In this document: in pieces, positions 1 to 64,000 of the stretch
Layout: the number at the start of each line of letters is the position of its first letter
Position numbering within the stretch: position 1 is the first letter of the stretch
Source: Escherichia phage vB_EcoM_WFL6982
Sequence record: MK373774.1
Length of the DNA: 64,000 nucleotides
Direction: 5' to 3' (one strand)
Position numbers and translations under genes: made by a program
Notes under the pieces: generated by a model
Databases searched by the model: none
What the model was told of the DNA's origin: nothing
Seen by the model: only the letters and a program-made list of their open reading frames with translations

Positions 1-1174
1 GATAAGGTTGAACCGGGTGAGAACGACCTTGTGGAATCACCTTGTTCTGCTCTTTAAGGCTATTAAAAATAATAGCATCCCATGTTTTAATTGGGCTAAA
101 CACAGATTGAATCTGTATCTTAGCATAATAACCCATGTCCAAGCTCAAGTTGATGAACTGACGCTTAGAATCAATTTGCAATACACGATATACGTCGATA
201 ATGTTATAAGAAATATATCGTTGGTGATTGCTTTCACGAAGCTTAGAAATAGGGCCGTCGTATTTCAGTTTGCCAACGTTCAATTCAAATTCTGAAATGT
301 AATCCAGAGAATACGACGGTTGGTTCGTGAAAGAGAACTTTTTGTAAAGGTCAATGTAATCAAGAACAGAGATACCGAACAATGTAATGATTTCACGAGA
401 ACCATACATGTTTTCGATAACTTTAACACGAGTTTTACGATGTGGTGATAAACGTTTCGCAGTAGATTCGCCAAAAATATTCTTGATTCGGTTATACACA
501 TATGGAATATCAAATGACTCAACGTTCCATCCAGTCAAAATGACAGGAGTTTTCTGTTGCCAGAAGTTGAGATATTCCATCAACAATTCTTTTTCGTTAT
601 CGAACGGCATATAAATGATTTTATCGATAATTTCGGATGGAACTTCATCGCCGCCTTGTTCTTGAAGCTTAGCCGCAATTTCGATAGACCATTCTTCTAC
701 ATTACCATATGGAGAATTCAATAGATCAAATACGTAGAACCTGTCGTCAATTGAGTCATAATGGGTGATAGCATCAATTGGATGTTTTGCTTGTGACGGC
801 TCAGGGAACCCGTCCGGAGATGTTACTTCGATGTCGAAGTTAGCCACACGAATTTTTGTATGGTCGTATTTGATTTCATAGTTATAAGTGTCAGACAAAT
901 ACGCCAATTTGAAATCGTCCATGCCAAGTGCTTCAAGTCCGATATCTTCCATGCGTTTAATCCATTGGGAGGCATCACGCATATTAGCGAACAACTTACG
1001 AGTACACGGCTTACCGTAGATATCGAAATATTTCGTAGCCTGACTTTCTGGACAATGAGCAAACAGTGATGGTTTATATTCTACTTCACGAGTACGTTCA
1101 CGGCCATTAGAATCGATGTAACGTTCAAAAATTGAATCACCAATCTGTTCAACCGTTAAGTAAAATTCTTTCAT
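1..1174 (-). CDS. 43: DNA polymerase gp43, N-terminal portion; gene runs off the window start
   Basis: Reverse-strand translation from ATG ~1174 reads MKEFYLTVEQIGDSIFERYIDSNGRERTREVEY..., collinear with T4 gp43 N-terminus; sits downstream of regA as in T4. Plus-strand track ORFs here are antisense artefacts. Confidence 0.9.
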   Translation of the reverse strand, partial: MKEFYLTVEQIGDSIFERYIDSNGRERTREVEYKPSLFAHCPESQATKYFDIYGKPCTRKLFANMRDASQWIKRMEDIGLEALGMDDFKLAYLSDTYNYEIKYDHTKIRVANFDIEVTSPDGFPEPSQAKHPIDAITHYDSIDDRFYVFDLLNSPYGNVEEWSIEIAAKLQEQGGDEVPSEIIDKIIYMPFDNEKELLMEYLNFWQQKTPVILTGWNVESFDIPYVYNRIKNIFGESTAKRLSPHRKTRVKVIENMYGSREIITLFGISVLDYIDLYKKFSFTNQPSYSLDYISEFELNVGKLKYDGPISKLRESNHQRYISYNIIDVYRVLQIDSKRQFINLSLDMGYYAKIQIQSVFSPIKTWDAIIFNSLKEQNKVIPQGRSHPVQPY

Positions 1175-1255
1175 TTAATTTCCTTTAGACGAGTTATTGT
1201 CTTTTGTTTGTTGATGAACTTATTATACTCCAAATGGGACCGAAGTCCCATTGCT

Positions 1256-1624
1256 TTAATTACCAATTGTATATTTTGCTTTCAAAGTCCAGTCATCTTT
1301 CTGTTTAAAAGAGATAACACGGAAGTTATTAGTCAGGCCAAACAGATCTTCACGAGCAGAGTCTTCAATAACAATCAATCCCCAGTCTTCAAGCAACTGA
1401 GCAATCGAATCACGTCGCTGATAGTCTTCACCATCAATATCAACCTGACGTCCGTCCATACGCAGCATTTCTTTAAAGTGGACGATGTAATATTTACCTT
1501 GCTTTTGGAGGATATGACAGGACTGATAAAGAACTTTATCCTTGTTATTAGCGATGCCCATACGGGTCAGAGTCTCTTTGACTTTCAGAAAATCTTCGGG
1601 GTTCTTCAATTTAATTTCGATCAT
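1256..1624 (-). CDS. regA: RegA translational repressor
   Basis: Track ORF 1256..1633; from internal ATG (M4) MIEIKLKNPEDFLKVKETLTRMGIANNKDK... matches T4 RegA (122 aa); start overlaps end of gene 62. Confidence 0.9.
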   Translation of the reverse strand: MIEIKLKNPEDFLKVKETLTRMGIANNKDKVLYQSCHILQKQGKYYIVHFKEMLRMDGRQVDIDGEDYQRRDSIAQLLEDWGLIVIEDSAREDLFGLTNNFRVISFKQKDDWTLKAKYTIGN

Positions 1625-1626
1625 TT

Positions 1627-2190
1627 TTACCATTCCAATGCTAATTTTTTAAATTGTTTTTGTTCTTTCACATTTTTTGTAACTTCTTTGAGAAACTCAT
1701 CAGTGACCATGGCCTTCAGTTCTTTAAGGACTATTGGCAACTTGTTATTTTTTTCAAGGAGCCGCTTATACTCGGTAGCATCATTCATGTTGATTGTGTA
1801 ATGTTTCATCAACAGTTTGATAACTAGTAACTCTGAAGTGTCTTCGACTAGTTTAGCCCATTTAGAGAATCGTCGGCCACGTGGAATTGCCGCCATCATA
1901 TAGTTGAAGTGCGCTTCATCACTTAATTCAGAACCGACTAAGTTCATCATGTAAACGGCTGGCATACATTCTGGGAACTGGGATAATGAGTTCTCAACCA
2001 TAAATTTTGAGTAGTCGACCTGAGCAATTGACATAGATTTCTTTTCATTAATAGCATTAATGATTTTAAAGAATTCATTCTCAGGTTTTTCTTTAAACAT
2101 GTCAGCACATTTTTGAATCGCATCAGCGTCATTAGACTTCCATGCAATTTGGTGCTCGTTAAGTTGGACGTCATCATCAAATAAGTTCAT
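1627..2190 (-). CDS. 62: Clamp loader small subunit gp62
   Basis: 187 aa, same length and position as T4 gp62, between gene 44 and regA. Confidence 0.85.
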
Positions 2191-2191
2191 A

Positions 2192-3154
2192 TTATTTCCA
2201 AGTCAGTTCGCAGGTCAGTTGAAGAAGCATATACATAACGTGTAATTCAATATTACTAGCTAGTCCATGAAACTTATTATTTTCGCCTGCAATTTCATAA
2301 AGCGAAATAATACTTTTACCAGGTGCAACTTTGTCATAACACTCGGAAACTAATTTATCGATGAACCATGAATAATCTGCAGCGTATTTTGGAGCTAATG
2401 CACGAAGCTGTTTGATATCTTTATTTTTCATTGCTTCTATGACATCATCTACCGTGCCACGATCATTGGTTACAATCGACAAAATACCTGCATCAAGAAC
2501 ACCTTTAGACGAGTACTGGTCTAATTGACCAATTGTACGTCGAAAGTCCGGGAAGTTCTTTTTAACCAGAGCTGCAACAACTTTCATATCAGCGATTTCG
2601 ATATTTTCGTTCTTACAGATTTCAACCATGCGATGAATCATTTTCTTCATCATTGAGATTTTATCTTCTTCGGTTGGACGTCCGAATTCGATAACTCGAC
2701 AACGACTACGTAACGGTTCGATAATTCCATCGATGTTGTTGGCAGTAATAATAATAGAACAGTTACTAGAGAATTCTTCCATGAATGTACGAAGGTGACG
2801 TTGTGATTCGGCGAGGCCACTACGGTCAAATTCATCAATAACAATAACTTTAGGCTTGCCTTCCATTGAGACTGAACGAGCGAATGCAGTTAACGGACCA
2901 CGCACAAAATCAATCTTACAATCAGAACCGTTGACGAACATCATTTCGGCATTGATATCATTACATAATGCTTTTGCTACGGTTGTTTTACCGGTACCAG
3001 GAGATGGAGAGTGTAAAATAATATGAGGAAGTTTTCCTTTAGATACTAAAGACTTGAATGTTTCATGGTCATACGCAGGCAGAATACATTCGTCAATGGA
3101 AGAAGGACGATATTTCTGTTCTAGAATGTGTTCTTTGTAATTGATAGTAATCAT
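2192..3154 (-). CDS. 44: Clamp loader large subunit gp44 (AAA+ ATPase)
   Basis: 320 aa; Walker [11 protein letters not shown], Walker B VIVIDEFD; T4 gp44-like throughout. Confidence 0.95.
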
Positions 3155-3229
3155 GTAATTTTCCTCATTATCATTAAACTGGAGGATTTCTCCTCCATAA
3201 TCGTACTACATTAAACGTAAAGCTTTGAC

Positions 3230-3916
3230 TTAGAAGTCGTGGGTAGAATCGGCTTCCATCGCAATAACATAACTTACTTGAGAGCTTTCAAACTTGGCTG
3301 CAACTTTATCACCAGCTCCCCACAACATTACTTTATAGTTACCTGGCTGGATTTTCATATTAGCCATATTGATTACGAAGTTAAAGTTGTTAGAACCATC
3401 ATAATCAGTAAGAGTCAAAGAATACTTAGGACGAGTCAAGCCAGAATCTTCAACTTTATTGTAACCGTTGATAACAATTTTACCATCTTTATTTGTAATA
3501 GCAATTGTATCAATCTGAAGACCGCGTGAAACTCGAAGCAATTGTTGAAGGTCTTCGGCTTTAATTTCAGTAATCACAGAAGCCATTGGGAATTGAATTG
3601 GCTTATTAGGAAAAACAATGGTGCTCTTGTCGGCAGCAGGCCAATAAACTGTGGAACGTGTATCTGCAATTTTAATATTGCCATCAGTATGCATTGAAAT
3701 TTCGGCATCATCAGACACTAGACTCAAAATGCTTAAGAAGCTATTCAAATCATAAAGTGCTACGTCAAAATCAATTTCATCAGAGATATTTGCTTCCGCA
3801 TAAGTGGTGCCATTAACTGCACGAGTCATAATAAATTTACCTTGACTCAGCAGAATGCCAGAGTTAATAGAGGCAAAGTTTTTCAGAATAGCGATAGTAT
3901 CTTTAGACAGTTTCAT
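3230..3916 (-). CDS. 45: Sliding clamp gp45
   Basis: From internal ATG MKLSKDTIAILKNFASINSGILL... 228 aa ending ...AMEADSTHDF, matching T4 gp45 length and termini. Confidence 0.95.
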   Translation of the reverse strand: MKLSKDTIAILKNFASINSGILLSQGKFIMTRAVNGTTYAEANISDEIDFDVALYDLNSFLSILSLVSDDAEISMHTDGNIKIADTRSTVYWPAADKSTIVFPNKPIQFPMASVITEIKAEDLQQLLRVSRGLQIDTIAITNKDGKIVINGYNKVEDSGLTRPKYSLTLTDYDGSNNFNFVINMANMKIQPGNYKVMLWGAGDKVAAKFESSQVSYVIAMEADSTHDF

Positions 3917-3958
3917 TTTATTTCCTTTCAAGACAATTCAAAGTTTATAACAAATTTA

Positions 3959-4375
3959 TTATGCAGCAACCATCTGCTTTTTAATAGCTTCAGGCAGTGA
4001 TTCAATATATTCTGGAATTTTAGAAGCAACAATTTCGCCAGCTGCAATTAGTTGTTCGTCGGCATCAACACAGTAGAAATCTTCCAGACGCTCAGAACCG
4101 TCTTTATCAAGAACGATTTTTGCGCCAGCTTCAATAGAATCTTTATAGTGCTTACGCATCAGATGAATCCACATATCAGATACATCGTTATCAATAAAAC
4201 CATAAATCATAAAACGAGTTTCTTGCGGCAAAGATTGGAGTTTTTTAGCACTTGCGTCATCACAATGCAGGACCCATGCTTTACGAACACGATTATGGTT
4301 ATGTGGGTTAGCGTCAGTACGGATAGAAGTAACTTTCAGATCAGCAGCAGTGAAACCTTTAGCAGTAGTAAACAT
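3959..4375 (-). CDS. rpbA: Putative RNA polymerase binding protein RpbA
   Basis: 138-aa ORF at the T4 rpbA position between genes 45 and 46; assignment by synteny and size only. Confidence 0.5.
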   Translation of the reverse strand: MFTTAKGFTAADLKVTSIRTDANPHNHNRVRKAWVLHCDDASAKKLQSLPQETRFMIYGFIDNDVSDMWIHLMRKHYKDSIEAGAKIVLDKDGSERLEDFYCVDADEQLIAAGEIVASKIPEYIESLPEAIKKQMVAA

Positions 4376-4387
4376 ATTATTTCTCTC

Positions 4388-4588
4388 TTATTCGTAGAAG
4401 TCGGTAACTGTCCATGCAGAATTGCGATTAGACATTATTTTATTATACTCATCTTTAAAAGCAGATTTGAGCATTTGTTCAGTAACAATATGTTCTTCAC
4501 CTGAAAACGTATTGGTCAAAACATATTTTTTAATTTCAGGGACAACGAGAAGATGTTGTCCAGTTGAATACTCCATGTTGTTCTCCAT
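4388..4588 (-). CDS. Hypothetical protein (T4 45.2 position)
   Basis: 66-aa ORF between rpbA and gene 46. Confidence 0.4.
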   Translation of the reverse strand: MENNMEYSTGQHLLVVPEIKKYVLTNTFSGEEHIVTEQMLKSAFKDEYNKIMSNRNSAWTVTDFYE

Positions 4589-4630
4589 TTAATTTGATGT
4601 GGTCATTATAACCACATCGTGTTAAAGCGT

Positions 4631-6319
4631 TTATGAAACAGTCATTACTGTAAATCGTCCAACTTTGCTCATCTGAAGATGTTGTCCATAAGCTTGTGGG
4701 TCATGGTCTCTGTGACTAATTATAAACACGTTTGCATCGGTTAGAGAGTTAAGAATTGTTGAAATAGCTTTAATACCTTCAGAATCAGTCGCGGAATCCA
4801 TGACTTCGTCCATAATTAATGTATTGATTCTAACACCAGAGACCTTTTCAGCAATATCTCGCCATGTAAACAACAACGCGATATCGATACGTGCTTTTTC
4901 ACCTTGACTAAATGAAGCATAACTGAACTCTTCACGGCCACGTGATTTTATAGATTCATTGAATTCTTCGTCAATAGAAAACACGTAATCAGCTTCCATG
5001 ATTTTAAGATAATGGTTAATCTGCTTGTTGAACAGAGGCACATATTTTTTAATGATAGCACCTTTAATACCAGAATCTTTTAACATATCTGTGATAATAC
5101 CACGATGGTATTTTTCAAGAACGATATCTGATTTTGTTTTAATGATTTTATCAAGTTCTTTTTGAAGCAAAGCTATCTCATCGGCATGGTCGATAAATTC
5201 TGCTGAGGCTTGCTCTATTGCAGCTTTAACTTTCTTAGCTTTATCAATAGTGGCAATCATTGCTTGTTTCTTGGTACGAATATCAGATGCAAGGTCCTGC
5301 TTAGTCTTAACATTAGCTCTATATTCATCAACTAGGACACTCAGATTATCTCTGTGACAGGTAAGTTGCTCGAATGAGTGATTACATTCATGAAGCTTAT
5401 CGGTAATCTTAGAGACAATAGGGTCACCCTGGTGCAATTGTGATGCACAAGTAGGACATGTGCCACCGTCATGATACATCTTAATAACTTTGTTATATGA
5501 GTCGATTTTAGATTTAATCAAGAATGCTTCTTGTCCTATCTTGTTGAATGCCTCAGTAGGGTCTTCATCAAGAACGATATTAAGTAGTCGCTCATTAGCT
5601 TCTTCGATTTCTGCTTTTAATGAACGAGCTTCTTTGGCTAGGTCGTCATACATATTCTGTAGACGCGCTACATTATCACCAGATAATTTCTTTTGACGTT
5701 CGATATTCTCGTTATAAATCTTAATTTGTTGGATAATACCATCTTTCTTGGCATCAAGAACTTGTCCCTGAGAATTAAGTTCGCGAACTTGAGACTTATT
5801 GATTTTATCCATTTCAGCGAGTGTGCCGACTTCTAAAAGGTCTTCGACAAGTTTTCTACGAGCAGGGGTGCTAAGAGCCATGAAAGGGGTATACCCTGCC
5901 GTCCCAAGCACAACGATTTGTTTAAAAGACGCGTATGACATTCCGATGCTACGTTCAAATTCTTCTTGGAAGTCACGACTGCTGGCAGATTCATCGAGAC
6001 GAACACCGTCAACGGAGATTTCGAAAATATTGGGCTTTTGGCCACGTTTAATGAAGTATTTTTTATCATCGAATTCCATCCAAAGCTCAACTAAGAGCTC
6101 TTTCTTGTTCGTGCTATTAATGATTTGTCCTTTCTTAACATCACGAAATGGTTTACCGAAAAGTCCGAAAGTAATGGCTTCTAACATCGTAGATTTACCA
6201 CCGCCATTTTTACCTGTGATTAAGGTCTTTTGGACTTTATCTAATTGGATATCGATAAAATTTTGCCCAACAGACATTATATTTTTATAACGAACACGAT
6301 TTAATTTAAATGATTTCAT
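4631..6319 (-). CDS. 46: Recombination endonuclease subunit gp46 (SbcC/Rad50-like ATPase)
   Basis: 562 aa; N-terminal Walker A GKNGGGKST, long coiled-coil middle with CPTC zinc hook, C-terminal signature/Walker B LIMDEV; T4 gp46-like. Confidence 0.95.
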   Translation of the reverse strand: MKSFKLNRVRYKNIMSVGQNFIDIQLDKVQKTLITGKNGGGKSTMLEAITFGLFGKPFRDVKKGQIINSTNKKELLVELWMEFDDKKYFIKRGQKPNIFEISVDGVRLDESASSRDFQEEFERSIGMSYASFKQIVVLGTAGYTPFMALSTPARRKLVEDLLEVGTLAEMDKINKSQVRELNSQGQVLDAKKDGIIQQIKIYNENIERQKKLSGDNVARLQNMYDDLAKEARSLKAEIEEANERLLNIVLDEDPTEAFNKIGQEAFLIKSKIDSYNKVIKMYHDGGTCPTCASQLHQGDPIVSKITDKLHECNHSFEQLTCHRDNLSVLVDEYRANVKTKQDLASDIRTKKQAMIATIDKAKKVKAAIEQASAEFIDHADEIALLQKELDKIIKTKSDIVLEKYHRGIITDMLKDSGIKGAIIKKYVPLFNKQINHYLKIMEADYVFSIDEEFNESIKSRGREEFSYASFSQGEKARIDIALLFTWRDIAEKVSGVRINTLIMDEVMDSATDSEGIKAISTILNSLTDANVFIISHRDHDPQAYGQHLQMSKVGRFTVMTVS

Positions 6320-6570
6320 ATGTATTCTCTTCGAATGAAGTCCTCTACATATTTTAACATGTCATCTCTATCAGCAAAATATTCATCTAGTTCTGCATAC
6401 ATAACAACACCTGGTGCATACTCGCAAGTAACATACATTGTTCCAAAGAAACGAGGAGTTGATTCCTCGTAATTCTCAGTCCATTCAACGATGCCAATAT
6501 AACCGTCACCAATACTAAATTCATGACGATGGATTTCATAATCAGTCTTCGTCATTATACGCATCCTCAA
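6316..6570 (-). CDS. Hypothetical protein (T4 46.1 position)
   Basis: 84-aa ORF, stop/start overlap with neighbours. Confidence 0.45.
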   Translation of the reverse strand: MRMRIMTKTDYEIHRHEFSIGDGYIGIVEWTENYEESTPRFFGTMYVTCEYAPGVVMYAELDEYFADRDDMLKYVEDFIRREYI

Positions 6571-6799
6571 TACACGCTTCAGCCATTTTAAGAATAGAGC
6601 CGGGAGTATCGTTGTCCATTATATTAAAGCTAAATTCAATAGCCCAGTCGGTGCAGACATGAACTGCTTTAACTTCATTGCCTTCAACGCGTAATGGCTC
6701 AATCCAATACTTGATGGTGTTCTCGAATCCATCATCATCTTTAACGTCTATTTCAACTTCAAGCCCGAGCCCAGCATTGTTAAATTCATCTAAAGTCAT
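6542..6799 (-). CDS. Hypothetical protein (T4 46.2 position)
   Basis: 85-aa acidic ORF; overlaps gene 47 stop. Confidence 0.45.
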   Translation of the reverse strand: MTLDEFNNAGLGLEVEIDVKDDDGFENTIKYWIEPLRVEGNEVKAVHVCTDWAIEFSFNIMDNDTPGSILKMAEACIEDAYNDED

Positions 6800-7815
6800 T
6801 GTGTTGCCTCAATATAAAGTTCGTTGGAATATTTGACCAGCGCTTCTCTGTCTTCGTCTGAGATATCTGGAATCGCGTCAATATATTCTTTAATGATATC
6901 TTGAAGTGATTTAATCTCGATTTCCTGGTCATCATCAGATTCAACACTGTTATCAACTTTAGAAACCATACGAAGAGAGTGAACTACTTTTTCAAGTTCA
7001 GATTCAAACTTAGTCAACTCTGAATCAATTTCTGATACTATAACACGTACGGCTAGATTAGTATAATCAGAATAATTGATTTTGCCTTTAAACGGATAAG
7101 TGATTCGTCGATGCCATGTTGTTTCATTTGGAATAAATTCCATACGTTCAACATCAGTGTCAAATACCCAGAATCCGCGCGGGTCGTTCTCATCGCCTGC
7201 AGTAAGGGTCCATGGTGTCCCAATATATTTGACGTTAGCAGCTTCAGAGATTGTGTGGAAGTGGCCGGACCAGACTTGTTTATAGGTCTTTAAGAAATCA
7301 GGTTCAAGCCCATGAGACTTCATTCCTTTATAGAAATAAAAGCCATTCAGTTCCCAGTGCCCAACACAATACGCTGCGGAAGAAGTCTTGATGTGCTCTA
7401 AGATTTCACCTGTATTTTCTTCACACATCCATGGAACGATATCAATCAGACATCCGTCAAAATCTACAGTAGTCGGATGCTCGTAAATAGTAAAGTTTTC
7501 AAATTGAGTTAACAATTCAGAAACAGTGTTAGGTGTTATTGTATTCTTAAACGCCATGTCATGGTTTCCTATCGTGACATGAACGTGAATGCCTGCCTTA
7601 GAAATCATATCAACGATTTCACGATTGAATTCCATTGTACGATGTGTTATTGCTTTACGGACGTCGAACCAATCACCGTATTGAATCCAAGTTTTAATCC
7701 CGTGTTTCTTAGAGTATTCAATTGCTTGTCGAATACCATCACGTTGAATATCTTGAACCCATGGGTCATCTTGTTTGACTCCGATATGGAAGTCGCCTAA
7801 GTGCAAAATTTTCAT
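6796..7815 (-). CDS. 47: Recombination endonuclease subunit gp47 (SbcD/Mre11-like phosphoesterase)
   Basis: 339 aa; N-terminal MKILHLGDFHIG metallophosphatase motif and GNHD motif; same length as T4 gp47. Confidence 0.95.
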   Translation of the reverse strand: MKILHLGDFHIGVKQDDPWVQDIQRDGIRQAIEYSKKHGIKTWIQYGDWFDVRKAITHRTMEFNREIVDMISKAGIHVHVTIGNHDMAFKNTITPNTVSELLTQFENFTIYEHPTTVDFDGCLIDIVPWMCEENTGEILEHIKTSSAAYCVGHWELNGFYFYKGMKSHGLEPDFLKTYKQVWSGHFHTISEAANVKYIGTPWTLTAGDENDPRGFWVFDTDVERMEFIPNETTWHRRITYPFKGKINYSDYTNLAVRVIVSEIDSELTKFESELEKVVHSLRMVSKVDNSVESDDDQEIEIKSLQDIIKEYIDAIPDISDEDREALVKYSNELYIEATQ

Positions 7816-7861
7816 ATTATTTCCTCATTAGTTAATTCATTCTATCATCCGTTTATAAAGC

Positions 7862-7885
7862 AAAAAAGGAACTCCGAAGAGTTCC
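7862..7885 (-). terminator. Rho-independent terminator-like hairpin (7-bp stem, UUCG loop, U-run)
   Basis: Plus strand aaaaaa-ggaactc-cgaa-gagttcc; on the minus strand the hairpin is followed by U6. Approximate coordinates. Confidence 0.6.
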
Positions 7886-8058
7886 TATCCACATAGTACA
7901 CCGTACAGAGGCTCATTTGAACTTTTAAATCGAATGGGCTTGTATGTAATAGTTCCTTCGGCTTTAGCTTTATCATAAGACTCTTTAAAACGTCTCATTC
8001 TTTCTGCTTTGCCTTTACGGATTTTATCGAAATTTTCAGAAGTCGGGATGTTCGTCAT
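7885..8058 (-). CDS. Small hypothetical protein (57 aa, basic)
   Basis: Hand-translated: ATG ~8058 preceded by GAGAGGTG SD-like sequence; reads MTNIPTSENFDKIRKGKAERMRRFKESYDKAKAEGTITYKPIRFKSSNEPLYGVLCG; below the 60-aa track cutoff. Confidence 0.35.
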   Translation of the reverse strand: MTNIPTSENFDKIRKGKAERMRRFKESYDKAKAEGTITYKPIRFKSSNEPLYGVLCG

Positions 8059-8097
8059 GCATAAGCACCTCTCAGAAAATGCCTAAATCGATTTCTC

Positions 8098-8304
8098 TCA
8101 TCGTTTCCACCATTTCTTAACTTGAAATGAATCAACCCACACGAGTTGTTTTGGGTCTGCCTTTACAATAGGCGGACAAATTTCTGTAATAGAACCGTCG
8201 TGATATTCCTTTTCAGAAATTTTAACACAAAGAGGACCACCCAATTTAACGGTGAACCCTGCGTTCAGCTTCAGACGTTTAAACTTTGTTTGAACTAGCG
8301 CCAT
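8098..8304 (-). CDS. Hypothetical protein
   Basis: Track ORF 8098..8319; internal ATG (MALVQTKFKRLK...) gives a shorter product overlapping the upstream stop. Confidence 0.4.
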   Translation of the reverse strand: MALVQTKFKRLKLNAGFTVKLGGPLCVKISEKEYHDGSITEICPPIVKADPKQLVWVDSFQVKKWWKR

Positions 8305-8602
8305 TAATGATGTCCTCAATAGCCTGACGAGTAGTAACCCACTGGATTTTAATTAACTTGTCATTATACGGTTGTCGTAGAATATCCCGAGATTTCTTAA
8401 TAGCATATTCGTAAGCTTCGAAGTTGTTTTGAATTGCTGCTTCTTGAGCATGTGCATAAAGACGGTTTAGTTCAAAACGATTCTTTTTAAGAATCTTTTC
8501 GGATTTTTTACGTGCTTCAGCTTCATTTTTCTTTTGGATTTCTTGTAGCATTTTAGCTACTGCATCTTCTGCTTCTTTATTTTCAATAATCTCGGTAGTC
8601 AT
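8279..8602 (-). CDS. Hypothetical protein (107 aa, Lys/Glu-rich helical)
   Basis: Track ORF in the gene 55 to 47 interval. Confidence 0.45.
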   Translation of the reverse strand: MTTEIIENKEAEDAVAKMLQEIQKKNEAEARKKSEKILKKNRFELNRLYAHAQEAAIQNNFEAYEYAIKKSRDILRQPYNDKLIKIQWVTTRQAIEDIINGASSNKV

Positions 8603-8603
8603 A

Positions 8604-8813
8604 TTATCTCATTAAATTAAAATAAAAACGTCCATCCTCTTCAATACAGAACTCATATTCAACTGGAGTCCCGTTTATCGAAAATGACATGTCATGTGGG
8701 TTCAAAGGGTCGATGTCAAAATTAATTTTAAATTCACGACCCAACAGTTTTACCAAATAAGGGATTGCTTCGTCAAAAGGTTCTTCTAAGTAGTTAGAGA
8801 TGTCAATTGTCAT
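8604..8813 (-). CDS. Hypothetical protein
   Basis: Track ORF 8604..8897; likely true start at internal ATG ([13 protein letters not shown]...) just past the gene 55 stop. Confidence 0.4.
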
Positions 8814-9360
8814 CCTCATATAAAAAATCCAAACTAGGCGAATCGCTAACAACTTCCTTCTTTTCAGCCCCAGGAGCTTTATAAGCGGATTCTTCATAAT
8901 GCGTCATTTTATCGTAGATGTCTTGAATAAATGTTTCATCTACCAACGCTACCATATCATCGTCATGACTGTCGTAGACATTATGAACGAAGTAACTATA
9001 TTTCTTTGCAACTTCCTTACGTTCTTTTTTGATACGTTGGACAAAAGCATTAAAACAAGCTCGAGTTATGTATGCATGTGGGTTATTGTACTTAGTTTCG
9101 TCGAAATTATGAAGTCCCTTAATAGAGGCTTCAATCCCATCTGCAATCATCTCCTGCTTCCAAGACTGGGTATATCCTGAAAAGTTGAAACGTTTGGACA
9201 GGCCTTCGGCGATAAGCATAATTGCTAAACCGATGGTATCATTCTGACGAATAATTTTGTTTGGGTCTTTATTATTTAAGAGCTCCTTTTTCCACTCGAT
9301 TATAGCGGCGAGAAGCTCTTTATTATTCACATAGTTATTTTTAGGTTTTTGTTCAGTCAT
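8803..9360 (-). CDS. 55: Late transcription sigma factor gp55
   Basis: From internal [38 protein letters not shown]... ending ...[12 protein letters not shown]; T4 gp55-like over its full length. Confidence 0.95.
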
Positions 9361-9432
9361 AAGTACCTCTTGGCTCAATTCATAGGTCTATTATATCATA
9401 ATATTTAGAGACCTATCTTAAAGCACGAGATA

Positions 9433-9702
9433 CTATCGGAGCAAACAATAAGCCTGAAACACTTTTTCCATTAAACGTTTGAACTCATGGATATCGATAT
9501 AAAGCTCAGTAAGACCGGCATTATAAAGAAAATCTAAAAAGTTCTCATGTGTTTCGTTATAGTCGCCTTCGTTTAATTGAGATACATGAGTTTCCCAAAA
9601 ACCAACACCTTTAACGAATGGAAAATACGTGACTTTCATGTATTCGTCAACATAAAATTCGCCCAGCTTTTCTTCAGTTATACTGATTCGAGTTAATTTC
9701 AT
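9433..9702 (-). CDS. Hypothetical protein (89 aa)
   Basis: Track ORF upstream of gene 55. Confidence 0.45.
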   Translation of the reverse strand: MKLTRISITEEKLGEFYVDEYMKVTYFPFVKGVGFWETHVSQLNEGDYNETHENFLDFLYNAGLTELYIDIHEFKRLMEKVFQAYCLLR

Positions 9703-9926
9703 TCTAGTTCCTTTGCTGCTTCAAGAGCAGCATCCAGCGAATCAAATTGGTCAACGAAATCAATATTCAACGCATCGTCAACCGTAGCATATAACCACCA
9801 TTGTTTGAATTCGTATTCTAGAATAAATCCAGGACCTTCAATCTGAGGAAGACCTAGACTATTTGTACCAACTTCGTAACCAGCTAGACGCAGGTCATTA
9901 ATCAAAGTTTCTGTTAATACGCTCAT
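9699..9926 (-). CDS. Hypothetical protein (75 aa, acidic)
   Basis: Track ORF; overlaps neighbours by 4 nt. Confidence 0.45.
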   Translation of the reverse strand: MSVLTETLINDLRLAGYEVGTNSLGLPQIEGPGFILEYEFKQWWLYATVDDALNIDFVDQFDSLDAALEAAKELE

Positions 9927-10255
9927 TTTACCGCCTTAACAATTTTAAGGTCAACGAATTTTTTCTTACGTTGATTTTTCATACGACGGATAGTCTTTTC
10001 AGAGATTTCATGTTTCTGATAAGCTTTAGATTCAACACCAAATGCAGCAACGTCAAATTCAGAAAGAATATATTGTACTAGAATTTCACGAATAGAATTA
10101 CGTCCAATTTTCTGGTCGTGTTTTTGCATGATTTCATAAAGACGGAATTCCCACGCATCAAGAACTTGAGGAGTAACAATATTGCCAGATTCCAGAAGAG
10201 CAACAACTTTATCGAAAGCGAAAGAATTAACTACGTTTTTGATTTTAGTAGACAT
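9923..10255 (-). CDS. Hypothetical protein
   Basis: Track ORF 9923..10285; internal ATG (MSTKIKNVVNSF...) has a GAGGAAAA SD upstream. Confidence 0.45.
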   Translation of the reverse strand: MSTKIKNVVNSFAFDKVVALLESGNIVTPQVLDAWEFRLYEIMQKHDQKIGRNSIREILVQYILSEFDVAAFGVESKAYQKHEISEKTIRRMKNQRKKKFVDLKIVKAVK

Positions 10256-10321
10256 ATTATTTTCCTCGGTTATTTTATTATCCAACGAGAGAATTATACT
10301 CTGCTCTCAAGAGTTTGTATA

Positions 10322-10561
10322 CTATTTTTTAAGCATGAAAAGCAAGTAATTTGTATCGCGTGGAGTAATATCAACACCCATATCAAAGACGCCTTTATAG
10401 ATTGGGTATTTGTTTTCGGTTGTATCGAAGCTGAAACTATTTCCATCACATCTAACAGTAATAGCATCTGTTAAAATGTCATACTCAATCCTAACAATTG
10501 AATCCCCAATTTTAACGTCGAGGTGTTTTTTGAATTTGATAAAATCTAATTCTTGGGCCAT
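10322..10561 (-). CDS. Hypothetical protein (79 aa)
   Basis: Track ORF; ATG start preceded by GAGGAAAA SD and an early-type promoter. Confidence 0.5.
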   Translation of the reverse strand: MAQELDFIKFKKHLDVKIGDSIVRIEYDILTDAITVRCDGNSFSFDTTENKYPIYKGVFDMGVDITPRDTNYLLFMLKK

Positions 10562-10581
10562 GATATTTTCCTCATTTTAAG

Positions 10582-10621
10582 ACGATAGGAAGATAATAAC
10601 ATGTCTTCCTATCGTTGTACA
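10582..10621 (-). promoter_or_regulatory. Early-type promoter inside a 12-bp perfect inverted repeat
   Basis: Minus strand: TGTACA (-35-like), arm ACGATAGGAAGA, extended -10 ATGTTATTAT, arm TCTTCCTATCGT, then SD and ATG of ORF 10322..10561. Approximate coordinates. Confidence 0.5.
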
Positions 10622-10624
10622 TTA

Positions 10625-10825
10625 TTAACCGAACTTTTTAGCGCCTTTCCAGCCTTCGTACATAACTGCACAAGTCAGTAGTACAGCGTGCTGGCATTCT
10701 TTGTATTTGTAAATCCAGAACCAGCGTAAGAAGTCTTCATCCTCAACGCCGTTGAGTTTCATATTGGCAAAGAATTCGGCACGTTCTTCACGAAGCTTTT
10801 GCGATAACATAGATTCAGGATTCAT
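10625..10825 (-). CDS. Hypothetical protein (66 aa)
   Basis: Track ORF. Confidence 0.4.
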   Translation of the reverse strand: MNPESMLSQKLREERAEFFANMKLNGVEDEDFLRWFWIYKYKECQHAVLLTCAVMYEGWKGAKKFG

Positions 10826-10956
10826 TTTGTGTTCCAGGCCCCATTTTCATCGATGAACTTAATCCAGTCATTTACAGACCATTTAGTTGTATCACCCTTT
10901 GGATTAACATTTAAAGTATATAATCCCTGCTTAAAAAGCATTCGTTTGATATTCAT
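10822..10956 (-). CDS. Small hypothetical protein
   Basis: Track ORF 10822..11049 overlaps the next ORF; an internal ATG (MNIKRMLFKQGLY...) with GAGGAAA SD would give a 44-aa product without overlap. Confidence 0.3.
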   Translation of the reverse strand: MNIKRMLFKQGLYTLNVNPKGDTTKWSVNDWIKFIDENGAWNTK

Positions 10957-10963
10957 AATTTCC

Positions 10964-11284
10964 TCAACTGTAACGATAACATTCGTTAGCTTTACGTTTG
11001 GCTTCAGTATGAGAAGTATTATAATCATACTCTTCTTTACTGTAAACATCTTTTTTCAACTTACGAACTTCTTTGCGGAGTTGTCGATTCATTTCATTCT
11101 TGACTTCAGAATCAACGCCTTTCATACGTTTCCATTTATCTGAGCGGAAAATGTTTTCAACCATGTCTTTGTGGCTAACACCGTCAGGAGCTTTACGCTT
11201 ACCAAAATAGTCGTAATCGCGAACTTTCAAATCTTTACGACGATATGTTTTACCCATAAGTACCTCAGAGGTTGATTGATACAA
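10964..11284 (-). CDS. Hypothetical basic protein (Lys/Arg-rich)
   Basis: Track ORF (TTG start as given; an internal ATG is also possible). Confidence 0.4.
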   Translation of the reverse strand: MYQSTSEVLMGKTYRRKDLKVRDYDYFGKRKAPDGVSHKDMVENIFRSDKWKRMKGVDSEVKNEMNRQLRKEVRKLKKDVYSKEEYDYNTSHTEAKRKANECYRYS

Positions 11285-11513
11285 CGCGTTTGATAAAATT
11301 CACTTCACTTACTGAAAGGTCTTTAAGACCGATTGATTCTAAACGCTGAGTAAGCGTCAACATCGGGATATAATCCCAATGAGTTTTATTTGCTTGATAA
11401 GTACGAACGCCATTAGCAATTTCAACATGCAAATCGGAAATGGTAACGAATACCAGACGCTCGTCATTAACTTTAAGGGTTAGAACAACTTTCTTTGAAT
11501 CTAAACTAATCAT
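11265..11513 (-). CDS. Hypothetical protein (82 aa)
   Basis: Track ORF. Confidence 0.4.
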   Translation of the reverse strand: MISLDSKKVVLTLKVNDERLVFVTISDLHVEIANGVRTYQANKTHWDYIPMLTLTQRLESIGLKDLSVSEVNFIKRVVSINL

Positions 11514-11854
11514 GGCTTAATTTCCTTCGCAATTGAACAGAAGATACCACGGTCACAAAGCATTTCACCAATTTCTGGATATTTGATTGAACGATACCAA
11601 ACATCCAGGCTTGAAACTCTGGTTATCTGTACGGCATTACCATTGACAGAATAGTACTGGTCAACCTTAATTTCTTTATCTTCAATTGTCATTTTGTTTT
11701 CCTCTATAGCAGATGGTTTAATCTTAACATATCTATCGAGGATGTAAACTGTTTTATGAAAATATTTTTTGATTTGAGAGGGGCACAAGGAGATAGTGAA
11801 GTGAAGATTCCAATGGATTATATTAGAAATGAGATAAAGAAGACCAGGCGGCAC
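11510..11854 (-). CDS. Hypothetical protein (114 aa)
   Basis: Track ORF upstream of the nrdH-like gene. Confidence 0.45.
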   Translation of the reverse strand: MPPGLLYLISNIIHWNLHFTISLCPSQIKKYFHKTVYILDRYVKIKPSAIEENKMTIEDKEIKVDQYYSVNGNAVQITRVSSLDVWYRSIKYPEIGEMLCDRGIFCSIAKEIKP

Positions 11855-11858
11855 CTGG

Positions 11859-12182
11859 TCAATCTTCTATGATATCAGAGTCATATCCTAATGAAATCAA
11901 GGACTTTTTAAACTCTGCAATATTCTTTTGTTTCTTATCATTTAAAAATATGACAGGATAACGAATATTAAGTGAAGTGAATCCTGCACGTTTAGCAAGA
12001 GATACGATTAAAGGACGGTCATATTCAATCTTACCATTATTAGTGAGGACTTTATAAAATGTATAAGGAGCATTGAGCTCCTTTAAAAGTTTTGTAACAG
12101 TATAACATCCTGGACAACGTCCAACTTCTTCAGGGATGCCATAAATTTCAATCTTGTTCTTTAAGTTCGAGTTTTGTTCCAC
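11859..12182 (-). CDS. nrdH: Glutaredoxin/thioredoxin-like redoxin (NrdH-like)
   Basis: C-terminal ~100 aa of track ORF 11859..12311 carries a CPGC redox motif (KIEIYGIPEEVGRCPGCY...); the long N-terminal extension overlaps the upstream ORF, so a GTG/ATT start near 12182 is assumed. Start uncertain. Confidence 0.5.
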   Translation of the reverse strand: MEQNSNLKNKIEIYGIPEEVGRCPGCYTVTKLLKELNAPYTFYKVLTNNGKIEYDRPLIVSLAKRAGFTSLNIRYPVIFLNDKKQKNIAEFKKSLISLGYDSDIIED

Positions 12183-12465
12183 GAGAAATAATTCCTTGGT
12201 AAGCCCAATAAGGAGGATTAACAGAATCCTCACCAGAGTTTTCTTCAGGAAAATAAACCTGGATAACGAAGCCGGATTCATCAAAGGTAAAATAAACCGT
12301 AGGCAGTTCACCTAACAAATCGGCACGAGCGTTGATTTCTTCGAGGTCTTGTTCACGTCCAGCCCAGAAGCTTGGGTTCAGACTACATTCATAGAAATAA
12401 TAGTCATTACCGAACATATCAAAACCATTCCAACTCTCTACTACATACCGCTCAAAACTAATCAT
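12148..12465 (-). CDS. Hypothetical protein (105 aa)
   Basis: Track ORF. Confidence 0.4.
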   Translation of the reverse strand: MISFERYVVESWNGFDMFGNDYYFYECSLNPSFWAGREQDLEEINARADLLGELPTVYFTFDESGFVIQVYFPEENSGEDSVNPPYWAYQGIISRGTKLELKEQD

Positions 12466-12467
12466 AA

Positions 12468-12683
12468 TTAAGCCTTTTTATCAAGAACAGAATTCAGTTT
12501 ATTAGTAATTTTGTCCAAACGTTCATTGAATTCGCTGGAGGATAAACCCTTTTCTGGAGAAATTAAACTAATCACGAAAAATACACCAGTAAAAGGAATA
12601 AGAAAAATAGCTCCAACTGCCATAAACAAAAAGAACGTTACAGTTGTAAGAAAATCAGCTAAACCTTTACGAAATTTGTACAT
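12468..12683 (-). CDS. Small membrane protein (71 aa)
   Basis: Hydrophobic stretch TTVTFFLFMAVGAIFLIPFTGVFFVISLI. Confidence 0.45.
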   Translation of the reverse strand: MYKFRKGLADFLTTVTFFLFMAVGAIFLIPFTGVFFVISLISPEKGLSSSEFNERLDKITNKLNSVLDKKA

Positions 12684-12797
12684 ATTTACCCTTAATTAAT
12701 TAACCAAGCATTGATAAGCACTAAACCATATTGCGAATAAAATTCTGGACCAAAATGAAAAATCATATCATTTATAGTATCCATAATGTAATTCAAT

Positions 12798-13268
12798 TTA
12801 ATCATGTTTCCACACCCCATCGGTATTTGACCAAAGTCGCTGATTATCTGATCCTCGCCACAGCTTTTTAGTCGGAAGATTTTTCTCATACTTCCCATCA
12901 ATAATAACATCAACATATTTAAGCATTTCTAGCTGTTTAATATCTTCAAACTTATATCCTGTCCACAACCAAATGCTTTTATTAGGATAAAGATTTTTTA
13001 CTGTTTGAACAATGCAATGAATAACATCTCGGTTATCAGGATAGAGAGGGTCACCTCCGGTTATAGTTAATCCTTCTATATAATCATTATTCAAACATTC
13101 AATTAATTGTTCTAGTGTCTCTCCAGTGAATGGAATACCATTTCTAGCATTCCATGTTGATTTATTATAACACCCTTCGCATTTATGCAAACAACCCGTA
13201 ACGAAAAGAACGACCCTGCAACCAGGGCCATTCACAAAATCGCAAGGATAAAATCTATCATAATTCAT
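12798..13268 (-). CDS. nrdG: Anaerobic ribonucleotide reductase activating protein NrdG (radical SAM)
   Basis: 156 aa; CxxxCxxC cluster (CLHKCEGCYNK); same length as T4 NrdG. Confidence 0.9.
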   Translation of the reverse strand: MNYDRFYPCDFVNGPGCRVVLFVTGCLHKCEGCYNKSTWNARNGIPFTGETLEQLIECLNNDYIEGLTITGGDPLYPDNRDVIHCIVQTVKNLYPNKSIWLWTGYKFEDIKQLEMLKYVDVIIDGKYEKNLPTKKLWRGSDNQRLWSNTDGVWKHD

Positions 13269-15082
13269 TGGTGTTTAACCCTATGCATGATTTCTTTATT
13301 TTTACCGAGATTAAATCCGCGTTCGTTCGGATTTCCCAAATATCCGCATGTTCTTCTTATGGTGTTCATCTTTTTAGGATCAGTTTCTCCGCAAACTGAA
13401 CAAACAAATCCGTTTTCAGTAGGAGTCATTTCATGGGTACTTCCACATGTAAAACATTTATCTACTGGCATATTAACACCAAAATAATCTAAATGTTGTG
13501 CAGCATAATCCCAGACGGCCTCAAGTCCCTTTAAATTGTTTTTCATATCTGGAAGTTCAACATAAGAAATGTGACCGCCTGTCGCAATGAAATGATACGG
13601 CGCTTCACGAGAAATCTTTTCAAACGGAGTAATATTTTCTTCTACTGAAACATGGAAACTATTAGTGTACCAGCCTTTATCGGTAACATCTTTTACACTT
13701 CCATATTTTTCTGTATCGAGTTTACAGAAGCGATAACAAAGGTTTTCAGCAGGAGTAGAATACAAGCTAAAAGCAAATCCAGTTCTTTCGGTCCACTGTT
13801 TAAGATGAGCATTCATTTTAGTTAAAATTTCTTGCCCAATATCACGACCGACAAGAATATTCAATTCGTGAATACCAATGTATCCTAAAGACACTGAACT
13901 TCTACCGTTTTTAAATAACTCAATTATATCGTCATCAGGTTTAAGGCGAACCCCGAATGCACCTTCTTGGTAAAGAATAGGAGCAACAGTCGCTTTAACT
14001 CCTTTTAAGGAACTAATTCTACACATCAAAGCTTCAAAACACAGGTCCATTCGTTCGTTAAATAGCTCAACAAATTTCTGTTCATTGAACTGTGTTCCAA
14101 TATAAGAATCTAACGCAATACGAGGAAGATTCAGTGTTACAACACCAAGATTATTACGTCCATCAAGAATTTCATTACCAGTCGAATCTTTCCATACGCT
14201 CAAGAAACTACGGCAACCCATTGGAGAAACTGGAACTGAAGAACCGGTAATAGCTTTATTATTCTTAACCGAAATAATGTCAGGATACATTCTTTTGCTT
14301 GCACATTCTAACGCAAGTTGTTTAATATCATAGTTTGGATCATCTTTATAAAGATTAACACCTTCTTCAACAAACATAACAAGTTTAGGAAAAATAGGAG
14401 TTATTCCATCACGACCAAGACCTTTAATGCGGTTTTTAAGAATTGCCTTCTGAATCATTCGTTCAGTCCAGTCAGTTCCCGTACCAAATGTAATTGTTAC
14501 AAAAGGCGTTTGTCCGTTTGAACTAAAGAGAGTATTTACTTCGTATTCATAAGCTTGGAATGCGTCATAGACATCTTTTTCTGTTTTAGATTGAGCATAA
14601 TTCAACGCATCAGCGATTTGCCATTTTTCTGCATCTTCAACATGTTTAGCGTATGTGCGTTTAACATAAGGAGAAAGAACTTTATCTACATTCGCAAATG
14701 TAGTTCCGCCATACTGGTGTGAAGCAACTTGTGCGGTAATTTGTGCCATAATTGCAGTAGCAACACCAATAGATTTAGGCGTTTCAATTTGAGCATTGCC
14801 TAATTTAAATCCATTCTCAAGCATCCCCTTTAAATCGACTAAACAGCAATTGGTAAACGGAAGAGCAGGAGAATAATCAATATCATGCATGTGAATGATT
14901 CCGCTTTCATGCGCATTCATAATAAAAGACGGGACCATATTTTTGGCAATGTGTTTAGACACAATACCAGCCATAAGGTCCCGTTGAGTTGGAAAAACAC
15001 GAGAATCTTTATTAGCATTCTCGTTCAAAAGATCTTTATTAGTTTTATAAATTAATCCTTCAATTTCTTTTTCAATTTTCAT
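13265..15082 (-). CDS. nrdD: Anaerobic ribonucleoside-triphosphate reductase NrdD
   Basis: 605 aa, C-terminal glycyl-radical motif RRTCGYLGNP and CxxC zinc site; one uninterrupted ORF. Confidence 0.95.
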   Translation of the reverse strand: MKIEKEIEGLIYKTNKDLLNENANKDSRVFPTQRDLMAGIVSKHIAKNMVPSFIMNAHESGIIHMHDIDYSPALPFTNCCLVDLKGMLENGFKLGNAQIETPKSIGVATAIMAQITAQVASHQYGGTTFANVDKVLSPYVKRTYAKHVEDAEKWQIADALNYAQSKTEKDVYDAFQAYEYEVNTLFSSNGQTPFVTITFGTGTDWTERMIQKAILKNRIKGLGRDGITPIFPKLVMFVEEGVNLYKDDPNYDIKQLALECASKRMYPDIISVKNNKAITGSSVPVSPMGCRSFLSVWKDSTGNEILDGRNNLGVVTLNLPRIALDSYIGTQFNEQKFVELFNERMDLCFEALMCRISSLKGVKATVAPILYQEGAFGVRLKPDDDIIELFKNGRSSVSLGYIGIHELNILVGRDIGQEILTKMNAHLKQWTERTGFAFSLYSTPAENLCYRFCKLDTEKYGSVKDVTDKGWYTNSFHVSVEENITPFEKISREAPYHFIATGGHISYVELPDMKNNLKGLEAVWDYAAQHLDYFGVNMPVDKCFTCGSTHEMTPTENGFVCSVCGETDPKKMNTIRRTCGYLGNPNERGFNLGKNKEIMHRVKHQ

Positions 15083-15552
15083 TTTAAACTCTTTCTAAGC
15101 TGCTTTTTGAATGAAGCTATTAATTGTGTTTTAGTATCAGATTCATTATATTCAAATCCTCTTTGAAGCATCTCGGACATCATTTCCTCTTTACCTAGTC
15201 TTGAGAACTCTTTAGTTTTGTCTGGAACAAAATTAGGATGGATATTATTATCAGAATAATCTTGTTTCAAATAAGCAAGAAGAGATTCAAGCCATTCGAG
15301 GTAGTCGACATCACGACCTTTAAGACCAGAACGGTTGAACTTATGCTTCATTTGGCCTTCTGCTGCGTTGCACAGATTACAGAGTAACCCACGAACTCTA
15401 CCTGCTTTTGGCCCGTTTAATTCGTGGTCGTGGTCAAGATGGTTACCTTGAACATCAGGGTCTAATTCACGGTGGCAAATAGGACACTTACCGTTCTGTG
15501 CATCATAAAATTTTTGTTTTTCTTCTTTGTATAATTTGCCAGATAATAACAT
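15079..15552 (-). CDS. 49: Endonuclease VII (Holliday junction resolvase)
   Basis: 157 aa MLLSGKLYKEEKQKFYDAQNGKCPICHRELDPDVQGNHLDHDHELNGPKAG... near-identical to T4 gp49. Confidence 0.95.
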   Translation of the reverse strand: MLLSGKLYKEEKQKFYDAQNGKCPICHRELDPDVQGNHLDHDHELNGPKAGRVRGLLCNLCNAAEGQMKHKFNRSGLKGRDVDYLEWLESLLAYLKQDYSDNNIHPNFVPDKTKEFSRLGKEEMMSEMLQRGFEYNESDTKTQLIASFKKQLRKSLK

Positions 15553-15606
15553 AATAAACCCTTACCATATATAGATAAGGGTATTTATAATTTAGTAAAC
15601 GTTATA

Positions 15607-15771
15607 AAAGTCTCGATGAAAACGTTTATACTGTCGAATCATTCTTTTAGTAGGACGTGTTACCGAAATGATTGAAGTCCTCATGTTCGGATTGTTTGGA
15701 GCCCCAATCATAATAAATTTCCAGGATTTTTGGCCGTTTGTTCTTTCGCCATAAAATAGTTCAGTTTTCAT
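15607..15771 (-). CDS. Small basic protein, paralog A (~54 aa)
   Basis: Hand-translated: MKTELFYGERTNGQKSWKFIMIGAPNNPNMRTSIISVTRPTKRMIRQYKRFHRDFYNVY; shares the architecture ...NG(Q/K)...W...RPTKR...KR.HR.FY with ORF 16196..16366. Approximate coordinates. Confidence 0.4.
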
Positions 15772-15780
15772 AATAAACCT

Positions 15781-16194
15781 TTAACTTAAACGTCTTTCTA
15801 AATATTCAATGTATTCCGCTGCGGCTTGCATCAGATTACCTTCATAACCGTCATTATTTTCTTGGGCGGCTAATTTAGCTAAAGCATAAGAAATACGTTC
15901 ACCTTCGAATTCGCCAAGTCCACCATCACAAACTACTTGGTCAATTTCTTCGAGTTCATCTATTGAATGGGATTCCCAGAAGCACCAAAGAGAAGTATCA
16001 CGGTCATAGATGCAAAGTTTCTCACCTGTGTTCAACATCACTTCAATAATGCCATGGTCGCCATAACCATCTTCGGTAGTAGTACCAATTACCTTGATGA
16101 TCGTATCTTTCTTTAATTCAGGAAACTTGACTTGTAGTTCTTCATCTTCTTTAACAATCTTGAACCATTTACCGCGAGTTTCAGAAATATTCAT
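15781..16194 (-). CDS. Hypothetical acidic protein
   Basis: Track ORF 15781..16332; likely start at internal ATG (MNISETRGKWFKIVKEDEELQ...), which abuts the upstream small ORF stop. Confidence 0.45.
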   Translation of the reverse strand: MNISETRGKWFKIVKEDEELQVKFPELKKDTIIKVIGTTTEDGYGDHGIIEVMLNTGEKLCIYDRDTSLWCFWESHSIDELEEIDQVVCDGGLGEFEGERISYALAKLAAQENNDGYEGNLMQAAAEYIEYLERRLS

Positions 16195-16195
16195 A

Positions 16196-16366
16196 TCAAT
16201 ATTCTCTATAAAAGTTACGATGAGAACGTTTAGCTTTGCGAAGCTGACGTTTAGTAGGACGAACTGTAAATGGTTGTCCAGAGAAAAAATTCGGATCGGT
16301 TTTAATAAGCAAATACCAATCATGCTTGCCATTTTTTAATAAACGGTACAATAATTTAACTTGCAT
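16196..16366 (-). CDS. Small basic protein, paralog B (~56 aa)
   Basis: Track ORF 16196..16393; from internal ATG MQVKLLYRLLKNGKHDWYLLIKTDPNFFSGQPFTVRPTKRQLRKAKRSHRNFYREY; SD GGAG upstream. Confidence 0.45.
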   Translation of the reverse strand: MQVKLLYRLLKNGKHDWYLLIKTDPNFFSGQPFTVRPTKRQLRKAKRSHRNFYREY

Positions 16367-16494
16367 AATAATCTCTTCCCATCTCCATATCAATTAATTC
16401 ATTTATTGAAGGTTCATCATAACACGTTTCTTCGTCGTTGTAAACTGTTTCGACGTCTGGCTCGACTGTCTCCCATCGAGCCGAATACCATGGC

Positions 16495-16851
16495 TTAACC
16501 CCGGAGTTTATTGAGCTCTTCATAATCAATCCAGGATTCTAGCCCTGACGGCAGGTCACATTCAATGTTCCACAGAAGCTCTTCAATGGCTTGCAGGCGA
16601 TTATATTCTTCAACGGTAATGGTAACCATTGGTGCAACCGGTTCTGCCTTTTTAACCATCATGTCGTTCATCAGGACGTAAAGGTCATCACGAACGACAG
16701 TGTCGTTCCAACCCCATGATTTGGCTTCGTAAGCTAATGATGAAGGGAGCACATTTAAAACTTCAATAATAGTTGGAGCATCAGGACCAAGTTCATTGGC
16801 ACAAACTTCGTATACATCCTGGAAATCTTTAAGATTTAATGAATATGTCAT
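16495..16851 (-). CDS. Hypothetical protein (118 aa)
   Basis: Track ORF. Confidence 0.45.
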   Translation of the reverse strand: MTYSLNLKDFQDVYEVCANELGPDAPTIIEVLNVLPSSLAYEAKSWGWNDTVVRDDLYVLMNDMMVKKAEPVAPMVTITVEEYNRLQAIEELLWNIECDLPSGLESWIDYEELNKLRG

Positions 16852-16869
16852 TTAAAATTTTCTCGCAGG

Positions 16870-17166
16870 TTATTGTTCTACCCATGAACAAGAGACTTCA
16901 AAATCAGGACCACCGTATTCCCAGTGATATTCACCAACAGGAATCCAGTCACCGTGCTCGTTTTCTTCATAGTCCTCAGGCTCAAGGCCAACGAATCGCC
17001 ATTGGACACCGATGATTCGATTACCCATCATTACTCGAAATTCGCCCCATGGATTATCGATAGCATACTGAATATCGTTCTTGGCACGAGAGCACATTTC
17101 TTGATATAATAAAGCTTCTAATTCACCCTGGTCATAAGGGCCAGGGAAAGTTAAATCAATACTCAT
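16870..17166 (-). CDS. Hypothetical protein (98 aa)
   Basis: Track ORF; Trp/Glu-rich. Confidence 0.45.
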   Translation of the reverse strand: MSIDLTFPGPYDQGELEALLYQEMCSRAKNDIQYAIDNPWGEFRVMMGNRIIGVQWRFVGLEPEDYEENEHGDWIPVGEYHWEYGGPDFEVSCSWVEQ

Positions 17167-17426
17167 TTAAAATATTCTCGTAGTTGGTCAAATCCACCAA
17201 TGTGACTTCCGTCAGGAGCAAACACCTGAGGCATAGTCAATCCAACTTGTGATTCACGTCCAAGCTTAACCAGAAGCTCAGTAATTTTCTCATCATCGAA
17301 CACACCTTTTTCCGGCATAACATTAATGAATTCGAATGGTTGTTTCTTAACAGTCAGCAATCGTTTCGCATTATCACAATAAATGCATTTATGAATAGTA
17401 GAGTCATACCCGTACACTTTAAACAT
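17163..17426 (-). CDS. nrdC: Thioredoxin/glutaredoxin NrdC
   Basis: From internal ATG MFKVYGYDSTIHKCIYCDNAKRLLTVKKQPFEFINVMPEKGVFDDEKI... with CxYC active site; T4 NrdC-like. Confidence 0.9.
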   Translation of the reverse strand: MFKVYGYDSTIHKCIYCDNAKRLLTVKKQPFEFINVMPEKGVFDDEKITELLVKLGRESQVGLTMPQVFAPDGSHIGGFDQLREYFK

Positions 17427-17832
17427 TATTTTTCCTTTCATCGATTAAATATGCAATGCCAAATACAATACATGTAATAAAACCTGTGATACAGATAGAA
17501 ACCAACAATACTGTACCAAAGAACCAAATCAAGTTATCTTTGGTAGTTTGTTTGATATCCATCTCACGAATTTCTATAGCTATCGTATCACCTTTATTCA
17601 GAAGCGTATAAAACGATGGCGATACACGCCTGTCAAAAACTCGTCCTTGCTCATCTTTATAGACTGCAATAAATTCTAATTTAGAATATTTTCCTGTAGA
17701 TTGGCCTGAGATTAATTCCACTACCTCCACAGGAATTACTTTAGTTTCCATGTAAGTATTCTGGCTGTTCCAAATGAATGGAATAATAGCAAAAACTAAA
17801 GCTGTGATAAAACAACGAAGGCTATATCTCAT
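17419..17832 (-). CDS. Membrane protein (137 aa)
   Basis: N- and C-terminal hydrophobic helices (ALVFAIIPFIW; IWFFGTVLLVSICITGFITCIVFGIAYLI). Confidence 0.5.
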   Translation of the reverse strand: MRYSLRCFITALVFAIIPFIWNSQNTYMETKVIPVEVVELISGQSTGKYSKLEFIAVYKDEQGRVFDRRVSPSFYTLLNKGDTIAIEIREMDIKQTTKDNLIWFFGTVLLVSICITGFITCIVFGIAYLIDERKNNV

Positions 17833-18137
17833 TATAATGTTCTCTCAAATTTGTGGAAGCATTTACGGCATTTCAATTTCAAGTTATCAGTTGTCCAGTT
17901 AACCAGTTGGACTTGGATAGTTCCACATTCCGGGCATGGATGTTTTGCTGCCGATTTAGCAGCATTTTCACGTCGTTCAACCATTTTCATTATTTCGTTC
18001 CATGCCGGAGGAACAAACTCTTCTTCACCGTGGATTTTATCTCGCTGAACAAATTCAATCTTTGAACTATCGTCAATAAACTTAACCAAGCCATGATTAG
18101 TGCTCATATCAATATCCTCTAAAAGACGTAGTTTCAT
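17832..18137 (-). CDS. Zinc-ribbon protein (101 aa)
   Basis: C-terminal CPEC ... CRKC pair. Confidence 0.45.
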   Translation of the reverse strand: MKLRLLEDIDMSTNHGLVKFIDDSSKIEFVQRDKIHGEEEFVPPAWNEIMKMVERRENAAKSAAKHPCPECGTIQVQLVNWTTDNLKLKCRKCFHKFERTL

Positions 18138-19087
18138 TATAACACCTCAATGGCATTTCGTAAACCATCCGCTTTCGCATTCAGAGCTTTTAACGATTTA
18201 GTTTGTTCTGCAATCTGGGCTTCGACTTCTTTCAGACGAGATTTGAGGTATTCACGTTCTTCAGCCATGATATCAACCTTTTCTGCTTTAGGTTCTTTAA
18301 TAAGCTTAGGTTTATACGTATTAGGGTTCTTCAGCTTAATTCGGGTACGAGAACTGTATAACATTGAACCGTTATCTTCGGATTCGTCGAACGTTTCAAC
18401 AACATCCATAGTCTCTAACAATGTAATAAGTTTATAAGACAATGAACGAACGGTTTTGTTATGCTTATTAATTTCTTCAGCTTTCATGGTACCGAGATTA
18501 CGTGAGTAGTAATAAGGAACCTGGATATCAATTGATAATGATGCGTTACCATTACCAGTTGGTTTGAATACTGCAGTAACCCAATCTTTAACATGAACTT
18601 TATTTGTACGACCATCACCGCCCGTGAATAATTTACGAGAATGTTTAAAAAGCATATTCACTTGGTTATTGAATTCACAAGCAAATTTATCAGCAAATTT
18701 AGTTTCAGGAATTGTAGATAACCAATCAGCCAAATGAGTCTTTTTAACATCGTTAATAATAGTGAATTCAACCAAATCAGTTTTAGATGTCACAGATTTA
18801 ATAAAGCTCGGTTTCATAAAGTTTTTAATGTTATCGCGAGCTACAGTAGAAGATAATAAACGAGAACGTTTGAACCATTGAAGCAACGTCCCTAATGAAT
18901 GAGAATATGCATTTTGAGTATCTTTACAGATATGATTTTCTTGGTCTGTGTATGTACCAAAATCGCGAAGAATACCACTTACTACATCTCGGTGTGGAAC
19001 ATCAAATCCTAGTGCGCCAGTAGCGCGCTGAGCATGAACGTTAGCGATAAGGCCGGCAAAGTATTCAATGTAATGTGAACGTGTCAT
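18137..19087 (-). CDS. Hypothetical protein with C-terminal coiled coil (316 aa)
   Basis: Track ORF; C-terminal heptad-like EEREYLKSRLKEVEAQIAEQTKSLKALNAKADGLRNAIEVL. Confidence 0.5.
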   Translation of the reverse strand: MTRSHYIEYFAGLIANVHAQRATGALGFDVPHRDVVSGILRDFGTYTDQENHICKDTQNAYSHSLGTLLQWFKRSRLLSSTVARDNIKNFMKPSFIKSVTSKTDLVEFTIINDVKKTHLADWLSTIPETKFADKFACEFNNQVNMLFKHSRKLFTGGDGRTNKVHVKDWVTAVFKPTGNGNASLSIDIQVPYYYSRNLGTMKAEEINKHNKTVRSLSYKLITLLETMDVVETFDESEDNGSMLYSSRTRIKLKNPNTYKPKLIKEPKAEKVDIMAEEREYLKSRLKEVEAQIAEQTKSLKALNAKADGLRNAIEVL

Positions 19088-19144
19088 AATATTTTCCTCT
19101 CGTTAAGATAAATTCATTATACTCCAACCATCCTTGGTTGTACA

Positions 19145-20140
19145 TCATTCCTTAAGAAGTTTTACTACTTGAATAAGATTAGCTCGTTCTGTTTTATTTT
19201 TACCGTTTAAGCCTGCTAATCGTGAGATTTCATCGTCAGTCTGTTGAATAGTTACATTAAGTTCGTTAATCAAAGCTTCAAAGTATTTGATTTGCTCAGC
19301 ATGTTTTGATTCAAATTTCTGAACCGGAATAACGTCTTGGTTCAGTTCATCAATAAGGTCTTTAAGAGCATCTTCTTGGTTGATATCATATTCAACTTCT
19401 TTTATTTCTTCAACGAGCTCGTCTTTATATCTAACGTCTTTTAGTCCTGGAGCTGGTCCTGAAATCTCTTCTTTAAGAGTACAAACATACCCAATACGGT
19501 ATCCAACGCCGTCTCGCTTGATATCAACTTCGTCGATAAATCCACAATGTTTAAGTCCAGAGCCGATTATGTCAAAATATCCTTGACGTCGTCCTTCAAA
19601 CGTTACACGAACTACTAAGACAGTTTTACCTGCAACCTTTTGAAGCTCACATTTATAAAAGTCAGTTGAACCTGAATAACGTGGATGAGTTTTAAAGTTC
19701 ATCTGACGATCTAGGCCCATTTGTAAGCGTGCTGTTACGGCCATAAAACGTGTTTGGTTCTCGTTAAGATGAGCAACAATCCATTTCAAAGGCATTTTAC
19801 ACTGTTCACGGCCGAACAAATCAGTACGTCCTAAATTACGCAGGATATTGTTAGAGTTAATCATCGACAGAACGTTAAGTTTATTCAGCGCGCTGAAGAT
19901 TCCATCAGCCATTGATTTCCCATAACCTTTACACGCTTTAATAAGTGCTCGCGGCAGATTAGTATAGATTTCAGACGGCATATGAAAATCAAATTTACTA
20001 ACCAGTAATTGATGAACTTGGATAGCAATTTGTTCATAATTAAGTGCTCTGCGATCGTTATGGTCTTTAAACCACACTTTAATCTGTGAAGCACATAAAC
20101 CGTTAATTTCATGTTTTACCGCATCAGATGTAATGCTCAT
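19145..20140 (-). CDS. Hypothetical protein with acidic/coiled-coil C-terminus (331 aa)
   Basis: Track ORF; no motif recognised. Confidence 0.5.
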   Translation of the reverse strand: MSITSDAVKHEINGLCASQIKVWFKDHNDRRALNYEQIAIQVHQLLVSKFDFHMPSEIYTNLPRALIKACKGYGKSMADGIFSALNKLNVLSMINSNNILRNLGRTDLFGREQCKMPLKWIVAHLNENQTRFMAVTARLQMGLDRQMNFKTHPRYSGSTDFYKCELQKVAGKTVLVVRVTFEGRRQGYFDIIGSGLKHCGFIDEVDIKRDGVGYRIGYVCTLKEEISGPAPGLKDVRYKDELVEEIKEVEYDINQEDALKDLIDELNQDVIPVQKFESKHAEQIKYFEALINELNVTIQQTDDEISRLAGLNGKNKTERANLIQVVKLLKE

Positions 20141-20202
20141 AACTATTTCCTCAGATTGAATTGGAACTCAAAACCATTATAACCCGTCCTTGGGTAAAGC
20201 GT

Positions 20203-20730
20203 TTATGCGTGAACCGTCTTTAAACGTTCTTCAAATTTCCGAAGAGTACTAATACGTTCTGCTTTCTGTTTTGTATAGTTTGCAATACGTTCTGAAGTGA
20301 GAGCGTATCGTTCGTTTACTGTTTCTTTCATGAAGTCAGGGATTTCACGAGAAGCTTTAATTTCATCAAACTTATCGAGTACTGCCTGGTCTTCAGCAAT
20401 TAAATTTTCGTACATCTCGATATCTTTCTTGATGAAGTCGATATCTTCCTGGGTTACTTTGGATAAACGAGATGCTTTATCCTTTTTGTACTGCTCGTTA
20501 GTTTCACGAGACCAGAATAATGTACGTTTTTTGTTAGTGTTTTTGTAGACTTCCACAATTCCAACTGAATCGATGATAACAATCCAATTCCAGCGAGATT
20601 TGAAAATCTGACCTCCGTCCACGGTAATCTCGTTACCATAAGCAACGTCATTAAAGAACTTGCTTTGTGCTTCAGATTTAAATTTACCGTCGTTATAATT
20701 TACCAGGTTGAAAATATCTTTAGCGTTCAT
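20203..20730 (-). CDS. Hypothetical protein (175 aa)
   Basis: Track ORF; ATG start with GGAGGT SD directly downstream of an early promoter. Confidence 0.5.
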   Translation of the reverse strand: MNAKDIFNLVNYNDGKFKSEAQSKFFNDVAYGNEITVDGGQIFKSRWNWIVIIDSVGIVEVYKNTNKKRTLFWSRETNEQYKKDKASRLSKVTQEDIDFIKKDIEMYENLIAEDQAVLDKFDEIKASREIPDFMKETVNERYALTSERIANYTKQKAERISTLRKFEERLKTVHA

Positions 20731-20757
20731 GTTTTACCTCCAGTAGTTGATAGGTCT

Positions 20758-20786
20758 ATAATAACATAACCATAGACCTTGTAAAC
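20758..20786 (-). promoter_or_regulatory. T4 early-type promoter (GTTTAC -35, TGnTATTAT extended -10, 17-bp spacer)
   Basis: Minus strand GTTTACA-AGGTCTATGGTTATGT-TATTAT-AGACCTATC; spacer arm AGGTCTA is complementary to TAGACCT after the -10. Approximate coordinates. Confidence 0.55.
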
Positions 20787-20788
20787 AA

Positions 20789-21076
20789 CTAAAAGAAACT
20801 TTTTTCGGTATTTTTTCCACTGAACCAAACAGACTTCGGGATTTTTTGTAATTTTTCAGATTTAAGTTTCTCTTCCTGTTCTTTCTTATATACACCCTTG
20901 TCGTACTGGAGCATCTCTATGGCATTCTTTTGCAAACGATCTAAGGTAATTAAGGCTTTAGTTTTTCCTTTCAAGGAAGAGTCCTGGCGAACCTCCTCGC
21001 TATATTGCATAGTAGAACTAACCATACGATGAGCATAGAGTTCGACTGCGGCTTTAATTTTTTGCGTAAAATCCAT
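20789..21076 (-). CDS. Hypothetical protein (95 aa)
   Basis: Track ORF; an overlapping alternative-frame ORF 20971..21177 also exists. Confidence 0.35.
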   Translation of the reverse strand: MDFTQKIKAAVELYAHRMVSSTMQYSEEVRQDSSLKGKTKALITLDRLQKNAIEMLQYDKGVYKKEQEEKLKSEKLQKIPKSVWFSGKNTEKSFF

Positions 21077-21214
21077 AACATATCCTCTTTGATTTGTACA
21101 TCATTATTTTTAAATATTTCTATGCCCTCAGTAGGTTCCTGGTGTCCTTCTTTGAGGTAAACCATATGATTATTCATCTTTATGGCTTTTGTTACCTCAG
21201 AACTTCCTATAAGC

Positions 21215-22195
21215 TTATTTCAGTAAAGTAACTTCCGAGATTTCCTCCCAACCATCTTTATCAGTTGAAATAAAATCTGCTACATAAAGAGCCGTACGTA
21301 ATGATACATTGCGAAGACGAGATACGTTAGCCTTCATCCAGGACAATGCTTTGTACGTTTCTGCATCCGTCAGGCCACGTTTCTGCATCATGTCAGTAGA
21401 TAATATTACATCTTCAACTCGGACCATAATCTCTTCATTAGAGTGTACTCCAAGGTCGAGATACACTGAACGAGATACTAAAGCTTGAAGGTGTGGAGCA
21501 AGTTTCGAACCACGTTCTAACTCTTTATCGATATCAACGTTTGTAATGAAAACGATAGTACCTTCAAACTCAAATTCTTTATCAATACCCTTATCCTCGA
21601 GATAAGATGACGCAGTGCTCCAACAAACTTTGCGTTTATCTCCGGTATCTAATGCTGCTTTAAGAAGGTTCAGGATGTCCATATCTGAGAATACGTCAAC
21701 GTCATCGATTAAGAGAACGCTGTCTGCATCACGGTTGAGCCAAAGTTGTTCGTAAAGGCCAATACCAGAGATTTTACCATTAATGCTTTTGTATTTGATG
21801 AAACCATTATCATTAGCATTATTAAGTGCTTTATCCAGAGAATATGTCTTACCAATACCGGCTGCACCTGAAATAATGAGTGAACGAATTTTGCCATCGA
21901 TAATACCATTCGTCATCATGTTCATTACTTTAAAGCGTTTGTTGATACGAGTTTTCATATCTTCAGTGCTTTCAACAACTGCAACCGGTGACGTCTCAAC
22001 TCCTTCCATTATGATGTCTGATTTGAAGACCCATACTCCACGTTCAGAACCATCAATCATAACGAAAATTTTACCATCACCTAAGTGGGAACATTCAGGA
22101 TTAAGCTTTACCGGGAACCAGGTCTTTGTGGCAACATAAGAACCAGAGATTTCGTTATTACGATAGATACCTTTTTTGATTTGAACGTTGAACAT
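21215..22195 (-). CDS. P-loop NTPase (AAA-like) with ~100-aa N-terminal domain
   Basis: Track ORF 21215..22207 (TTG); ATG at M5 with GGAGAA SD. Walker A GAAGIGKT, Walker B VLLIDDVD. Confidence 0.6.
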   Translation of the reverse strand: MFNVQIKKGIYRNNEISGSYVATKTWFPVKLNPECSHLGDGKIFVMIDGSERGVWVFKSDIIMEGVETSPVAVVESTEDMKTRINKRFKVMNMMTNGIIDGKIRSLIISGAAGIGKTYSLDKALNNANDNGFIKYKSINGKISGIGLYEQLWLNRDADSVLLIDDVDVFSDMDILNLLKAALDTGDKRKVCWSTASSYLEDKGIDKEFEFEGTIVFITNVDIDKELERGSKLAPHLQALVSRSVYLDLGVHSNEEIMVRVEDVILSTDMMQKRGLTDAETYKALSWMKANVSRLRNVSLRTALYVADFISTDKDGWEEISEVTLLK

Positions 22196-22234
22196 TTTAT
22201 TCTCCAAATTTACTCATTTCGTTTCGATAGGTCT

Positions 22235-22263
22235 ATAATAACATGTTTAAAGCAAAAGTAAAC
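22235..22263 (-). promoter_or_regulatory. T4 early-type promoter
   Basis: Minus strand GTTTAC, 17-bp spacer, TGTTATTAT-AGACCTATCG, upstream of the ATPase gene. Approximate coordinates. Confidence 0.55.
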
Positions 22264-22265
22264 AA

Positions 22266-22484
22266 TTATTTGCGACGAGATTTTTTGGTAAGAGGTTGAA
22301 AGAACACTGCTTTACCGGCTGGGGTTAAGGTGACTCGTAATGCATTACCGATTCCCAAGGATGCTTTAACCAGACCTTTAGATTTCAGTTCACCGAATGC
22401 TTGACGTTGGTCTGCATCACGAGTGTTAACCATAAGACCTTTATCACCTGCTTCACGAATCATTTCTAACATTTTTGTTTTCAT
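22266..22484 (-). CDS. Small hypothetical protein (72 aa), possibly nucleic-acid binding
   Basis: Track ORF; GAGGAG SD; basic C-terminus. Confidence 0.45.
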   Translation of the reverse strand: MKTKMLEMIREAGDKGLMVNTRDADQRQAFGELKSKGLVKASLGIGNALRVTLTPAGKAVFFQPLTKKSRRK

Positions 22485-22514
22485 TTTGTTTTCTCCTCTT
22501 GTTTTGATAAGTCT

Positions 22515-22543
22515 ATAATAACATATCCTAAAAGCATGTACAC
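22515..22543 (-). promoter_or_regulatory. Early-type promoter variant (GTGTAC -35-like, TATTAT -10)
   Basis: Minus strand GTGTAC, 17 bp, TATTATAGACTTATCAAAAC, upstream of ORF 22266..22484. Approximate coordinates. Confidence 0.4.
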
Positions 22544-22571
22544 TACTTTTTAAAAATATTTTGACCCCCTA

Positions 22572-22589
22572 AAGGGCCTGAAGGCCCTT
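22572..22589 (-). other. Stable hairpin (7-bp GC-rich stem, tetraloop) just downstream of the nucleotidyltransferase gene
   Basis: Plus strand aagggcc-tgaa-ggccctt; no U-run, so more likely an mRNA 3'-end stability or processing element than an intrinsic terminator. Confidence 0.45.
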
Positions 22590-22590
22590 A

Positions 22591-23580
22591 TCATTTATAG
22601 TACGAATTGTGGTTTTCTAAGTAGACTTGCTCAAGGAAGTCATCCCAGAAACTCATATCTACTTTTTGTTGCATACCGTTCTTAGCAGCTTGTTCTGCTG
22701 CATGTTCAACTTGGTCAACGATATCTTCTAGGAATTCTTGTACAGTTTTAAACGTATGTTTACCAAGCTTAACATCGAGAATAAATGGAGCATCCTGAAG
22801 TGGGTAAACCAGGTCGCCGGTTTTGTAAATTTCCAATAATTGAAGTCCACCACGACATGCATGACTCAATGCTTTCCAGTCAATACCTTCGTTGGCTTCT
22901 GCCTTACGAGCACGTTCGCCATAGTTCTCTTCCAGTTTAACCAGGATGGCATTGAACTCTTTATTGGTTAACGTATCTTGGAATTTACGGTCTAACAGAT
23001 TATAGAATGTTTGCATACCTGTTTTCTCGTTTTCGGTTTCAACCCACGAAGCAAATTCACCTACAGGCAGAACATTCTTCATATGTGATAAACGAATTAC
23101 TGCACCATTATCAAAGTATTGTCCCCATTCATTAGAACGTTTAAGGGCTTGACGAAGAACAGCCAGTCGAGAACCCTTGACACCGTATTTAGAAGCTTGC
23201 TTACGGACATACCCTAAATAAGATTTCATGTTAGTGGTATAGAAACGAGACCTGTTATCTTGAATATACTTCCATACATCAGGCAAATCAGATTTAACTA
23301 CTAGACTTTGTGGAGTGTGAAGCATGTCTAATGCGACGGTTTCACCGTCCACAGCTAGTTTAAAGAAATATTTGAGACTATACAACTCATGGTCCACGTC
23401 GTCTTTTGTGTTCTTAGAAGATGTGTTATTCGTGTTCTTGCTCATGTGTTCTTTAACGTTACCGGTCAAGATATCACGAGCATGAGGGACATAAATTTCT
23501 TTAAAATCGACGTCAGATTCAGGAGTAGACGTTCCATAAAGGTGGCTACCAAAGTAGCCTTTCATAATTGTTTTCATCAT
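22591..23580 (-). CDS. Nucleotidyltransferase-fold protein (329 aa)
   Basis: N-terminal GYFGSHLYGTSTPESDVDF fits the Pol-beta/minimal NTase signature hG[GS]x9-13 Dh[DE]h; helical C-terminal region; start overlaps the upstream membrane ORF stop. Confidence 0.55.
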   Translation of the reverse strand: MMKTIMKGYFGSHLYGTSTPESDVDFKEIYVPHARDILTGNVKEHMSKNTNNTSSKNTKDDVDHELYSLKYFFKLAVDGETVALDMLHTPQSLVVKSDLPDVWKYIQDNRSRFYTTNMKSYLGYVRKQASKYGVKGSRLAVLRQALKRSNEWGQYFDNGAVIRLSHMKNVLPVGEFASWVETENEKTGMQTFYNLLDRKFQDTLTNKEFNAILVKLEENYGERARKAEANEGIDWKALSHACRGGLQLLEIYKTGDLVYPLQDAPFILDVKLGKHTFKTVQEFLEDIVDQVEHAAEQAAKNGMQQKVDMSFWDDFLEQVYLENHNSYYK

Positions 23581-24050
23581 TTAGCCTTATATTCAAGAGT
23601 AGGACAGACTTTTTCTTTACGAGCTTTAAGGTATTCGCCTATTAATGATTTCTTACGTTCAATAGGCCCAAGTCCATTTTTAATTCGTTCTTGGTTTTGC
23701 GCAATGAGCTCAATTTCTTTATAATATTTTCTGTCGTTATATTTGTCTAACAACCAAGACGGACCAATTATCAATCCGGCAGAAATAAAAGCCATGACTG
23801 CTACCATTAAAATGCCTACACCAATTGAGGCCGGAACTAATGTCCATAGACTGCTAAAAACAAAGAATTTAGTTAAAATTTCATGGCCAACGATTGTGAC
23901 TGCTGCTAAAATCGCAAATCCAATAATTGAAACAGACAATACCGGAATTAACGTTTTCCAAAAATAAGCACACAACGTTTTCGGGCGATTCCATGTACTA
24001 TTGAACGCGGCATAAATTTTAAAGTGCCAAGAGTTTTCATTGATAATCAT
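23577..24050 (-). CDS. Membrane protein (157 aa, two or more TM helices)
   Basis: LIPVLSVSIIGFAILAAVTIVG and GVGILMVAVMAFISAGLIIG hydrophobic helices; 4-nt overlap with the downstream NTase gene. Confidence 0.5.
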   Translation of the reverse strand: MIINENSWHFKIYAAFNSTWNRPKTLCAYFWKTLIPVLSVSIIGFAILAAVTIVGHEILTKFFVFSSLWTLVPASIGVGILMVAVMAFISAGLIIGPSWLLDKYNDRKYYKEIELIAQNQERIKNGLGPIERKKSLIGEYLKARKEKVCPTLEYKAK

Positions 24051-24059
24051 AATAATTCC

Positions 24060-24593
24060 TTATTTCAAAGTCGGGATAATAGAATCAAGATAAGCTTTAA
24101 GAGCAACTGCTTCATCTTTGTCTAATGTAACGATATGTTGACGAAGGTCATCAATTTGACGAATAACTACGACATCACCATCTTCATAAGAAGGATTAAC
24201 GCCTAGGACTGTTGTATAGTCAGGGCGGTCCTGATTTGTAATAAAAGCATTACGGCATTTAGCCCATTGAAGTTTGGCCTTTTTGGCTGTTTCAGATTCC
24301 ATTAATTCTTTCACCTTAGTGACGAATGTTTTCCAATTATTAATAGAAAAACATTCGTCTTCAGTTTCGATATTGGCCGCGTTGTAAAGACCCGGATAAA
24401 AACGAACTTGGAGGTCTTCACCAATGTTAATTACCTCTCGACGACGTCCAGACGGATTGAGTTTCAAAATCTTGTCCAGTTCCATAGGAAGAATAGTAGC
24501 AGCATCATCTTCTTGTGTCAGAACATACACATAACCACGTTTTTCGATACATAAATCACCGAACAACTCGGTTGTTTCAATTACAGTTTTCAT
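24060..24593 (-). CDS. Hypothetical protein (177 aa)
   Basis: Track ORF 24060..24605 (TTG); ATG at M5 MKTVIETTELF... Confidence 0.5.
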   Translation of the reverse strand: MKTVIETTELFGDLCIEKRGYVYVLTQEDDAATILPMELDKILKLNPSGRRREVINIGEDLQVRFYPGLYNAANIETEDECFSINNWKTFVTKVKELMESETAKKAKLQWAKCRNAFITNQDRPDYTTVLGVNPSYEDGDVVVIRQIDDLRQHIVTLDKDEAVALKAYLDSIIPTLK

Positions 24594-24595
24594 AT

Positions 24596-24774
24596 TATTC
24601 ACCAATTAAAGTTTCAACAAAATTCACCAAAGCATTCTGGCAAGCGTCAACCTGATTTTCATAAAAATCTCCGTTATCATTTACCGCATGATAAGCTACA
24701 TCATTCAAATCTGAATCAGCTTCACGTAAGTCACGGATAAGGTCCATCAATTTATTAGCTTGTTCACGGGTCAT
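24596..24774 (-). CDS. Small hypothetical acidic protein (~59 aa)
   Basis: Hand-translated MTREQANKLMDLIRDLREADSDLNDVAYHAVNDNGDFYENQVDACQNALVNFVETLIGE; stop overlaps the next start. Approximate coordinates. Confidence 0.35.
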
Positions 24775-24909
24775 TTTACCATACTCGTTTCAATAAGATT
24801 CACTATGCCGTTTACCATGTTATAAGTAAACATCGGATAATTGTATTGTACCACAACATAAGCGATAAGCAAAAGTTTCATTTTGTTCTCCGTTTGTTTT
24901 GATAGGACT

Positions 24910-24939
24910 ACTATAACATAGTCCTACCAAGATGTAAAC
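24910..24939 (-). promoter_or_regulatory. T4 early-type promoter with flanking 8-bp inverted repeat
   Basis: Minus strand GTTTACATCTTGG-TAGGACTA-TGTTATAG-TAGTCCTA-TCAAAAC. Approximate coordinates. Confidence 0.5.
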
Positions 24940-25175
24940 TACCGATTGTGTTTTAAATGTTGATAAAGTTCTTCAACTTGTTTTGGGTCCAAAACAATTA
25001 GGTCATTTTCTTGACGAAGATAAATCCATCCCTTATCCCCAGGACCATTTTTACAAAACATCACCGTCGTCATATCATCATCTTCAGCGCTTTCAGGTAA
25101 AAGTTCAAGTACACCGTCTTCAGATTTTCCAGTATAATCGTAAAGCATAATATCCTCACATAATCTCGTTAACAT
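24939..25175 (-). CDS. Hypothetical protein (78 aa)
   Basis: Track ORF. Confidence 0.45.
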   Translation of the reverse strand: MLTRLCEDIMLYDYTGKSEDGVLELLPESAEDDDMTTVMFCKNGPGDKGWIYLRQENDLIVLDPKQVEELYQHLKHNR

Positions 25176-25335
25176 ACATTTGCAATTCGGTGTGGGCTTC
25201 GGCCATCTTTTTCATAGCTCTGTTAATGTCGATGTCTCCATCTTCGCAACCATGAGCATTTTCCCAATCAGATACCGCATTAGCGTACTCTTCAATCAAA
25301 AACATTAACTTAGAAATTTTTTCTTTACGTGACAT
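25156..25335 (-). CDS. Hypothetical protein (~59 aa)
   Basis: Track ORF 25156..25404; internal ATG (MSRKEKISKLMFLIEEY...) has GAGGAGAA SD directly downstream of an early promoter. Confidence 0.45.
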   Translation of the reverse strand: MSRKEKISKLMFLIEEYANAVSDWENAHGCEDGDIDINRAMKKMAEAHTELQMYVNEIM

Positions 25336-25362
25336 AACGTTCTCCTCTAGTAAGTAAGGTTT

Positions 25363-25391
25363 ACTATAACACAACCTGAGGAGAAGTAAAC
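25363..25391 (-). promoter_or_regulatory. T4 early-type promoter (GTTTAC, 17 bp, TGTTATAGTA)
   Basis: Spacer segment TTCTCCTC is complementary to the downstream SD GAGGAGAA. Approximate coordinates. Confidence 0.55.
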
Positions 25392-25436
25392 TGATAGATG
25401 CCAAAAAGCCCCAACCATAAGGAAGGGGCTAGTAAA

Positions 25437-25886
25437 TTAGATAGATGTAGGCTCTAATTTTATTTTCATGAACTCGGCAAATTGTCTGGCAGTTTTTATG
25501 CCTTGTTCATGACATTCAAATGCATCATCACAGGGGCTATTTTTGTAATGCTTTGCCATATACTTATAGAATTTTTCAGAATTCTCGACATTTTGAATTT
25601 CAAACAAAGTATATACGTTTTTAATCCCTGATTCCATAAAGTTATCAAAATATGGGTCGGTATATGCAGTACCAACGATAGGAGTTGTTGCTGCAAAAAA
25701 CCCCAGCATCGCCTTAACATCTGTGAGGTATTTTTCCAGCTTGCGCTTGCGTGTATAATCAGCTTTAGAACCAGTTTGACGGATATCCTCGTTTAAATGA
25801 GAAATAGAATGTCCTAATTCTCTTCGGATTTCATCCAATTGGGTTACAGTAAGATTACGAAGTTGTCTTTCGTTTAATTGCTGCAT
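25437..25886 (-). CDS. rI: Lysis inhibition regulator rI-like protein
   Basis: C-terminal ~90 aa (...[69 protein letters not shown]) resembles T4 RI; the ORF has a ~59-aa in-frame N-terminal extension, so the true start may be internal. Confidence 0.6.
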
Positions 25887-25913
25887 ATATACCTCTTGGT
25901 TAGATATTAGTAT

Positions 25914-26495
25914 TTATAACAACCCTGTCAAATCATTCCAATGCTTCCGGCATAATGACACGTATCTATCGGTATCACCAATTTCAATTTGACTGCCATC
26001 TGTAATTGGAAGTCCGTCTTCCGTGACTCTAGCTACCATTGTGGCCTTTTTACCACAATGACAGACGCCTTTAAGTTCAACAAGCTTATCGGCAATAGCC
26101 ATTAATGCTTGAGAACCTTCAAATAGATTACCTTTAAAATCTGTTCGTAGTCCATATGCCATTACCGGCACATTGTATACGTCAACAATACGACTAAGTT
26201 GATACACCTTTTCAGTAGTTAAGAACTGAGCTTCGTCAACAAATACGCAGTGAATATCCTTTTGTGCTGCAGCCCATTTATAAAATTCAAAGATATCCAT
26301 GTCTTTTGTAATTATATTGGCGTCCTGACGAATACCAATACGAGAGACTATTTCACCTTTTGAATCGCGAGTATCAATAGCCGGTTTAAGAACTAATACA
26401 CCCATGCCACGTTCTTTATAGTTATGTGCGGCAGTAAGTAATGAAGCAGACTTACCAGCGTTCATAGCGGCATATGTAAAAATTAAACTAGCCAT
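25914..26495 (-). CDS. tk: Thymidine kinase
   Basis: 193 aa; P-loop YAAMNAGKS, CxxC...C zinc site (VCHCGKKAT ... CRKH); T4 Tk length. Confidence 0.95.
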   Translation of the reverse strand: MASLIFTYAAMNAGKSASLLTAAHNYKERGMGVLVLKPAIDTRDSKGEIVSRIGIRQDANIITKDMDIFEFYKWAAAQKDIHCVFVDEAQFLTTEKVYQLSRIVDVYNVPVMAYGLRTDFKGNLFEGSQALMAIADKLVELKGVCHCGKKATMVARVTEDGLPITDGSQIEIGDTDRYVSLCRKHWNDLTGLL

Positions 26496-26504
26496 AAGAG
26501 TCCT

Positions 26505-26687
26505 TTATAGTGAATTCACGTAGTCAATGAGTTCTTGTTCTTTCCTGTCAAATGATTCCATCAATGCGTGATATTCTTCGTCCGTCAAAGGAGCATATTC
26601 ATCATACGCATTGGTGGCTGATTGTTCATCCAATAGGTCATGGATAAGTTCGAATAGTTTAGCTTTCTCTTCTTTAGTCAATTTCAT
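26505..26687 (-). CDS. Small hypothetical acidic protein (60 aa)
   Basis: Track ORF. Confidence 0.45.
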   Translation of the reverse strand: MKLTKEEKAKLFELIHDLLDEQSATNAYDEYAPLTDEEYHALMESFDRKEQELIDYVNSL

Positions 26688-27178
26688 TTAGGTTCCCAAT
26701 CAACAATCACAATTTCTAGTTTAGTGGAATATGTATCTAAAATCTCTTCGATGACGTCCCAGTTTCCACCGCCAATACCTGCACCAATTCTTGGCATATA
26801 AATTACAGGCTTTGTTATCTTATTCTTTCCGAATTCATTTAATTCTATTATACAATTCATTAAAGCAGAGTACTCAAAATTAGGTCCCGGCTCAAACTGT
26901 GTATAAAGATTAAAGCAATAAGCTTTATGGGTCTTAAAATATTTTTCATAAACCGAATAAGTCCCGAGTTTAGACTTGTCTCCGAATTCGGTTTGAAGTT
27001 TATCGGCTTCTAAAATTTTTGGATAAGCCTTTGCTAATTGGCCTGCTACACCGGCGCCCATTGTATGAAAACAATTACACCCATGAGCAATATTATTACC
27101 TTTAGAAAACAGGGCGACAATATCGCCCTTGATATAGTTTTTAATCACTTGCTGCAAGTCCTCTATTATAAGAGTCAA
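26684..27178 (-). CDS. Macro domain protein, TARG1/OARD1 (Poa1p)-like ADP-ribose processing enzyme
   Basis: GDIVALFSKGNNIAHGCNCFHTMGAGVAGQ and YMPRIGAGIGGGNWDVIEEIL blocks parallel human TARG1 (AHCISEDCRMGAGIA; SMPRIGCGLDRLQW). Starts with TTG; overlaps upstream gene end by ~38 nt. Confidence 0.6.
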   Translation of the reverse strand: MTLIIEDLQQVIKNYIKGDIVALFSKGNNIAHGCNCFHTMGAGVAGQLAKAYPKILEADKLQTEFGDKSKLGTYSVYEKYFKTHKAYCFNLYTQFEPGPNFEYSALMNCIIELNEFGKNKITKPVIYMPRIGAGIGGGNWDVIEEILDTYSTKLEIVIVDWEPK

Positions 27179-27488
27179 CTAGACGGTCCACCATAGAATT
27201 GCATGCTGCCTTATCTTTAGGTTCCGCCACCGAGCATTCTAATATTTGCCATTTTTTATAGTATCTTTTAATTAAGGTAGACGCCTTGAACCTACTAGAC
27301 GCCCCGTCTTTTTCTCCGTCTTTATACGCGTATAACAATTTTTGTGAAAAATCTACTTTACACTCTTGACTTTTACCACAATAATCAGACGCCGTTCTGT
27401 TTGTATACTCCGTTACATCAGTATATGTAGTATTAGCAAGAGCGTTAAATGAAACCAAGCTAACTATTAAAGCCAACATTTTGGTCAT
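27141..27488 (-). CDS. Secreted or periplasmic small protein (signal peptide)
   Basis: N-terminal MTKMLALIVSLVSFNALA-NTT signal-peptide-like sequence; four Cys. Confidence 0.5.
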   Translation of the reverse strand: MTKMLALIVSLVSFNALANTTYTDVTEYTNRTASDYCGKSQECKVDFSQKLLYAYKDGEKDGASSRFKASTLIKRYYKKWQILECSVAEPKDKAACNSMVDRLVDSYNRGLAASD

Positions 27489-28027
27489 TCTTTTATTTCC
27501 AGTAGTTTATTTGATTTAAGGTAATTAGCCTTTTCTAGGACTTCAGAAGCATATTTACTTCCGGCACTTGTCTTCCATCCCGCATTATATGAGGATATAG
27601 CTTTTCTTATATCCCCGTTATGTATATTTAACCAATAAGAAAATTCGATATAAGCCCATCTGGCTGAATTAGACCGCTTAGATAGCATTTTCTTAATTTG
27701 GGCATCAGTCATATTATAACCAAGCTGGTTAATTCTTGCCCTCATTGTCGGTAGATAATTTTGGAACATTCCATACGCATGGTGACCTTTCTTATCTTTA
27801 AGATTAATACCGGCAGATGATTCCTGCCATAGTATTGCGGCCATTATGTATCCAAGTCCTTTCTTATGCATATTTTCATGCGTTTTAAATTTTCCATCCT
27901 TAGAAAACTGTTCCCCAAACTGATAAGCATAATTCAAGTTATCGAGTTGGACATTACTAAAAGTATGCTCGGAGCTATGTGCTGATAATGAAAGAGCAAA
28001 TAGACCAGCGAGTAGTGCTTTTCTCAT
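27485..28027 (-). CDS. Secreted lytic transglycosylase-like protein (SLT domain)
   Basis: Signal peptide MRKALLAGLFALSLSAHS; AILWQESS ... YGMFQ resembles the SLT catalytic motif. Confidence 0.55.
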   Translation of the reverse strand: MRKALLAGLFALSLSAHSSEHTFSNVQLDNLNYAYQFGEQFSKDGKFKTHENMHKKGLGYIMAAILWQESSAGINLKDKKGHHAYGMFQNYLPTMRARINQLGYNMTDAQIKKMLSKRSNSARWAYIEFSYWLNIHNGDIRKAISSYNAGWKTSAGSKYASEVLEKANYLKSNKLLEIKE

Positions 28028-28035
28028 GTTTACCT

Positions 28036-28494
28036 CTAGATTTTAATCACTGCTTTAGAAGCTTTTCCTGGTAGTCGTTTATTGTTAATAATAGCCATTC
28101 TGCATTGAAGAGTCTTCATTTTGAATGCCGGATTTTCGCGACAAACTGTAAGTCCTAACCAAAGATTTCCGTCAGTTATTTCTAAACGGCCCGGGCGATA
28201 TTCGACACCTTCGACAAAATCTTCATCAACATCTGGACGTGCCGGCATTGATAAAAATTCTGCAACTTCTTTAACATGATTTTTTACTTTATGAAATAAT
28301 TCAAAAACGTAATTCTCATCTATTTCTCTCTGGATGGCACGATCTAAGAGATGTTGAGAATACTTGATATGAAAGCCTGGTAGTCCAAGAGACTTTGCAG
28401 CATCTTTTATACCGGCATTTATTTTGCGGAACTCCGTTTCAAAGATTCGACGGAGTTTATTACGGCGGATAAAAACGTCTGAATTGATAGTCAT
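28036..28494 (-). CDS. regB: RegB endoribonuclease
   Basis: 152 aa MTINSDVFIRRNKLRRIFETEFRKINAGIKDAAKSLGLPGFHIKYSQHLLDRAIQREIDENYVFELFHK...; T4 RegB-like end to end. Confidence 0.9.
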   Translation of the reverse strand: MTINSDVFIRRNKLRRIFETEFRKINAGIKDAAKSLGLPGFHIKYSQHLLDRAIQREIDENYVFELFHKVKNHVKEVAEFLSMPARPDVDEDFVEGVEYRPGRLEITDGNLWLGLTVCRENPAFKMKTLQCRMAIINNKRLPGKASKAVIKI

Positions 28495-28522
28495 TTTGAT
28501 TTCTCCTCTAGTTGACAGGTCT

Positions 28523-28551
28523 ATAGTAACACAACTAGAGGAGAAGTAAAC
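28523..28551 (-). promoter_or_regulatory. T4 early-type promoter inside a 14-bp perfect inverted repeat (regB promoter)
   Basis: Minus strand GTTTAC-TTCTCCTCTAGTTG-TGTTACTATAGACCTGT-CAACTAGAGGAGAA-ATCAAA-ATG; the right arm is also the SD. Approximate coordinates. Confidence 0.55.
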
Positions 28552-28850
28552 TACTCTTTGAAAGGAATTAACTTTTTAACTGCTTTAGATACTTCGTCAC
28601 GAACCTGGTGGAAGTTCTTGAGCTGTTCAAGGCGTTGTTCGTAATACGCAATCTCATCTTCTTCAAGACAATCGTCAGCGTCTTCTTTCAGATATGCCTT
28701 GTACTCATTAAAGAGGGCCCATAGGCGATTCTCAAAGTCATCAAGGCTTTGAATTTTCTTGTGCTTCGGAACAAGGCCAAAAGGATTGCTTTCAGTTATG
28801 CGTCTAGATGCTTCATAATGAGTTCCAAAGCCTGATAGGATTTGAGCCAT
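28551..28850 (-). CDS. Hypothetical protein (99 aa)
   Basis: Track ORF in the T4 vs.x position. Confidence 0.45.
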
Positions 28851-29119
28851 TAGTATTTTTCCTCAGGTCGAAATACTGCACGACAGGCCCACATGCTGGC
28901 TTCTTTTAGATGTTGCTTAGCATACTTAAGAGCCTGCACTGCATCCATATCTTCTTTGGTTTGTTGCTCTGTTTCGTTTTCTTTCAAGATATATGCTTCT
29001 TCAATCAGAGCATCAAACAACAATCCAAGACGGACTTCTGCATCTTTAATAGCGTTCACTTTACCGATTTTATCATCGGTATGCGGCTTGTAGCCTTTGA
29101 TGTCTTCAATCGACATAAG
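28850..29119 (-). CDS. Hypothetical helical protein (~89 aa)
   Basis: Track ORF 28850..29284; probable start at internal ATG ([18 protein letters not shown]...). Confidence 0.4.
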
Positions 29120-29330
29120 GAATTTCCTCATCGGTGGCAAGGTCATATTCGACCAATTGGATAGGCTCATTAATACCATATCCACGTACAGTGATATCAG
29201 TTGCCGGATAGTTTCCAGTAATATCACCCATTCTAAATGCTTCAATGAATGATTGCTCGCCTGAGCAACTAAACCAGGCGGCAAAACATTTTAAAACATC
29301 TTCAGACCCTTCTATAATCAATTTAGCCAT
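29106..29330 (-). CDS. Hypothetical protein (74 aa)
   Basis: Track ORF. Confidence 0.45.
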   Translation of the reverse strand: MAKLIIEGSEDVLKCFAAWFSCSGEQSFIEAFRMGDITGNYPATDITVRGYGINEPIQLVEYDLATDEEIPYVD

Positions 29331-29692
29331 TATAGACTCTCAGTAAAGGTACGAGCGATAACGTCACGCTGCTGTCCCGGAGTCAGAGAGTTAAAGCGAA
29401 CTGCATAACCGGATACACGGATGGTCAACTGCGGATATTTTTCTGGATGCTTAACTGCATCTTCCAGAGTTTCACGACGCAGAACATTAACGTTCAGGTG
29501 TTGACCACCTTCAATTTTAACTTTAGGTTGATGTTCAATTTCAATTTCACGGGCATTCAAACCGTAGAAAATTTCCGGGTCTACAATAGCGTCTTCTTTA
29601 AAAGTCTTAGAGACAATAATCCGGGCTTGAGTACCGTCTTCAAAATAAATAGTGCCTTTATGTGCACCTTCAAGAATTTGATATGCTTTCAT
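29330..29692 (-). CDS. Autonomous glycyl-radical cofactor (GrcA/YfiD-like)
   Basis: C-terminal [59 protein letters not shown] is near-identical to E. coli GrcA including the RVSGYAV glycyl-radical site. Confidence 0.85.
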
Positions 29693-29698
29693 ATAACC

Positions 29699-30007
29699 TC
29701 AATTAGAAAATAAATTTATCCAAGATTTTTCTTTAATCAAAAATGGGTCGGAATTAAACGCCATTAAACTTTGAGTGATTAATCCCTTAAATGGCCCATC
29801 AATAAATTCCATTTTGAAATGCGGAATACTAGTCATCAACCGTGCATTAGGAGCAGTACAAAGAACCTGCTGCCCTGCGAACGGACCTTTAGTCAAACGG
29901 TATCGTTTAGGTTTAAAATGGTAAATCTCGTAATTTTTTACAAGGGCCCTTTTATTGCATACTGGGCTGTTATAACAATATTCAAAAACTTCAATAGTGG
30001 TCATCAT
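29699..30007 (-). CDS. Hypothetical protein (102 aa)
   Basis: Track ORF. Confidence 0.45.
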   Translation of the reverse strand: MMTTIEVFEYCYNSPVCNKRALVKNYEIYHFKPKRYRLTKGPFAGQQVLCTAPNARLMTSIPHFKMEFIDGPFKGLITQSLMAFNSDPFLIKEKSWINLFSN

Positions 30008-30543
30008 TGCATTCCAATCACAAAAAATTGAGGACGAGCATTACCGCCGATGCAATATTTGCTTTTGCAACAGTGTTGGACTGTTTTAATATGTACATTG
30101 TAAATCTTATCCATATCAGGAGCTTTAATAGGCTCGTCAATTATATACAGAATACGAGAAAGCGTTAATCCACGGAATTTAGAACCTTCATTGCCAATAA
30201 AACTACGAACAGAATCAGTAAATAAACGGAATCGAATATCGTCGCTAGAATAACGAGAAAATTCTTTTTCAATGTTGCCGGCAGAAATTTTAGCATAAGC
30301 CGAAGTATTAGAAAGAACAATAACTGTTCCACCATCATACAGCCAATTAACAGCAAAATTAGTTACTGCGGTCGATTTACCTGATTGTCTGCCACCGTCT
30401 AAACGAAGTGTACAGTACTGCTTGAGTACGTCTTCAAATGGTGGGACATAACCATTCTTACAAATTTCTTCTACTCTAGCATCAGAATGGTGTGTAAAAG
30501 CATTCATCAGGGATAGATAAGGACCAGTTAAAAATGTTCTCAT
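30004..30543 (-). CDS. Small P-loop NTPase (~179 aa)
   Basis: Track ORF 30004..30579; ATG at M13 (MRTFLTGPY...). Walker A GGRQSGKST, Walker B-like ILYIIDEP. Confidence 0.5.
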   Translation of the reverse strand: MRTFLTGPYLSLMNAFTHHSDARVEEICKNGYVPPFEDVLKQYCTLRLDGGRQSGKSTAVTNFAVNWLYDGGTVIVLSNTSAYAKISAGNIEKEFSRYSSDDIRFRLFTDSVRSFIGNEGSKFRGLTLSRILYIIDEPIKAPDMDKIYNVHIKTVQHCCKSKYCIGGNARPQFFVIGMQ

Positions 30544-30715
30544 ATTATTTCTCTTAAGGTTTGGACCATTCCGTGGCACATGTTAGGTCCTTCGACTCGC
30601 TATGTAAACCCATTACCGCATTGCGCTCGACCTTATTACAGGTTGGAAAAGGTACATCACTCAGAGGACTCGACGTTCATGAGGAGAGGTTGCGTTTCCC
30701 TTTATTAGGCAAGAA

Positions 30716-31045
30716 TTATACTCTAGGCTTTTGAGCTTGTTTGGTATTGGATTCCCATGCGGCTTTGGTAATTTTGTTAGCGGCATAACCAAAGGCATTA
30801 GATAGAACACCTTTAGAGTTGAATACATCCAATCCAATAAGTACACCGGCTGTGTTAAATTTAGGAGCAAAGTACGCATTAGTTTTAGAAAGAACTTTTT
30901 TCAATTCAGGGTCTTGAACCAAGCCATCAAAAACGCCTTTACTATTTACTTTGTATGTTACTTTGGGATTTTTACCTTCTTCGATAGCAGCTTTCTGTTC
31001 CGCAGATAATGTAACTTCAGTGATAAACTCCTGATATGTTTTCAT
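30716..31045 (-). CDS. Internal protein (capsid-targeted, IPII/IPIII-like)
   Basis: N-terminus MKTYQEFITEV matches the T4 capsid targeting sequence; small, Lys-rich. Confidence 0.6.
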   Translation of the reverse strand: MKTYQEFITEVTLSAEQKAAIEEGKNPKVTYKVNSKGVFDGLVQDPELKKVLSKTNAYFAPKFNTAGVLIGLDVFNSKGVLSNAFGYAANKITKAAWESNTKQAQKPRV

Positions 31046-31075
31046 TTTTGTTTCCTTGTTTGTTTTGATAGAGTA

Positions 31076-31105
31076 ATTATACCATATTAATACTTAAGCG
31101 TAAAC
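31076..31105 (-). promoter_or_regulatory. T4 early-type promoter (GTTTAC, 18 bp, TATAAT)
   Basis: Minus strand GTTTACGCTTAAGTATTAATATGG-TATAAT-TACTCTATCAAAAC upstream of the internal protein gene. Approximate coordinates. Confidence 0.5.
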
Positions 31106-31108
31106 AAT

Positions 31109-31363
31109 TTAAGCTTTACCGCCAGAAATAATTCCGAAGTTGTTAAAATCATATCCAATATCGTCAACATCTACTTTAGGACTTGCTACAACATAAGCAA
31201 TTTCACTACGTTTTGCATAGGTGTTGATTTCTTTACCATCGCCACCTAAGAAAGAATACCCATTACGTTTTAATGAGCCAAAGTCTTCCGCATCACCAAT
31301 GAAAGCTTTAACTTTAAATTTGGGGTCTTTGGCATCTGCTTCAATGATAAATTCTTGATACAT
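31109..31363 (-). CDS. Internal protein-like (CTS-like N-terminus)
   Basis: N-terminus MYQEFIIEA resembles the capsid targeting sequence; 84 aa. Confidence 0.45.
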   Translation of the reverse strand: MYQEFIIEADAKDPKFKVKAFIGDAEDFGSLKRNGYSFLGGDGKEINTYAKRSEIAYVVASPKVDVDDIGYDFNNFGIISGGKA

Positions 31364-31375
31364 TTTCGTTTTTCC

Positions 31376-31789
31376 TTAGTAAATTGATTTACCATAGTAT
31401 TTGTACCAAGTCGGACGTTGAGCAATTTTTTCATCTAAGCGTGCTTGACTTATCGCAATGGACGCTTCGGACGGGACGTAATTATTACGAAATTCGGCAG
31501 GGATGTCGGAAATATCCTGGACAGTCGTGTCCTTGATTTTGAAACCACGTTTCAAGCATTCAGCGATTAGCTCGTTTTGACGTAAACGTAAAAATTCGAG
31601 TTTGTCGTAAAAGAATGTTACGTGACCTGTGCCTAAGATAAATGTTGGAGAGATTTTAAAATCCTTTACACGTTTACCGTTTTGAACATGTTTACGGACT
31701 GCACCAAATACGCGTGGTAATTCACGATACTCAGCCATAAGATGTTGGTCGGCCAGTTCAGAAACAAGTGTTAAATTGATACGGGTCAT
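31376..31789 (-). CDS. denV: Endonuclease V (pyrimidine dimer DNA glycosylase)
   Basis: From internal [70 protein letters not shown]..., near-identical to T4 endonuclease V. Confidence 0.95.
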
Positions 31790-31847
31790 AATTTCCTCCA
31801 AGTAGTTGATGAATGTATAGTATCAAAACCCTTGGAGGAAGTAAACA

Positions 31848-32129
31848 CTATTTTTCTGAAGCGCCTGAAATATATTTTTCAAGACGTTGTTTCATCAGCG
31901 AGCCGTTCTTAGCGATTTCTTCTGGTTTATCGCACATACGCAACAAGGCTTCAAGCTTAGCGATATCGCTGGTACGTTCAAATTTGCGAGTATCTATCTT
32001 ACTAGCAAGTTCAGAAATACGTGCTAATAGACTTTCAGCTTCAACCAAAGCTGCACCTAGCTTAGTTGCAAATGTGTCAGTAGCTTCGTTAAGAATAGAT
32101 TCTGATAAAAATTCACTATATGTTTTCAT
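31848..32129 (-). CDS. Internal protein (capsid-targeted)
   Basis: From internal [19 protein letters not shown]... (CTS-like); overlaps the lysozyme stop. Confidence 0.5.
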
Positions 32130-32614
32130 ATATACGCTTTCCAAGTTCCTGTTTTAAATGTTGAGATTACGCGTTTCGCGCGATTAGGTGTCTGACGATA
32201 CCATTTAGATTGGGCTAGATTTACTGCCGCTTCATCCCAACGTTTCTGTTGAAGCATACGAAGAGAATTAGTAAAACCGGCGACTCCTGCTACACCCATT
32301 TGGAAGACCATATTGACCAATGCACACCGACGAACTGCATCTAAAGAATCATATACCGGTTTAAGTTTAGCATTACCCAAGATTCCGCGGACGGCTTTAT
32401 CAACGTCTTCATTAAATAGCTTTTCAGCCTCATCAAGGGTAATTGTACCGTTGCATTTACGACCGATCATTCTGTCAAGTTCAGCTTTAGCTACGGCTAA
32501 AGACGGGTTCTTTGTTACTAAATGGCCTATGCCAATAGTCCAAAAGCCTTCGGTGTCTTTGTATAAAGTCAGTCTAAGACCTTCGTCATTACGAAGCATT
32601 TCAAATATATTCAT
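32126..32614 (-). CDS. e: Lysozyme (endolysin e)
   Basis: From internal [82 protein letters not shown]...; unmistakably T4 lysozyme. Confidence 0.97.
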
Positions 32615-32648
32615 AATACCTCCCACGTTTATAGGAGGTATTTATTAC

Positions 32649-33077
32649 TTATAGGAGTGTAGTGAGCACCTTATATAATGATTTGCCCATTACATATTCC
32701 CATTGAGAAGGTTTAATTAAAGCGAATGCATCAAATTCAGGAATCTGTCGTCCGTCTGGGAATGTATGATAGGAATTACAAACACTGTTTCTGAATTGCT
32801 CGTGCTCTACAGGGATGGTATATAGGAACAGATGAATATTCTTATTGTCTGAGTAATGATGTTCACCTAGGTCTTTCAGGAAGGCAGGGTCATATTGTGT
32901 AAACCCAGTTTCTTCTTCGCATTCACGAAGAGCTTCAAGGCCACACATAGGCTCGATACCAGTAATGTGAACTTGATTAATCTGATACTCTACATCTTCT
33001 AACTGAGCGAAAACATAACGACGTTCTGCTGCACAACCAGGTTTAGCTTTACCGAAACGTTTATTCAAAGTAGTCAT
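32649..33077 (-). CDS. nudE: Nudix hydrolase NudE-like
   Basis: Track ORF 32649..33095 (GTG); ATG at M7 with GGAGAT SD. Nudix-box-like REcEEETGF; T4 e.1 position. Confidence 0.6.
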   Translation of the reverse strand: MTTLNKRFGKAKPGCAAERRYVFAQLEDVEYQINQVHITGIEPMCGLEALRECEEETGFTQYDPAFLKDLGEHHYSDNKNIHLFLYTIPVEHEQFRNSVCNSYHTFPDGRQIPEFDAFALIKPSQWEYVMGKSLYKVLTTLL

Positions 33078-33115
33078 TTTTATATCTCCATTCACTCATT
33101 TGTTTTGATAGGTCT

Positions 33116-33145
33116 ATAGTATCAACAACTACAGACCTTGTAAAC
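33116..33145 (-). promoter_or_regulatory. T4 early-type promoter
   Basis: Minus strand GTTTACA-AGGTCTGTAGTTGTTGA-TACTAT-AGACCTATCAAAAC; AGGTCT/AGACCT arms flank the -10. Approximate coordinates. Confidence 0.5.
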
Positions 33146-33157
33146 TGTTTTGTGAAA

Positions 33158-34114
33158 TTATTTGAAAGGTTTTACCATATGAAAGTTTTGTTTGAAACGC
33201 TTGACGTAATCGTCGTGTCCTAAGCTTTGGTACATACTTACTACTTTGCTATAATTTTCCCAAGCGAACTCACGGAACCATCCTGATGTGATTGATGTAC
33301 AGACCTTTTCAAGGGCCATCATAAAACTATCACGTGGATGGATTTTAAAGTCGTTAGGAATCTGTGAACGTTCAAGAGCTAATACACAAGCTTCTTCATA
33401 TACACCGGCTAATTTAACCATTTCTGGTAATGATTCGAACTTCTCGCGTGATGTCATAACTTCTGAGCCTTCTTTCATATAAAACTTATAAGCAGGCTGG
33501 TCAGTTAGTGCAATGGCTTCATGGATAGTATCATGGTCATACGTATAGATGTCATCTTTAAAGAACGCACTTTTAGAAGTGTCAAGAACTGGGTGAGCAT
33601 AATTCAAGGTTTCTTTCTGGCGTTTCAGCATAATTTCAGTAAGTTCATCGTTCAGTGTAACACCTTTACCACGAAGATACTGAATATGGTTCATAGTCTT
33701 TAAAAAGAATGGATTATTTTTCTTGAAACGATGAGACATCTTAATTGCAAGACATATCTCAGGAGTTGCCCAGTAAAACCCGTTCAAACGGTCTTTAGTC
33801 AAATTTTTCTTGGCGTATTTTAAAAGGTCATAAGAAGACGTGAAATCTTCAGGAGTGAGTTCACCGACTAATTCACGGACATTAGTGATTGCCGGAACAA
33901 TATATGCTTCAAAATGAGTTTCGCGTCCATTATGGAAGCATTTGAAAACTTGGACATCAGGGTTATCTTGGTGAACATATACACCCATCATTTGATTTTT
34001 GAATGTATTCCAAGAACCTTGGTCCGCAATAAAGTCCCAATCACTATTTTTAATAGCGCTAGAATCAATAAGACCGTGATAGTGAAGTGCACGAGAACCA
34101 ATAACTAACATCAT
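33158..34114 (-). CDS. Hypothetical protein (318 aa), weak nucleotidyltransferase-like N-terminal motif
   Basis: N-terminal LVIGSRALHYHGLIDSSAIKNSDWDF loosely resembles a GS...DxD NTase signature with atypical spacing; otherwise unrecognised. Confidence 0.45.
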   Translation of the reverse strand: MMLVIGSRALHYHGLIDSSAIKNSDWDFIADQGSWNTFKNQMMGVYVHQDNPDVQVFKCFHNGRETHFEAYIVPAITNVRELVGELTPEDFTSSYDLLKYAKKNLTKDRLNGFYWATPEICLAIKMSHRFKKNNPFFLKTMNHIQYLRGKGVTLNDELTEIMLKRQKETLNYAHPVLDTSKSAFFKDDIYTYDHDTIHEAIALTDQPAYKFYMKEGSEVMTSREKFESLPEMVKLAGVYEEACVLALERSQIPNDFKIHPRDSFMMALEKVCTSITSGWFREFAWENYSKVVSMYQSLGHDDYVKRFKQNFHMVKPFK

Positions 34115-34142
34115 AATATTTTCCTCGGATTAATTCATTAAC

Positions 34143-34394
34143 TTAAATTTCACGACATGCGATATTATATTCATCCCAGAGGTCATCATGTGAAGCCTCT
34201 ACCAATGGAACGATTGTACCGTTTATGTCTTCATTATAAGGGCAAATTGTACAGTGCGCATCTTCGAATCGGATGCCTTTGTGTTCAGATTTTTTATAAC
34301 GCATATCGAATATCTTTGCAAACTTTTCACGAGTAATGGTTTTACCAACCACTTTGGTTCCGATACTTTCGTAATAAATCATTGTGGACTCCAT
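34143..34394 (-). CDS. Hypothetical protein (83 aa)
   Basis: Track ORF; ATG start downstream of an early promoter. Confidence 0.45.
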   Translation of the reverse strand: MESTMIYYESIGTKVVGKTITREKFAKIFDMRYKKSEHKGIRFEDAHCTICPYNEDINGTIVPLVEASHDDLWDEYNIACREI

Positions 34395-34410
34395 TTGGTT
34401 TGATAGGACT

Positions 34411-34440
34411 ACTATAACATAGCCCTATCTTGTTGTAAAC
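34411..34440 (-). promoter_or_regulatory. T4 early-type promoter with 10-bp inverted repeat
   Basis: Minus strand GTTTACAACAA-GATAGGGCTA-TGTTATAG-TAGTCCTATC-AAACC. Approximate coordinates. Confidence 0.5.
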
Positions 34441-34444
34441 TGTT

Positions 34445-34642
34445 TTAGCAAGAATAACTAGATGATACCCAGCCTTGAACAGTGATACTATTGTGGGATA
34501 ATGAGATCGCGTCCTGGAGATTCAGACCTGCGTTATCTTCAATCCATAATGTAACTTCTTCGCGTTCTTCTGTTGCAATTTGGAACAGGTTTTCCAGAGC
34601 AGCTACTGTCGTACGTACAGCACAATCTAATTCACGAGACAT
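34445..34642 (-). CDS. Small protein, member 3 of the WVxSSxxC family (65 aa)
   Basis: Ends ...ITVQGWVSSSYSC; AAGGAAACAAT-ATG ribosome-site spacing shared with the two upstream paralogs. Confidence 0.5.
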   Translation of the reverse strand: MSRELDCAVRTTVAALENLFQIATEEREEVTLWIEDNAGLNLQDAISLSHNSITVQGWVSSSYSC

Positions 34643-34651
34643 ATTGTTTCC

Positions 34652-34924
34652 TTAGCAAGTGTGAGAAGATGCGACCCAACCACCAGTTTCGAGGCTCAGG
34701 TTGTAGTCGTATTGGTAAACGTCAGCCCATTCAGCATAGCCGTTTTTTGTACAACGTTCAAGATCGGCTTTAAGATGTCCGGGTGAATGATAGGTTCCAC
34801 CCATACCATAAGCTGGATACAAGACGAATGTTGTGTTTTGTTTATCAGCAATTTCTTTGGCAGCCTCAATAGCTGCATAAATTTTTGCTACAGCTTCAGC
34901 CAGTTCGGTTTGTTCTTTAGACAT
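34652..34924 (-). CDS. Small protein, member 2 of the WVxSSxxC family (90 aa)
   Basis: Ends ...ETGGWVASSHTC; shares a YGxGxTYxxPG block with member 1. Confidence 0.5.
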   Translation of the reverse strand: MSKEQTELAEAVAKIYAAIEAAKEIADKQNTTFVLYPAYGMGGTYHSPGHLKADLERCTKNGYAEWADVYQYDYNLSLETGGWVASSHTC

Positions 34925-34933
34925 AATGATTCC

Positions 34934-35239
34934 TTAGCACAACGCAGAAGACGAAACCCAAGCACCTTCAGTAATAACGTAACCATTACCTTCACGCTTA
35001 ACATCGCCACCATTATTTTCAATTTCATCTTTCATCCACTGGGATACGATTTCACCCTTAGGATAATAAGTACGACCGCTACCATAATCACCTACAGAAA
35101 ATGATACGGCATATTGGTCTGCGATCTTTGTTGCTTCTTCTTCGATACGTTCAGCTTGATTCAGAAGTTTATAAATTGCATCTGAAGCGGATTTGGCATC
35201 ATTAAACTCTGGTACTTTAATTTCAATAATCTTACTCAT
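34934..35239 (-). CDS. Small protein, member 1 of the WVxSSxxC family (101 aa)
   Basis: Ends ...TEGAWVSSSALC; start overlaps the upstream membrane ORF stop. Confidence 0.5.
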   Translation of the reverse strand: MSKIIEIKVPEFNDAKSASDAIYKLLNQAERIEEEATKIADQYAVSFSVGDYGSGRTYYPKGEIVSQWMKDEIENNGGDVKREGNGYVITEGAWVSSSALC

Positions 35240-35595
35240 TTTCTACATTCCTTAATAAAGTTTTCGATTGTTTCATTTTCACGTCTAGCTAGGAGTTCAT
35301 TATAACTAATCATTTGAGAAGCGTAAACCTTTTTATTTTTCTTGTTATGGTTTATAAAATCGTAGTAAAAATAGACTACAGTACAAAAGGATGCGATGGA
35401 TGCAAAGGCTTGGGTATACCGTAAGTCCTGCCATTGGTCTGTGAATCCACCAGTGTTCCCTATAAATCCTAACACAACGCCATCAATAAGAAATCCAACT
35501 AATCCAAAGGCAAATCCCATGCCGGCGCTCATGATAAAAATTAAAATATTCTCACCAAGAGAAGGCCATACGGTTAAGAGTTGAGGCTTTTGCAT
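35236..35595 (-). CDS. Membrane protein (119 aa)
   Basis: Hydrophobic helices ILIFIMSAGMGFAFGLVGFLIDGVVLGFIG and AFASIASFCTVVYFYY. Confidence 0.5.
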   Translation of the reverse strand: MQKPQLLTVWPSLGENILIFIMSAGMGFAFGLVGFLIDGVVLGFIGNTGGFTDQWQDLRYTQAFASIASFCTVVYFYYDFINHNKKNKKVYASQMISYNELLARRENETIENFIKECRK

Positions 35596-35933
35596 CTTAT
35601 TTCCTTAACGAATTCCATAGCTTCTTCATATTCATACTTTTTAACAGCTTCATCATACTGAGCTTGGGCTTTTGCGCACTGAACTTTCCACTCGCGAACT
35701 CGAGCTCTGTGATGACGGCCTTGGTGCCAATATCCTGCCCAATTAATAGGCATTAATAAAAATGGTACAATAAGTGGGGCGACGAACATTAATGAAAATG
35801 CTGCATCAGACGATATAACTTTACTAGAATCTAAAACAGCTCCTATAATCATAAAGATTAAAAATGCTAAAGCTAAAATAGGGCCAAATAGTACTTCGTT
35901 TGGGATTAATTTACGTTTGTATTCGTATGCCAA
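35574..35933 (-). CDS. Membrane protein (up to 119 aa; start uncertain)
   Basis: Track ORF begins with TTG inside the U-run of the upstream terminator; first in-frame ATG is at residue 28 with no SD. Hydrophobic helices and a basic HQGRHHRARVREWK segment. Confidence 0.4.
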   Translation of the reverse strand: MAYEYKRKLIPNEVLFGPILALAFLIFMIIGAVLDSSKVISSDAAFSLMFVAPLIVPFLLMPINWAGYWHQGRHHRARVREWKVQCAKAQAQYDEAVKKYEYEEAMEFVKEIRCKSLNS

Positions 35934-35959
35934 AAAGCCCCAACCTTTCGGAAGGGGCT
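35931..35959 (-). terminator. Rho-independent terminator (GC-rich stem, GNRA loop, U5)
   Basis: Minus strand AGCCCC-TT-CC-GAAA-GG-TT-GGGGCT followed by TTTTTG, ~50 nt downstream of the tRNA-like element. Approximate coordinates. Confidence 0.6.
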
Positions 35960-36010
35960 ATGCCTTGCGGCAACCTTGTCGGGGTTCCACCTGCTAAGGC
36001 AAGTGTTTGT

Positions 36011-36102
36011 ACGAAACGCCGGGATTTGAACCCGGTTATTAAGTAGTTGACGCTACTCAATATTTTTAAAAGGCCATATCTCGACCATATCCGAACGTTC
36101 CG
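36011..36102 (-). ncRNA. tRNA-like RNA element (canonical T-arm and 7-bp acceptor stem, no canonical anticodon arm)
   Basis: Minus strand has T-arm CCGGG-TTCAAAT-CCCGG, then 3' acceptor CGTTTCG pairing with 5' CGGAACG 92 nt upstream; the interior cannot be folded into a standard D/anticodon cloverleaf. Approximate coordinates. Confidence 0.4.
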
Positions 36103-36270
36103 TCAAAAACGCTACTCGGCTTACGGCAAAGATATTTCCTCGAATCGATAATTCTGTGCGCCGTTTCTGCTGTGATGTAAGGGGATATTAACAAATCGTA
36201 AAGATTTATTAAGACCAGTCCTTACTCAGGGAACATCAGTCCGACGACTTACCGGTAGCGACCCGGCTTC

Positions 36271-36666
36271 TTATTTTGACATATCATCAATTTGCTCTCG
36301 ACGCCGACGCCATAGATTAATCGCTTCATTAACACATTCGGCGTTTGGTATATGACGGCAATAATATAATGATTCGCGTTTCTGGAACCGATGTTGCAAC
36401 GGGATTTCGTTTAAAAGGTCTTTACGGTCAAAGTATTCAAAACTAGTTAACCCAGAACGATTTTTAAGAAACTTCCAATGTCCGAATTCATTTTGAAAAT
36501 AGACATAATCAGCATGCTGATACAGCGAATTAATTAACCTATCGGAAATAACTGTTTCACGTTCGTTAAAATAAAATGTTAAGTCATGAACTACCAGATA
36601 AATATTGCCTTTCATATTTTCCTCACTTAAAGTTGGTGCCTCTAGAAAGATTTGAACTCTCACCAT
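36271..36666 (-). CDS. Hypothetical protein (131 aa)
   Basis: Track ORF; start may be the internal ATG (MKGNIYLVVHDL...). Confidence 0.45.
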   Translation of the reverse strand: MVRVQIFLEAPTLSEENMKGNIYLVVHDLTFYFNERETVISDRLINSLYQHADYVYFQNEFGHWKFLKNRSGLTSFEYFDRKDLLNEIPLQHRFQKRESLYYCRHIPNAECVNEAINLWRRRREQIDDMSK

Positions 36667-36694
36667 TAACCTTAGAATGATTATATGCTATCCA

Positions 36695-37366
36695 TTACAC
36701 TATAGAGGCAATTAAATTATTTACAATATCTTCTTTATAAACTTCAGCATAATGAAGTTCATATATTTCCCATCCTAATGATTTTATAATATCATGGCGT
36801 TCTTTATAATAAGGGGCCAAAATCTTTTTCTTAGGATTGGAGTAATGTTGGTTTCCATTAACTTCAATAATAATCTTTTTATCTATTAAAGCAATATCCG
36901 TGCAATACGCTCGGTTTTTAACCGGTTGGTATTCTTCAATAAATGAAATTCCATTTTCTATTAATTTAGATTTCAAAAATTCACAAGGCACAGATTTAAA
37001 TTTTGTATTTTTCTTCCAAGGATGTTTATCGGGGTTTTCATTCAACCATTTTTTCCGAGCATTAGATATTTTTATTCTAGCTTCCTCAGAGTGTTCTCTA
37101 CCTAATGAAGCGGCTGACAATTTTTGTCTAGTCTCTTCCGAAATTACTACAGGAACACCAGTCTTTTTAGATACAACATACTGGTTTAAATTACCTGAAG
37201 CTATACGTGCTTTATTCATTGCTGCAATGGCTGATTTAGAACTTTCTTTATACAATTCCAATTTAGGGTTGGATTTACACCATCTAGTGTGGTTAGCCAT
37301 CCATCCTTTAGGTTTATTAGAAATATCAAATTCCATATTACAATGTTTACAAATGCTCATTACCAA
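36695..37366 (-). CDS. Putative endonuclease: N-terminal zinc ribbon plus C-terminal DUF559/Vsr-like nuclease domain
   Basis: N-terminal CKHC...HTRWC; C-terminal DIALIDKKIIIEVNGNQHY...RHDIIKSLGWEIYEL fits the D...EhxG.QH...R...GW pattern of DUF559-type nucleases. Lies next to the tRNA genes. Confidence 0.45.
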   Translation of the reverse strand: MVMSICKHCNMEFDISNKPKGWMANHTRWCKSNPKLELYKESSKSAIAAMNKARIASGNLNQYVVSKKTGVPVVISEETRQKLSAASLGREHSEEARIKISNARKKWLNENPDKHPWKKNTKFKSVPCEFLKSKLIENGISFIEEYQPVKNRAYCTDIALIDKKIIIEVNGNQHYSNPKKKILAPYYKERHDIIKSLGWEIYELHYAEVYKEDIVNNLIASIV

Positions 37367-37434
37367 TTATCTCCTATAAAATATAGGAGTATTTATTATT
37401 TGGATAGAGCACTTAATTTACTTCGTTTAAATTA

Positions 37435-37506
37435 CTGGCGCACTTGGACTCGAACCAAGATAAAGGAGTTAACAGCTCCCCGTAATAACCTTTATACGAT
37501 GCACCA
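37435..37506 (-). tRNA. tRNA-Asn (anticodon GTT)
   Basis: Hand-folded cloverleaf: acceptor TGGTGCA/TGCGCCA, anticodon stem GGGAG/CTCCT with loop CTGTTAA, T-arm CTTGG-TTCGAGT-CCAAG; no encoded CCA. Approximate coordinates. Confidence 0.7.
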
Positions 37507-37512
37507 TTTGTT

Positions 37513-37587
37513 TGGTGACCCTGGCTGGTTTCGATCCAGCTACCTATCAGTTATGAGCTGACAGCTCTCCCATTGAGCTACAGGGCC
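37513..37587 (-). tRNA. tRNA with CAT anticodon (Met, or Ile if lysidine-modified)
   Basis: Hand-folded: acceptor GGCCCTG/CAGGGTC, D-arm GCTC-AATGGGA-GAGC, anticodon stem GTCAG/CTGAT with loop CTCATAA, T-arm GCTGG-ATCGAAA-CCAGC, encoded CCA. Approximate coordinates. Confidence 0.75.
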
Positions 37588-37666
37588 TAAATAACTTTCT
37601 ATTATGAAAGGCACTTTAGAGCACCTTTGGTAATAGAGGGTATGAATTAATAATAACACATAATTC

Positions 37667-38182
37667 TTAAAGCAAATCAATCATTTTAACAGTTGGCAAA
37701 ACGATTTCTTCTTCAATATAAGCAAATTCAACACATTCAACTACACGCAAGAAATCATAATCATAATATTCAGAAGCATGACCAAGAATATCAATGAGAC
37801 CTTCTGATACTAAATATCCATTCTCATGGAACAGGTCAAATACACGCGATTCGTCTTCTTCAGATTTATTACCAAGGTCGACTTCAATATCAAAGACCTT
37901 TTTAATGAATTCTGGATAAAGCTGGTCTGAGAACAATCCTTCAACCAAGTATTCATAGATTAAAAGCGAACAATCACTGAATAGTGTATTACCACAGTAA
38001 TGTTCAGCTTTAGTGCTAGAATGACGACTCTTAAATTTCTTCAAGAGATATTTAAACTGTTGGAGCTCATGCTCTTCCACTTCAAACAATGTTTTGGTTT
38101 TATAGTTGTCACCATCATTTTCATAGGTAGTGACATCAATTACGTAACCCTTAGGAATTGTACTGCCTAAACAAATATTCAT
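37667..38182 (-). CDS. Hypothetical acidic protein (171 aa)
   Basis: Track ORF. Confidence 0.45.
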   Translation of the reverse strand: MNICLGSTIPKGYVIDVTTYENDGDNYKTKTLFEVEEHELQQFKYLLKKFKSRHSSTKAEHYCGNTLFSDCSLLIYEYLVEGLFSDQLYPEFIKKVFDIEVDLGNKSEEDESRVFDLFHENGYLVSEGLIDILGHASEYYDYDFLRVVECVEFAYIEEEIVLPTVKMIDLL

Positions 38183-38186
38183 TTAC

Positions 38187-38477
38187 TCACCGTACCATAT
38201 TAATGTAATTATATTCAATGCAACGTAATTTCAAAGGATTCTTGAAAATATCATATTCAAGAGGACCTTTTTCTGTTTCAATAAAGAAATCAAAGTTCAC
38301 ACTATTAAATTTGCGGTCTTCCCAAAGTAATTTAACCTGTGAAGATGAACGGTCGACGTAAACCTTTTCAACTTCAAAGTGGGTCAAAATACCATAGTAA
38401 TCGACTAGTGCTTTAGCTGCAGCTCGGTCGCTTTCATATCCATTCTCAACGGATTTTACCTTAGCATAAAGAATCAT
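38187..38477 (-). CDS. Hypothetical protein (96 aa)
   Basis: Track ORF. Confidence 0.45.
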   Translation of the reverse strand: MILYAKVKSVENGYESDRAAAKALVDYYGILTHFEVEKVYVDRSSSQVKLLWEDRKFNSVNFDFFIETEKGPLEYDIFKNPLKLRCIEYNYINMVR

Positions 38478-38860
38478 GAATGTTCCACCATTTCAAAGGT
38501 ATGAGCATCAACAATATGATACCAGTCAAAATTTTCTTCTGCGTTTTTATAAATTTCGCGAAGAGCTTCAACAGTTTTTCCTGTAGCAACAAGGTCGTCA
38601 ATACCGCCAAGAGGATAACAGTCACCAGCAAACAGAAGGAAATTAATAGTTTCTGTAGGTTCTGTAGGTTCTGGATGCAGAACACCATTATCATCTACTA
38701 CTTCAAAGAATGTGTAAGAAGGAGTACAAGTTTTAATCCAGGCCCATGCTTGAGCTGCTGAATCAAACGGATTACGGAATAAACGACAATCCGGGTCTTT
38801 AGAAGGATTTGCTTCAAAATCCGCATATATGTGATATTTCATTTTACTCACCTTTTGCAA
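38474..38860 (-). CDS. Hypothetical protein (128 aa) with short PTE repeat
   Basis: Track ORF; contains HPEPTEPTET encoded by a 9-bp tandem DNA repeat near 38640-38665. Confidence 0.45.
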   Translation of the reverse strand: MQKVSKMKYHIYADFEANPSKDPDCRLFRNPFDSAAQAWAWIKTCTPSYTFFEVVDDNGVLHPEPTEPTETINFLLFAGDCYPLGGIDDLVATGKTVEALREIYKNAEENFDWYHIVDAHTFEMVEHS

Positions 38861-39029
38861 TTTTATCCATAACGATAGCGATTAAGCCGATTAGAAATGC
38901 TACTACCAATGAGATAGAGTTTTCAGTTGTTGTCAGTAGTCCACAAATGAATCCTACAAACATCGAAAAACTAAAAGCCATTGAAGCAATTACTACAGCA
39001 ACATTACGAATCAGTTCAGCGCGTTTCAT
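38844..39029 (-). CDS. Small membrane protein (~61 aa)
   Basis: Track ORF 38844..39041; second ATG has a TGGAGAA SD. Single TM helix VAVVIASMAFSFSMFVGFICGLL. Confidence 0.45.
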   Translation of the reverse strand: MKRAELIRNVAVVIASMAFSFSMFVGFICGLLTTTENSISLVVAFLIGLIAIVMDKIAKGE

Positions 39030-39065
39030 TTTATTCTCCATTTACTCATTTGATTTGATAGGACT

Positions 39066-39095
39066 ACTATAACATAGTCCTATCAGCATGTAAAC
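39066..39095 (-). promoter_or_regulatory. T4 early-type promoter centred in a 10-bp perfect inverted repeat
   Basis: Minus strand GTTTACATGCT-GATAGGACTA-TGTTATAG-TAGTCCTATC-AAATCAAA, directly after the ipI-like stop. Approximate coordinates. Confidence 0.55.
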
Positions 39096-39098
39096 TAC

Positions 39099-39386
39099 TT
39101 ACAGAAGAGTTTTTGCAATAATTTTAAGCTGAGCTACAGAAATATGCTTAGCTTTAAACAGTGCAGTCTCTTCGGCCGGAGAGATAACAATAGTAGCGCC
39201 GTCTTTCTTAGCAGACCATCCATCCCCTAAGTAAACAGTACCTTTTACTTCTTCGCCGTCAACCAGGCTAATCATTGGTTTACCCTCACGTCCTTTATTT
39301 GCTTTAATAACTTCGGAAGTAAGGGTTGCTTCGGTCAGAGTAGAAACGTTAGCAAAAGGTGATATAAATTCTTTATAGGATTTCAT
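39099..39386 (-). CDS. Internal protein (capsid-targeted, IPI-like position)
   Basis: N-terminus MKSYKEFISPFANVSTLTEATLTSE (CTS-like); 95 aa; adjacent to 57B as ipI is in T4. Confidence 0.55.
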   Translation of the reverse strand: MKSYKEFISPFANVSTLTEATLTSEVIKANKGREGKPMISLVDGEEVKGTVYLGDGWSAKKDGATIVISPAEETALFKAKHISVAQLKIIAKTLL

Positions 39387-39420
39387 TTTATTTCCTTGAG
39401 GTTATTTATTTGATAGGATG

Positions 39421-39450
39421 ATAGTATCACACCATCATCCTTATGTAAAC
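39421..39450 (-). promoter_or_regulatory. T4 early-type promoter (GTTTAC, 18 bp, TACTAT) with GGATGA/TCATCC arms
   Basis: Minus strand GTTTACATAA-GGATGATGG-TGTGATACTA-TCATCCTATCA upstream of the ipI-like gene. Approximate coordinates. Confidence 0.5.
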
Positions 39451-39463
39451 TGTTTTGTGAAAA

Positions 39464-40149
<686 letters not shown>

Positions 40150-40153
40150 TTTA

Positions 40154-40888
40154 TTACCTTAAGATTGTTTCAATTTTAGAATAAAGCTCTTCTAAAGAGC
40201 CGTCGTTTGTAATAACTAAATCGCCTTCTTCAATAGGCAACCCAGCTTCTGTAATATGTTTATCGGTGGATTCCGTACCAGAGCGAACCACATGAATAAC
40301 TGTAGCACCCATCGCTCTAGCGGTTTCCATTTCATGGACTTGGCGTGTATCGGTCACAACGTAGTAATCGAAATCACTTCCAATATAATCCATATAGTTT
40401 AATGCAAAAAGCTTAACCCAATACATACGGTCAAATAAATTAACGACAACATCCGTACCGAGGGCTTGCATAAGACGGCGGATCGACCACGTGTCGTTGA
40501 TATTATTTATAGCTTCACGCAGGGCTTCGTACGGTTTAATATCTAGATATGAGTATCCACCTTCTAGTGATGATAATACGTTAACACCATTAATTGGCAG
40601 GTATTGTCGTTGTAAATAAATTAGCGTTTCTTCCATTAATTCAATAACATCCAATTTATTGAGATTTAATGGTGTTTCACGGTCGTATCCAATGCCTTCA
40701 AAGTATTCATATTTCAACTCGGTGAATACATCAGGGTTTTCGGCATGTTTACGCTCCCAAGCTATTGCTAGAGCGTCTTTAATTGGATATGCTAATTGAT
40801 ATTTTACGGATTTAAAGTTTGAATTGATGTAATCAGCAGTGGTGTCTTTACCACTACGTTTGATGCCGCTTAAAAAGATTAGCTCCAT
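40154..40888 (-). CDS. 1: Deoxynucleoside monophosphate kinase gp1
   Basis: 244 aa; P-loop LSGIKRSGKDTTA; T4 gp1-like throughout (...ITNDGSLEELYSKIETILR). Confidence 0.95.
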   Translation of the reverse strand: MELIFLSGIKRSGKDTTADYINSNFKSVKYQLAYPIKDALAIAWERKHAENPDVFTELKYEYFEGIGYDRETPLNLNKLDVIELMEETLIYLQRQYLPINGVNVLSSLEGGYSYLDIKPYEALREAINNINDTWSIRRLMQALGTDVVVNLFDRMYWVKLFALNYMDYIGSDFDYYVVTDTRQVHEMETARAMGATVIHVVRSGTESTDKHITEAGLPIEEGDLVITNDGSLEELYSKIETILR

Positions 40889-40941
40889 AGGTTTTCCTCA
40901 TATAATTTATGAGTGATTATAACATACGGAGCTAGAAGCGA

Positions 40942-41526
40942 TTAACGCAAGGAAGGGTGACTAGAAATGGATTTAGATTCGGCAGCTTGACGTGGTTGTT
41001 GAGATACAATGACTTCACCGTCTTTTTCTATCGTCATATACGCGTAATGAATAGTTGCTACGCAAGTAACGGCAGGGTCAGAATCTTCAGTGTAACTAAA
41101 TTCAATTTCGCTCAGATCGGAAATCCATGGTTTATAGAAATTTGCCGTCAAAACTACTTCTGTTTTATTGTTGTTTAAAATGTGCAAAGTAACAAACTCA
41201 GGACCATCGGCATGGGCTGTATTATGACCAGTTATATAGTTATTAGTGCTGAGCATCCATTTATACATGTTCATCCAGGACGTCATGTCTTCATCAACTA
41301 TAAATCGTACAATAAAAGGGTCATATTCAAATGTAGTGCCTGCGCGCATTGCACGTCCTAACCCCATTGTGCCAGTCACAGTTTCAACAACAGGAATTCT
41401 CACACCTGGCAGTGGAGCCGTTTGGGCATTGAGCACAAAACCTGAAGTTCGTGTACTATCTGGGATATCCACAACAAAGTTTGTTATATTTGTTTGGTTA
41501 AAAATCTGTCTCGCTGGACGAGTCAT
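40942..41526 (-). CDS. 3: Tail tube terminator / sheath stabiliser gp3
   Basis: Track ORF 40942..41532; position between genes 1 and 2 as in T4. Confidence 0.8.
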   Translation of the reverse strand: MTRPARQIFNQTNITNFVVDIPDSTRTSGFVLNAQTAPLPGVRIPVVETVTGTMGLGRAMRAGTTFEYDPFIVRFIVDEDMTSWMNMYKWMLSTNNYITGHNTAHADGPEFVTLHILNNNKTEVVLTANFYKPWISDLSEIEFSYTEDSDPAVTCVATIHYAYMTIEKDGEVIVSQQPRQAAESKSISSHPSLR

Positions 41527-41628
41527 AAGCACCTCAAAAACGCTTTAATAAAAATGCAGTATAATGGTTTTAGGTCTCTTCCATTAATCTGGTTCAACAG
41601 AATATCAGAAGAACGGAAGAGAATAGAA

Positions 41629-42450
41629 TTAAGATTTCCAAACAGTATTCGCAGAGAAACGTTTTCCTTTTGACATAAACTGCTGAGTAGGTAACATGAT
41701 TATGTTAGCCCAGTCTTTAGGAGCTATTTCTGTTATTGTTCCTCTAATGTGGCCTGGCAGGTATGCTTTAATCATTTTGTCAGCACCTTGAAATCCTTTC
41801 ACCTTGCTCCAGTCTATCTTCAACTTTGTGTTATTAGTAATAGTAGTTGTGCTAGCATATTGCTTCAGCAATTCTTCAAGAAACTGTTGACGTGCTTTAG
41901 GTGGGATATAGTGCAAGTTTAACCCGTACATCAAATTATGTTTACCTAATCCTAAATAAATAATCAAAGGATATCGGTCCCAATACGGCAGAGTATCTTT
42001 ATGTTTAGCATCATACACGTAAGTATAAATTTTGCCTGGCGTAGGCTTGACTACTTTATGACCTTTTACACTTTTCTTAATTGTTTCAACAAACCACTTA
42101 GATGATTTGTTGTTTACTGCTGCGCCTTCATTTCTAATCTTTTCTCGTATTGAACTGCGAAACGAGTTTATCATCAGAAGTTGACGTTCTTGCTTATTGA
42201 GTTTATTTTTAGGTTTAGATTCAAGCGTTTCAATTTTCTGTGCAGTCTTAATAGATGATGCATATCTAGACATTGCAGATGTAAACGACGAGTATTTTAT
42301 TCCTTTTGATTCTGCAAATGCTTTTGCAGTGATTCCTTTCTCTTTAGCTTTCTTGTATTCTAATCCTATCTCAATCCATTTTCTTTCATTCATAGACTGA
42401 GCAATCTTAGGGGCTTGTACGCCTTCAGATATAATTTGGAATATGCTCAT
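41629..42450 (-). CDS. 2: DNA end protector gp2
   Basis: 273 aa, basic; T4 gp2 length and position. Confidence 0.85.
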
Positions 42451-42452
42451 AA

Positions 42453-42902
42453 TTACCCCTTGTATCCGAGTTTTCTAAGACCGTCTTCGGTTAGAACTCG
42501 AAATTTTATATTTCTCTTTTCTGCGACAGCAGAAGCAGCTTTCCATTTATCACAGTTCACAGACCACACGTAGATCTCGTTCATATAACGTTTCTTTGCT
42601 GCAGTCGTAAGATTCGCCGGTTTAATAGGTGGCTGAGTTTCTTTCTTTGGTTTTATTTCTACAAAAAACTCTTGACCTGATGCATCTTTCATCCATATGT
42701 CCATATAGTATCGACGTTTCTTACCTTCGGCATTACAAAAATATGGAATTACTGCTGTTTCACTACCCCATGCAATAATTTCTGGATTTTTATCCAACCA
42801 TTCGAAAAAGAATTTTTCCCAGTTTGAACGATACGTTATTTTGGTATGGTCTCCACGGTATTTTTTTAAATTTTTTGGGACCCATTTACCAGAGTAGGCC
42901 AT
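42453..42902 (-). CDS. 4: Head completion protein gp4
   Basis: Track ORF 42453..43046; internal [24 protein letters not shown]... gives 150 aa as in T4 gp4, with a late promoter just upstream. Confidence 0.85.
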
Positions 42903-42913
42903 GTTGTCCTCCT

Positions 42914-42921
42914 TATAAATA
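42914..42921 (+). promoter_or_regulatory. Late promoter TATAAATA for gene 53
   Basis: Exact TATAAATA ~43 nt upstream of gene 53; divergent from the gene 4 late promoter. Confidence 0.6.
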
Positions 42922-42928
42922 GTATTAT

Positions 42929-42936
42929 TATTTATA
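42929..42936 (-). promoter_or_regulatory. Late promoter TATAAATA (minus strand) for gene 4
   Basis: Plus-strand tatttata is the reverse complement of the T4 late consensus; ~27 nt upstream of the gene 4 ATG. Approximate coordinates. Confidence 0.6.
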
Positions 42937-42963
42937 CCAATTTCATATTGGAAGGAGACTATC

Positions 42964-43539
42964 TTGTTATTTACATTCTTCGACCCAATAGGATATAGTG
43001 CTAAAACCATTAATAAGAATGCACCTACTATTCCTATGACAGACATATTTCGTAACTATAAAGAGTACTTTAAGCGTGTTGCTGCCAATTATAGATTACG
43101 TTCTTATTATATTAAAGGCTCTCCACGTCCTGAAGAACTAGCGAATATCATTTATGGCAACCCTCAATTATACTGGGTTCTTTTGATGTGCAACGATAAC
43201 TACGACCCGTATTATGGTTGGATTACATCTCAGGAAGCAGCGTATCAAGCTTCTATTCAGAAATATGCAAATGCAGGCGGCGACCAAATTCTTTATCATA
43301 TTAATGAAAATCGTGAGAAATTTTACAACTTAGTTTCATATCCAGATGAGCCATTAGTATGGTATGATAAAGGCGATAAAGCTCGTAAGTATCCGCAATA
43401 TAAAGGACCTTTAGCTGCAGTAGATACTTATGAAGCGGCAGTATTAGATAATGAAAAACTTCGTAAAATAAAAATTGTTGCAAAAGAAGATATAAACTCG
43501 TTTATCACAGATTTGATTCGTGAGATGGAGATTGCATAA
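42964..43539 (+). CDS. 53: Baseplate wedge protein gp53
   Basis: 191 aa MLFTFFDPIGY...; T4 gp53-like; start codon appears to be TTG after an AGGAGA SD. Confidence 0.9.
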   Translation: MLFTFFDPIGYSAKTINKNAPTIPMTDIFRNYKEYFKRVAANYRLRSYYIKGSPRPEELANIIYGNPQLYWVLLMCNDNYDPYYGWITSQEAAYQASIQKYANAGGDQILYHINENREKFYNLVSYPDEPLVWYDKGDKARKYPQYKGPLAAVDTYEAAVLDNEKLRKIKIVAKEDINSFITDLIREMEIA

Positions 43540-45272
43540 TGGAAATGATTAGTAGTAGCCTTAATTGGTTTGTGGGTGTTGTTGAAGACAGAATGGACCC
43601 ATTGAAACAAGGGCGTGTTCGAGTACGAGTCGTAGGCCTGCATCCAGCACAGAGAGCACAAGGTGATGTACAAGGTATTCCTACAGAAAAACTTCCATGG
43701 ATGACTGTTATTCAACCTATTACGTCTGCATCAATGTCGGGTATTGGCGGATCTGTTACAGGCCCTGTTGAAGGAACTCGAGTATATGGTCATTTCTTAG
43801 ACAAATGGAAAACAAACGGTATTGTACTCGGTACGTATGGCGGAATTGTACGTGAAAAACCTAATAGACTAGAAGGTTTTTCCGACCCGACAGGTCAGTA
43901 TCCGCGACGTTTAGGTAATGATACGAACGTATTAAACCAAGGTGGTGAAGCTGGTTATTATTCGAACTCTAACGTAATTCAAGATAACAACTTAGATTAT
44001 GGTATAAACCCAGATGATACAGATTTAGCAAATATTCCAGAAGATGATGACCCTAATTTTACAATAACAGAAATGTTACGTCGTGACGAAGGTCTTCGTG
44101 ATAAAGTGTATTGGGACCATCTCGGGTATCCTACAGTAGGTATTGGACACCTTATCGTAATGGAAAAGACCCGAGATATGTCTCGAATTAATAAATTGTT
44201 ATCTGATCAAGTAGGGCGTGAAGTAACAGGAAATCCGGGAACTATTACATTAGAAGAAGCAACAGCGTTATTTGAGAAAGACCTTGCTAAGATGCAGAAA
44301 GACATTCGTTCTAATTCTAAAGTAGGTCCTGTTTATGCTAAAATGAACAGATCTCGCCAAATGGCATTAGAAAACATGTGCTTCCAAATGGGCGTTGGTG
44401 GCGTAGCAAAATTCAATACTATGCTTAACGCAATGGCCGCAGGTGATTGGAAAACTGCATACAAATCTGGGCGCGATTCATTATGGTTCCAACAGACTAA
44501 AGGACGCGCTTCACGTGTAACAACAATTATTTTAACCGGTAACATGGAATCATACGGTGTTCCTGTTAAAACACCGCCTTCACCAGGAGTTGGTGCTGAT
44601 TTAGTTACTAGAAATACCGATCCAGAAGACCCGGCTGGTCCTCCTGTTCCATTAGATTCACGTATCCTTTTTAAAGAACCGGAATCAAGTTATCGTGGTG
44701 AGTATCCATACGTTCATGCTATGGAAACAGAAAGTGGTCATATCCAAGAATTTGATGACACTCCAGGTAATGAACGTTATCGCTTAGTTCATCCAACAGG
44801 GTCATATGAGGAAGTTTCTCCATCCGGCCGTCGTACTCGTAAAACTGTAGAAGACCTTTTTGACATCACTAATGGTGATGGGAACTTCTTGATTTCTGGC
44901 GATAAGCTTGTTAACGTTGGTGCTAATGAAATATACTATAACATGGCAGACCGCCTCCATCAAATAGACGGCAATGACACAATCTTTATTCGTGGTAACC
45001 AAGCTAAAACTGTTGAAGGCGATGGAACTCTTTACGTTAAGGGTAATATCAAAATAGTTGTTGACGGAAATGCAGATATTCTTGTTAAAGGCGATGCTAA
45101 AACTCAGGTAGAAGGGAATCATGATTACACCGTCAACGGAAACGTTAAATGGACTGTTAATGGTAATGTTGATATGACTGTTGCCGGGGATTGGGCAGAA
45201 ACAATGTCTACAATGAGCTCAGTAGCTTCAGGACAATACACCGTTGACGGATCTCGTATTGATATTGGGTAA
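43539..45272 (+). CDS. 5: Baseplate hub and tail lysozyme gp5
   Basis: 577 aa; N-terminal OB domain, central T4-lysozyme-like domain (DEGLRDKVYWDHLGYPTVGIGHL), C-terminal beta-helix VxGxxxxx repeats. Confidence 0.95.
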   Translation: MEMISSSLNWFVGVVEDRMDPLKQGRVRVRVVGLHPAQRAQGDVQGIPTEKLPWMTVIQPITSASMSGIGGSVTGPVEGTRVYGHFLDKWKTNGIVLGTYGGIVREKPNRLEGFSDPTGQYPRRLGNDTNVLNQGGEAGYYSNSNVIQDNNLDYGINPDDTDLANIPEDDDPNFTITEMLRRDEGLRDKVYWDHLGYPTVGIGHLIVMEKTRDMSRINKLLSDQVGREVTGNPGTITLEEATALFEKDLAKMQKDIRSNSKVGPVYAKMNRSRQMALENMCFQMGVGGVAKFNTMLNAMAAGDWKTAYKSGRDSLWFQQTKGRASRVTTIILTGNMESYGVPVKTPPSPGVGADLVTRNTDPEDPAGPPVPLDSRILFKEPESSYRGEYPYVHAMETESGHIQEFDDTPGNERYRLVHPTGSYEEVSPSGRRTRKTVEDLFDITNGDGNFLISGDKLVNVGANEIYYNMADRLHQIDGNDTIFIRGNQAKTVEGDGTLYVKGNIKIVVDGNADILVKGDAKTQVEGNHDYTVNGNVKWTVNGNVDMTVAGDWAETMSTMSSVASGQYTVDGSRIDIG

Positions 45273-45275
45273 TAT

Positions 45276-45791
45276 ATGGCACAAATACTTCCTTTAAATA
45301 CCGACTTAGGAGAAGACATGGAAGGGGCGTCTATTGACGTCCTTTTTACTCCGCAGTTAGAAACAACCGAAACTTTAGTGTCAATAAATATAACAGATTA
45401 TGAACCGACACAAGGCATTACGGTAGATGGCAATCGTTTATATGGAACATATGAAAGTGTGTTTAGCTTTTCTTCAGATGCATTGAAATACCGATTAAAT
45501 GATGATTTTGAAACCGCATCTTCATGGGATGATTTACCAAAAGATGAATCCACACAGTTATATTTGTGGAGAGCTCCTCAGAATCTTCGTAAAGTGTTTA
45601 GTTATACGGTTGAAATGATTTATAACTACCAAGAAGAAAGTTCATCAGGCGGTTCTAGAAGTGACTCTGGTACAGAACCTCCACCGGCTCCAGTACAAAA
45701 AACTCTTACTAAGGTTTATACAAAAACTATAGTAGGAAATTGGAGCAAATGGGCTCAACAATTACGAAACTATGTTTATGCGAGGCCATAA
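45276..45791 (+). CDS. 5.1: Hypothetical protein gp5.1-like
   Basis: 171-aa ORF between genes 5 and 5.4. Confidence 0.6.
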
Positions 45792-45793
45792 AA

Positions 45794-46087
45794 ATGTCTG
45801 GATTAAGTTACGACAAGTGCGTTACAGCAGGTCATGAAGCATGGCCTCCTACTGTAATAAATGCTTCACAATCTAAAGTGTTCACCGGCGGTATTCCTGT
45901 TCTTGTGGCAGGAGACCAAATAACACCTCATACAGAAATTAAAAAACCATACGAGACTCATGGAGGTGTTACTGAACCTCGTACATCTAAAGTATACGTC
46001 ACCGGTAAAAAGGCCGTTCAAATGGCTGACCCAATTTCATGCGGGGATACTGTTTCTCAGGCCTCGTCAAAAGTCTTTATAAAATAG
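45794..46087 (+). CDS. 5.4: PAAR-repeat spike tip protein gp5.4
   Basis: Track ORF 45740..46087; internal [52 protein letters not shown]... gives 97 aa matching T4 gp5.4. Confidence 0.85.
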
Positions 46088-46095
46088 GAATTAAA

Positions 46096-48066
46096 ATGGC
46101 AAACACTCCTGTAAATTATCAATTAACCCGAACAGCGAATGCTATTCCCGAGATTTTTATCGGGGGCACATTTGCCGAAATCAAACAGAACATTATCGAA
46201 TGGCTTAATGGGCAGAATGAATTTCTTGATTATGATTTTGAAGGTTCACGCTTAAACGTATTGTGTGACCTTTTAGCATATAATACTCTTTATATCCAAC
46301 AGTTCAGTAATAGTGCAGTGTATGAAAGCTTTATGCGTACTGCTAACTTGCGCAGTTCCGTTGTACAAGCGGCTCAGGATAATGGATATCTGCCTGCATC
46401 TAAATCAGCAGCACAAACAGAAATTATGCTCACATGTACGGATGCATTAAATAGAAACTATATCACTATTCCACGTGGTACTCGTTTCCTGGCGTATGCT
46501 AAAGGTACTTCTGTAAATCCATATAACTTTGTTTCCACCGAAGACGTCATTGTAGTTAAAGACAAAAATAATCAATATTTCCCACGTCTTAGGTTAGCTC
46601 AGGGACGTATTGTTCGTACTGAATTAATATTTGATAAATTAAAACCTATCATTATTCGTGATAAGAACATCGACCGTAATTTGGTTAAATTGTATGTTGA
46701 CGGAGCAGAATGGATTAACTGGACTCGCAAATCGATGGTTCATGCTGGTTCTACTTCAACCATTTATTATATGCGAGAAACTGTTGACGGGAACACTGAA
46801 TTTTATTTTGGTGAAGGTGAAATCTCTATTAACACATCAGAAGGTGCTTTAACATCCAACTACATTGGTGGCCTTAAACCTGTCCAGGGTTCTAAAATCG
46901 TAATTGAATATATTTCTACTAATGGTGCTGAAGCAAATGGTGCAGTAGGATTCTCTTATGCTGATACATTAGCTAATATCACAGTTATTGGAATTAATGA
47001 AAACCCAAGTAATAACCCTGACTTCGTTGGTGCGGATGGCGGTGGCGACCCTGAAGATATTGAACGTATCCGTGAATTAGGTACAATTAAACGTGAAACT
47101 CAACAACGATGTGTGACTGCGACCGATTACGACACATTCGTCTCTGAACGATTTGGTTCTATTATTCAAGCGGTTCAGACATTTACGGATTCATCTAAGC
47201 CTGGGTACGCATTTATTGCTGCTAAACCTAAGTCTGGGTTATATTTGACTTCCGTCCAACGAGATGATATTAAAAATTATCTTAATGAGTATAACTTAGG
47301 GACGATAACTCCTGTTGTTATTTCTCCTGATTATTTGTTTATTAAAATGAATATTCGCGTTACGTATGCATTGAACAAATTACAGGAATCTGAACAATGG
47401 TTAGAAGGCCAAATTATTAATAAAATCGACCGTTATTATATTGAAGACGTGGAAATTTTTAACTCGTCATTCGCAAAATCTAAAATGTTAACGTATGTCG
47501 ATGACGCAGATATTTCTATCATTGGTTCGTCTGCGACTATTCAAATGGTTCGCGAGGTACAGAACTTCTACAAAACACCTGAAACATGTATTAAATACAA
47601 TAACCAGATTAAAGATAGAACATTAGAATCTAACGTGTTTTCATTTGATAGTTTACGCGTTGACCCTGAAACAGAAGCTACTATTAAATACGACGTTCGC
47701 ATTGTAGGTTCAGATAGAAATGACCGTGGCATTGGACAAGTTATCATTGGTCCGTTTGCAGATGGCGACGTTATAGAAAATGCTTATATTCAACCATATA
47801 CTGGTGACGATTTTAATAAACTTCATGTTACGGACGGAAGAAACAAATATTACTCTATAGGTGAAGTAAATTATCCGGCTGATTCAATTTATTGGAATAT
47901 AGCTAAAATTGATTTAACTTCTGATAGGTTTGAAGTTCAAACTATTGAACTCTATTCAGACCCAGCTGATGATGTTATCTTTACTAAAGACGGGTCGTTA
48001 ATTGTATTTGAAAATGACTTACGTCCGCAATATTTAACCATAGATTTGGAGCCTATTTCACAATGA
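46096..48066 (+). CDS. 6: Baseplate wedge protein gp6
   Basis: Track ORF 46039..48066; internal ATG MANTPVNYQLTRTANAIPEIFIGG... gives ~656 aa. Confidence 0.9.
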   Translation: MANTPVNYQLTRTANAIPEIFIGGTFAEIKQNIIEWLNGQNEFLDYDFEGSRLNVLCDLLAYNTLYIQQFSNSAVYESFMRTANLRSSVVQAAQDNGYLPASKSAAQTEIMLTCTDALNRNYITIPRGTRFLAYAKGTSVNPYNFVSTEDVIVVKDKNNQYFPRLRLAQGRIVRTELIFDKLKPIIIRDKNIDRNLVKLYVDGAEWINWTRKSMVHAGSTSTIYYMRETVDGNTEFYFGEGEISINTSEGALTSNYIGGLKPVQGSKIVIEYISTNGAEANGAVGFSYADTLANITVIGINENPSNNPDFVGADGGGDPEDIERIRELGTIKRETQQRCVTATDYDTFVSERFGSIIQAVQTFTDSSKPGYAFIAAKPKSGLYLTSVQRDDIKNYLNEYNLGTITPVVISPDYLFIKMNIRVTYALNKLQESEQWLEGQIINKIDRYYIEDVEIFNSSFAKSKMLTYVDDADISIIGSSATIQMVREVQNFYKTPETCIKYNNQIKDRTLESNVFSFDSLRVDPETEATIKYDVRIVGSDRNDRGIGQVIIGPFADGDVIENAYIQPYTGDDFNKLHVTDGRNKYYSIGEVNYPADSIYWNIAKIDLTSDRFEVQTIELYSDPADDVIFTKDGSLIVFENDLRPQYLTIDLEPISQ

Positions 48067-51000
48067 CAGTAAAAGCGCCAGCAGTCACGAGTCTCAGATT
48101 ATCTAAATTGTCCGCAAACCAAGTTCAAATTCGCTGGGATGAGGTTGGCGCTAATTTCTACTATTTTGTGGAAATAGCTGAGACCAAAACAGCTAACGGG
48201 GAAGTAATTCCACGTAATAGCTATAGATGGACTAATTTAGGATATACCGCTGATAACAATTTCTTTGAGTCTGGTTTAAATTCATTAACAACATATATGA
48301 TGCGTGTGGCTACAGCAGCGGAGGGATTTGAGCAGTCTGATTGGAGATACACCGAAGAGTTTGAAACATTTGAAATAAACGCTTACACATTCCAACATAT
48401 GATTGAAATGCAATTAGCTAATGAGTTTATTTCTGAAAAATTTACAAAAAATAATACAAACTACGTTGATTTTAATAATGACACGATCATGGCAGCACTG
48501 ATGAGCGAGTCGTTCCAATTTAGTCCTGCATACACCGATGTGTCGTCGATTAGAAATTTTATAATTGGTGAAAATCAGTATCATGAAATCCAGGGGCATA
48601 TCCAGGACGTATGTAAAGATATAAATCGAGTATATCTAATGGAATCTGAAGGAATTCTTTACCTTTTTGAAAGATTCCAACCTATTGTAAAAGTGTCTAA
48701 TGATAAAGGCCAAACATGGAAAGCTGTTAAATTGCTTAATGACCGTGTAGGATATCCACTTTCACGAACTGTATATTACCAATCAGAATATACGACGTAT
48801 TTGCTCGGCTATGATAAGATTTTTTATGGGCGTAAATCATCCGATATTCGTTGGTCTGCTGATGATGTTCGTTTCAGTTCACAAGATGTAACATTTGCTA
48901 AAATCGGGGACCGATTAAATTTAGGTTTTGATGTAGAGATTTTCGGCACATACGCGTCATTACCAGGAAACGTATCACGTATTGCAGAAGCTATTACTTG
49001 TAATGATGACTATGTTTATATTGCGGCCAGAGATAAAGTTCGCTTCGTTAAAACCAGTAACGCTCCTATTGATTCAGATCCATTATCTCCGACCTATTCC
49101 GAACGGTTGTTTGAACCTGAGACGTTTACAATAACAGGCAACCCTAAAGCAGTTTGTTATAAAATGGATTCTGTTGGTGGAAGAATATTCGCTCTTATTA
49201 TTGGTGAAGTCGAAAACGTTAATGACGACCCAAGAACAAAGCCTATTTTGGATTCCGTTGATAAAGGTGTATACGTTTTAGACCATGACGCTGGAACATT
49301 TAAAAGGATATTTGGTAATACCGAAGAAGAACGCCGTCGTATAGAACCGGCTTTCACCAATATGTCTACTGATGGTGTTGAGCTTTATATCTCTTCTAGT
49401 AATTTTAAATTTTTAGAATCTGATATTGTTGACGACCCAGAAACGCAATCTAAGTATGGACTTTTAGAAGCAGTTAAGTATGAATATCCTAGAGAATGGC
49501 TCGCAGATAAACATTACCATATGATGATTTTCGCATCAAACGAAGAAAGTAATTGGGAAACTTTTTCACCAACTCCTATGCAGTATTATGCAGAACCTTT
49601 CTTTAGTTATTCTAGAAAATCAGGCACACGTTCTTGGATTAATAACTCTGATAGAGCGGTAGTGATTTATTCTGATTTGCTTTACACAAAGGTAGTGGAA
49701 AGCCACCCTAGCACTTCACCTGATCGTAAAGTTCATGAATACTGGAATGACGGCGATTGTAAGATTGTTATGCCGAATATAGAATTCACTGGATTTAAAA
49801 AATACGCATCTGGTATGTTGTTTTATAAATCATCAGGTGAAATAATTTCATATTACGATTTTAGTTATCGTGTTAGAGATAACGTTTCTATAATTTGGAA
49901 GCCCACTAACGTATTCTTGACCGCCTCATTACAAAACCAAGAAAAAGAAACTTCTTGGGTTCCTGTTGAAGAGACAGGTCTATCTGACCCGGATTTACGC
50001 CCATTACTCACTACAATGATGCCAGAGTCTTATCTGTTGGATAATACAAACTTTGAAGCATTTTGTGAAGCGTATATTCAATATCTTTCTGATGGATACG
50101 GGACTCATTATAATAACTTATTGAATTTGATTAAAAATAAATACCCGCGAGAAGAACACGCATGGGAATATCTTTGGTCTGAAATTTATAAACGGAACAT
50201 TTATTTGAATGCTGAGAAACGTGATTTAGTTTCTAGGTTCTTTGAGTCCAGAAGTTACGATTTTTATTCTACTAAAGGAACTGAAGCGTCGTATAAGTTT
50301 TTGTTTAAAGTTCTTTATAACGAAGACGTTGAAGTGGAAATTGAGTCATCTGCTGGAACAGAGTACGATATCATAATTCAATCTGATTCTATAAGTGAAG
50401 ATTTGGTTGGACAAACTATATACACCGCTACAGGTAGATGTAATGTTACATATTTAGAAAGAAGCTATTCTAAAGGTAAATTACAATGGACTGTGACTAT
50501 TCATAACCTTTTAGGTAGGCTTTTAGTCGGTCAAGAAGTAAAAGCCGAAAGACTAGCAGATTTTGAAGGTGAAATAGTTCGCGGTATTAAAGGTAAAGAA
50601 CTTGCCCAAAACACTATCGATTATTTTAATCGTGGTAGAGCTTATTACGTCATGAAAATAAAGTCAAATCTTCCATCCTCTCGTTGGAAATCTGACGTAC
50701 TACGTTTTGTACATCCGGTAGGATTTGGATTTATTGCAATAACCTTATTAACAATGTTTATTAATACAGGATTAACGCTTAAACATGTTGAAACTATTAT
50801 TAATAAATATAAAAATTATAAGTGGGATTCCGGACTGCCTACGGAATATGCAGACCGAGTCGCTCGTTTAGACCCTCAAGGTAATGTGGAATTCAATCCT
50901 GTTACAGGTGAAGTAATTTATGATGCTGGTCCTTATGCTGGTATCGAATACCCTTTACCTGCAAATTATAACGAAGAAAATGATAACTCTATTTTCCAAG

Positions 51001-51161
51001 GACAATTACCGTCCGAACGACGCAAGCCAATGAGCCCATTATTTGATGCATCAGGTACAACGTTCTCTAGATTTAGAGAGCTTGTTAATGAAAGATTGTT
51101 AGATAACGTGGGAAATCCTAGAGACCCGATTAATCCACCACAGGTTAAATTAGATGAATGA
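48063..51161 (+). CDS. 7: Baseplate wedge protein gp7
   Basis: 1032 aa, identical length to T4 gp7. Confidence 0.9.
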   Translation: MTVKAPAVTSLRLSKLSANQVQIRWDEVGANFYYFVEIAETKTANGEVIPRNSYRWTNLGYTADNNFFESGLNSLTTYMMRVATAAEGFEQSDWRYTEEFETFEINAYTFQHMIEMQLANEFISEKFTKNNTNYVDFNNDTIMAALMSESFQFSPAYTDVSSIRNFIIGENQYHEIQGHIQDVCKDINRVYLMESEGILYLFERFQPIVKVSNDKGQTWKAVKLLNDRVGYPLSRTVYYQSEYTTYLLGYDKIFYGRKSSDIRWSADDVRFSSQDVTFAKIGDRLNLGFDVEIFGTYASLPGNVSRIAEAITCNDDYVYIAARDKVRFVKTSNAPIDSDPLSPTYSERLFEPETFTITGNPKAVCYKMDSVGGRIFALIIGEVENVNDDPRTKPILDSVDKGVYVLDHDAGTFKRIFGNTEEERRRIEPAFTNMSTDGVELYISSSNFKFLESDIVDDPETQSKYGLLEAVKYEYPREWLADKHYHMMIFASNEESNWETFSPTPMQYYAEPFFSYSRKSGTRSWINNSDRAVVIYSDLLYTKVVESHPSTSPDRKVHEYWNDGDCKIVMPNIEFTGFKKYASGMLFYKSSGEIISYYDFSYRVRDNVSIIWKPTNVFLTASLQNQEKETSWVPVEETGLSDPDLRPLLTTMMPESYLLDNTNFEAFCEAYIQYLSDGYGTHYNNLLNLIKNKYPREEHAWEYLWSEIYKRNIYLNAEKRDLVSRFFESRSYDFYSTKGTEASYKFLFKVLYNEDVEVEIESSAGTEYDIIIQSDSISEDLVGQTIYTATGRCNVTYLERSYSKGKLQWTVTIHNLLGRLLVGQEVKAERLADFEGEIVRGIKGKELAQNTIDYFNRGRAYYVMKIKSNLPSSRWKSDVLRFVHPVGFGFIAITLLTMFINTGLTLKHVETIINKYKNYKWDSGLPTEYADRVARLDPQGNVEFNPVTGEVIYDAGPYAGIEYPLPANYNEENDNSIFQGQLPSERRKPMSPLFDASGTTFSRFRELVNERLLDNVGNPRDPINPPQVKLDE

Positions 51162-52158
51162 TTCAAGTGTTGTCTATCGTTCGATAGTTACTTCAAAATT
51201 TAGAACTGAAAAAATGTTGAATTTCTACAATTCAATAGGTGATGGTGATAATAAAAACACCATCTTTATAACGTTTGGTCGGTCTGAACCATGGGCTGCT
51301 AATGAAAATGAGGTGGGCTTCGCCCCGCCGTATCCAACAGACTCGGTTTTAGGCGTAACAGATATGTGGACTAACATGATGGGTTTAGTTAAAGTTATCC
51401 CATCTATGTTAGACTCGGTTATTCCTAGACGTGACTGGGGAGATATTCGTTATCCGGACCCTTATACATTCAAAATAAATGATATAGTCGTATGTAATAC
51501 AGCCCCTTATAATGCTACTGAAGTCGGTGCCGGATGGTTAGTATATCGTTGCGTAGATGTTCCTGATGTTGGGATGTGTTCTATTGAGTCTCTCGACAAC
51601 AAAGAAGAATGTCTTAAATTAGGTGGTAAATGGACTCCGTCTGTTAGGTCTTTAACCCCTCCTGAAGGCCGTGGAGATGCTGAAGGGATTATCGAAGTTG
51701 GTGATGGATATATATGGGAGTATCTTTATGAGATTCCACCTGATGTGTCTATAAACCGATGTACTAATGAATATATAGTCGTTCCATGGCCGGAAGAAGT
51801 TAAAGAAGACCCTGCTCGTTGGGGATATGAAAACAATCTAACCTGGCAACAAGATGATTTTGGCCTTGTGTATAGAGTTAAAGCAAACATAATTCGTTTT
51901 AAAGCCTATTTAGACTCAGTTTATTTCCCTAATGCAGCACTGCCTGGTAATAAAGGATTTAGACAAATTTCTATTATCACAAACCCGTTGGAAGCTAAAC
52001 TCCGTCCTAATGACCCTAATATAAAAGCTGAAAAGGATTATTATGACCCCAGAGATTTACAGCGTCATTCTGGTGAAATGATTTATATGGAAAACCGTCC
52101 ACCTATTATTATGGCAATGGACCAAACCGAAGAGATCAATATTTTGTTTATGTTCTAA
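51154..52158 (+). CDS. 8: Baseplate wedge protein gp8
   Basis: 334 aa, T4 gp8 length and position. Confidence 0.9.
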   Translation: MNDSSVVYRSIVTSKFRTEKMLNFYNSIGDGDNKNTIFITFGRSEPWAANENEVGFAPPYPTDSVLGVTDMWTNMMGLVKVIPSMLDSVIPRRDWGDIRYPDPYTFKINDIVVCNTAPYNATEVGAGWLVYRCVDVPDVGMCSIESLDNKEECLKLGGKWTPSVRSLTPPEGRGDAEGIIEVGDGYIWEYLYEIPPDVSINRCTNEYIVVPWPEEVKEDPARWGYENNLTWQQDDFGLVYRVKANIIRFKAYLDSVYFPNAALPGNKGFRQISIITNPLEAKLRPNDPNIKAEKDYYDPRDLQRHSGEMIYMENRPPIIMAMDQTEEINILFMF

Positions 52159-52162
52159 TTTA

Positions 52163-52183
52163 GGGAGACTTCGGTCTCCCTTT
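52163..52183 (+). terminator. Hairpin (7-bp stem, UUCG loop) with short U-run after gene 8
   Basis: gggagac-ttcg-gtctccc-ttt. Approximate coordinates. Confidence 0.5.
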
Positions 52184-52187
52184 CGTG

Positions 52188-52195
52188 TATAAATA
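52188..52195 (+). promoter_or_regulatory. Late promoter TATAAATA for gene 9
   Basis: Exact TATAAATA ~26 nt upstream of the gene 9 ATG. Approximate coordinates. Confidence 0.6.
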
Positions 52196-52220
52196 GTATA
52201 AACTATTAAGGATTAGCCAC

Positions 52221-53084
52221 ATGTATATTCAAACTCCAAAACAATTGATTGACGTTGGCGAAATTGGTAACGCTTCTACAGGCGATATCCTTTTTGACGG
52301 CGGTGTTAAAATAAACAATGATATAAATGCTATTTACAATGCGTTTGGTGATCAACGAAAAATGGCAACTGCTAATGGGACAGGACCAAATGGACAAATA
52401 ATCCATGCCACTGGATACTACCAAAAAGGAGGTCCTACTGATTATTTCACCCCTGTTCCAGTAGGAAGTAGACACGACATAGATGCTTCTACCGGTGGTG
52501 TTATTGTTACTGTTGCTAGAGGTGAACTCGGCGATTCCGTGGAATTTATAAATTCAAACGGATCAATTTCGGTAAACAACCCATTAAGTATCCAAGCATT
52601 AGATTCTATTAAAGGTGTTGCAGGTAATTTAGTTATAACCACACCTTATACTAAAGTTACTCTTCGTTGTATTTCTTCTGGTGCAGGCGGTTCAATATGG
52701 GATTATTCTACAGAAAGTATGTTTAGTCATACCGAAATTCCTGTAGACGGGACATGGAATATTATTTCAGACTATGTCAATATTCCTCTATTTTATAAAA
52801 CTGAATATAATGCTGCTAAACTTTTGGTTACATGCCAATCTGCCAACGGCAGAAAAATTAAATCATGTGAAATAAATATTCTAATAGATACAATTAATTC
52901 AAGAGTTATTTCAACCGAATACGCCGTGATGCGCGTTGGTAATGATAACGAAGAAGATGAAATTGCGAATATTAGTTTTTCGATAATTAACAATTTTGCC
53001 ACTATGACAGTTTCTTCACATATAAATGGTCTTCGAGTGGCAGCTAAAGTTATTTCAACTCAGAAAATTAGGGTCGCTCAATAA
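52221..53084 (+). CDS. 9: Baseplate protein gp9 (long tail fibre socket)
   Basis: 287 aa, T4 gp9 length and position. Confidence 0.9.
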   Translation: MYIQTPKQLIDVGEIGNASTGDILFDGGVKINNDINAIYNAFGDQRKMATANGTGPNGQIIHATGYYQKGGPTDYFTPVPVGSRHDIDASTGGVIVTVARGELGDSVEFINSNGSISVNNPLSIQALDSIKGVAGNLVITTPYTKVTLRCISSGAGGSIWDYSTESMFSHTEIPVDGTWNIISDYVNIPLFYKTEYNAAKLLVTCQSANGRKIKSCEINILIDTINSRVISTEYAVMRVGNDNEEDEIANISFSIINNFATMTVSSHINGLRVAAKVISTQKIRVAQ

Positions 53085-54898
53085 TGAAACAAAATATTAA
53101 AATTGGGAACGTCGTTGATGACGGACAAGGCGATTACCTTCGTCGTGGTGGTGCAAAAATTAATGAAAACTTTGATGAGTTGTATTACGAATTAGGCGAT
53201 GGCGAAGTTCCATATTCCGCTGGTGCCTGGAAAACATACCATTCTTCAGATGGACTTAATTTAGCTGCTGAATGGGGTAAATCATACGCAATTGATACTT
53301 CAACAGGGCGTGTTTCTATAAATTTACCTAAAGGAACAGTGGAAGATTATAATAAAGTAATTAGAGCCCGTGATGTATTCGCCACATGGAATATTAACCC
53401 TGTAACATTAATTGCTGCCGGCGGTGATACTATTAAAGGTTCTTCTAGCCCAGTAGAAATCAATGTGCAGTTTTCAGACTTAGAATTAGTTTACTGTTCT
53501 CCTGGGCGCTGGGAATACGTTAAAAATAAACAAATAGACAAAATTACTAGTTCTGATATTAGTAGTGTAGCTCGTAAAGAATTTTTAGTCGAAGTTCAAG
53601 GTCAAACTGATTTTCTTGATGTATTTGGGCCTGTTTCTTATAATGTGAATAATATCCGTGTAAAACATCGTGGTAACGAATTATACTACGGTGACGTGTT
53701 CAGTGACAATAGTGACTTTGGTTCTCCAGGAGCTAATCCTGGCGAAATCGTTGCATTAGATGGTAAAAACATCCGTTTAAGACAACCATGTAATATCGGC
53801 GACACCGTACAAATTGAAACCTTTTTAGATGGGATTACACAATTACGTAGTTCTTATTCTCGCCGCCAAATACGTATTTTAGATTCGAAATTAACAACCC
53901 GTCCTTCCTTAGAAGGAAGTGTATATGTCGCGGATTTGTCAACTTTGAAATCTATTCCTTTTTCGGCATTTGGAGTTAATCCTTCAGAACCGGTCAATAC
54001 CAATTCTTTAGAAGTTCGTTTTAACGGTATTCTTCAAGAATTAGCTGGTACTGTTGGTTTACCTATGTTCAGATGTGAAGGTGCTGATGCAGAAACTTCT
54101 ACCGAGTGTTCAGCTTTAGGTGGGACTTGGGTTACATCTAACACCGATTATTCTATTGAATATGATGATAACGATGCAACTATTGCACGTGCTTTAGTCT
54201 TTGACCGTAAGTTTGAAGACCAAGACATTATTGATATTACATGGTTTAATAACGATTTAGGCACTTTATTAAGTATCGATGACATTTTAGATACAACTGA
54301 TGAAAGGTATGTCGCACAAGGTGCAGCCGTAAATGTGACCGGCGATGTGGCTTTGACCGATTTCAATAATATCGGATGGCCTAATGTAGAATCTGTTCCT
54401 GCATATAGCAGGGAATTCTCGTCTATTGCAAATATTTTTAACACCATTTACCCTGTCGGTACTATTTACGAAAATGCAGTGAACCCTAATAACCCAGCCA
54501 CGTATTTAGGATTTGGCTCTTGGAAATTATGGGGACAAGGAAAAGTATTAGTTGGATGGAACGACGATATTAGCGATCCTAATTTTGCATTAAATAATAA
54601 CGACCTTGATTCTAGCGGGAATCCTACACATACCGCCGGTGGAACAGTCGGAACAACGTCTAACACACTAACTAATTCTGATTTACCTCCTACTCAAACT
54701 GACGAGAAAGTTCTTATTTCCGATGAGAACGGTACAATTATTATTGGTGGTTGTCAATACGACCCTGATGCAGAAGGTCCTATATACACCAAATACCGTG
54801 AAGGCCACGCCACAACGAATAGTACACACATACCGCCTCAAGCCGTAAATAATATTCAACCGTCAATTACCGTATACCGTTGGGTAAGGATTGCATAA
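53084..54898 (+). CDS. 10: Baseplate wedge protein gp10
   Basis: 604 aa, T4 gp10 length and position. Confidence 0.9.
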
Positions 54899-55557
54899 TG
54901 ACCATACTTAATACTAAAGCGGGAGTAATATCCCGCGAAGCAGATTTTTTAGGATTTAGAAAAAATCCTACTCAAATTGATATTTTAAACAACCAAGGTG
55001 TAGGTTCTGTAACCATTTCTCAATTGGCAAAAGGATTCTACGATGATAACGTAGAATCTGCAATAAACGATGTTCATAATATTGCTAGAGCAGATGTAGG
55101 AACAGTTACAATTAACACCTCAGGTGTATCTCCTGAAGGAACTTCACAGGTAGATTATTGGACCTTTAGTGGAAGTGTAACTGACCCTAGTTTGCCCGAT
55201 GGAAGCCCTGTTATTGTAAAAGTTTACGGGCTTCCTGTTAATGCTACTGTAGGTATGACAGCCGACGAATTTGTTGTACAATTACGTACTACTCTCCGGA
55301 ATGCGATTTCCGACCAATTGGCTATTGCAGAGTATAAAGATGACCCTACTGTTGGGACTAAATTACAAATAACATATTTAGATAACCAAAGACACGTACT
55401 CCCAACGTATTCCTCTTATGGTATCACGGTTTCTCAAGAAATAGTGTCTCAGGCTAAGTCTGGGTACGGTACTTGGAATTTACTAGGTGCGCAAACCATT
55501 ACTCTTGACAACCATATTTCACCTACAACCTTTTATTATTTTGTGAGAACCGCATGA
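54898..55557 (+). CDS. 11: Baseplate wedge / short tail fibre attachment protein gp11
   Basis: Track ORF 54880..55557; internal [29 protein letters not shown]... gives 219 aa as in T4 gp11. Confidence 0.9.
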
Positions 55558-57104
55558 GTAATAATACATATCAACACGTTTCGAACGAATCGGTATATGT
55601 TGAATTTGACCCGGTAGGGTCAAATTTTGATAGTTCAATAACCAATGTCCAGGCAGCCTTAGCCTCAATTAGCGCATATGGTGTTAAAGGTGTTCCGGAC
55701 GCAAGTGAAACAGAAAAAGGTGTAATTCAATTAGCGACGGAACAAGAAGTTCTTGACGGTTTTAATAGTACTAAGGCCGTTACACCTGCCACATTAAATG
55801 CAAGACTTCAGTATCCGAATGCATCAGAAACACAATACGGCGTAACTAAATATGCAACACAAGAGGAGGCCATTGCTGGCACTTTAGACACTGTTTCTAT
55901 TACTCCGCTTAAATTAAACCAAACTATTGATAACACGTTCTCTACTCGTTATTCAACAGAAACAACTAACGGTGTTATTAAAATTGCATCTCAAACCGCT
56001 GCACTTGCCGGGTCTGATGACACCACGGCAATGACTCCGCTTAAAACGCAACAATTAGCAATAAAATTAATTTCTCAAATAGCTCCTAATAACGACCCGG
56101 CTTCAGAATCTATTACCGGTGTTGTGCGTTTAGCTACGGTGGCTCAAACACGTCAAGGAACTCTTCGCGAAGGATATGCAATTTCCCCGTATACCTTTAT
56201 GAATTCTGTTGCAACGCAAGAATATAAAGGTGTTATACGTCTAGGAACACAAGCGGAAATTAATAGTAATTTAGGGGATGTTGCAGTAACAGGTGAAACG
56301 CTAAATGGTAGAGGAGCTACCGGTTCTATACGTGGAGTCGTTAAATTAACGACGCAGGCTGGTATTGCCCCTGAAGGCGATAGCTCCGGAGCATTAGCAT
56401 GGAACGCAGATGTAATTAATACACGCGGTGGACAAACTATTAATGGTTCTTTAAATTTAGATCACCTCACAGCAAATGGAATTTGGTCGCGTGGCGGAAT
56501 GTGGAAAAACGGTGACCAGCCAGTTGCAACAGAGAGATATGCATCTGAACGTGTTCCTGTTGGAACAATTCAAATGTTCGCAGGTGATAGCGCTCCTCCA
56601 GGTTGGGTTTTATGTCATGGTGGGACCATTTCTGGAGACCAATTTCCGGACTATCGAAATGTGGTTGGAACAAGATTTGGCGGTGATTGGAATAATCCTG
56701 GAATTCCGGATATGCGCGGCCTTTTTGTTAGAGGAGCTGGTACTGGCAGTCATATTTTAAATAATCGTGGCCAAGACGGCTATGGAAAGGATAGATTAGG
56801 TGTAGGATGTGACGGCATGCATGTTGGCGGTGTCCAAGCACAGCAAATGTCATATCATAAACACGCTGGTGGATGGGGCGAACTTCAACGTCATGAGGCA
56901 CCATTCGGAGCATCCGTATATCAAGGTTATTTGGGTACTAGAAAATATTCCGACTGGGACAATGCTTCATACTTCACCAATGATGGATTTGAATTAGGTG
57001 GACCGAGAGATGCCCTTGGTACACTTAATCGTGAAGGACTTATCGGATATGAGACTCGTCCATGGAATATATCTTTAAATTATATTATTAAAGTCCATTA
57101 CTAA
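55554..57104 (+). CDS. 12: Short tail fibre gp12
   Basis: 516 aa; repetitive beta-helical N-terminal half; T4 gp12 position. Confidence 0.9.
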
Positions 57105-57113
57105 GGGTAAAAA

Positions 57114-58556
57114 ATGATCGAATTAAAAAGTCTACCATATGTTGATGGCCCTCCTGACGAGGGTCAAAAACGTTTAAACTGGATTAAAAATTCAGAAGAA
57201 ATAACTGGTGCTGACACGTTATATGGTTCTGAAGGAGTAATGAACCGTCCAATAACAGAAGTTCAACGAAATGTGGAAACAATTAACGATAATGTTAAGA
57301 CTATCGCAGAATCTTTAGATACCGCTAATGCCGATATTGCCACAATTAAAGGTATCTTGGATGTTTCTGGTGACGTAGATGCTTTAGCACAAATTGGACA
57401 TAACACTGATGATATTGAAGTATTAAAACACACTGTAAATTCACACAGTGTTGATATTTTAAACACTGAAGAAAAACTAGATGATACTATTGCTAATATC
57501 GGAGTAGTTAATCCAGAAACAGATTCGGTGTATCGTACGGTGCGTAACGACCTTCTTTGGATTAAAACCGAATTAGGGCAATATACTGGACAAGATATTA
57601 ATGGAGTCCCGACCGAAGGTAATGAAAGCACCGGGATGAAACGACGTATTATTACTAACAGCTCAGTGTTGGTTGACCAAGGCGTTCGTTTAACCGAGTT
57701 GGAAAATAAATTTGCCGATTCTGATGTTGGGGCTCTGACAACTGAAGTTGAAAACCTCCGCCAAGAAATGGGTCCTAGACCATCGTTAACAGTACCGGTT
57801 TACACTCGTTTATCTGGTATTGATTCATCCATTTCTATCCAAACCAGAGATATTGCGGCATTAAAAGATTTTGTTGGATATCCTAATTCAACCGCTATTA
57901 AAACTCAAGTCGAGGCCAATCGTCTTTCTATATCAACAATAAATTCAGACATTAACTCGCCTGGTGGTATTAAACCACGTTTGACAACGTTAGAAACTAC
58001 TATAGGCTCTCCAGATTTACCGACTACTCTTCAGGGTAAGATCAAATTAAATACCGATTCCATTTCAGGTATTAACACAGTTTTAGGTGTTGATTCTTCT
58101 AGTGGTTTACGTTTTAACGTAGCATGGCTTAATCAGGTGGTTGGCGTTGATTCAAATGGTGGACAACCTGAACCGGCTGGTTCACTTTTATATAGGACTC
58201 GTATTCTTGAAACTGGTGTTACTGACCTAGGCAATAACATTCAAAACGTTCAAACCGAATTGGGAACTAATTCGTCCGGTATTAAAGGACAAGTGACTAG
58301 TTTAAATAAACTTATAAGCGGCACTAACCCAAACGGTCAAACCATAGAAGAACGTGGTATATTGCCAACAGTTAAAAACCATGACACGACAATTACGGAT
58401 TTAACTACGCGTGTTACCACTTTGGAAACAGACCTTGCTGCAGCAGAAGCAGAAATTCAAGCCCTTAAAGAGGCCGGATATATCGAAGACGCTCCTTCAG
58501 ACGGTAAATTCTATGTTCGTAAAGATGGTGCTTGGGTTGAACTTCCTACAGCTTAA
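57114..58556 (+). CDS. wac: Fibritin (whisker antigen control, wac)
   Basis: 480 aa coiled-coil protein ending in the foldon GYIEDAPSDGKFYVRKDGAWVELPTA. Confidence 0.95.
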   Translation: MIELKSLPYVDGPPDEGQKRLNWIKNSEEITGADTLYGSEGVMNRPITEVQRNVETINDNVKTIAESLDTANADIATIKGILDVSGDVDALAQIGHNTDDIEVLKHTVNSHSVDILNTEEKLDDTIANIGVVNPETDSVYRTVRNDLLWIKTELGQYTGQDINGVPTEGNESTGMKRRIITNSSVLVDQGVRLTELENKFADSDVGALTTEVENLRQEMGPRPSLTVPVYTRLSGIDSSISIQTRDIAALKDFVGYPNSTAIKTQVEANRLSISTINSDINSPGGIKPRLTTLETTIGSPDLPTTLQGKIKLNTDSISGINTVLGVDSSSGLRFNVAWLNQVVGVDSNGGQPEPAGSLLYRTRILETGVTDLGNNIQNVQTELGTNSSGIKGQVTSLNKLISGTNPNGQTIEERGILPTVKNHDTTITDLTTRVTTLETDLAAAEAEIQALKEAGYIEDAPSDGKFYVRKDGAWVELPTA

Positions 58557-58561
58557 TGAAA

Positions 58562-58577
58562 AGGGCCTTCGGGCCCT
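58562..58577 (+). other. Intercistronic hairpin (6-bp stem, UUCG loop) between wac and gene 13
   Basis: agggcc-ttcg-ggccct; same stem sequence as the hairpin near 22572. Approximate coordinates. Confidence 0.5.
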
Positions 58578-58588
58578 AAAGGATTTAT

Positions 58589-59515
58589 ATGTCAGGTTAT
58601 AATGCACAAAACCCTAAAGAATTAAAGGATGTAATATTACGTCGTTTAGGCGCTCCTATTGTAAATGTTGAATTAACTACAGACCAAATTTATGATTGTA
58701 TTTCACGGGCGTTAGAACTTTATGGTGAATATCATTTTGACGGATTGAATAAAGGTTTTCACGTATTTTTTGTTGATGACGAAGAAAAATACCGTCACGG
58801 CGTATTTGATATGCGCGGTTCTAATGTATTTGCTGTAACAAGAATTATAAGAACAAACGTTGGCTCTATTACTTCAATGGATGGTAATGCAACTTATCCT
58901 TGGTTCACTGATTTCCTTTTAGGAATGGCAGGTGTTTCTGGTGGTATGGGTAGTAATTGTGGTAAATTCTACGGTCCGAACGCTTTTGGTGCCGACCTCG
59001 GGTATTATTCTCAATTAGTATCTTATATGGGTATGCTTCAAGATATGATTGCTCCTCTTCCAGATTTTTGGTTTAACTCTGCAAACGAGCAATTAAAAGT
59101 AATGGGTAACTTTAGACAGAAAGATGTCATTATCGTTGAATCGTATGTTCGCTCTTATATCGAGACCCATAAGATGGTAGGAAATACAGTAGGGTACGGT
59201 CAGGTCGGTCCTCGTGATTCATGGTCTATTTCTGAACGTTATGATAATCCAGACCATAATTTGGTAGGACGTCGAGTTGGTGAAGATCCTGCAACCAAAC
59301 AAGGCGCATATAACAACCGCTGGGTTAAAGATTATGCAACTGCATTAGCTAAAGAGCTTAATGGACAAATTCTTGCTAAACATCAAGGTATGATGTTACC
59401 GGGTGGCGTCACTGTTGATGGTGTTCGATTAATTGAAGAAGCTCGTTTAGAGAAGGAAGCTTTACGAGAAGAGTTATATTTACTGGACCCTCCTGCAGGT
59501 ATTTTGGTAGGTTAA
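58589..59515 (+). CDS. 13: Neck protein gp13
   Basis: 308 aa, T4 gp13 length and position. Confidence 0.9.
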
Positions 59516-59516
59516 T

Positions 59517-60281
59517 ATGGCAACTTATGATAAAAATCTTTTCGCCAAGCTAGAAAATCGTGGTGGGTATTCTCAGACAAATGAGACCGAAATCCTCAAT
59601 CCATTTGTCAATTTTAATAACTATGAGAATAGTCAGACATTAGCCGATGTTCTAGTGGCAGAAAGCATACAGATGCGCGGTATTGAGTGTTTTTATGTTC
59701 CACGTGAATATGTTGCCGTGGACCTTATCTTTGGTGAGGACCTTAAAAATAAATTTACTAAAGCATGGAAATTTGCTGCATATCTGAACTCTTTTGAAGG
59801 TTATGAAGGAGCGAAATCGTTCTTCAGCAACTTCGGAATGCAAGTTCAAGACGAAGTTACATTATCTATTAACCCGGGTCTTTTCAAACACCAGGTCAAC
59901 AATCAGGAGCCCAAGGAAGGTGATTTAATATACTTCCCAATGGATAACAGTTTGTTTGAGATTAACTGGGTTGAACCATATGACCCATTCTATCAAGTAG
60001 GTAAAAATGCGATTCGTAAAATTACTGCAGGCAAGTTTATTTACTCTGGCGAAGAAATCAATCCGGTGCTTCAGAAAAATGAAGGTATCAATATACCTGA
60101 ATTTAGTGACTTGGAACTTAACCCTGTTAGAAATCTTGACGGTATCCATGACATTAATATCGATGAATATTCTGAAGTTGAGCAAATCAATTCAGAGGCA
60201 AGTGAATACGTTGAACCGTACGTAGTAGTTAACAACCGTGGTAGACAAAATTCACCATTTGACGATGGGTTTATGAATTAA
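59517..60281 (+). CDS. 14: Neck protein gp14
   Basis: 254 aa, T4 gp14 length and position. Confidence 0.9.
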
Positions 60282-60330
60282 TAAATAGATAAGATAAAGC
60301 AAACACCGGTCGAAAGGCCGGTTAGGAGAA

Positions 60331-61155
60331 ATGATGTTTGGCTATTTTTACAACTCGTCGTTCAGGCGATATATCACAATGATGGGCGATTTGTTTTCAA
60401 ATATCCAAGTTAACCGTCAATTGTCTACAGGCAATAAATTAATTAGAGTTCCTATTACGTATGCATCTAAAGAGCACTTTATGATGAAACTTAATAAATG
60501 GACCTCTATAAACTCACAAGAAGATGTGGCTAAAGTCGAAACTATTCTACCACGTATAAATCTCCAAATGGTAGATTTCGTTTATAACCCAACGTTTAAA
60601 ACGAATATATTGAATAACTCTCTTTTGAGTAAATCGACTAAGGATATTGTAGATCAATACAACCCATCACCAATTAAAATGATTTTTGAACTGAGCATCT
60701 TTACTCGTTATGAAGATGATATGTTCCAAATCGTTGAGCAAATTATTCCATATTTTCAGCCGCATTTTAATACGACTATGATTGAGCAATATGGGCAGGA
60801 TATTCCATTTGAAAGGGATATTAAAGTCGTATGGATGGCAGCAGCAATGGATGAACAAATAGACGGTGATAATTTATCTCGTCGACGTTTAGAGTGGTCA
60901 TTAACATTTGAAGTAAATGGATGGATGTATCCTCCGGTAGGCGCAGCAGAAGGCCTTATTAAAACGACTTATCTTGATTTTCATGCTAATGAACGAGACC
61001 TTCAAACAGCCGCCCGCGTTTTTGAATCAGTTGATACAGAAATTAAACCGAGAGACGTTGAAGCACAAGATTGGAATGGTGAAGTTGAACAAACTTATAC
61101 TCATGATATTCCAATCCCTACTCCACCAACCCCTCCTGGTCCTAGAAAACAATAA
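60331..61155 (+). CDS. 15: Tail completion / sheath terminator gp15
   Basis: 274 aa (M)MFGYFYNSSFRRYITMMGDLFSNIQ...; T4 gp15-like. Confidence 0.9.
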   Translation: MMFGYFYNSSFRRYITMMGDLFSNIQVNRQLSTGNKLIRVPITYASKEHFMMKLNKWTSINSQEDVAKVETILPRINLQMVDFVYNPTFKTNILNNSLLSKSTKDIVDQYNPSPIKMIFELSIFTRYEDDMFQIVEQIIPYFQPHFNTTMIEQYGQDIPFERDIKVVWMAAAMDEQIDGDNLSRRRLEWSLTFEVNGWMYPPVGAAEGLIKTTYLDFHANERDLQTAARVFESVDTEIKPRDVEAQDWNGEVEQTYTHDIPIPTPPTPPGPRKQ

Positions 61156-63481
<2,326 letters not shown>

Positions 63482-63508
63482 AAATAAAGCAAATTAAGAG
63501 GAATTAAA

Positions 63509-64000
63509 ATGGCACTTCTCTCTCCGGGCGTTGAGCTCAAAGAAACTACCGTACAGAGTACGGTAGTTAATAACTCCACTGGTACTGCTGCCCTGGCTGG
63601 AAAATTCCAATGGGGGCCGGCATTCCAGATTAAACAAATCACTGATGAAGTTGCATTAGTTGATATGTTTGGTACTCCTAATACGGATACAGCAGATTAT
63701 TTCATGTCTGCTATGAACTTCCTTCAATATGGTAATGACCTTCGTGTTGTACGCGCAGTTGATCGTGATACTGCTAAGAACTCATCTCCTGTGGCAGGAA
63801 ACATTAATTTTACTATTTCTTCGGCTGGCACCAACTACAGAGTCGGTGATAAAGTTGTAGTTAAATATTCTACAGATATTATCGAACCAGACGGTGAAGT
63901 TACTTCAGTTGATTCTGACGGTAAAATTTTGAATATCTTTATTCCTTCAGGTAAAATTATCGCTAAAGCGAAAGAAATCGGCGAATATCCTGAATTAGGT
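63509..64000 (+). CDS. 18: Tail sheath protein gp18, N-terminal part; gene continues beyond window end
   Basis: MALLSPGVELKETTVQSTVVNNSTGTAALAGKFQWGPAFQIKQITDEV... matches the T4 gp18 N-terminus; no stop before the window end. Confidence 0.9.
   Translation, partial: MALLSPGVELKETTVQSTVVNNSTGTAALAGKFQWGPAFQIKQITDEVALVDMFGTPNTDTADYFMSAMNFLQYGNDLRVVRAVDRDTAKNSSPVAGNINFTISSAGTNYRVGDKVVVKYSTDIIEPDGEVTSVDSDGKILNIFIPSGKIIAKAKEIGEYPELG

Follow-up and report, generated by a model that had tools for sequence, protein, structure and literature searches.

Three small genes that share a C-terminal tail and a nucleotidyltransferase gene located downstream of them form a conserved phage module, and the two parts are linked whichever of them is used as the starting point of the search. 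The window analyzed is a 64,000-nucleotide stretch of Escherichia phage vB_EcoM_WFL6982 (MK373774.1). It is 100% identical to Escherichia phage vB_EcoM_WFK (MK373775.1), a Mosigvirus of the RB69-like phages, in whose record all genes of the region are labelled "hypothetical protein". The tail genes are paralogs from a previously uncharacterized family, confined to phages, whose products are small, acidic and soluble. Their partner is a Pol-beta-superfamily nucleotidyltransferase consisting of a DUF7277 catalytic lobe and a DUF7275 helical lobe, with its catalytic motif intact. The features of the region are listed below.

33158–34114, minus strand: conserved partner, a 318-amino acid DUF7277 + DUF7275 protein with a nucleotidyltransferase fold; invariant G6, S7, D25, D27 and E69
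34143–34394, minus strand: 83-amino acid ORF (phrog_3723), lying between tail gene 3 and the partner gene
34445–34642, minus strand: tail gene 3, 65 amino acids, RB69ORF136c-like, phrog_4882; ends QGWVSSSYSC
34448–34471, minus strand: tail motif of gene 3, W58 to C65 (W-V-S-S-S-Y-S-C)
34652–34924, minus strand: tail gene 2, 90 amino acids, phrog_899; ends TGGWVASSHTC
34655–34678, minus strand: tail motif of gene 2, W83 to C90 (W-V-A-S-S-H-T-C)
34934–35239, minus strand: tail gene 1, 101 amino acids, RB69ORF139c-like, phrog_899; ends EGAWVSSSALC
34937–34960, minus strand: tail motif of gene 1, W94 to C101 (W-V-S-S-S-A-L-C)
35236–35595, minus strand: membrane ORF, T4 e.3 homolog, whose stop overlaps the start of tail gene 1 (context only)
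35299–35327, minus strand: promoter-like site TTTACG-17-TATAAT within the 3′ end of the e.3 homolog (consensus match only)
35574–35933, minus strand: membrane ORF, T4 e.4 homolog (context only)
35932–35958, minus strand: predicted terminator, a GC-rich hairpin followed by T5, in the rnaC/rnaD region directly upstream (read from the sequence)

Organization of the Tail Genes

The three minus-strand ORFs encode proteins of 101, 90 and 65 amino acids. As reported in the preliminary description of this DNA, each begins with MSK or MSR (MSKIIEIK, MSKEQTEL and MSRELDCA) and has cysteine as its last residue. Their common ending is G-x-W-V-[S/A]-S-S-x-x-C-stop. Within the tail, the codons differ at synonymous sites, with valine encoded by GTT, GTC or GTA and serine by TCT or AGT. 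The motif is therefore not a DNA repeat, and it is maintained at the protein level as had been claimed.

The genes are closely packed. The ATG of the 101-amino acid gene and the stop of the membrane ORF before it overlap (ATGA), and the stops of tail genes 1 and 2 fall within the Shine–Dalgarno sequence of the following gene (TGC-TAA-GGAA-N5-ATG). An AAGGAA-N4-5-ATG arrangement had been attributed to all three genes; AAGGAA-N5-ATG holds for the 90- and 65-amino acid genes but not for the 101-amino acid gene, in which the spacer is 8 nucleotides. Similarly, the glycine-rich block described for genes 1 and 2 is real but is offset by one residue (YGSGRTYYPKG versus YGMGGTYHSPG).

Each protein is built from a small number of parts. 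In tail gene 1, an N-terminal helix is followed by the YGSGRTYYP hairpin, a small β-sheet and the tail AWVSSSALC (AF2 model, pLDDT 89). Tail gene 2 comprises a helix, YGMGGTYHSPG and the tail GWVASSHTC, while tail gene 3 consists of a helix and the tail GWVSSSYSC, with no glycine-rich hairpin. The 101- and 90-amino acid proteins both match phrog_899 (E 1.3e-22 and 2.2e-18) and the 65-amino acid protein matches phrog_4882 (E 7.9e-36), two groups labelled "unknown function". BLASTP detects the tail paralogs pairwise at E 1e-4 and 4e-4. The proposal that the cassette arose by duplication within a single protein family is supported. The dN/dS values against the orthologs of JS98 and Klebsiella phage PhiKpNIH-6 range from 0.14 to 0.43, indicating that these are real coding genes under selection.

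Genomic Surroundings

The two ORFs located upstream had been described as membrane proteins, and both do contain hydrophobic segments. The notes of a related record name them as homologs of T4/RB69 e.3 and e.4. The 5′ end of the e.4 homolog has been replaced in this phage, and the sole remaining start is a TTG inside the T-run of the terminator. A "sulfurtransferase" label carried by the e.3 homolog in some records is not supported by any profile. The e.3 and e.4 genes recur in close relatives only: Dhakavirus has just a weak e.3 homolog, and other lineages have neither gene. A functional tie between the tail genes and these membrane proteins, as the preliminary description implied, is thus not upheld.

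The "terminator and tRNA-like element" noted upstream corresponds to the stable-RNA region rnaC/rnaD of the T-even phages, with its hairpin and T5 run. The terminator was read from the sequence, and phage Kha5h carries an annotation pairing "rnaC" with "terminator". The promoter-like site within the e.3 homolog coincides with an annotated T4-type middle promoter of phage SA79RD. This site likely drives the tail genes, and its match to the SA79RD promoter suggests that they may be expressed early or in the middle of infection.

In T4, the position between e.3 and nudE is occupied by e.2, which is unrelated to the tail genes; the tail genes and the downstream gene therefore make up a cassette that is absent from T4. 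Proximity to tRNA genes is not conserved, as Aeromonas phages carry the module beside nrdD. The 83-amino acid ORF is present in just 12 of 80 loci and is lineage-specific, lying outside the conserved core.

A Phage Family Defined by Its C-Terminal Tail

A tblastn search with the 101-amino acid protein retrieved 391 phage records, including Escherichia, Klebsiella, Enterobacter, Serratia, Aeromonas and other phages. When 1.84 billion cluster representatives were searched with a profile, 169 matched at E ≤ 1e-3, nearly all of 65–120 amino acids and aligned to the extreme end of the profile. Named members of the family are all phage proteins, for example in Myxococcus phage Mx1. Lack of conservation of the tail beyond this genome had been named in advance as an outcome that would refute the proposal, and it is clearly not what is seen. 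The S-S-x-x-C ending is kept in 136 of the 153 proteins retrieved (three with one extra residue), across many phage groups. The view that the tail is the conserved functional element is supported.

The terminal cysteine is present in 133 of the 136 tail proteins, and tryptophan occupies position −7 in 132 of these 133; this tryptophan played no part in the criterion by which tails were selected. Position −5 of the cysteine-ended tails is serine, alanine or proline, and glycine is favored at −9 and −8. The overall consensus is W-x-[S/A/P]-S-S-(x0-2)-Cys, nearly always at the extreme C-terminus. In 76 of the 136 proteins the terminal cysteine is the only one. Some Acinetobacter phage tails end in tyrosine or serine, and cysteine is therefore not strictly required.

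An N-terminal helix (…EAExIADE…) is common to most members, as are a YG(M/S)GGTYYP hairpin and an acidic linker; the median pI is 4.5. The linker contains internal copies of W-x-S-S, with 30 observed against 2.0 ± 1.3 in shuffled sequences. Alignment of the 65-amino acid type with the main family is limited to the tail (hhalign probability 92%). JS98-like phages, along with many others, encode a third scaffold type in which W-x-x-S-S-C occurs twice, once internally and once at the terminus. The AF2 model puts the W-V of the tail in a β-strand of the fold; some of the motif may thus serve the structure and not be exposed.

The small proteins had no match in Pfam, NCBIfam or PADLOC, and their α+β fold had no structural match in the PDB, where sequence searches returned chance helical or low-complexity matches only. 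Two other candidates were discarded: Phi92_gp137, a weak match (E 0.13) that did not recur in profile searches, and the 953-amino acid protein P0069, a false positive that is a helicase with repeated helicase-associated domains. The tail proteins also lack the MKTYQEFIAE-type capsid-targeting N-terminus of the T4 internal proteins (IPI–III), whose genes occupy this same part of the genome, and genuine IP-like ORFs with MKTYQEF or MKTYKEF starts in related loci cluster apart from them. A search of the literature for the tail motif, the RB69 ORF names, the DUF names and C-terminal cysteine together with a phage nucleotidyltransferase gave nothing relevant. The preliminary description had offered several roles for the tail. 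Sorting or membrane targeting does not fit proteins that are acidic and soluble with no hydrophobic segment, while a recognition tag for modification stays the best reading, and that idea is supported in spirit.

The Partner Nucleotidyltransferase

The gene of the conserved partner is separated from tail gene 3 by 330 bp on the downstream side. It falls beyond the interval covered by the preliminary description, which missed it. The 318-amino acid protein scores 264.2 and 95.7 bits against DUF7277 and DUF7275, respectively, with a cut-off of 27, and both domains are matched by all 40 of the aligned homologs. Five residues, G6, S7, D25, D27 and E69, are invariant in the 40-sequence alignment. 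These correspond to hG[GS]…[DE]x[DE]…[DE], the signature of a Pol-beta-type nucleotidyltransferase. The protein has the α-β-α-β core of that superfamily, with hG[GS], [DE]x[DE] and a third acidic residue on the next strands. Invariant residues of the helical lobe are H128, K139, R165, E168, Y172, H174, D193-H194-D195, H198, E240-E241, E248-R249, K270, C272 and TSITSG-F-R.

The best structural match of the enzyme is the toxin MenT1 (10.3), followed by TglT/MenT3 (8.8), ANT(2″)-Ia (8.7), MenT4 (8.0) and LnuA (7.3). None of the 40 homologs matched DUF1814/AbiEii (PF08843), even at E ≤ 10, the likeness being at the level of the fold only, and the 318-amino acid protein had no sequence-level match to any other named family. 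The gene is found in 733 phage records, of which a few from Acinetobacter phages read "putative nucleotidyltransferase". Its dN/dS is 0.07, and the predicted enzyme is apparently active.

Linkage and Distribution

The association of the two parts was examined from both sides. Sixty-one loci were gathered through the tail proteins and scanned with an HMM of the enzyme. The enzyme gene was found downstream on the same strand in 59 of the 61, and in all 59 with enough flanking sequence; in the other two, the contig stops immediately after the tail genes. These loci include jumbo-phage contigs of 355–371 kb and Aeromonas phages that have nrdD instead of the e-tRNA region. Between one and six tail genes accompany each enzyme gene. 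In several loci (L063, L049 and L061) the enzyme gene follows the tail genes directly, and in another (L059) it is preceded by five of them.

In the opposite direction, 80 loci were gathered through the 318-amino acid protein. HMM-detected tail genes lie up to 3.5 kb upstream on the same strand in 71 of these, and tail genes recognized by the motif only occur in 4 more. The remaining 5 have no tail gene within 2.5–5 kb. Variable intervening ORFs can put as much as about 2 kb between the tail genes and the enzyme gene. Clustering of all same-strand ORFs in the loci revealed no gene family besides the tail families that co-occurs broadly with the enzyme, the rest being lineage synteny. A lambda-phosphatase-like gene of some jumbo and rV5-like loci was considered as a partner and rejected, as it occurs in only 15 of the 80 loci and at variable positions.

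Among 185,579 species genomes there are five loci, all on MAG contigs and none from isolates. Four of the contigs are 73–167 kb long and one is 2.3 kb, and all five loci are read as phage sequence. The module is restricted to phages. No tail partners accompany the distant homologs of the enzyme that occur in KVP40 and in Gordonia and Streptomyces phages. The same homologs lack C272 and TSITSGWFRE and are tightly coupled instead to another protein of about 98 amino acids.

Possible Function of the Tail

Our tentative preference, held with somewhat less than even confidence, is that the tail is a putative docking or acceptor site of the enzyme and is nucleotidylated on its serine pair or terminal cysteine. 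The enzyme would recognize the tail, which would enter the acceptor site. The invariant serine pair, or the terminal cysteine, would then be nucleotidylated (e.g., AMP- or UMP-ylated). This modification could switch or arm the small proteins during the early or middle stage of infection. An invariant short motif that is carried by divergent scaffolds and repeated internally behaves like a modification motif, which favors this substrate role, as does the presence of a single enzyme gene for up to six partners. ANT(2″) and LnuA, both structural relatives of the enzyme, move nucleotides onto the hydroxyl groups of their substrates, and this is a further reason for the preference. The loss of tail partners in the distant homologs, which parallels the loss of C272/TSITSGWFRE, is also counted in its favor.

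Several observations are counted against a substrate role: 5 of the 80 enzyme loci have no tail gene, the W-V lies in a predicted β-strand and some Acinetobacter tails have no cysteine. In addition, the closest structural relatives, the MenT enzymes, act on the 3′ ends of tRNA and not on proteins. Inhibition or regulation of the enzyme would explain the linkage of the genes equally well.

By analogy, the nearest known logic would be that of a nucleotidyltransferase combined with a small protein, as in MenAT1 and HepT-MntA. In HepT-MntA, GlnD/PII and GlnE/GS, a Pol-beta-type nucleotidyltransferase covalently nucleotidylates a small partner encoded nearby, on a conserved residue near a conserved motif, and the proposed modification of the tail would follow the same logic. 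However, the acceptor in the HEPN domain or in PII is a tyrosine, whereas here it would be a serine or cysteine in a C-terminal tail. The small proteins differ from HepT in having no HEPN Rx4-6H motif, and they show no Pfam HEPN match and a fold with no match in the PDB. The enzyme also differs from MntA, GlnD and GlnE as a 318-amino acid protein with a large, highly conserved helical lobe (DUF7275). In contrast to the tail module, ANT(2″)-Ia and LnuA have small-molecule substrates and no dedicated partner proteins, and are not encoded by phages in this context.

The main rival to the substrate role, which we regard as rather unlikely, is that the small proteins are antitoxin-like pseudo-substrates. 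They would block the cleft of a MenT-like enzyme that acts on RNA, such as tRNA 3′ ends. The acidic linker and the Trp/Ser tail would mimic the 3′ end of a nucleic acid and restrain or time the enzyme, with no need for covalent modification. A 68-amino acid protein blocks MenT1, and most genes for its homologs lie upstream of a menT-like gene (PMC10435456). In MenA1-MenT1 and the wider MenAT/AbiE systems, the toxin gene comes immediately after that of a small helical protein, which in the MenT1 case acts at the active site (PMC10435456). The gene order and the acidity of the tail proteins, with a pI of about 4.5, fit an antitoxin, the small genes coming first in a tight stack on the same strand. 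The tight coupling of the distant enzyme homologs to a different protein of about 98 amino acids also agrees with this.

Other properties of the module count against an antitoxin. Up to six different partners per enzyme gene would be unusual, and an invariant tail on divergent scaffolds, together with the internal repeats, would be expected of a recognition motif more than of an inhibitor interface that co-evolves. Toxin–antitoxin pairs of this kind reside in bacterial chromosomes, whereas the tail module is found in phages only, and the enzyme does not belong to DUF1814/AbiEii at the sequence level. The one to six paralogous partners, with their invariant W-x-S-S-x-x-Cys tail and an α+β fold that has no PDB match, set the module further apart from MenAT/AbiE.

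In view of the two-way linkage, it is very doubtful that the two parts are independent neighbors. In that case the tail would be structural, or would bind a metal or partner, in host-takeover proteins such as inhibitors of host proteins, and the adjacency would reflect shared regulation or joint mobility. The predicted position of W-V inside a β-strand is consistent with this, as are the variable ORFs lying between the two parts, which can hold them as much as about 2 kb apart. Many small acidic inhibitors are also known among early or middle phage genes. However, the linkage holds in both directions (59/59 and 75/80) across very different phage groups and contexts, with no other gene conserved. 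Conservation of a gene pair this wide would not be expected without functional coupling.

A reading that we consider improbable is that the C-terminus is activated or cross-linked. Activation of a serine, elimination and attack by the cysteine thiol would form a thioether ring, or adenylation of the carboxylate would be followed by transfer via Cys272, yielding a cyclized tail or a conjugation tag. Small thioether rings in lanthipeptide and AviCys chemistry close over distances of the kind seen here, S-(x)-x-x-C, S-x-C or S-C; the cysteine is terminal in 133 of 136 proteins, and C272 is kept in the enzyme homologs that have tail partners and lost in those that do not. Against this, the neighborhood has no conserved gene for a lyase, a cyclase or an E1-like or E2-like protein, some tails have no cysteine, and Pol-beta-type nucleotidyltransferases are not known to adenylate carboxylates.

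The tails do resemble RiPP precursors with a C-terminal cysteine (lanthipeptide/AviCys, e.g., epidermin) in having a serine-rich stretch 1–4 residues before that cysteine and in the number of precursor-like paralogs per single enzyme gene, although this is a resemblance only. Unlike leader–core peptides, the tail proteins are predicted to be folded domains of 65–100 amino acids, in which the tail is the most conserved part and not a variable core. No RiPP dehydratase, cyclase or decarboxylase genes (LanB/M/KC/D-type) are conserved near the tail genes. A ubiquitin-like or Pup-like tag was rejected, as the tails end in cysteine and not in Gly-Gly or GGQ/E, and an activating enzyme of the E1/ThiF or PafA-like (glutamine-synthetase-like) type was set aside because the partner has a nucleotidyltransferase fold instead.

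Returning to the tail as a substrate, an extended form of that proposal can be outlined, though we think it unlikely in full. The module would be a phage protein-modification system in which the nucleotidyltransferase writes a Ser-O- or Cys-S-nucleotidyl mark on the portable W-x-S-S-x-x-Cys tail of small effectors. Elimination with thioether closure, or transfer to a target, might follow.

Significance

The module spans several hundred sequenced phages. Its carriers include easily handled coliphages of the RB69 and JS98 groups, rV5-like phages, jumbo phages and Myxococcus phage Mx1. Apart from the few enzyme records of Acinetobacter phages, its members are annotated as "hypothetical". The pairing of one enzyme gene with as many as six small proteins, all bearing the same tail, offers a testable way into phage "dark matter". 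Should the tail prove to be nucleotidylated, or processed further, this would be a new kind of protein modification in phage–host biology, carried out by a compact pair of tag and enzyme. Such tag-and-writer chemistry would be phage-specific, with no described counterpart. If instead the small proteins restrain a MenT-like RNA-tailing enzyme, lytic phages themselves would be seen to use a toxin-like system of this kind for the first time.

Stable-RNA and tRNA-Flanking Region

The region on the 5′ side of the membrane-protein genes comprises the following features:

35934-36275, minus strand: T-even rnaC/rnaD stable-RNA region and associated terminator
36271-36666, minus strand: longest open reading frame (ORF) for a 131-aa protein
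36634-36709, minus strand: tRNA-Arg
36695-37366, minus strand: 223-aa ORF flanked by tRNA genes, where T4 has segB

No Rfam model was found for the rnaC/rnaD region. The record of Escherichia phage vB_EcoM_WFK (WFK) annotates two short CDS over it, WFK_00131 and WFK_00132, each as a “hypothetical protein”, and both are probably spurious. The first 17 codons of the longest 131-aa ORF overlap the tRNA-Arg gene, and the PHROG match of the protein begins at residue 18. The CDS in the record begins at an internal ATG, position 36615, which is likely the true start of the gene. The 3′ end of the 223-aa ORF also overlaps the tRNA-Arg gene, by 15 nt, and this ORF has weak matches to NUMOD3, DUF559 and homing-endonuclease profiles.

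Membrane-Protein Genes

When WFK is compared with other Mosigviruses, similarity breaks off at the start of the homologue of the membrane-protein gene e.4 (approximately 35931-35933). As roughly 3 kb separates the rnaC region from e.4 in phage APCEc01, and e.5 and e.6 are found immediately 5′ of e.4 in SA79RD, it seems that e.5, e.6 and neighboring genes have been lost from WFK. The sole start codon remaining to e.4 is a TTG within the T-run of the terminator; its product may therefore be weakly expressed or truncated at the N-terminus. The homologue of the adjoining membrane-protein gene, e.3, is labeled “sulfurtransferase” in several records, e.g., that of phage vB_Eco_F31 (L002, 2637-2996), an identity supported by none of the profile searches.

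Enzyme and Tail Genes in Related Phages

Distant homologues of the 318-aa nucleotidyltransferase-like enzyme are encoded by Gordonia phage Norvs (L145), Streptomyces phage Wakanda (L146) and Vibrio phage KVP40 (L147). These are shorter (248-263 aa), and the central part of the N-terminal lobe, with the region of the acidic catalytic-signature residue E69, is missing from them. In place of the tail proteins, which share a W-x-[S/A/P]-S-S-x-x-Cys C-terminus, the distant homologues are translationally coupled to another conserved protein of ~98 aa.

In the RB69 reference, the orthologue of the 101-aa tail gene, RB69ORF139c (P0002), is just 71 aa long and ends in SQWYEK with the tail absent, which means either that RB69 carries a frameshift here or that its sequencing or annotation is at fault. 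Phage JS98 (L004) carries five tail-bearing genes 5′ of the enzyme gene, including:

4281-4499 and 4510-4734: the gene ending in GFWFSSSMSC, missing from the RefSeq annotation, and the orf126-type gene, which falls in a third subfamily whose members carry two W-x-x-S-S-C motifs

In Acinetobacter phage Meroveus (L148, 1998-2616), the tail genes that lie upstream of the enzyme gene end in WSPSSESY, NWSNSES and WYNSSESC. Judged from these C-termini, the terminal Cys is dispensable in the Meroveus lineage, with W-x-x-S-S being retained.

Follow-up and report, generated by a model that had tools for sequence, protein, structure and literature searches.

The window analysed here, a stretch of 64,000 nucleotides from Escherichia phage vB_EcoM_WFL6982 (MK373774.1), carries a tRNA cluster on its minus strand. 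On this strand ARAGORN calls three tRNA genes only (Arg-UCU, Asn-GUU and Met-CAU), and Rfam, run at gathering thresholds over the whole window, confirms those three and matches nothing else. The parts of the locus are listed below in the order in which they are read on the minus strand; pair counts and percentages of paired cells refer to the alignment of 27 homologs described further on.

37435–37587, minus strand: tRNA-Asn(GUU) (37435–37506) and tRNA-Met(CAU) (37513–37587), from ARAGORN and Rfam.
36634–36709, minus strand: tRNA-Arg(UCU), the nearest true tRNA gene, in the same transcription unit (ARAGORN; Rfam, 57.6 bits).
36155–36274, minus strand: ortholog of rnaD (species 2 RNA), at about 36274–36155, with a 6-nt spacer GAAUUA before rnaC (alignment to the T4 rnaD annotation).
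36010–36148, minus strand: the whole ortholog of rnaC (species 1 RNA), 139 nt (alignment to T4 and RB69; covariance-model match).
36141–36147, minus strand: 5' strand of P1, the acceptor-like stem, CGAUUCG, pairing with 36012–36018 (covariation, RNAalifold and minimum free energy (MFE) fold; 1 of 7 pairs changed on both sides, 71.4% of cells paired).
36116–36140, minus strand: 5' strand of P2, a long irregular arm (AGG, AUAUCUU, GCCGUA, CCGA; 14 of the 17 inner pairs changed on both sides, 84.3% of cells paired in the inner part).
36095–36112, minus strand: P3 hairpin GCGUUU-UUGACG-GAACGU, loop 36106–36101, capping P2 (5 of 6 pairs changed on both sides, 93.8% of cells paired).
36071–36094, minus strand: 3' strand of the P2 arm, holding both GATATGG copies (comparative model and MFE fold).
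36063–36070, minus strand: A-rich single-stranded linker UUUAAAAA between P2 and P4 (unpaired in the MFE fold and in the consensus structure).
36037–36062, minus strand: P4 hairpin UAUUGAGUAG-CGUCAA-CUACUUAAUA, loop 36052–36047 (8 of 10 pairs changed on both sides, 92.6% of cells paired).
36019–36035, minus strand: T arm CCGGG-UUCAAAU-CCCGG (1 of 5 pairs changed on both sides, 100% of cells paired).
36010–36018, minus strand: 3' strand of P1, CGUUUCG (36018–36012), and the 3' tail UA (sequence, alignment and pairing model).
35932–36006, minus strand: 3' trailer with three hairpins, the last of which (35959–35936, GAAA loop) is followed by UUUUU and forms the operon terminator (fold).

Beyond the tail UA of rnaC the genome continues with CAA (36009–36007). 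The trailer that follows has almost the same sequence in T4 and RB69, and a folding energy of −33.4 kcal/mol (z = −2.5). A consensus terminator scan missed the hairpin with its U run at 35959–35932, the stem of which has two U·U mismatches; it was found instead by direct folding of the trailer, and at 53 nt downstream it agrees with the GNRA-loop terminator that the initial annotation had placed about 50 nt away. As for the protein-coding surroundings, the 223-aa open reading frame (ORF) in the tRNA cluster has no similarity to T4 SegB, and the 90-aa ORF downstream none to T4 e.8.

By alignment, the element is the ortholog of T4 rnaC (species 1 RNA); the gene is the same one, carried here by a Mosigvirus genome. 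Its identity to T4 records bearing an rnaC feature is 98.6% over 146 nt, and rnaD, the short spacer, rnaC, the 3' trailer and the terminator hairpin are colinear in T4, RB69 and the window, with 95% per-column identity. The likeness to the small stable RNAs of the T4 tRNA region that had been suspected, and for which a comparison with species 1 and 2 had been proposed, is thus borne out. The T4 reference (NC_000866) has the order tRNA-Arg, rnaD (species 2 RNA, 119 nt), rnaC (species 1 RNA, 139 nt) on the tRNA strand, and strand, order through to the terminator, length and predicted fold are the same here; the ends 36148–36010 are transferred from the T4 annotation (misc_RNA T4s001, NC_000866 70908–71046). 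The differences from T4 are two substitutions within rnaC, one in the T loop (G to A at 36027) and one in P2 (U to C at 36083), and the insertion of a 131-aa ORF (36271–36666, RB69ORF150c-like) between tRNA-Arg and rnaD. With a 1.1-kb query around the element, identity is 100% to Escherichia phage vB_EcoM_WFK (MK373775.1) and about 95–97% to phages of the RB69 group. The family covariance model matches 36007–36148 on the minus strand with 155.4 bits (E = 1.3e-37), which is the sole strong copy in the window.

The interval 36011–36102, which had been marked out as a 92-nt unit, is on this alignment the 3' two-thirds of the 139-nt rnaC ortholog. It had also been placed about 1.3 kb from the nearest tRNA genes, whereas the distance to the gene for tRNA-Arg(UCU) is only about 530 nt, or about 490 nt when measured from the true 5' end. 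We are dealing with a known element, already annotated in T4, which is real and well defined. Its reality follows from homology and covariation, the short T-arm motif alone being weak evidence: the exact core GGTTCRAATCC occurs once in the 64-kb window, at the element, and with one mismatch allowed there are four matches where 2.0 are expected. What the present analysis adds is a comparative structure with a terminal acceptor stem and covarying loops.

This structure was derived from 27 distinct homologs, from at least nine phage genera, aligned with a covariance model; the set is made up of divergent phage copies together with copies from IMG/VR and metagenomes, chance pattern matches having been filtered out. 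The comparative model shows the rnaC RNA as a four-way junction formed by the acceptor-like stem P1, the long arm P2, the hairpin P4 and the T arm. Across the 27 homologs, 89.3% of cells are paired in the model, as against 78.3% in shuffles and 37–47% in slid controls, and 30 of the 54 modelled pairs have changed on both sides. Such strong structural selection argues against a decayed tRNA, one of the readings that had been offered. The MFE fold of the exact 139-nt RNA (−50.2 kcal/mol) is identical to the comparative model, and RNAalifold independently gives the same helices, P1 included.

Several features recognised in the initial annotation find their place in this fold. The T arm, CCGGG-TTCAAAT-CCCGG, is present on the minus strand at 36035–36019, and its middle pair varies across homologs (U-A, G-C, A-U or U·G). 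The GATATGG direct repeat is also there, the copies at 36091–36085 and 36080–36074 pairing with GCCGUA and AUAUC of the P2 5' strand. Of the reported 6-bp stem with a 6-nt loop, the loop stands (CGTCAA, 36052–36047), but the stem extends to as many as 10 bp (36062–36037). Similarly, the interior had been described as impossible to fold into D and anticodon arms; it has indeed no D arm and no 7-nt anticodon loop, yet it does fold once it is joined by the 5' third of the RNA, which lies outside the interval. In the model, P2 and P3 stand roughly in the place of the D arm, and P4 in that of the anticodon/variable arm.

P1 adjoins the T arm and its two strands lie at the 5' and 3' ends of the RNA, as in a tRNA. 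The annotated ends of the T4 RNA extend 1 nt beyond P1 on the 5' side and 2 nt on the 3' side, which is also tRNA-like. From the outside inwards (36147–36141 with 36018–36012) the seven positions are C-G, G-C, A-U, U·U, U·U, C-G and G-C. The two U·U mismatches are invariant across the 27 homologs, and position 3 is A-U in four distinct T4-type sequences and G-C in the other 23. Only five of the seven positions of P1 are standard pairs, and its one covarying position corresponds to one evolutionary event, separating T4-type sequences from the others.

The homologs fall into two subgroups which have the ends, the junction, both hairpin loops and the T arm in common, and central arms that are wholly different in sequence; in the divergent subgroup P3 reads AGCAU-UUGACG-AUGCU, CACGU-UUGGCG-ACGUG and similar. 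Despite this replacement of the central arms, the total length is constant at 142–145 nt (trimmed through the CAA tail). The near-invariant parts are the acceptor end (the two U·U and the UACAA tail), the junction (GAGGA, GGCCUU), the A-rich linker, in which the AAAAU core hardly changes, and both loops, while the stems vary with compensation. Such a pattern is typical of an RNA that has a precise shape and is specifically recognised, and not of a spacer. In two lineages, Serratia phage LC53 and the L070/L087-type contigs, the T loop departs from the canonical sequence (UGCAUCC, UGCAUGC), so that its motif as such is dispensable.

The two hairpin loops, UUGACG of P3 (36106–36101) and CGUCAA of P4 (36052–36047), are exact Watson–Crick complements in all 27 distinct homologs, where the probability of chance complementarity of two given 6-nt loops is 2.4e-4. 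All six loop-loop pairs are 100% paired; one of them is A-U in 23 sequences and G-C in four, and the combination UUGGCG with CGCCAA, in which both loops have changed together, is found only in the Marfavirus clade. Thirteen further IMG/VR copies, outside the alignment, have the same two loops. This suggests a six-pair kissing contact between the loops, which may be intramolecular or intermolecular. Fully paired kissing loops of 6 nt are sterically possible, as in the HIV TAR–TAR* complex. Since the compensatory change is a single evolutionary event, the contact is something that we infer. An intramolecular contact is doubtful on geometrical grounds, with about 26 bp in P2 and P3 against 10 bp in P4, so that P2 would have to bend back. 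The constant arm length is what a fixed three-dimensional architecture would predict.

Two further observations concern the loop sequences themselves. With a single compensatory event at the loops, an inverted repeat acting at the DNA level could in principle look alike. TTGACG also resembles a promoter −35 box, a candidate that we rejected: no acceptable −10 element follows 16–19 nt on, the divergent subgroup has another sequence downstream, and the hexamer changes in concert with the P4 loop.

The position of rnaC in the genome bears on how it may be made. In T4/RB69-type phages it is the last unit before the terminator, and in Karam-, Moon-, Kagamiyama-, Gelderland- and Winklervirus tRNA genes flank it on both sides (those for tRNA-Trp and tRNA-Gly, for example), with about 5–6 nt from the upstream CCA to its 5' end and 2–8 nt from its ACAA tail to the next tRNA. 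In T4, the CCA-ending rnaD takes the place of the upstream tRNA, with AAUUA as the spacer. The minihelix of acceptor stem and T arm is a standard determinant for RNase P. We propose that rnaC would be transcribed together with the tRNAs, that RNase P and 3' exonuclease trimming would release it in the same way as its neighbours, because its acceptor/T-arm minihelix would look tRNA-like to those enzymes, and that it would then accumulate as a stable RNA. Given that rnaC sits within tRNA arrays at tRNA-like spacing in other genera, maturation through the tRNA pathway is likely. In the 1970s, the T4 species I RNA was reportedly a substrate of RNase III as well, which would fit the long P2 duplex. 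In T4 a single transcript of the cluster, which terminates after the species I gene, gives rise to the tRNAs and to species I and II (PMC2330249); northern blotting has identified RNAC as a late RNA in T4 (PMC9697503).

rnaC shares with the canonical tRNA (RF00005) a 7-position acceptor-like stem formed by the ends, a 5-bp T stem that abuts it, the UUCRAAU loop, and its residence in a tRNA operon at tRNA spacing. When the rnaC model is run against the real tRNAs of the window it gives weak matches of about 14–17 bits, for which the shared acceptor and T-arm features would account. In contrast to a tRNA, rnaC has no D arm and no 7-nt anticodon loop, has two U·U in its acceptor stem and is 139 nt long. 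Where a tRNA has its NCCA end, the genomic tail of rnaC in the window is UACAA, so that CCA is not encoded here; most homologs likewise have UACAA, and those of Marfavirus encode UCCAA. Having no anticodon arm and, in this phage, no encoded CCA, rnaC would be non-decoding. ARAGORN makes neither a tRNA nor a tmRNA call on the element, and an Rfam scan of 35700–36700 at E ≤ 10 has no tRNA or tRNA-Sec match on 36007–36148; these two of the software checks that had been suggested thus agree in not folding the element here as a normal type II tRNA. In the same E ≤ 10 scan, a match to isrK on the opposite strand of the element was set aside as chance.

The tRNA-like domain of tmRNA combines an acceptor stem and T arm with a long helix that replaces the anticodon arm, and it is processed by RNase P. 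rnaC resembles this domain in its acceptor stem, T arm and long helix leaving the junction, and differs in lacking the G3·U70 pair (position 3 is A-U or G-C), an encoded CCA in this phage, a tag reading frame and the ring of pseudoknots. Neither the Rfam gathering scan of the window nor the E ≤ 10 scan of 35700–36700 has a tmRNA match on the element. Other non-decoding RNAs that borrow the tRNA shape, and in some cases the tRNA processing enzymes, include YrlA, the MHV68 TMERs and mascRNA. There is no match to YrlA (RF02553) on the element at E ≤ 10, and the YrlA matches in related loci fall on real tRNAs, far below threshold. The ends of YrlA form the Ro-binding stem, whereas those of rnaC form an acceptor stem beside a T arm.

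A blastn search places the element in 746 phage records. By organism name these are mostly phages of Escherichia, Shigella, Enterobacter, Yersinia, Salmonella and Citrobacter, with Klebsiella appearing when divergent queries are used. Loci were retrieved from Tequatro-, Mosig-, Karam-, Moon-, Kagamiyama-, Gelderland-, Winkler- and Kanagawavirus and from Marfavirus. Among 58 metagenome matches to the conserved 5' and 3' motifs, nhmmer recognises three true homologs, the rest being chance matches, many of them on long contigs (100–830 kb). Scans of IMG/VR gave 4 and 16 loci; these contributed a handful of close variants, among which the loops took no new form. When 185,579 bacterial and archaeal genomes were scanned for the exact motif, no bacterial copy of rnaC came to light; the single match was rejected by the covariance model and has no tRNAs nearby. 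rnaC therefore appears to be restricted to phages.

Species 1 RNA was among the first phage RNAs to be sequenced. On laboratory strains, T4 stays viable when its entire tRNA region is deleted. The RNA is conserved in 746 phage genome records, covering many Tevenvirinae genera and Marfavirus. After about five decades its function is still stated as unknown in PMC3014915, PMC9697503 and PMC12685909, and in accessible sources we found only statements of this kind on the function of rnaC, species 1 or RNAC. In a T4-like phage evolved on a semi-permissive host, the same rnaD SNP arose in all lines (PMC12685909). This SNP is the only functional hint, and it concerns the neighbour of rnaC.

We consider it very probable that the best explanation of the locus, taken as a whole, is an rnaC ortholog with a four-way junction, inferred kissing loops, tRNA-like release and a putative role as a protein-binding tRNA mimic. 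Of the functions considered, tRNA mimicry with protein binding is the most likely, as a best guess. rnaC may be an RNA that mimics tRNA so as to bind protein, and a putative decoy or sponge for a host or phage factor which recognises the acceptor/T-arm end of tRNA; the invariant end region and the kissing-loop body could then provide the specific surface. The narrower proposal is that rnaC is a dedicated decoy or sponge, formed by the invariant acceptor end (tandem U·U, UACAA tail) and a body locked by the kissing loops, and that its target is a defence nuclease by which the host attacks tRNAs, or else an enzyme that processes or modifies tRNAs; this we rate as unlikely. If the decoy hypothesis is true, it would explain why rnaC is retained in T4-type phages that have lost most tRNA genes, such as RB69, which keeps two tRNAs together with rnaC and rnaD, and the covarying loop-loop contact would be the first defined tertiary feature of a 50-year-old orphan RNA. 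The comparative model makes mutational tests concrete, as it specifies an acceptor stem with tandem U·U, a constant length and covarying complementary loops.

An alternative to the protein-binding mimic is a module that acts in cis on processing or stability, with no role in trans: the tRNA-like fold would organise cleavage by RNase P and RNase E, or would protect the neighbouring tRNAs. That rnaC is always within or appended to tRNA clusters, at tRNA-like spacing, and in T4 and RB69 is the last structured unit before the terminator, is consistent with such a role. However, its position in the array differs by genus, being last in T4/RB69 and internal elsewhere, and an RNA that served only as a spacer could do without invariant loops and an invariant end region, and without a length that stays the same while the central arms are replaced. 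Moreover, a discrete rnaC RNA accumulates in T4 (PMC9697503), and we give the purely cis-acting role a low probability.

The invariant unpaired segments, UUGACG, CGUCAA and the AAAAAU linker, could instead be those of a regulatory sRNA which pairs with host or phage mRNAs, and RNAC and RNAD have been named “small regulatory RNAs”, without evidence being given (PMC9697503). The invariant loops complement each other, though, so their mutual contact is the simpler explanation, and regulation by base pairing with mRNAs seems decidedly improbable.

Against the 139-nt RNA with P1 at its ends, we can assess the 92-nt unit of the initial annotation, 36011–36102, with CGGAACG and CGUUUCG as the acceptor strands. 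Taken as self-contained, this unit would be a type II tRNA, decayed or aberrant, whose extra arm is long. The complementarity itself is genuine, CGGAACG (36102–36096) pairing with CGTTTCG (36018–36012) at seven of seven positions with one G·U, and ARAGORN obtains a tRNA-Met(CAU) from the same 95 nt in the PG7/UFV01 lineage, where GenBank labels the stretch tRNA-Met (PG7); in phage G9062 the label is tRNA-OTHER. It is not a conserved acceptor stem, though. The proposed 5' strand sits in P3, of which it takes up loop and 3'-strand bases and where 5 of 6 pairs covary, and the 3' strand pairs with CGAUUCG (36141–36147). None of the pairs of the CGGAACG/CGUUUCG stem covaries; in 13 of 20 homologs its third position is mispaired, and in the divergent subgroup the stem does not pair. 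A fold made to contain it has −36.9 kcal/mol as compared with −50.2, a penalty of 13.3 kcal/mol. When the upstream 113 nt are shuffled, a 7/7 partner for CGUUUCG, with G·U allowed, arises in 18% of cases, which makes the pairing no better than chance. Even in UFV01, the Rfam tRNA models reject the region, the best being tRNA-Sec with 18.4 bits (E = 3.4), where the gathering score is 47, and the annotated T4 RNA is 139 nt long, not 92. The self-contained 92-nt unit is thus very unlikely, and we treat the tRNA-Met and tRNA-OTHER calls as software artefacts of a fortuitous alternative pairing.

That the element instead encodes small proteins, or is a site acting at the DNA level, is extremely improbable: ORFs of 42 aa (36066–36194) and 49 aa (35911–36060) overlap it in the window, and several GenBank records have CDS features (“hypothetical protein”) there, but the overlapping ORFs have TTG starts and span the rnaD/rnaC boundary, five helices show compensatory double changes, the central domain has been exchanged without loss of pairing or change of length, single-base indels are present, and there is direct RNA evidence in T4 (PMC9697503).

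The whole-window and E ≤ 10 (35700–36700) scans matched no Rfam family for rnaC. A family model for this RNA would correct hundreds of genome annotations: it is unannotated in most records, this one included, and elsewhere has been mislabelled as “hypothetical protein”, “tRNA-Met” or “tRNA-OTHER”.

The acceptor-like stem that joins the ends of rnaC is formed by two strands on the minus strand of the window:
36141-36147 (-), 5' strand of the acceptor-like stem
36012-36018 (-), 3' strand of the acceptor-like stem
This stem contains a pair of adjacent U.U mismatches that do not vary among the 27 distinct homologs. Its 3' strand has a potential competing partner in the T4-type and Karamvirus-type copies, namely an internal heptamer reading CGGAACG or CGAAACG; this may reflect either a conformational switch or coincidence.

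In two rnaC lineages the T stem is kept while the T loop is non-canonical, reading UGCAUCC or UGCAUGC in place of UUCGAAU. These are found at the following homolog loci (locus-internal coordinates):
L017, 326-468, Serratia phage LC53, non-canonical T loop
L070, 5054-5196, non-canonical T loop (also L087, L095 and L097)
Because two lineages carry such loops, the T-loop motif is dispensable for whatever role rnaC has. The 3' end varies as well, being CGUCCAA, that is, a discriminator U followed by an encoded CCA, in Marfavirus-type copies versus CGUACAA in all others:
L014, 400-542, Klebsiella phage F48, Marfavirus-type copy with CGUCCAA end (likewise L084, L029 and L073)
The compensatory loop change UUGGCG/CGCCAA belongs to the same Marfavirus-type clade as the CGUCCAA end.

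Between rnaC and the terminator lies a 3' trailer with two further small hairpins:
35960-36006 (-), 3' trailer
36003-35988 (-), hairpin with a 7-bp stem and the loop CUUA
~35972-35961 (-), hairpin UGCC-GCAA-GGCA
The trailer is nearly identical in T4 and RB69, a degree of conservation that exceeds the needs of a simple spacer.

Most public records leave the rnaC homolog without any annotation; in others it is mislabelled tRNA-Met or tRNA-OTHER, or covered by a "hypothetical protein" CDS. Mis-annotated homologs (locus-internal coordinates) include:
L022, 451-545, PG7
L006, 648-742, UFV01
L021, 451-546, G9062
Our metagenome scan for rnaC required exact matches to two motifs, together fixing 21 bases, with 31 gap lengths allowed between them. 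It returned 58 matches (L023-L080), many of the chance ones on long contigs (100-830 kb). Since 55 of the 58 arose by chance, exact-pattern scans require a model-based filter.

The ortholog of T4 rnaD (species 2 RNA) and its neighbors are:
36155-36274 (-), rnaD ortholog
36271-36666 (-), 131-aa ORF, RB69ORF150c-like, between tRNA-Arg and rnaD
36634-36709 (-), tRNA-Arg(UCU), upstream of rnaC
36695-37366 (-), 223-aa ORF between tRNA-Asn and tRNA-Arg
T4 rnaD has a tRNA-end-like 3' terminus, GCGCACCA, with encoded CCA, whereas the corresponding bases are CACCG in RB69 and CACAG in the window. The window ortholog lacks a T arm and is predicted to fold as a long hairpin (z=-3.2, versus -0.8 in T4). 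A convergent rnaD SNP has been seen during host adaptation (2025, PMC12685909).

The initial annotation named just two tRNAs, at 1.3 kb, and overlooked tRNA-Arg(UCU), which lies ~530 nt upstream of the interval it described; measured to the 5' end of rnaC, the distance is ~490 nt. Relative to T4, the 131-aa ORF is an insertion separating tRNA-Arg from rnaD; it has no Pfam match. At its longest, this ORF begins within tRNA-Arg, while its stop codon overlaps with the 5' end predicted for rnaD. The 223-aa ORF occupies the cluster position of T4 segB and has no similarity to SegB. Given its weak matches to DUF559, RAP and NUMOD3, it probably encodes a different homing endonuclease, of the Vsr/DUF559 type, situated within the tRNA cluster.

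Follow-up and report, generated by a model that had tools for sequence, protein, structure and literature searches.

A putative homing endonuclease gene with a Vsr-like nuclease fold in the segB slot of a T4-related phage tRNA cluster

The window analysed here, a stretch of 64,000 nucleotides from Escherichia phage vB_EcoM_WFL6982 (MK373774.1), carries within its tRNA cluster an open reading frame (ORF) that is very likely a free-standing mobile homing endonuclease gene. It is of a known kind, a free-standing phage homing endonuclease with a Vsr-like fold, and its lineage, which stands apart in sequence, is bound up with tRNA genes and physically joined to tRNA-Arg. That its specific target is the tRNA-Arg region of relatives lacking the ORF is a serious possibility, which we advance with some reserve. 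An earlier note on this DNA had suggested the independent insertion of a mobile endonuclease at this position, and the patchy presence of the gene, its lateral transfer and the predicted nuclease fold all support this view.

Organization of the locus and its counterpart in T4

The 3 kb around the ORF (positions 35500-38500) are 100% identical to the corresponding region of Escherichia phage vB_EcoM_WFK (MK373775.1), a Mosigvirus, and we use WFK below for the allele of the window locus, with its ORF WFK_00135. The ORF listing confirmed the ORF reported in the earlier note, as well as the overall observation made there, but its extent of 36695..37366 had to be amended: it lies on the minus strand, and the TTG start at 37366 was dropped in favour of the ATG at 37360, because every homologue starts at an ATG and opens with MSIC. 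The features of the locus are as follows.

37513..37587, minus strand: tRNA with a CAT anticodon (ARAGORN; Rfam tRNA, 59.4 bits)
37435..37506, minus strand: tRNA-Asn(GTT), variant allele Asn' (ARAGORN; Rfam tRNA, 53.6 bits)
37361..37434, minus strand: leader of the ORF, 74 nt (leader alignment and predicted fold)
37398-37412, minus strand: conserved leader box GTGCTCTATCCAAAT (leader comparison)
37390-37397, minus strand: late-promoter-like box AATAAATA (leader comparison)
37371-37389, minus strand: hairpin CUCCUAUA-UUU-UAUAGGAG, whose 3' arm is the Shine-Dalgarno sequence (predicted fold)
36695..37360, minus strand: ORF WFK_00135, 221 amino acids and stop, putative free-standing homing endonuclease
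37274..37351, minus strand: C2HC zinc finger, residues 4-29 (C4, C7, H25, C29; alignment and model)
37046..37144, minus strand: two NUMOD3-like helices, residues 73-105 (SEETRQKLSAASLG / HSEEARIKISNARKK; sub-threshold Pfam match and model)
36698..37039, minus strand: Vsr/DUF559-fold nuclease domain, residues 108-221 (predicted fold)
36634..36709, minus strand: tRNA-Arg(TCT), variant allele Arg', of the T4 type (ARAGORN; Rfam tRNA, 57.6 bits)

All three tRNAs score above the Rfam tRNA cut-off of 29 bits. The pair described in the earlier note, tRNA-Asn(GTT) and tRNA(CAT), was recovered by both ARAGORN and Rfam, and the ARAGORN coordinates agree with the spacing of 6 nt given there; however, the third gene, tRNA-Arg(TCT), had been overlooked and is part of the unit. 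Indeed, the stop codon of the ORF (36695-36697) lies within this tRNA, the first 15 nt of Arg' (GCC TCT ATA GTG TAA) doubling as the final four codons and stop of the ORF. A conserved non-coding stretch at 35927-36270 corresponds to no Rfam family and is 92.8% identical to the rnaC/rnaD genes annotated in T4. A scan of the locus for sigma-70 promoters was uninformative, with 5 found against 9.4 expected.

In T4 the order of the region is trna.4, trna.3, trna.2, seven tRNAs of which the last is tRNA-Ile, segB, tRNA-Arg, rnaD and rnaC. Alignment of the acceptor stem and anticodon loop, which are the same in both genes, identified the WFK tRNA(CAT) as the orthologue of T4 tRNA-Ile, and since rnaD/rnaC lie downstream of the ORF as they do in T4, the ORF occupies the segB slot. 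The comparison with segB drawn in the earlier note was thus apt, the occupant of the slot being a nuclease of a different family. The tRNA(CAT) gene is 100% identical in phages ELT1, moha and DCP548. The Asn' allele is distinct from the tRNA-Asn found in Mosigviruses of the PhAPEC2 type and occurs, in identical form and without the ORF, in STP4-a, G2285 and SEA1. Arg' differs from the resident tRNA-Arg of moha and PhAPEC2 and resembles that of T4. When the phage collection was searched by blastn, Arg' at an identity of at least 89% occurred in ORF-bearing phages only, and at that sensitivity no Arg' allele lacking the ORF, as expected of a genuine empty site, was present in the collection.

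A predicted Vsr-like nuclease with a modular DNA-reading front end

Pfam matches to the ORF product are near or below threshold. DUF559 (PF04480) passes marginally over residues 153-212 (21.3 bits, cut-off 20.6), RAP (PF08373) falls under its cut-off (23.8 bits against 24.2), NUMOD3 matches two stretches below its cut-off (E 0.003, 17.8 bits against 20.4; match at residues 89-105) and MTES_1575 matches weakly, while GIY-YIG families are absent from the Pfam matches even at E <= 10. Some homologues carry precomputed NUMOD3 matches, and PHROGs returned an unannotated family together with weak 'homing endonuclease' families. The AlphaFold2 model is confident, with a mean pLDDT of 89 and values of 95-98 over the nuclease domain. 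The earlier note had assigned the C-terminal segment to the Vsr/DUF559 PD-(D/E)xK-like nucleases, and the model bears this out with a confident Vsr-like fold, the best structural match being I-Bth0305I, a DNA endonuclease proven to be a homing enzyme. The N-terminal module had been called a C2HC zinc ribbon. Its CxxC...HxxxC residues are indeed conserved in the homologue alignment, but the module is modelled as a beta-hairpin followed by a helix (pLDDT 93-96), and because of this geometry we replaced the ribbon by a C2HC beta-beta-alpha finger. The NUMOD3-like region is modelled as two helices, H75-85 and H92-108.

The family alignment gives the signature NPDKHPWK..KFKSxPCE ... D155 ... E166-V-N168-G-N-Q-H172-Y ... 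RHD190, in which K112, W115, K120, S123, P125, C126, K130, E143, D155, E166, N168, G169, H172 and Y173 are invariant. In the putative active site, D155, N168 and H172 are invariant, E127 is at least 90% conserved, and D190 is the majority residue at a position where several members have E, N, S, T, Y or R. Mapped by motif order alone, E127/D155/N168/H172/D190 match, in order and with similar spacing, the active-site residues E170, D196, N208, H213 and D222 of I-Bth0305I (PMC3239194). Vsr, DUF559 and 3r3p share a single clade, clade 58, in a survey of PD-(D/E)XK enzymes (PMC3424549). We infer from the model that the ORF product would be a DNA-cleaving, metal-dependent nuclease of the Vsr-like EDxHD type.

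The link to I-Bth0305I rests on the predicted fold, since sequence searches of solved structures gave nothing useful: a profile of 40 family members had no match at E <= 10 among all PDB sequences, and the nuclease domain alone, compared with the sequences of solved structures, did not match 3R3P. Likewise, Bacillus phage 0305phi8-36 was absent from the tblastn matches of the ORF product to phage records. In BFVD, entry A7KV39 (266 aa), which we take to be I-Bth0305I, was matched by structure only, with an E value of 3e-5.

Patchy presence, lateral movement and predicted late expression

The 3-kb region matches 846 phage records, only 9 of which cover at least 80% of it, and the ORF occurs in 38 of 50,697 phage records, about 10 of them coliphages. 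Rather than having orthologues in all relatives, the locus is polymorphic for the presence of the ORF among otherwise collinear phages. In the moha-type allele, found in 118 records, tRNA(CAT) is directly followed by tRNA-Arg and there is no ORF, and the 9 records of the PhAPEC2-type allele (CAT-Asn-Arg) also lack it. WFK, AV111, F2, HY126, Mizar, ZQ3, ELT1 and PTE-Eco05, the latter in frameshifted form, share the arrangement CAT-Asn'-leader-ORF-Arg', whereas DCP548 and PSD2001, a Gaprivervirus, have CAT-leader-ORF-Arg. Two further alleles have neither the ORF nor tRNA-Arg, namely the deletion form of G2285 and the CAT-Asn' form of AV115. Homology with the ORF-less alleles ends at the 3' end of tRNA(CAT) and restarts at the 3' ACCA of tRNA-Arg.

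Several comparisons indicate that the ORF has moved laterally together with flanking DNA, as expected under co-conversion. ELT1 is classified as a Tequatrovirus and has a T4-like array of seven tRNAs, yet its block from tRNA(CAT) to Arg' is 99-100% identical to that of WFK, in contrast to the flanking genes, which are only 83% and 75% identical. The tract common to the two phages has tRNA(CAT) as its left (upstream) edge, and Arg' is the right edge of the transferred cassette. The opposite pattern is seen in DCP548, whose flanks are 93-100% identical to those of WFK while its ORF is only 76% identical, with a dS of about 2, so that DCP548 must have gained a different ORF allele independently. 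The tRNA-Arg of DCP548 is chimeric: its 5' two-thirds are of the Arg' type and its last 29 nt, comprising the T-arm and the 3' acceptor strand, are identical to those of the resident moha type. The acceptor stem of this chimera is unable to pair and ARAGORN makes no tRNA call. To judge from the sequences, a crossover appears to have fallen within the tRNA gene, and this would place the break that initiated it in the recipient somewhere from the 3' end of tRNA(CAT) to the T-arm of tRNA-Arg. The cut would thus fall within that interval, in or next to the resident tRNA-Arg gene.

Signs of selection and of decay are also found. Between diverged ORF alleles dN/dS is 0.06-0.2, and it is low across the nuclease domain; the WFK and ELT1 ORFs differ at only 5 positions with a dN/dS near 1, a comparison that is uninformative on whether the WFK copy is still active. 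In PTE-Eco05, a one-base insertion (+1 frameshift) truncates the protein after residue 66. G2285 still has tRNA(CAT) and Asn', together with the leader as far as the ribosome site, but positions 36298-37363, with the ORF, Arg' and the next gene, are missing. A homing endonuclease gene is expected to pass through invasion, selection for function, decay and loss.

The leader of the ORF has features of its own. Where WFK has the box AATAAATA, PSD2001, DCP548 and the homologues from Klebsiella, Providencia and Acinetobacter have TATAAATA, which is the consensus of T4 late promoters. Across the 7 leaders compared, whose proteins are as little as 51% identical, the ATAAATA columns do not vary. The 95-nt leader fold has a predicted energy of -22 kcal/mol (z -4.3) and places a hairpin directly after the late-promoter-like box, with the ribosome-binding site as its 3' arm. 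In all six of the leaders that were folded, the ribosome site is paired with sequence just past the promoter box, although the stem sequences differ, with a G-U pair in DCP548 and UAUCUC/GAGAUA in Acinetobacter; the Providencia leader adopts a different fold in which the AUG is covered as well. A late promoter with a ribosome-site hairpin has been described for I-TevI/II/III, segB and mobE of T4, where the ribosome site is hidden on read-through transcripts while late transcripts begin inside the hairpin and are translated (PMC2988022). By its sequence and predicted folding, the WFK leader follows this T4 homing-endonuclease design.

Taken in this way, the system would work as follows. The N-terminal C2HC finger and the NUMOD3-like helices would read the DNA sequence and the C-terminal Vsr-like domain would cut it. 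During a mixed infection, the enzyme could cleave the tRNA region of a related phage lacking the ORF, after which recombinational repair from the ORF-bearing genome would copy the cassette, that is the leader, the ORF, the linked Arg' and often Asn', and the entry of the cassette would replace the resident tRNA-Arg. Expression may be delayed to late infection, the hairpin hiding the ribosome site on read-through transcripts and the late promoter initiating within the hairpin. Arg' probably escapes cutting by its own enzyme, leaving the carrier immune, because its sequence differs from that of the resident gene and the ORF abuts its 5' end.

Other explanations have to be weighed against mobility. 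The protein could instead be an RNA-acting enzyme akin to RAP-domain proteins, which processes or cleaves tRNA precursors or host tRNAs, so that its position in tRNA clusters would reflect its substrate rather than mobility. We regard this as very improbable. The N-terminal modules seen here (zinc finger, NUMOD3, HTH, MerR) bind DNA and are of the kinds usual in homing endonucleases, the top structural match is a DNA endonuclease and the leader has the T4 homing-endonuclease design; moreover, patchy presence, frameshifted and deleted copies and sharp-edged cassette transfer would be unexpected of a useful processing enzyme. It is also quite unlikely, in our view, that the nuclease is kept primarily for the benefit of the phage and is not primarily selfish, whether by excluding co-infecting relatives, by amplifying or exchanging tRNAs against defences or by Vsr-like repair. 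SegB, which sits in the same slot and is widely associated with tRNAs, amplifies tRNA and anti-defence loci (PMC13096335), the ORF is under purifying selection, and it is always accompanied by a functional-looking tRNA-Arg(UCU). However, only a small minority of close relatives have the ORF, it is decayed or deleted in some of them, its arrival in DCP548 destroyed the resident tRNA-Arg, and there is no sign of the Vsr mismatch-recognition context. This explanation overlaps with that of a homing endonuclease, since site-specific DNA cutting would still be required.

The nuclease could also be catalytically dead, the protein being a DNA-binding regulator or a remnant, given that EVNGNQH has an Asn (E-x-N) where many DUF559 proteins have an Asp (E-x-D) and that activity of the WFK copy is an inference only. 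There is hardly any chance of this in our opinion. N168 is invariant throughout the family and is thus no lesion specific to the WFK copy, and the active I-Bth0305I also has an Asn (N208) at the equivalent position (PMC3239194), so that this is a normal residue. In addition, the putative catalytic residues D155 and H172 are likewise invariant and dN/dS is low across the nuclease domain. A mobile homing endonuclease gene remains, on all these points, the reading that we prefer.

A family associated with tRNA genes and its relation to known systems

A search of 5.8 billion proteins returned 131 relatives, in which the C-terminal ~130 residues, corresponding to the nuclease core, are kept at about 50% identity. 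The remaining modules vary and include C2HC fingers in one or two copies, HTH_23/28, MerR, NUMOD3 and C-terminal zinc or HTH extensions; such swappable N- and C-terminal modules are the build typical of homing endonucleases. By an exhaustive profile search, with clusters at 50% identity, the family comprises 534 clusters at E <= 1e-30 and 986 at E <= 1e-10. The searchable literature yielded no account of it. Its members are named in databases 'hypothetical', 'HNH endonuclease', 'homing endonuclease protein' or 'very-short-patch-repair endonuclease', and hundreds of such calls in phage tRNA clusters could be unified under one annotation.

The association with tRNA genes extends across the family. 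We checked 14 loci by hand, from phages of E. coli, Klebsiella, Providencia, Acinetobacter and Rhizobium and from seven metagenomic contigs (15-246 kb); all 14 lie in or beside a tRNA cluster and 10 touch tRNA-Arg. Among 48 IMG/VR loci, which include some near-duplicates so that the counts are partly non-independent, a tRNA lies at a distance of at most 1.5 kb in 46 and of at most 300 nt from the ORF in 35, and 19 adjoin tRNA-Arg. The commonest neighbours are Arg(TCT) and tRNAs with a CAT anticodon (17 and 10 of the 47 adjacent tRNAs, respectively). When the tRNA-Arg genes beside 10 family members were aligned, their common features were the generic ones of tRNAs only, and no common target motif is therefore evident among them.

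The closest known group is the EDxHD/Vsr-like homing endonuclease family of the I-Bth0305I type (Dassa 2009, PMC2677866; Taylor 2011, PMC3239194), which includes the Hef-type endonucleases of T4-related phages (PMC3239194). Both families have a C-terminal Vsr-like fold and may share the order E...D...N...H...D and an N-terminal region with NUMOD-type helices, and I-Bth0305I-type enzymes are also found in phages, including as free-standing genes with 5' leader hairpins. However, there is no detectable sequence similarity between them. The ORF family has its own signatures (NPDKHPWK..KFKSxPCE and EVNGNQHY), the extra invariant residues E143 and E166, a C2HC finger and a variable last Asp (D190), and it resides in tRNA clusters whereas the I-Bth0305I family resides in introns, inteins or fractured protein genes. 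Typical DUF559/Vsr proteins differ in being encoded on bacterial chromosomes, in having E-x-D and in lacking an N-terminal part made of a zinc finger and NUMOD3, and RAP proteins are RNA-binding proteins of eukaryotic organelles.

In its position the ORF resembles SegB of T4, a GIY-YIG free-standing homing endonuclease (PMC2330249; PMC13096335) that cleaves within tRNA genes and causes the tRNA region to be inherited preferentially (PMC2330249; PMC13096335). Both lie upstream of rnaD/rnaC in the slot that separates tRNA-Ile(CAT) from tRNA-Arg, and they have in common the late promoter and ribosome-site hairpin (PMC2988022), absence from close relatives and a family-wide association with tRNA genes. 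They differ in that the GIY-YIG fold is unrelated to the Vsr / PD-(D/E)xK fold of the ORF product, and the stop codon of the ORF lies inside a tRNA gene; in addition, SegB homologues show no preference for a tRNA isotype (2026 paper, PMC13096335), whereas the ORF family favours tRNA-Arg(TCT) and tRNA(CAT). Mobile endonucleases are associated with tRNA genes elsewhere as well. The tRNA region of phage T5 carries the HNH nicking/homing endonucleases F-TflI, II and IV. I-Ssp6803I is a PD-(D/E)xK endonuclease of a tRNA-fMet intron (PMC2677866). These enzymes differ from the ORF product in fold or in their intron-encoded context.

Phage tRNA genes are now viewed as counter-measures against host nucleases that cut tRNAs, and by remodelling the tRNA region of T-even phages SegB allows them to evade defences of this kind (PMC13096335). 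With the ORF family, a second and unrelated type of nuclease has reached the same niche and slot by convergence, bringing its own tRNA-Arg, which suggests that homing endonucleases turn tRNA clusters into a general platform for landing and exchange. Genes of the ORF family may thus move tRNA genes between phages. They also constitute compact, modular Vsr-type endonucleases with swappable DNA-reading modules, for which the resident and cassette tRNA-Arg alleles offer natural pairs of cut and immune sites for the study of specificity.

A broader reading joins these observations into one scheme, which we put forward as speculative and somewhat doubtful as a whole: a large unnamed lineage of Vsr-fold homing endonucleases would target phage tRNA genes, above all tRNA-Arg(UCU), each member being welded to a replacement tRNA and thereby swapping tRNA alleles across genera, with removal of the stop codon by RNase P and with GTGCTCTATCCAAAT perhaps reproducing the homing site and acting as an operator as well. 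The last point stems from the resemblance of the leader box to the D-arm of the resident tRNA-Arg in antisense, with 13 of 15 positions matching, a resemblance that was found post hoc and is statistically borderline after 12 comparisons. It is reminiscent of I-TevI, whose operator mimics its homing site, and we treat it as a lead only. In the leader fold the same box pairs with the start-codon region, and it may instead be conserved for that pairing.

The role of RNase P would follow from the position of the stop codon, which in several lineages lies 12-15 nt inside the tRNA. Cleavage at the 5' end of Arg' would strip the stop codon from the ORF mRNA, so that only unprocessed transcripts would give a normal protein, and synthesis of the nuclease and formation of the tRNA could therefore, speculatively, exclude one another. 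A stop codon within the first 15 nt of tRNA-Arg recurs in WFK, PSD2001, the Klebsiella phages and the metagenomic loci L015 and L045. In L015 the overlapped tRNA is Arg-CCT, and the protein has a different C-terminal module.

Decayed and recombinant copies of the cassette

Two related phages carry the cassette (leader, putative Vsr-fold homing endonuclease ORF and linked tRNA-Arg′) in decayed form, and in a third the tRNA-Arg gene is a chimera:

1573-1660, Escherichia phage G2285 (L012): decayed element, deletion form
about 490, PTE-Eco05 (L024): decayed element, frameshift form
2152-2227, Escherichia phage DCP548 (L009): chimeric tRNA-Arg

G2285 has kept the leader, but a 1.07-kb deletion has taken out the ORF together with tRNA-Arg′ and the gene that follows; in PTE-Eco05, an additional A within an A-run (equivalent to about 37169 in the window) causes a +1 frameshift. 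These are two decay states of the element. The DCP548 tRNA-Arg is of the cassette type in its 5′ part and matches the resident Mosigvirus tRNA-Arg at every position of its 3′ 29 nt; it looks like the product of a fossil crossover. Its acceptor stem is unpaired, ARAGORN made no tRNA call at 2152-2227, and the chimera is probably non-functional.

Genes flanking the cassette

Three neighbouring features of the window bear on its annotation:

35927-36270, minus strand: rnaD and rnaC stable-RNA genes, by similarity to annotated T4 genes
36271-36666: mechanical 131-aa ORF
37513-37587: tRNA(CAT)

The 131-aa reading would overlap tRNA-Arg; the conserved start of this RB69ORF150c-like gene is the annotated one, at 36615, preceded by GAGGAAAATATG. 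Since the gene is absent from both PSD2001 (an ORF-bearing Gaprivervirus) and G2285, and its copy in the ORF-bearing Tequatrovirus ELT1 is only 75% identical, variability extends to the slot on the downstream side of tRNA-Arg.

The WFK record labels the stretch at 35927-36270 as small hypothetical CDSs, WFK_00131 and WFK_00132, but it is the stable-RNA genes rnaD and rnaC that lie here, with 92.8% identity to the annotated T4 genes. The stretch is 94% conserved even in Gaprivervirus, where the protein genes alongside reach 73-80% identity. No Rfam model exists for rnaD/rnaC.

The tRNA(CAT), labelled tRNA-Met(CAT), shares its acceptor stem and anticodon loop with the T4 gene annotated tRNA-Ile, of which it is the orthologue. 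Most likely it is no Met tRNA and reads AUA once its anticodon is modified.

Family members in other tRNA clusters

In Rhizobium phage RHph_TM2_3B (L011), one tRNA cluster holds two family paralogues:

1995-2633 and 3795-4382: family paralogues

One comes after tRNA-Arg(TCT); the second is flanked by tRNA-Ile(GAT) and a tRNA(CAT), only 1 nt from the downstream tRNA.

Other putative mobile nucleases (a NUMOD3-containing ORF, a SegE-like GIY-YIG and an HNH) and further RNA genes accompany family members in other tRNA clusters:

L014 2002-2655; L016 1-266; L017 4330-4908: adjoining putative nucleases
L030 (IMG/VR contig 3300021165_004379) 1009-1339: tmRNA-like gene, called by ARAGORN
L059 2776-2851; L060 2569-2653: suppressor-anticodon tRNAs (CTA called 'Pyl', TCA called 'SeC')

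With such nucleases beside family members, tRNA clusters seem to be general hot spots where homing endonuclease genes settle. The CTA and TCA anticodons may signal stop-codon-recoding phages. The tmRNA-like gene, with the ARAGORN tag peptide AQQQKALIT*, adjoins a family member inside a phage cluster of 13 tRNAs.
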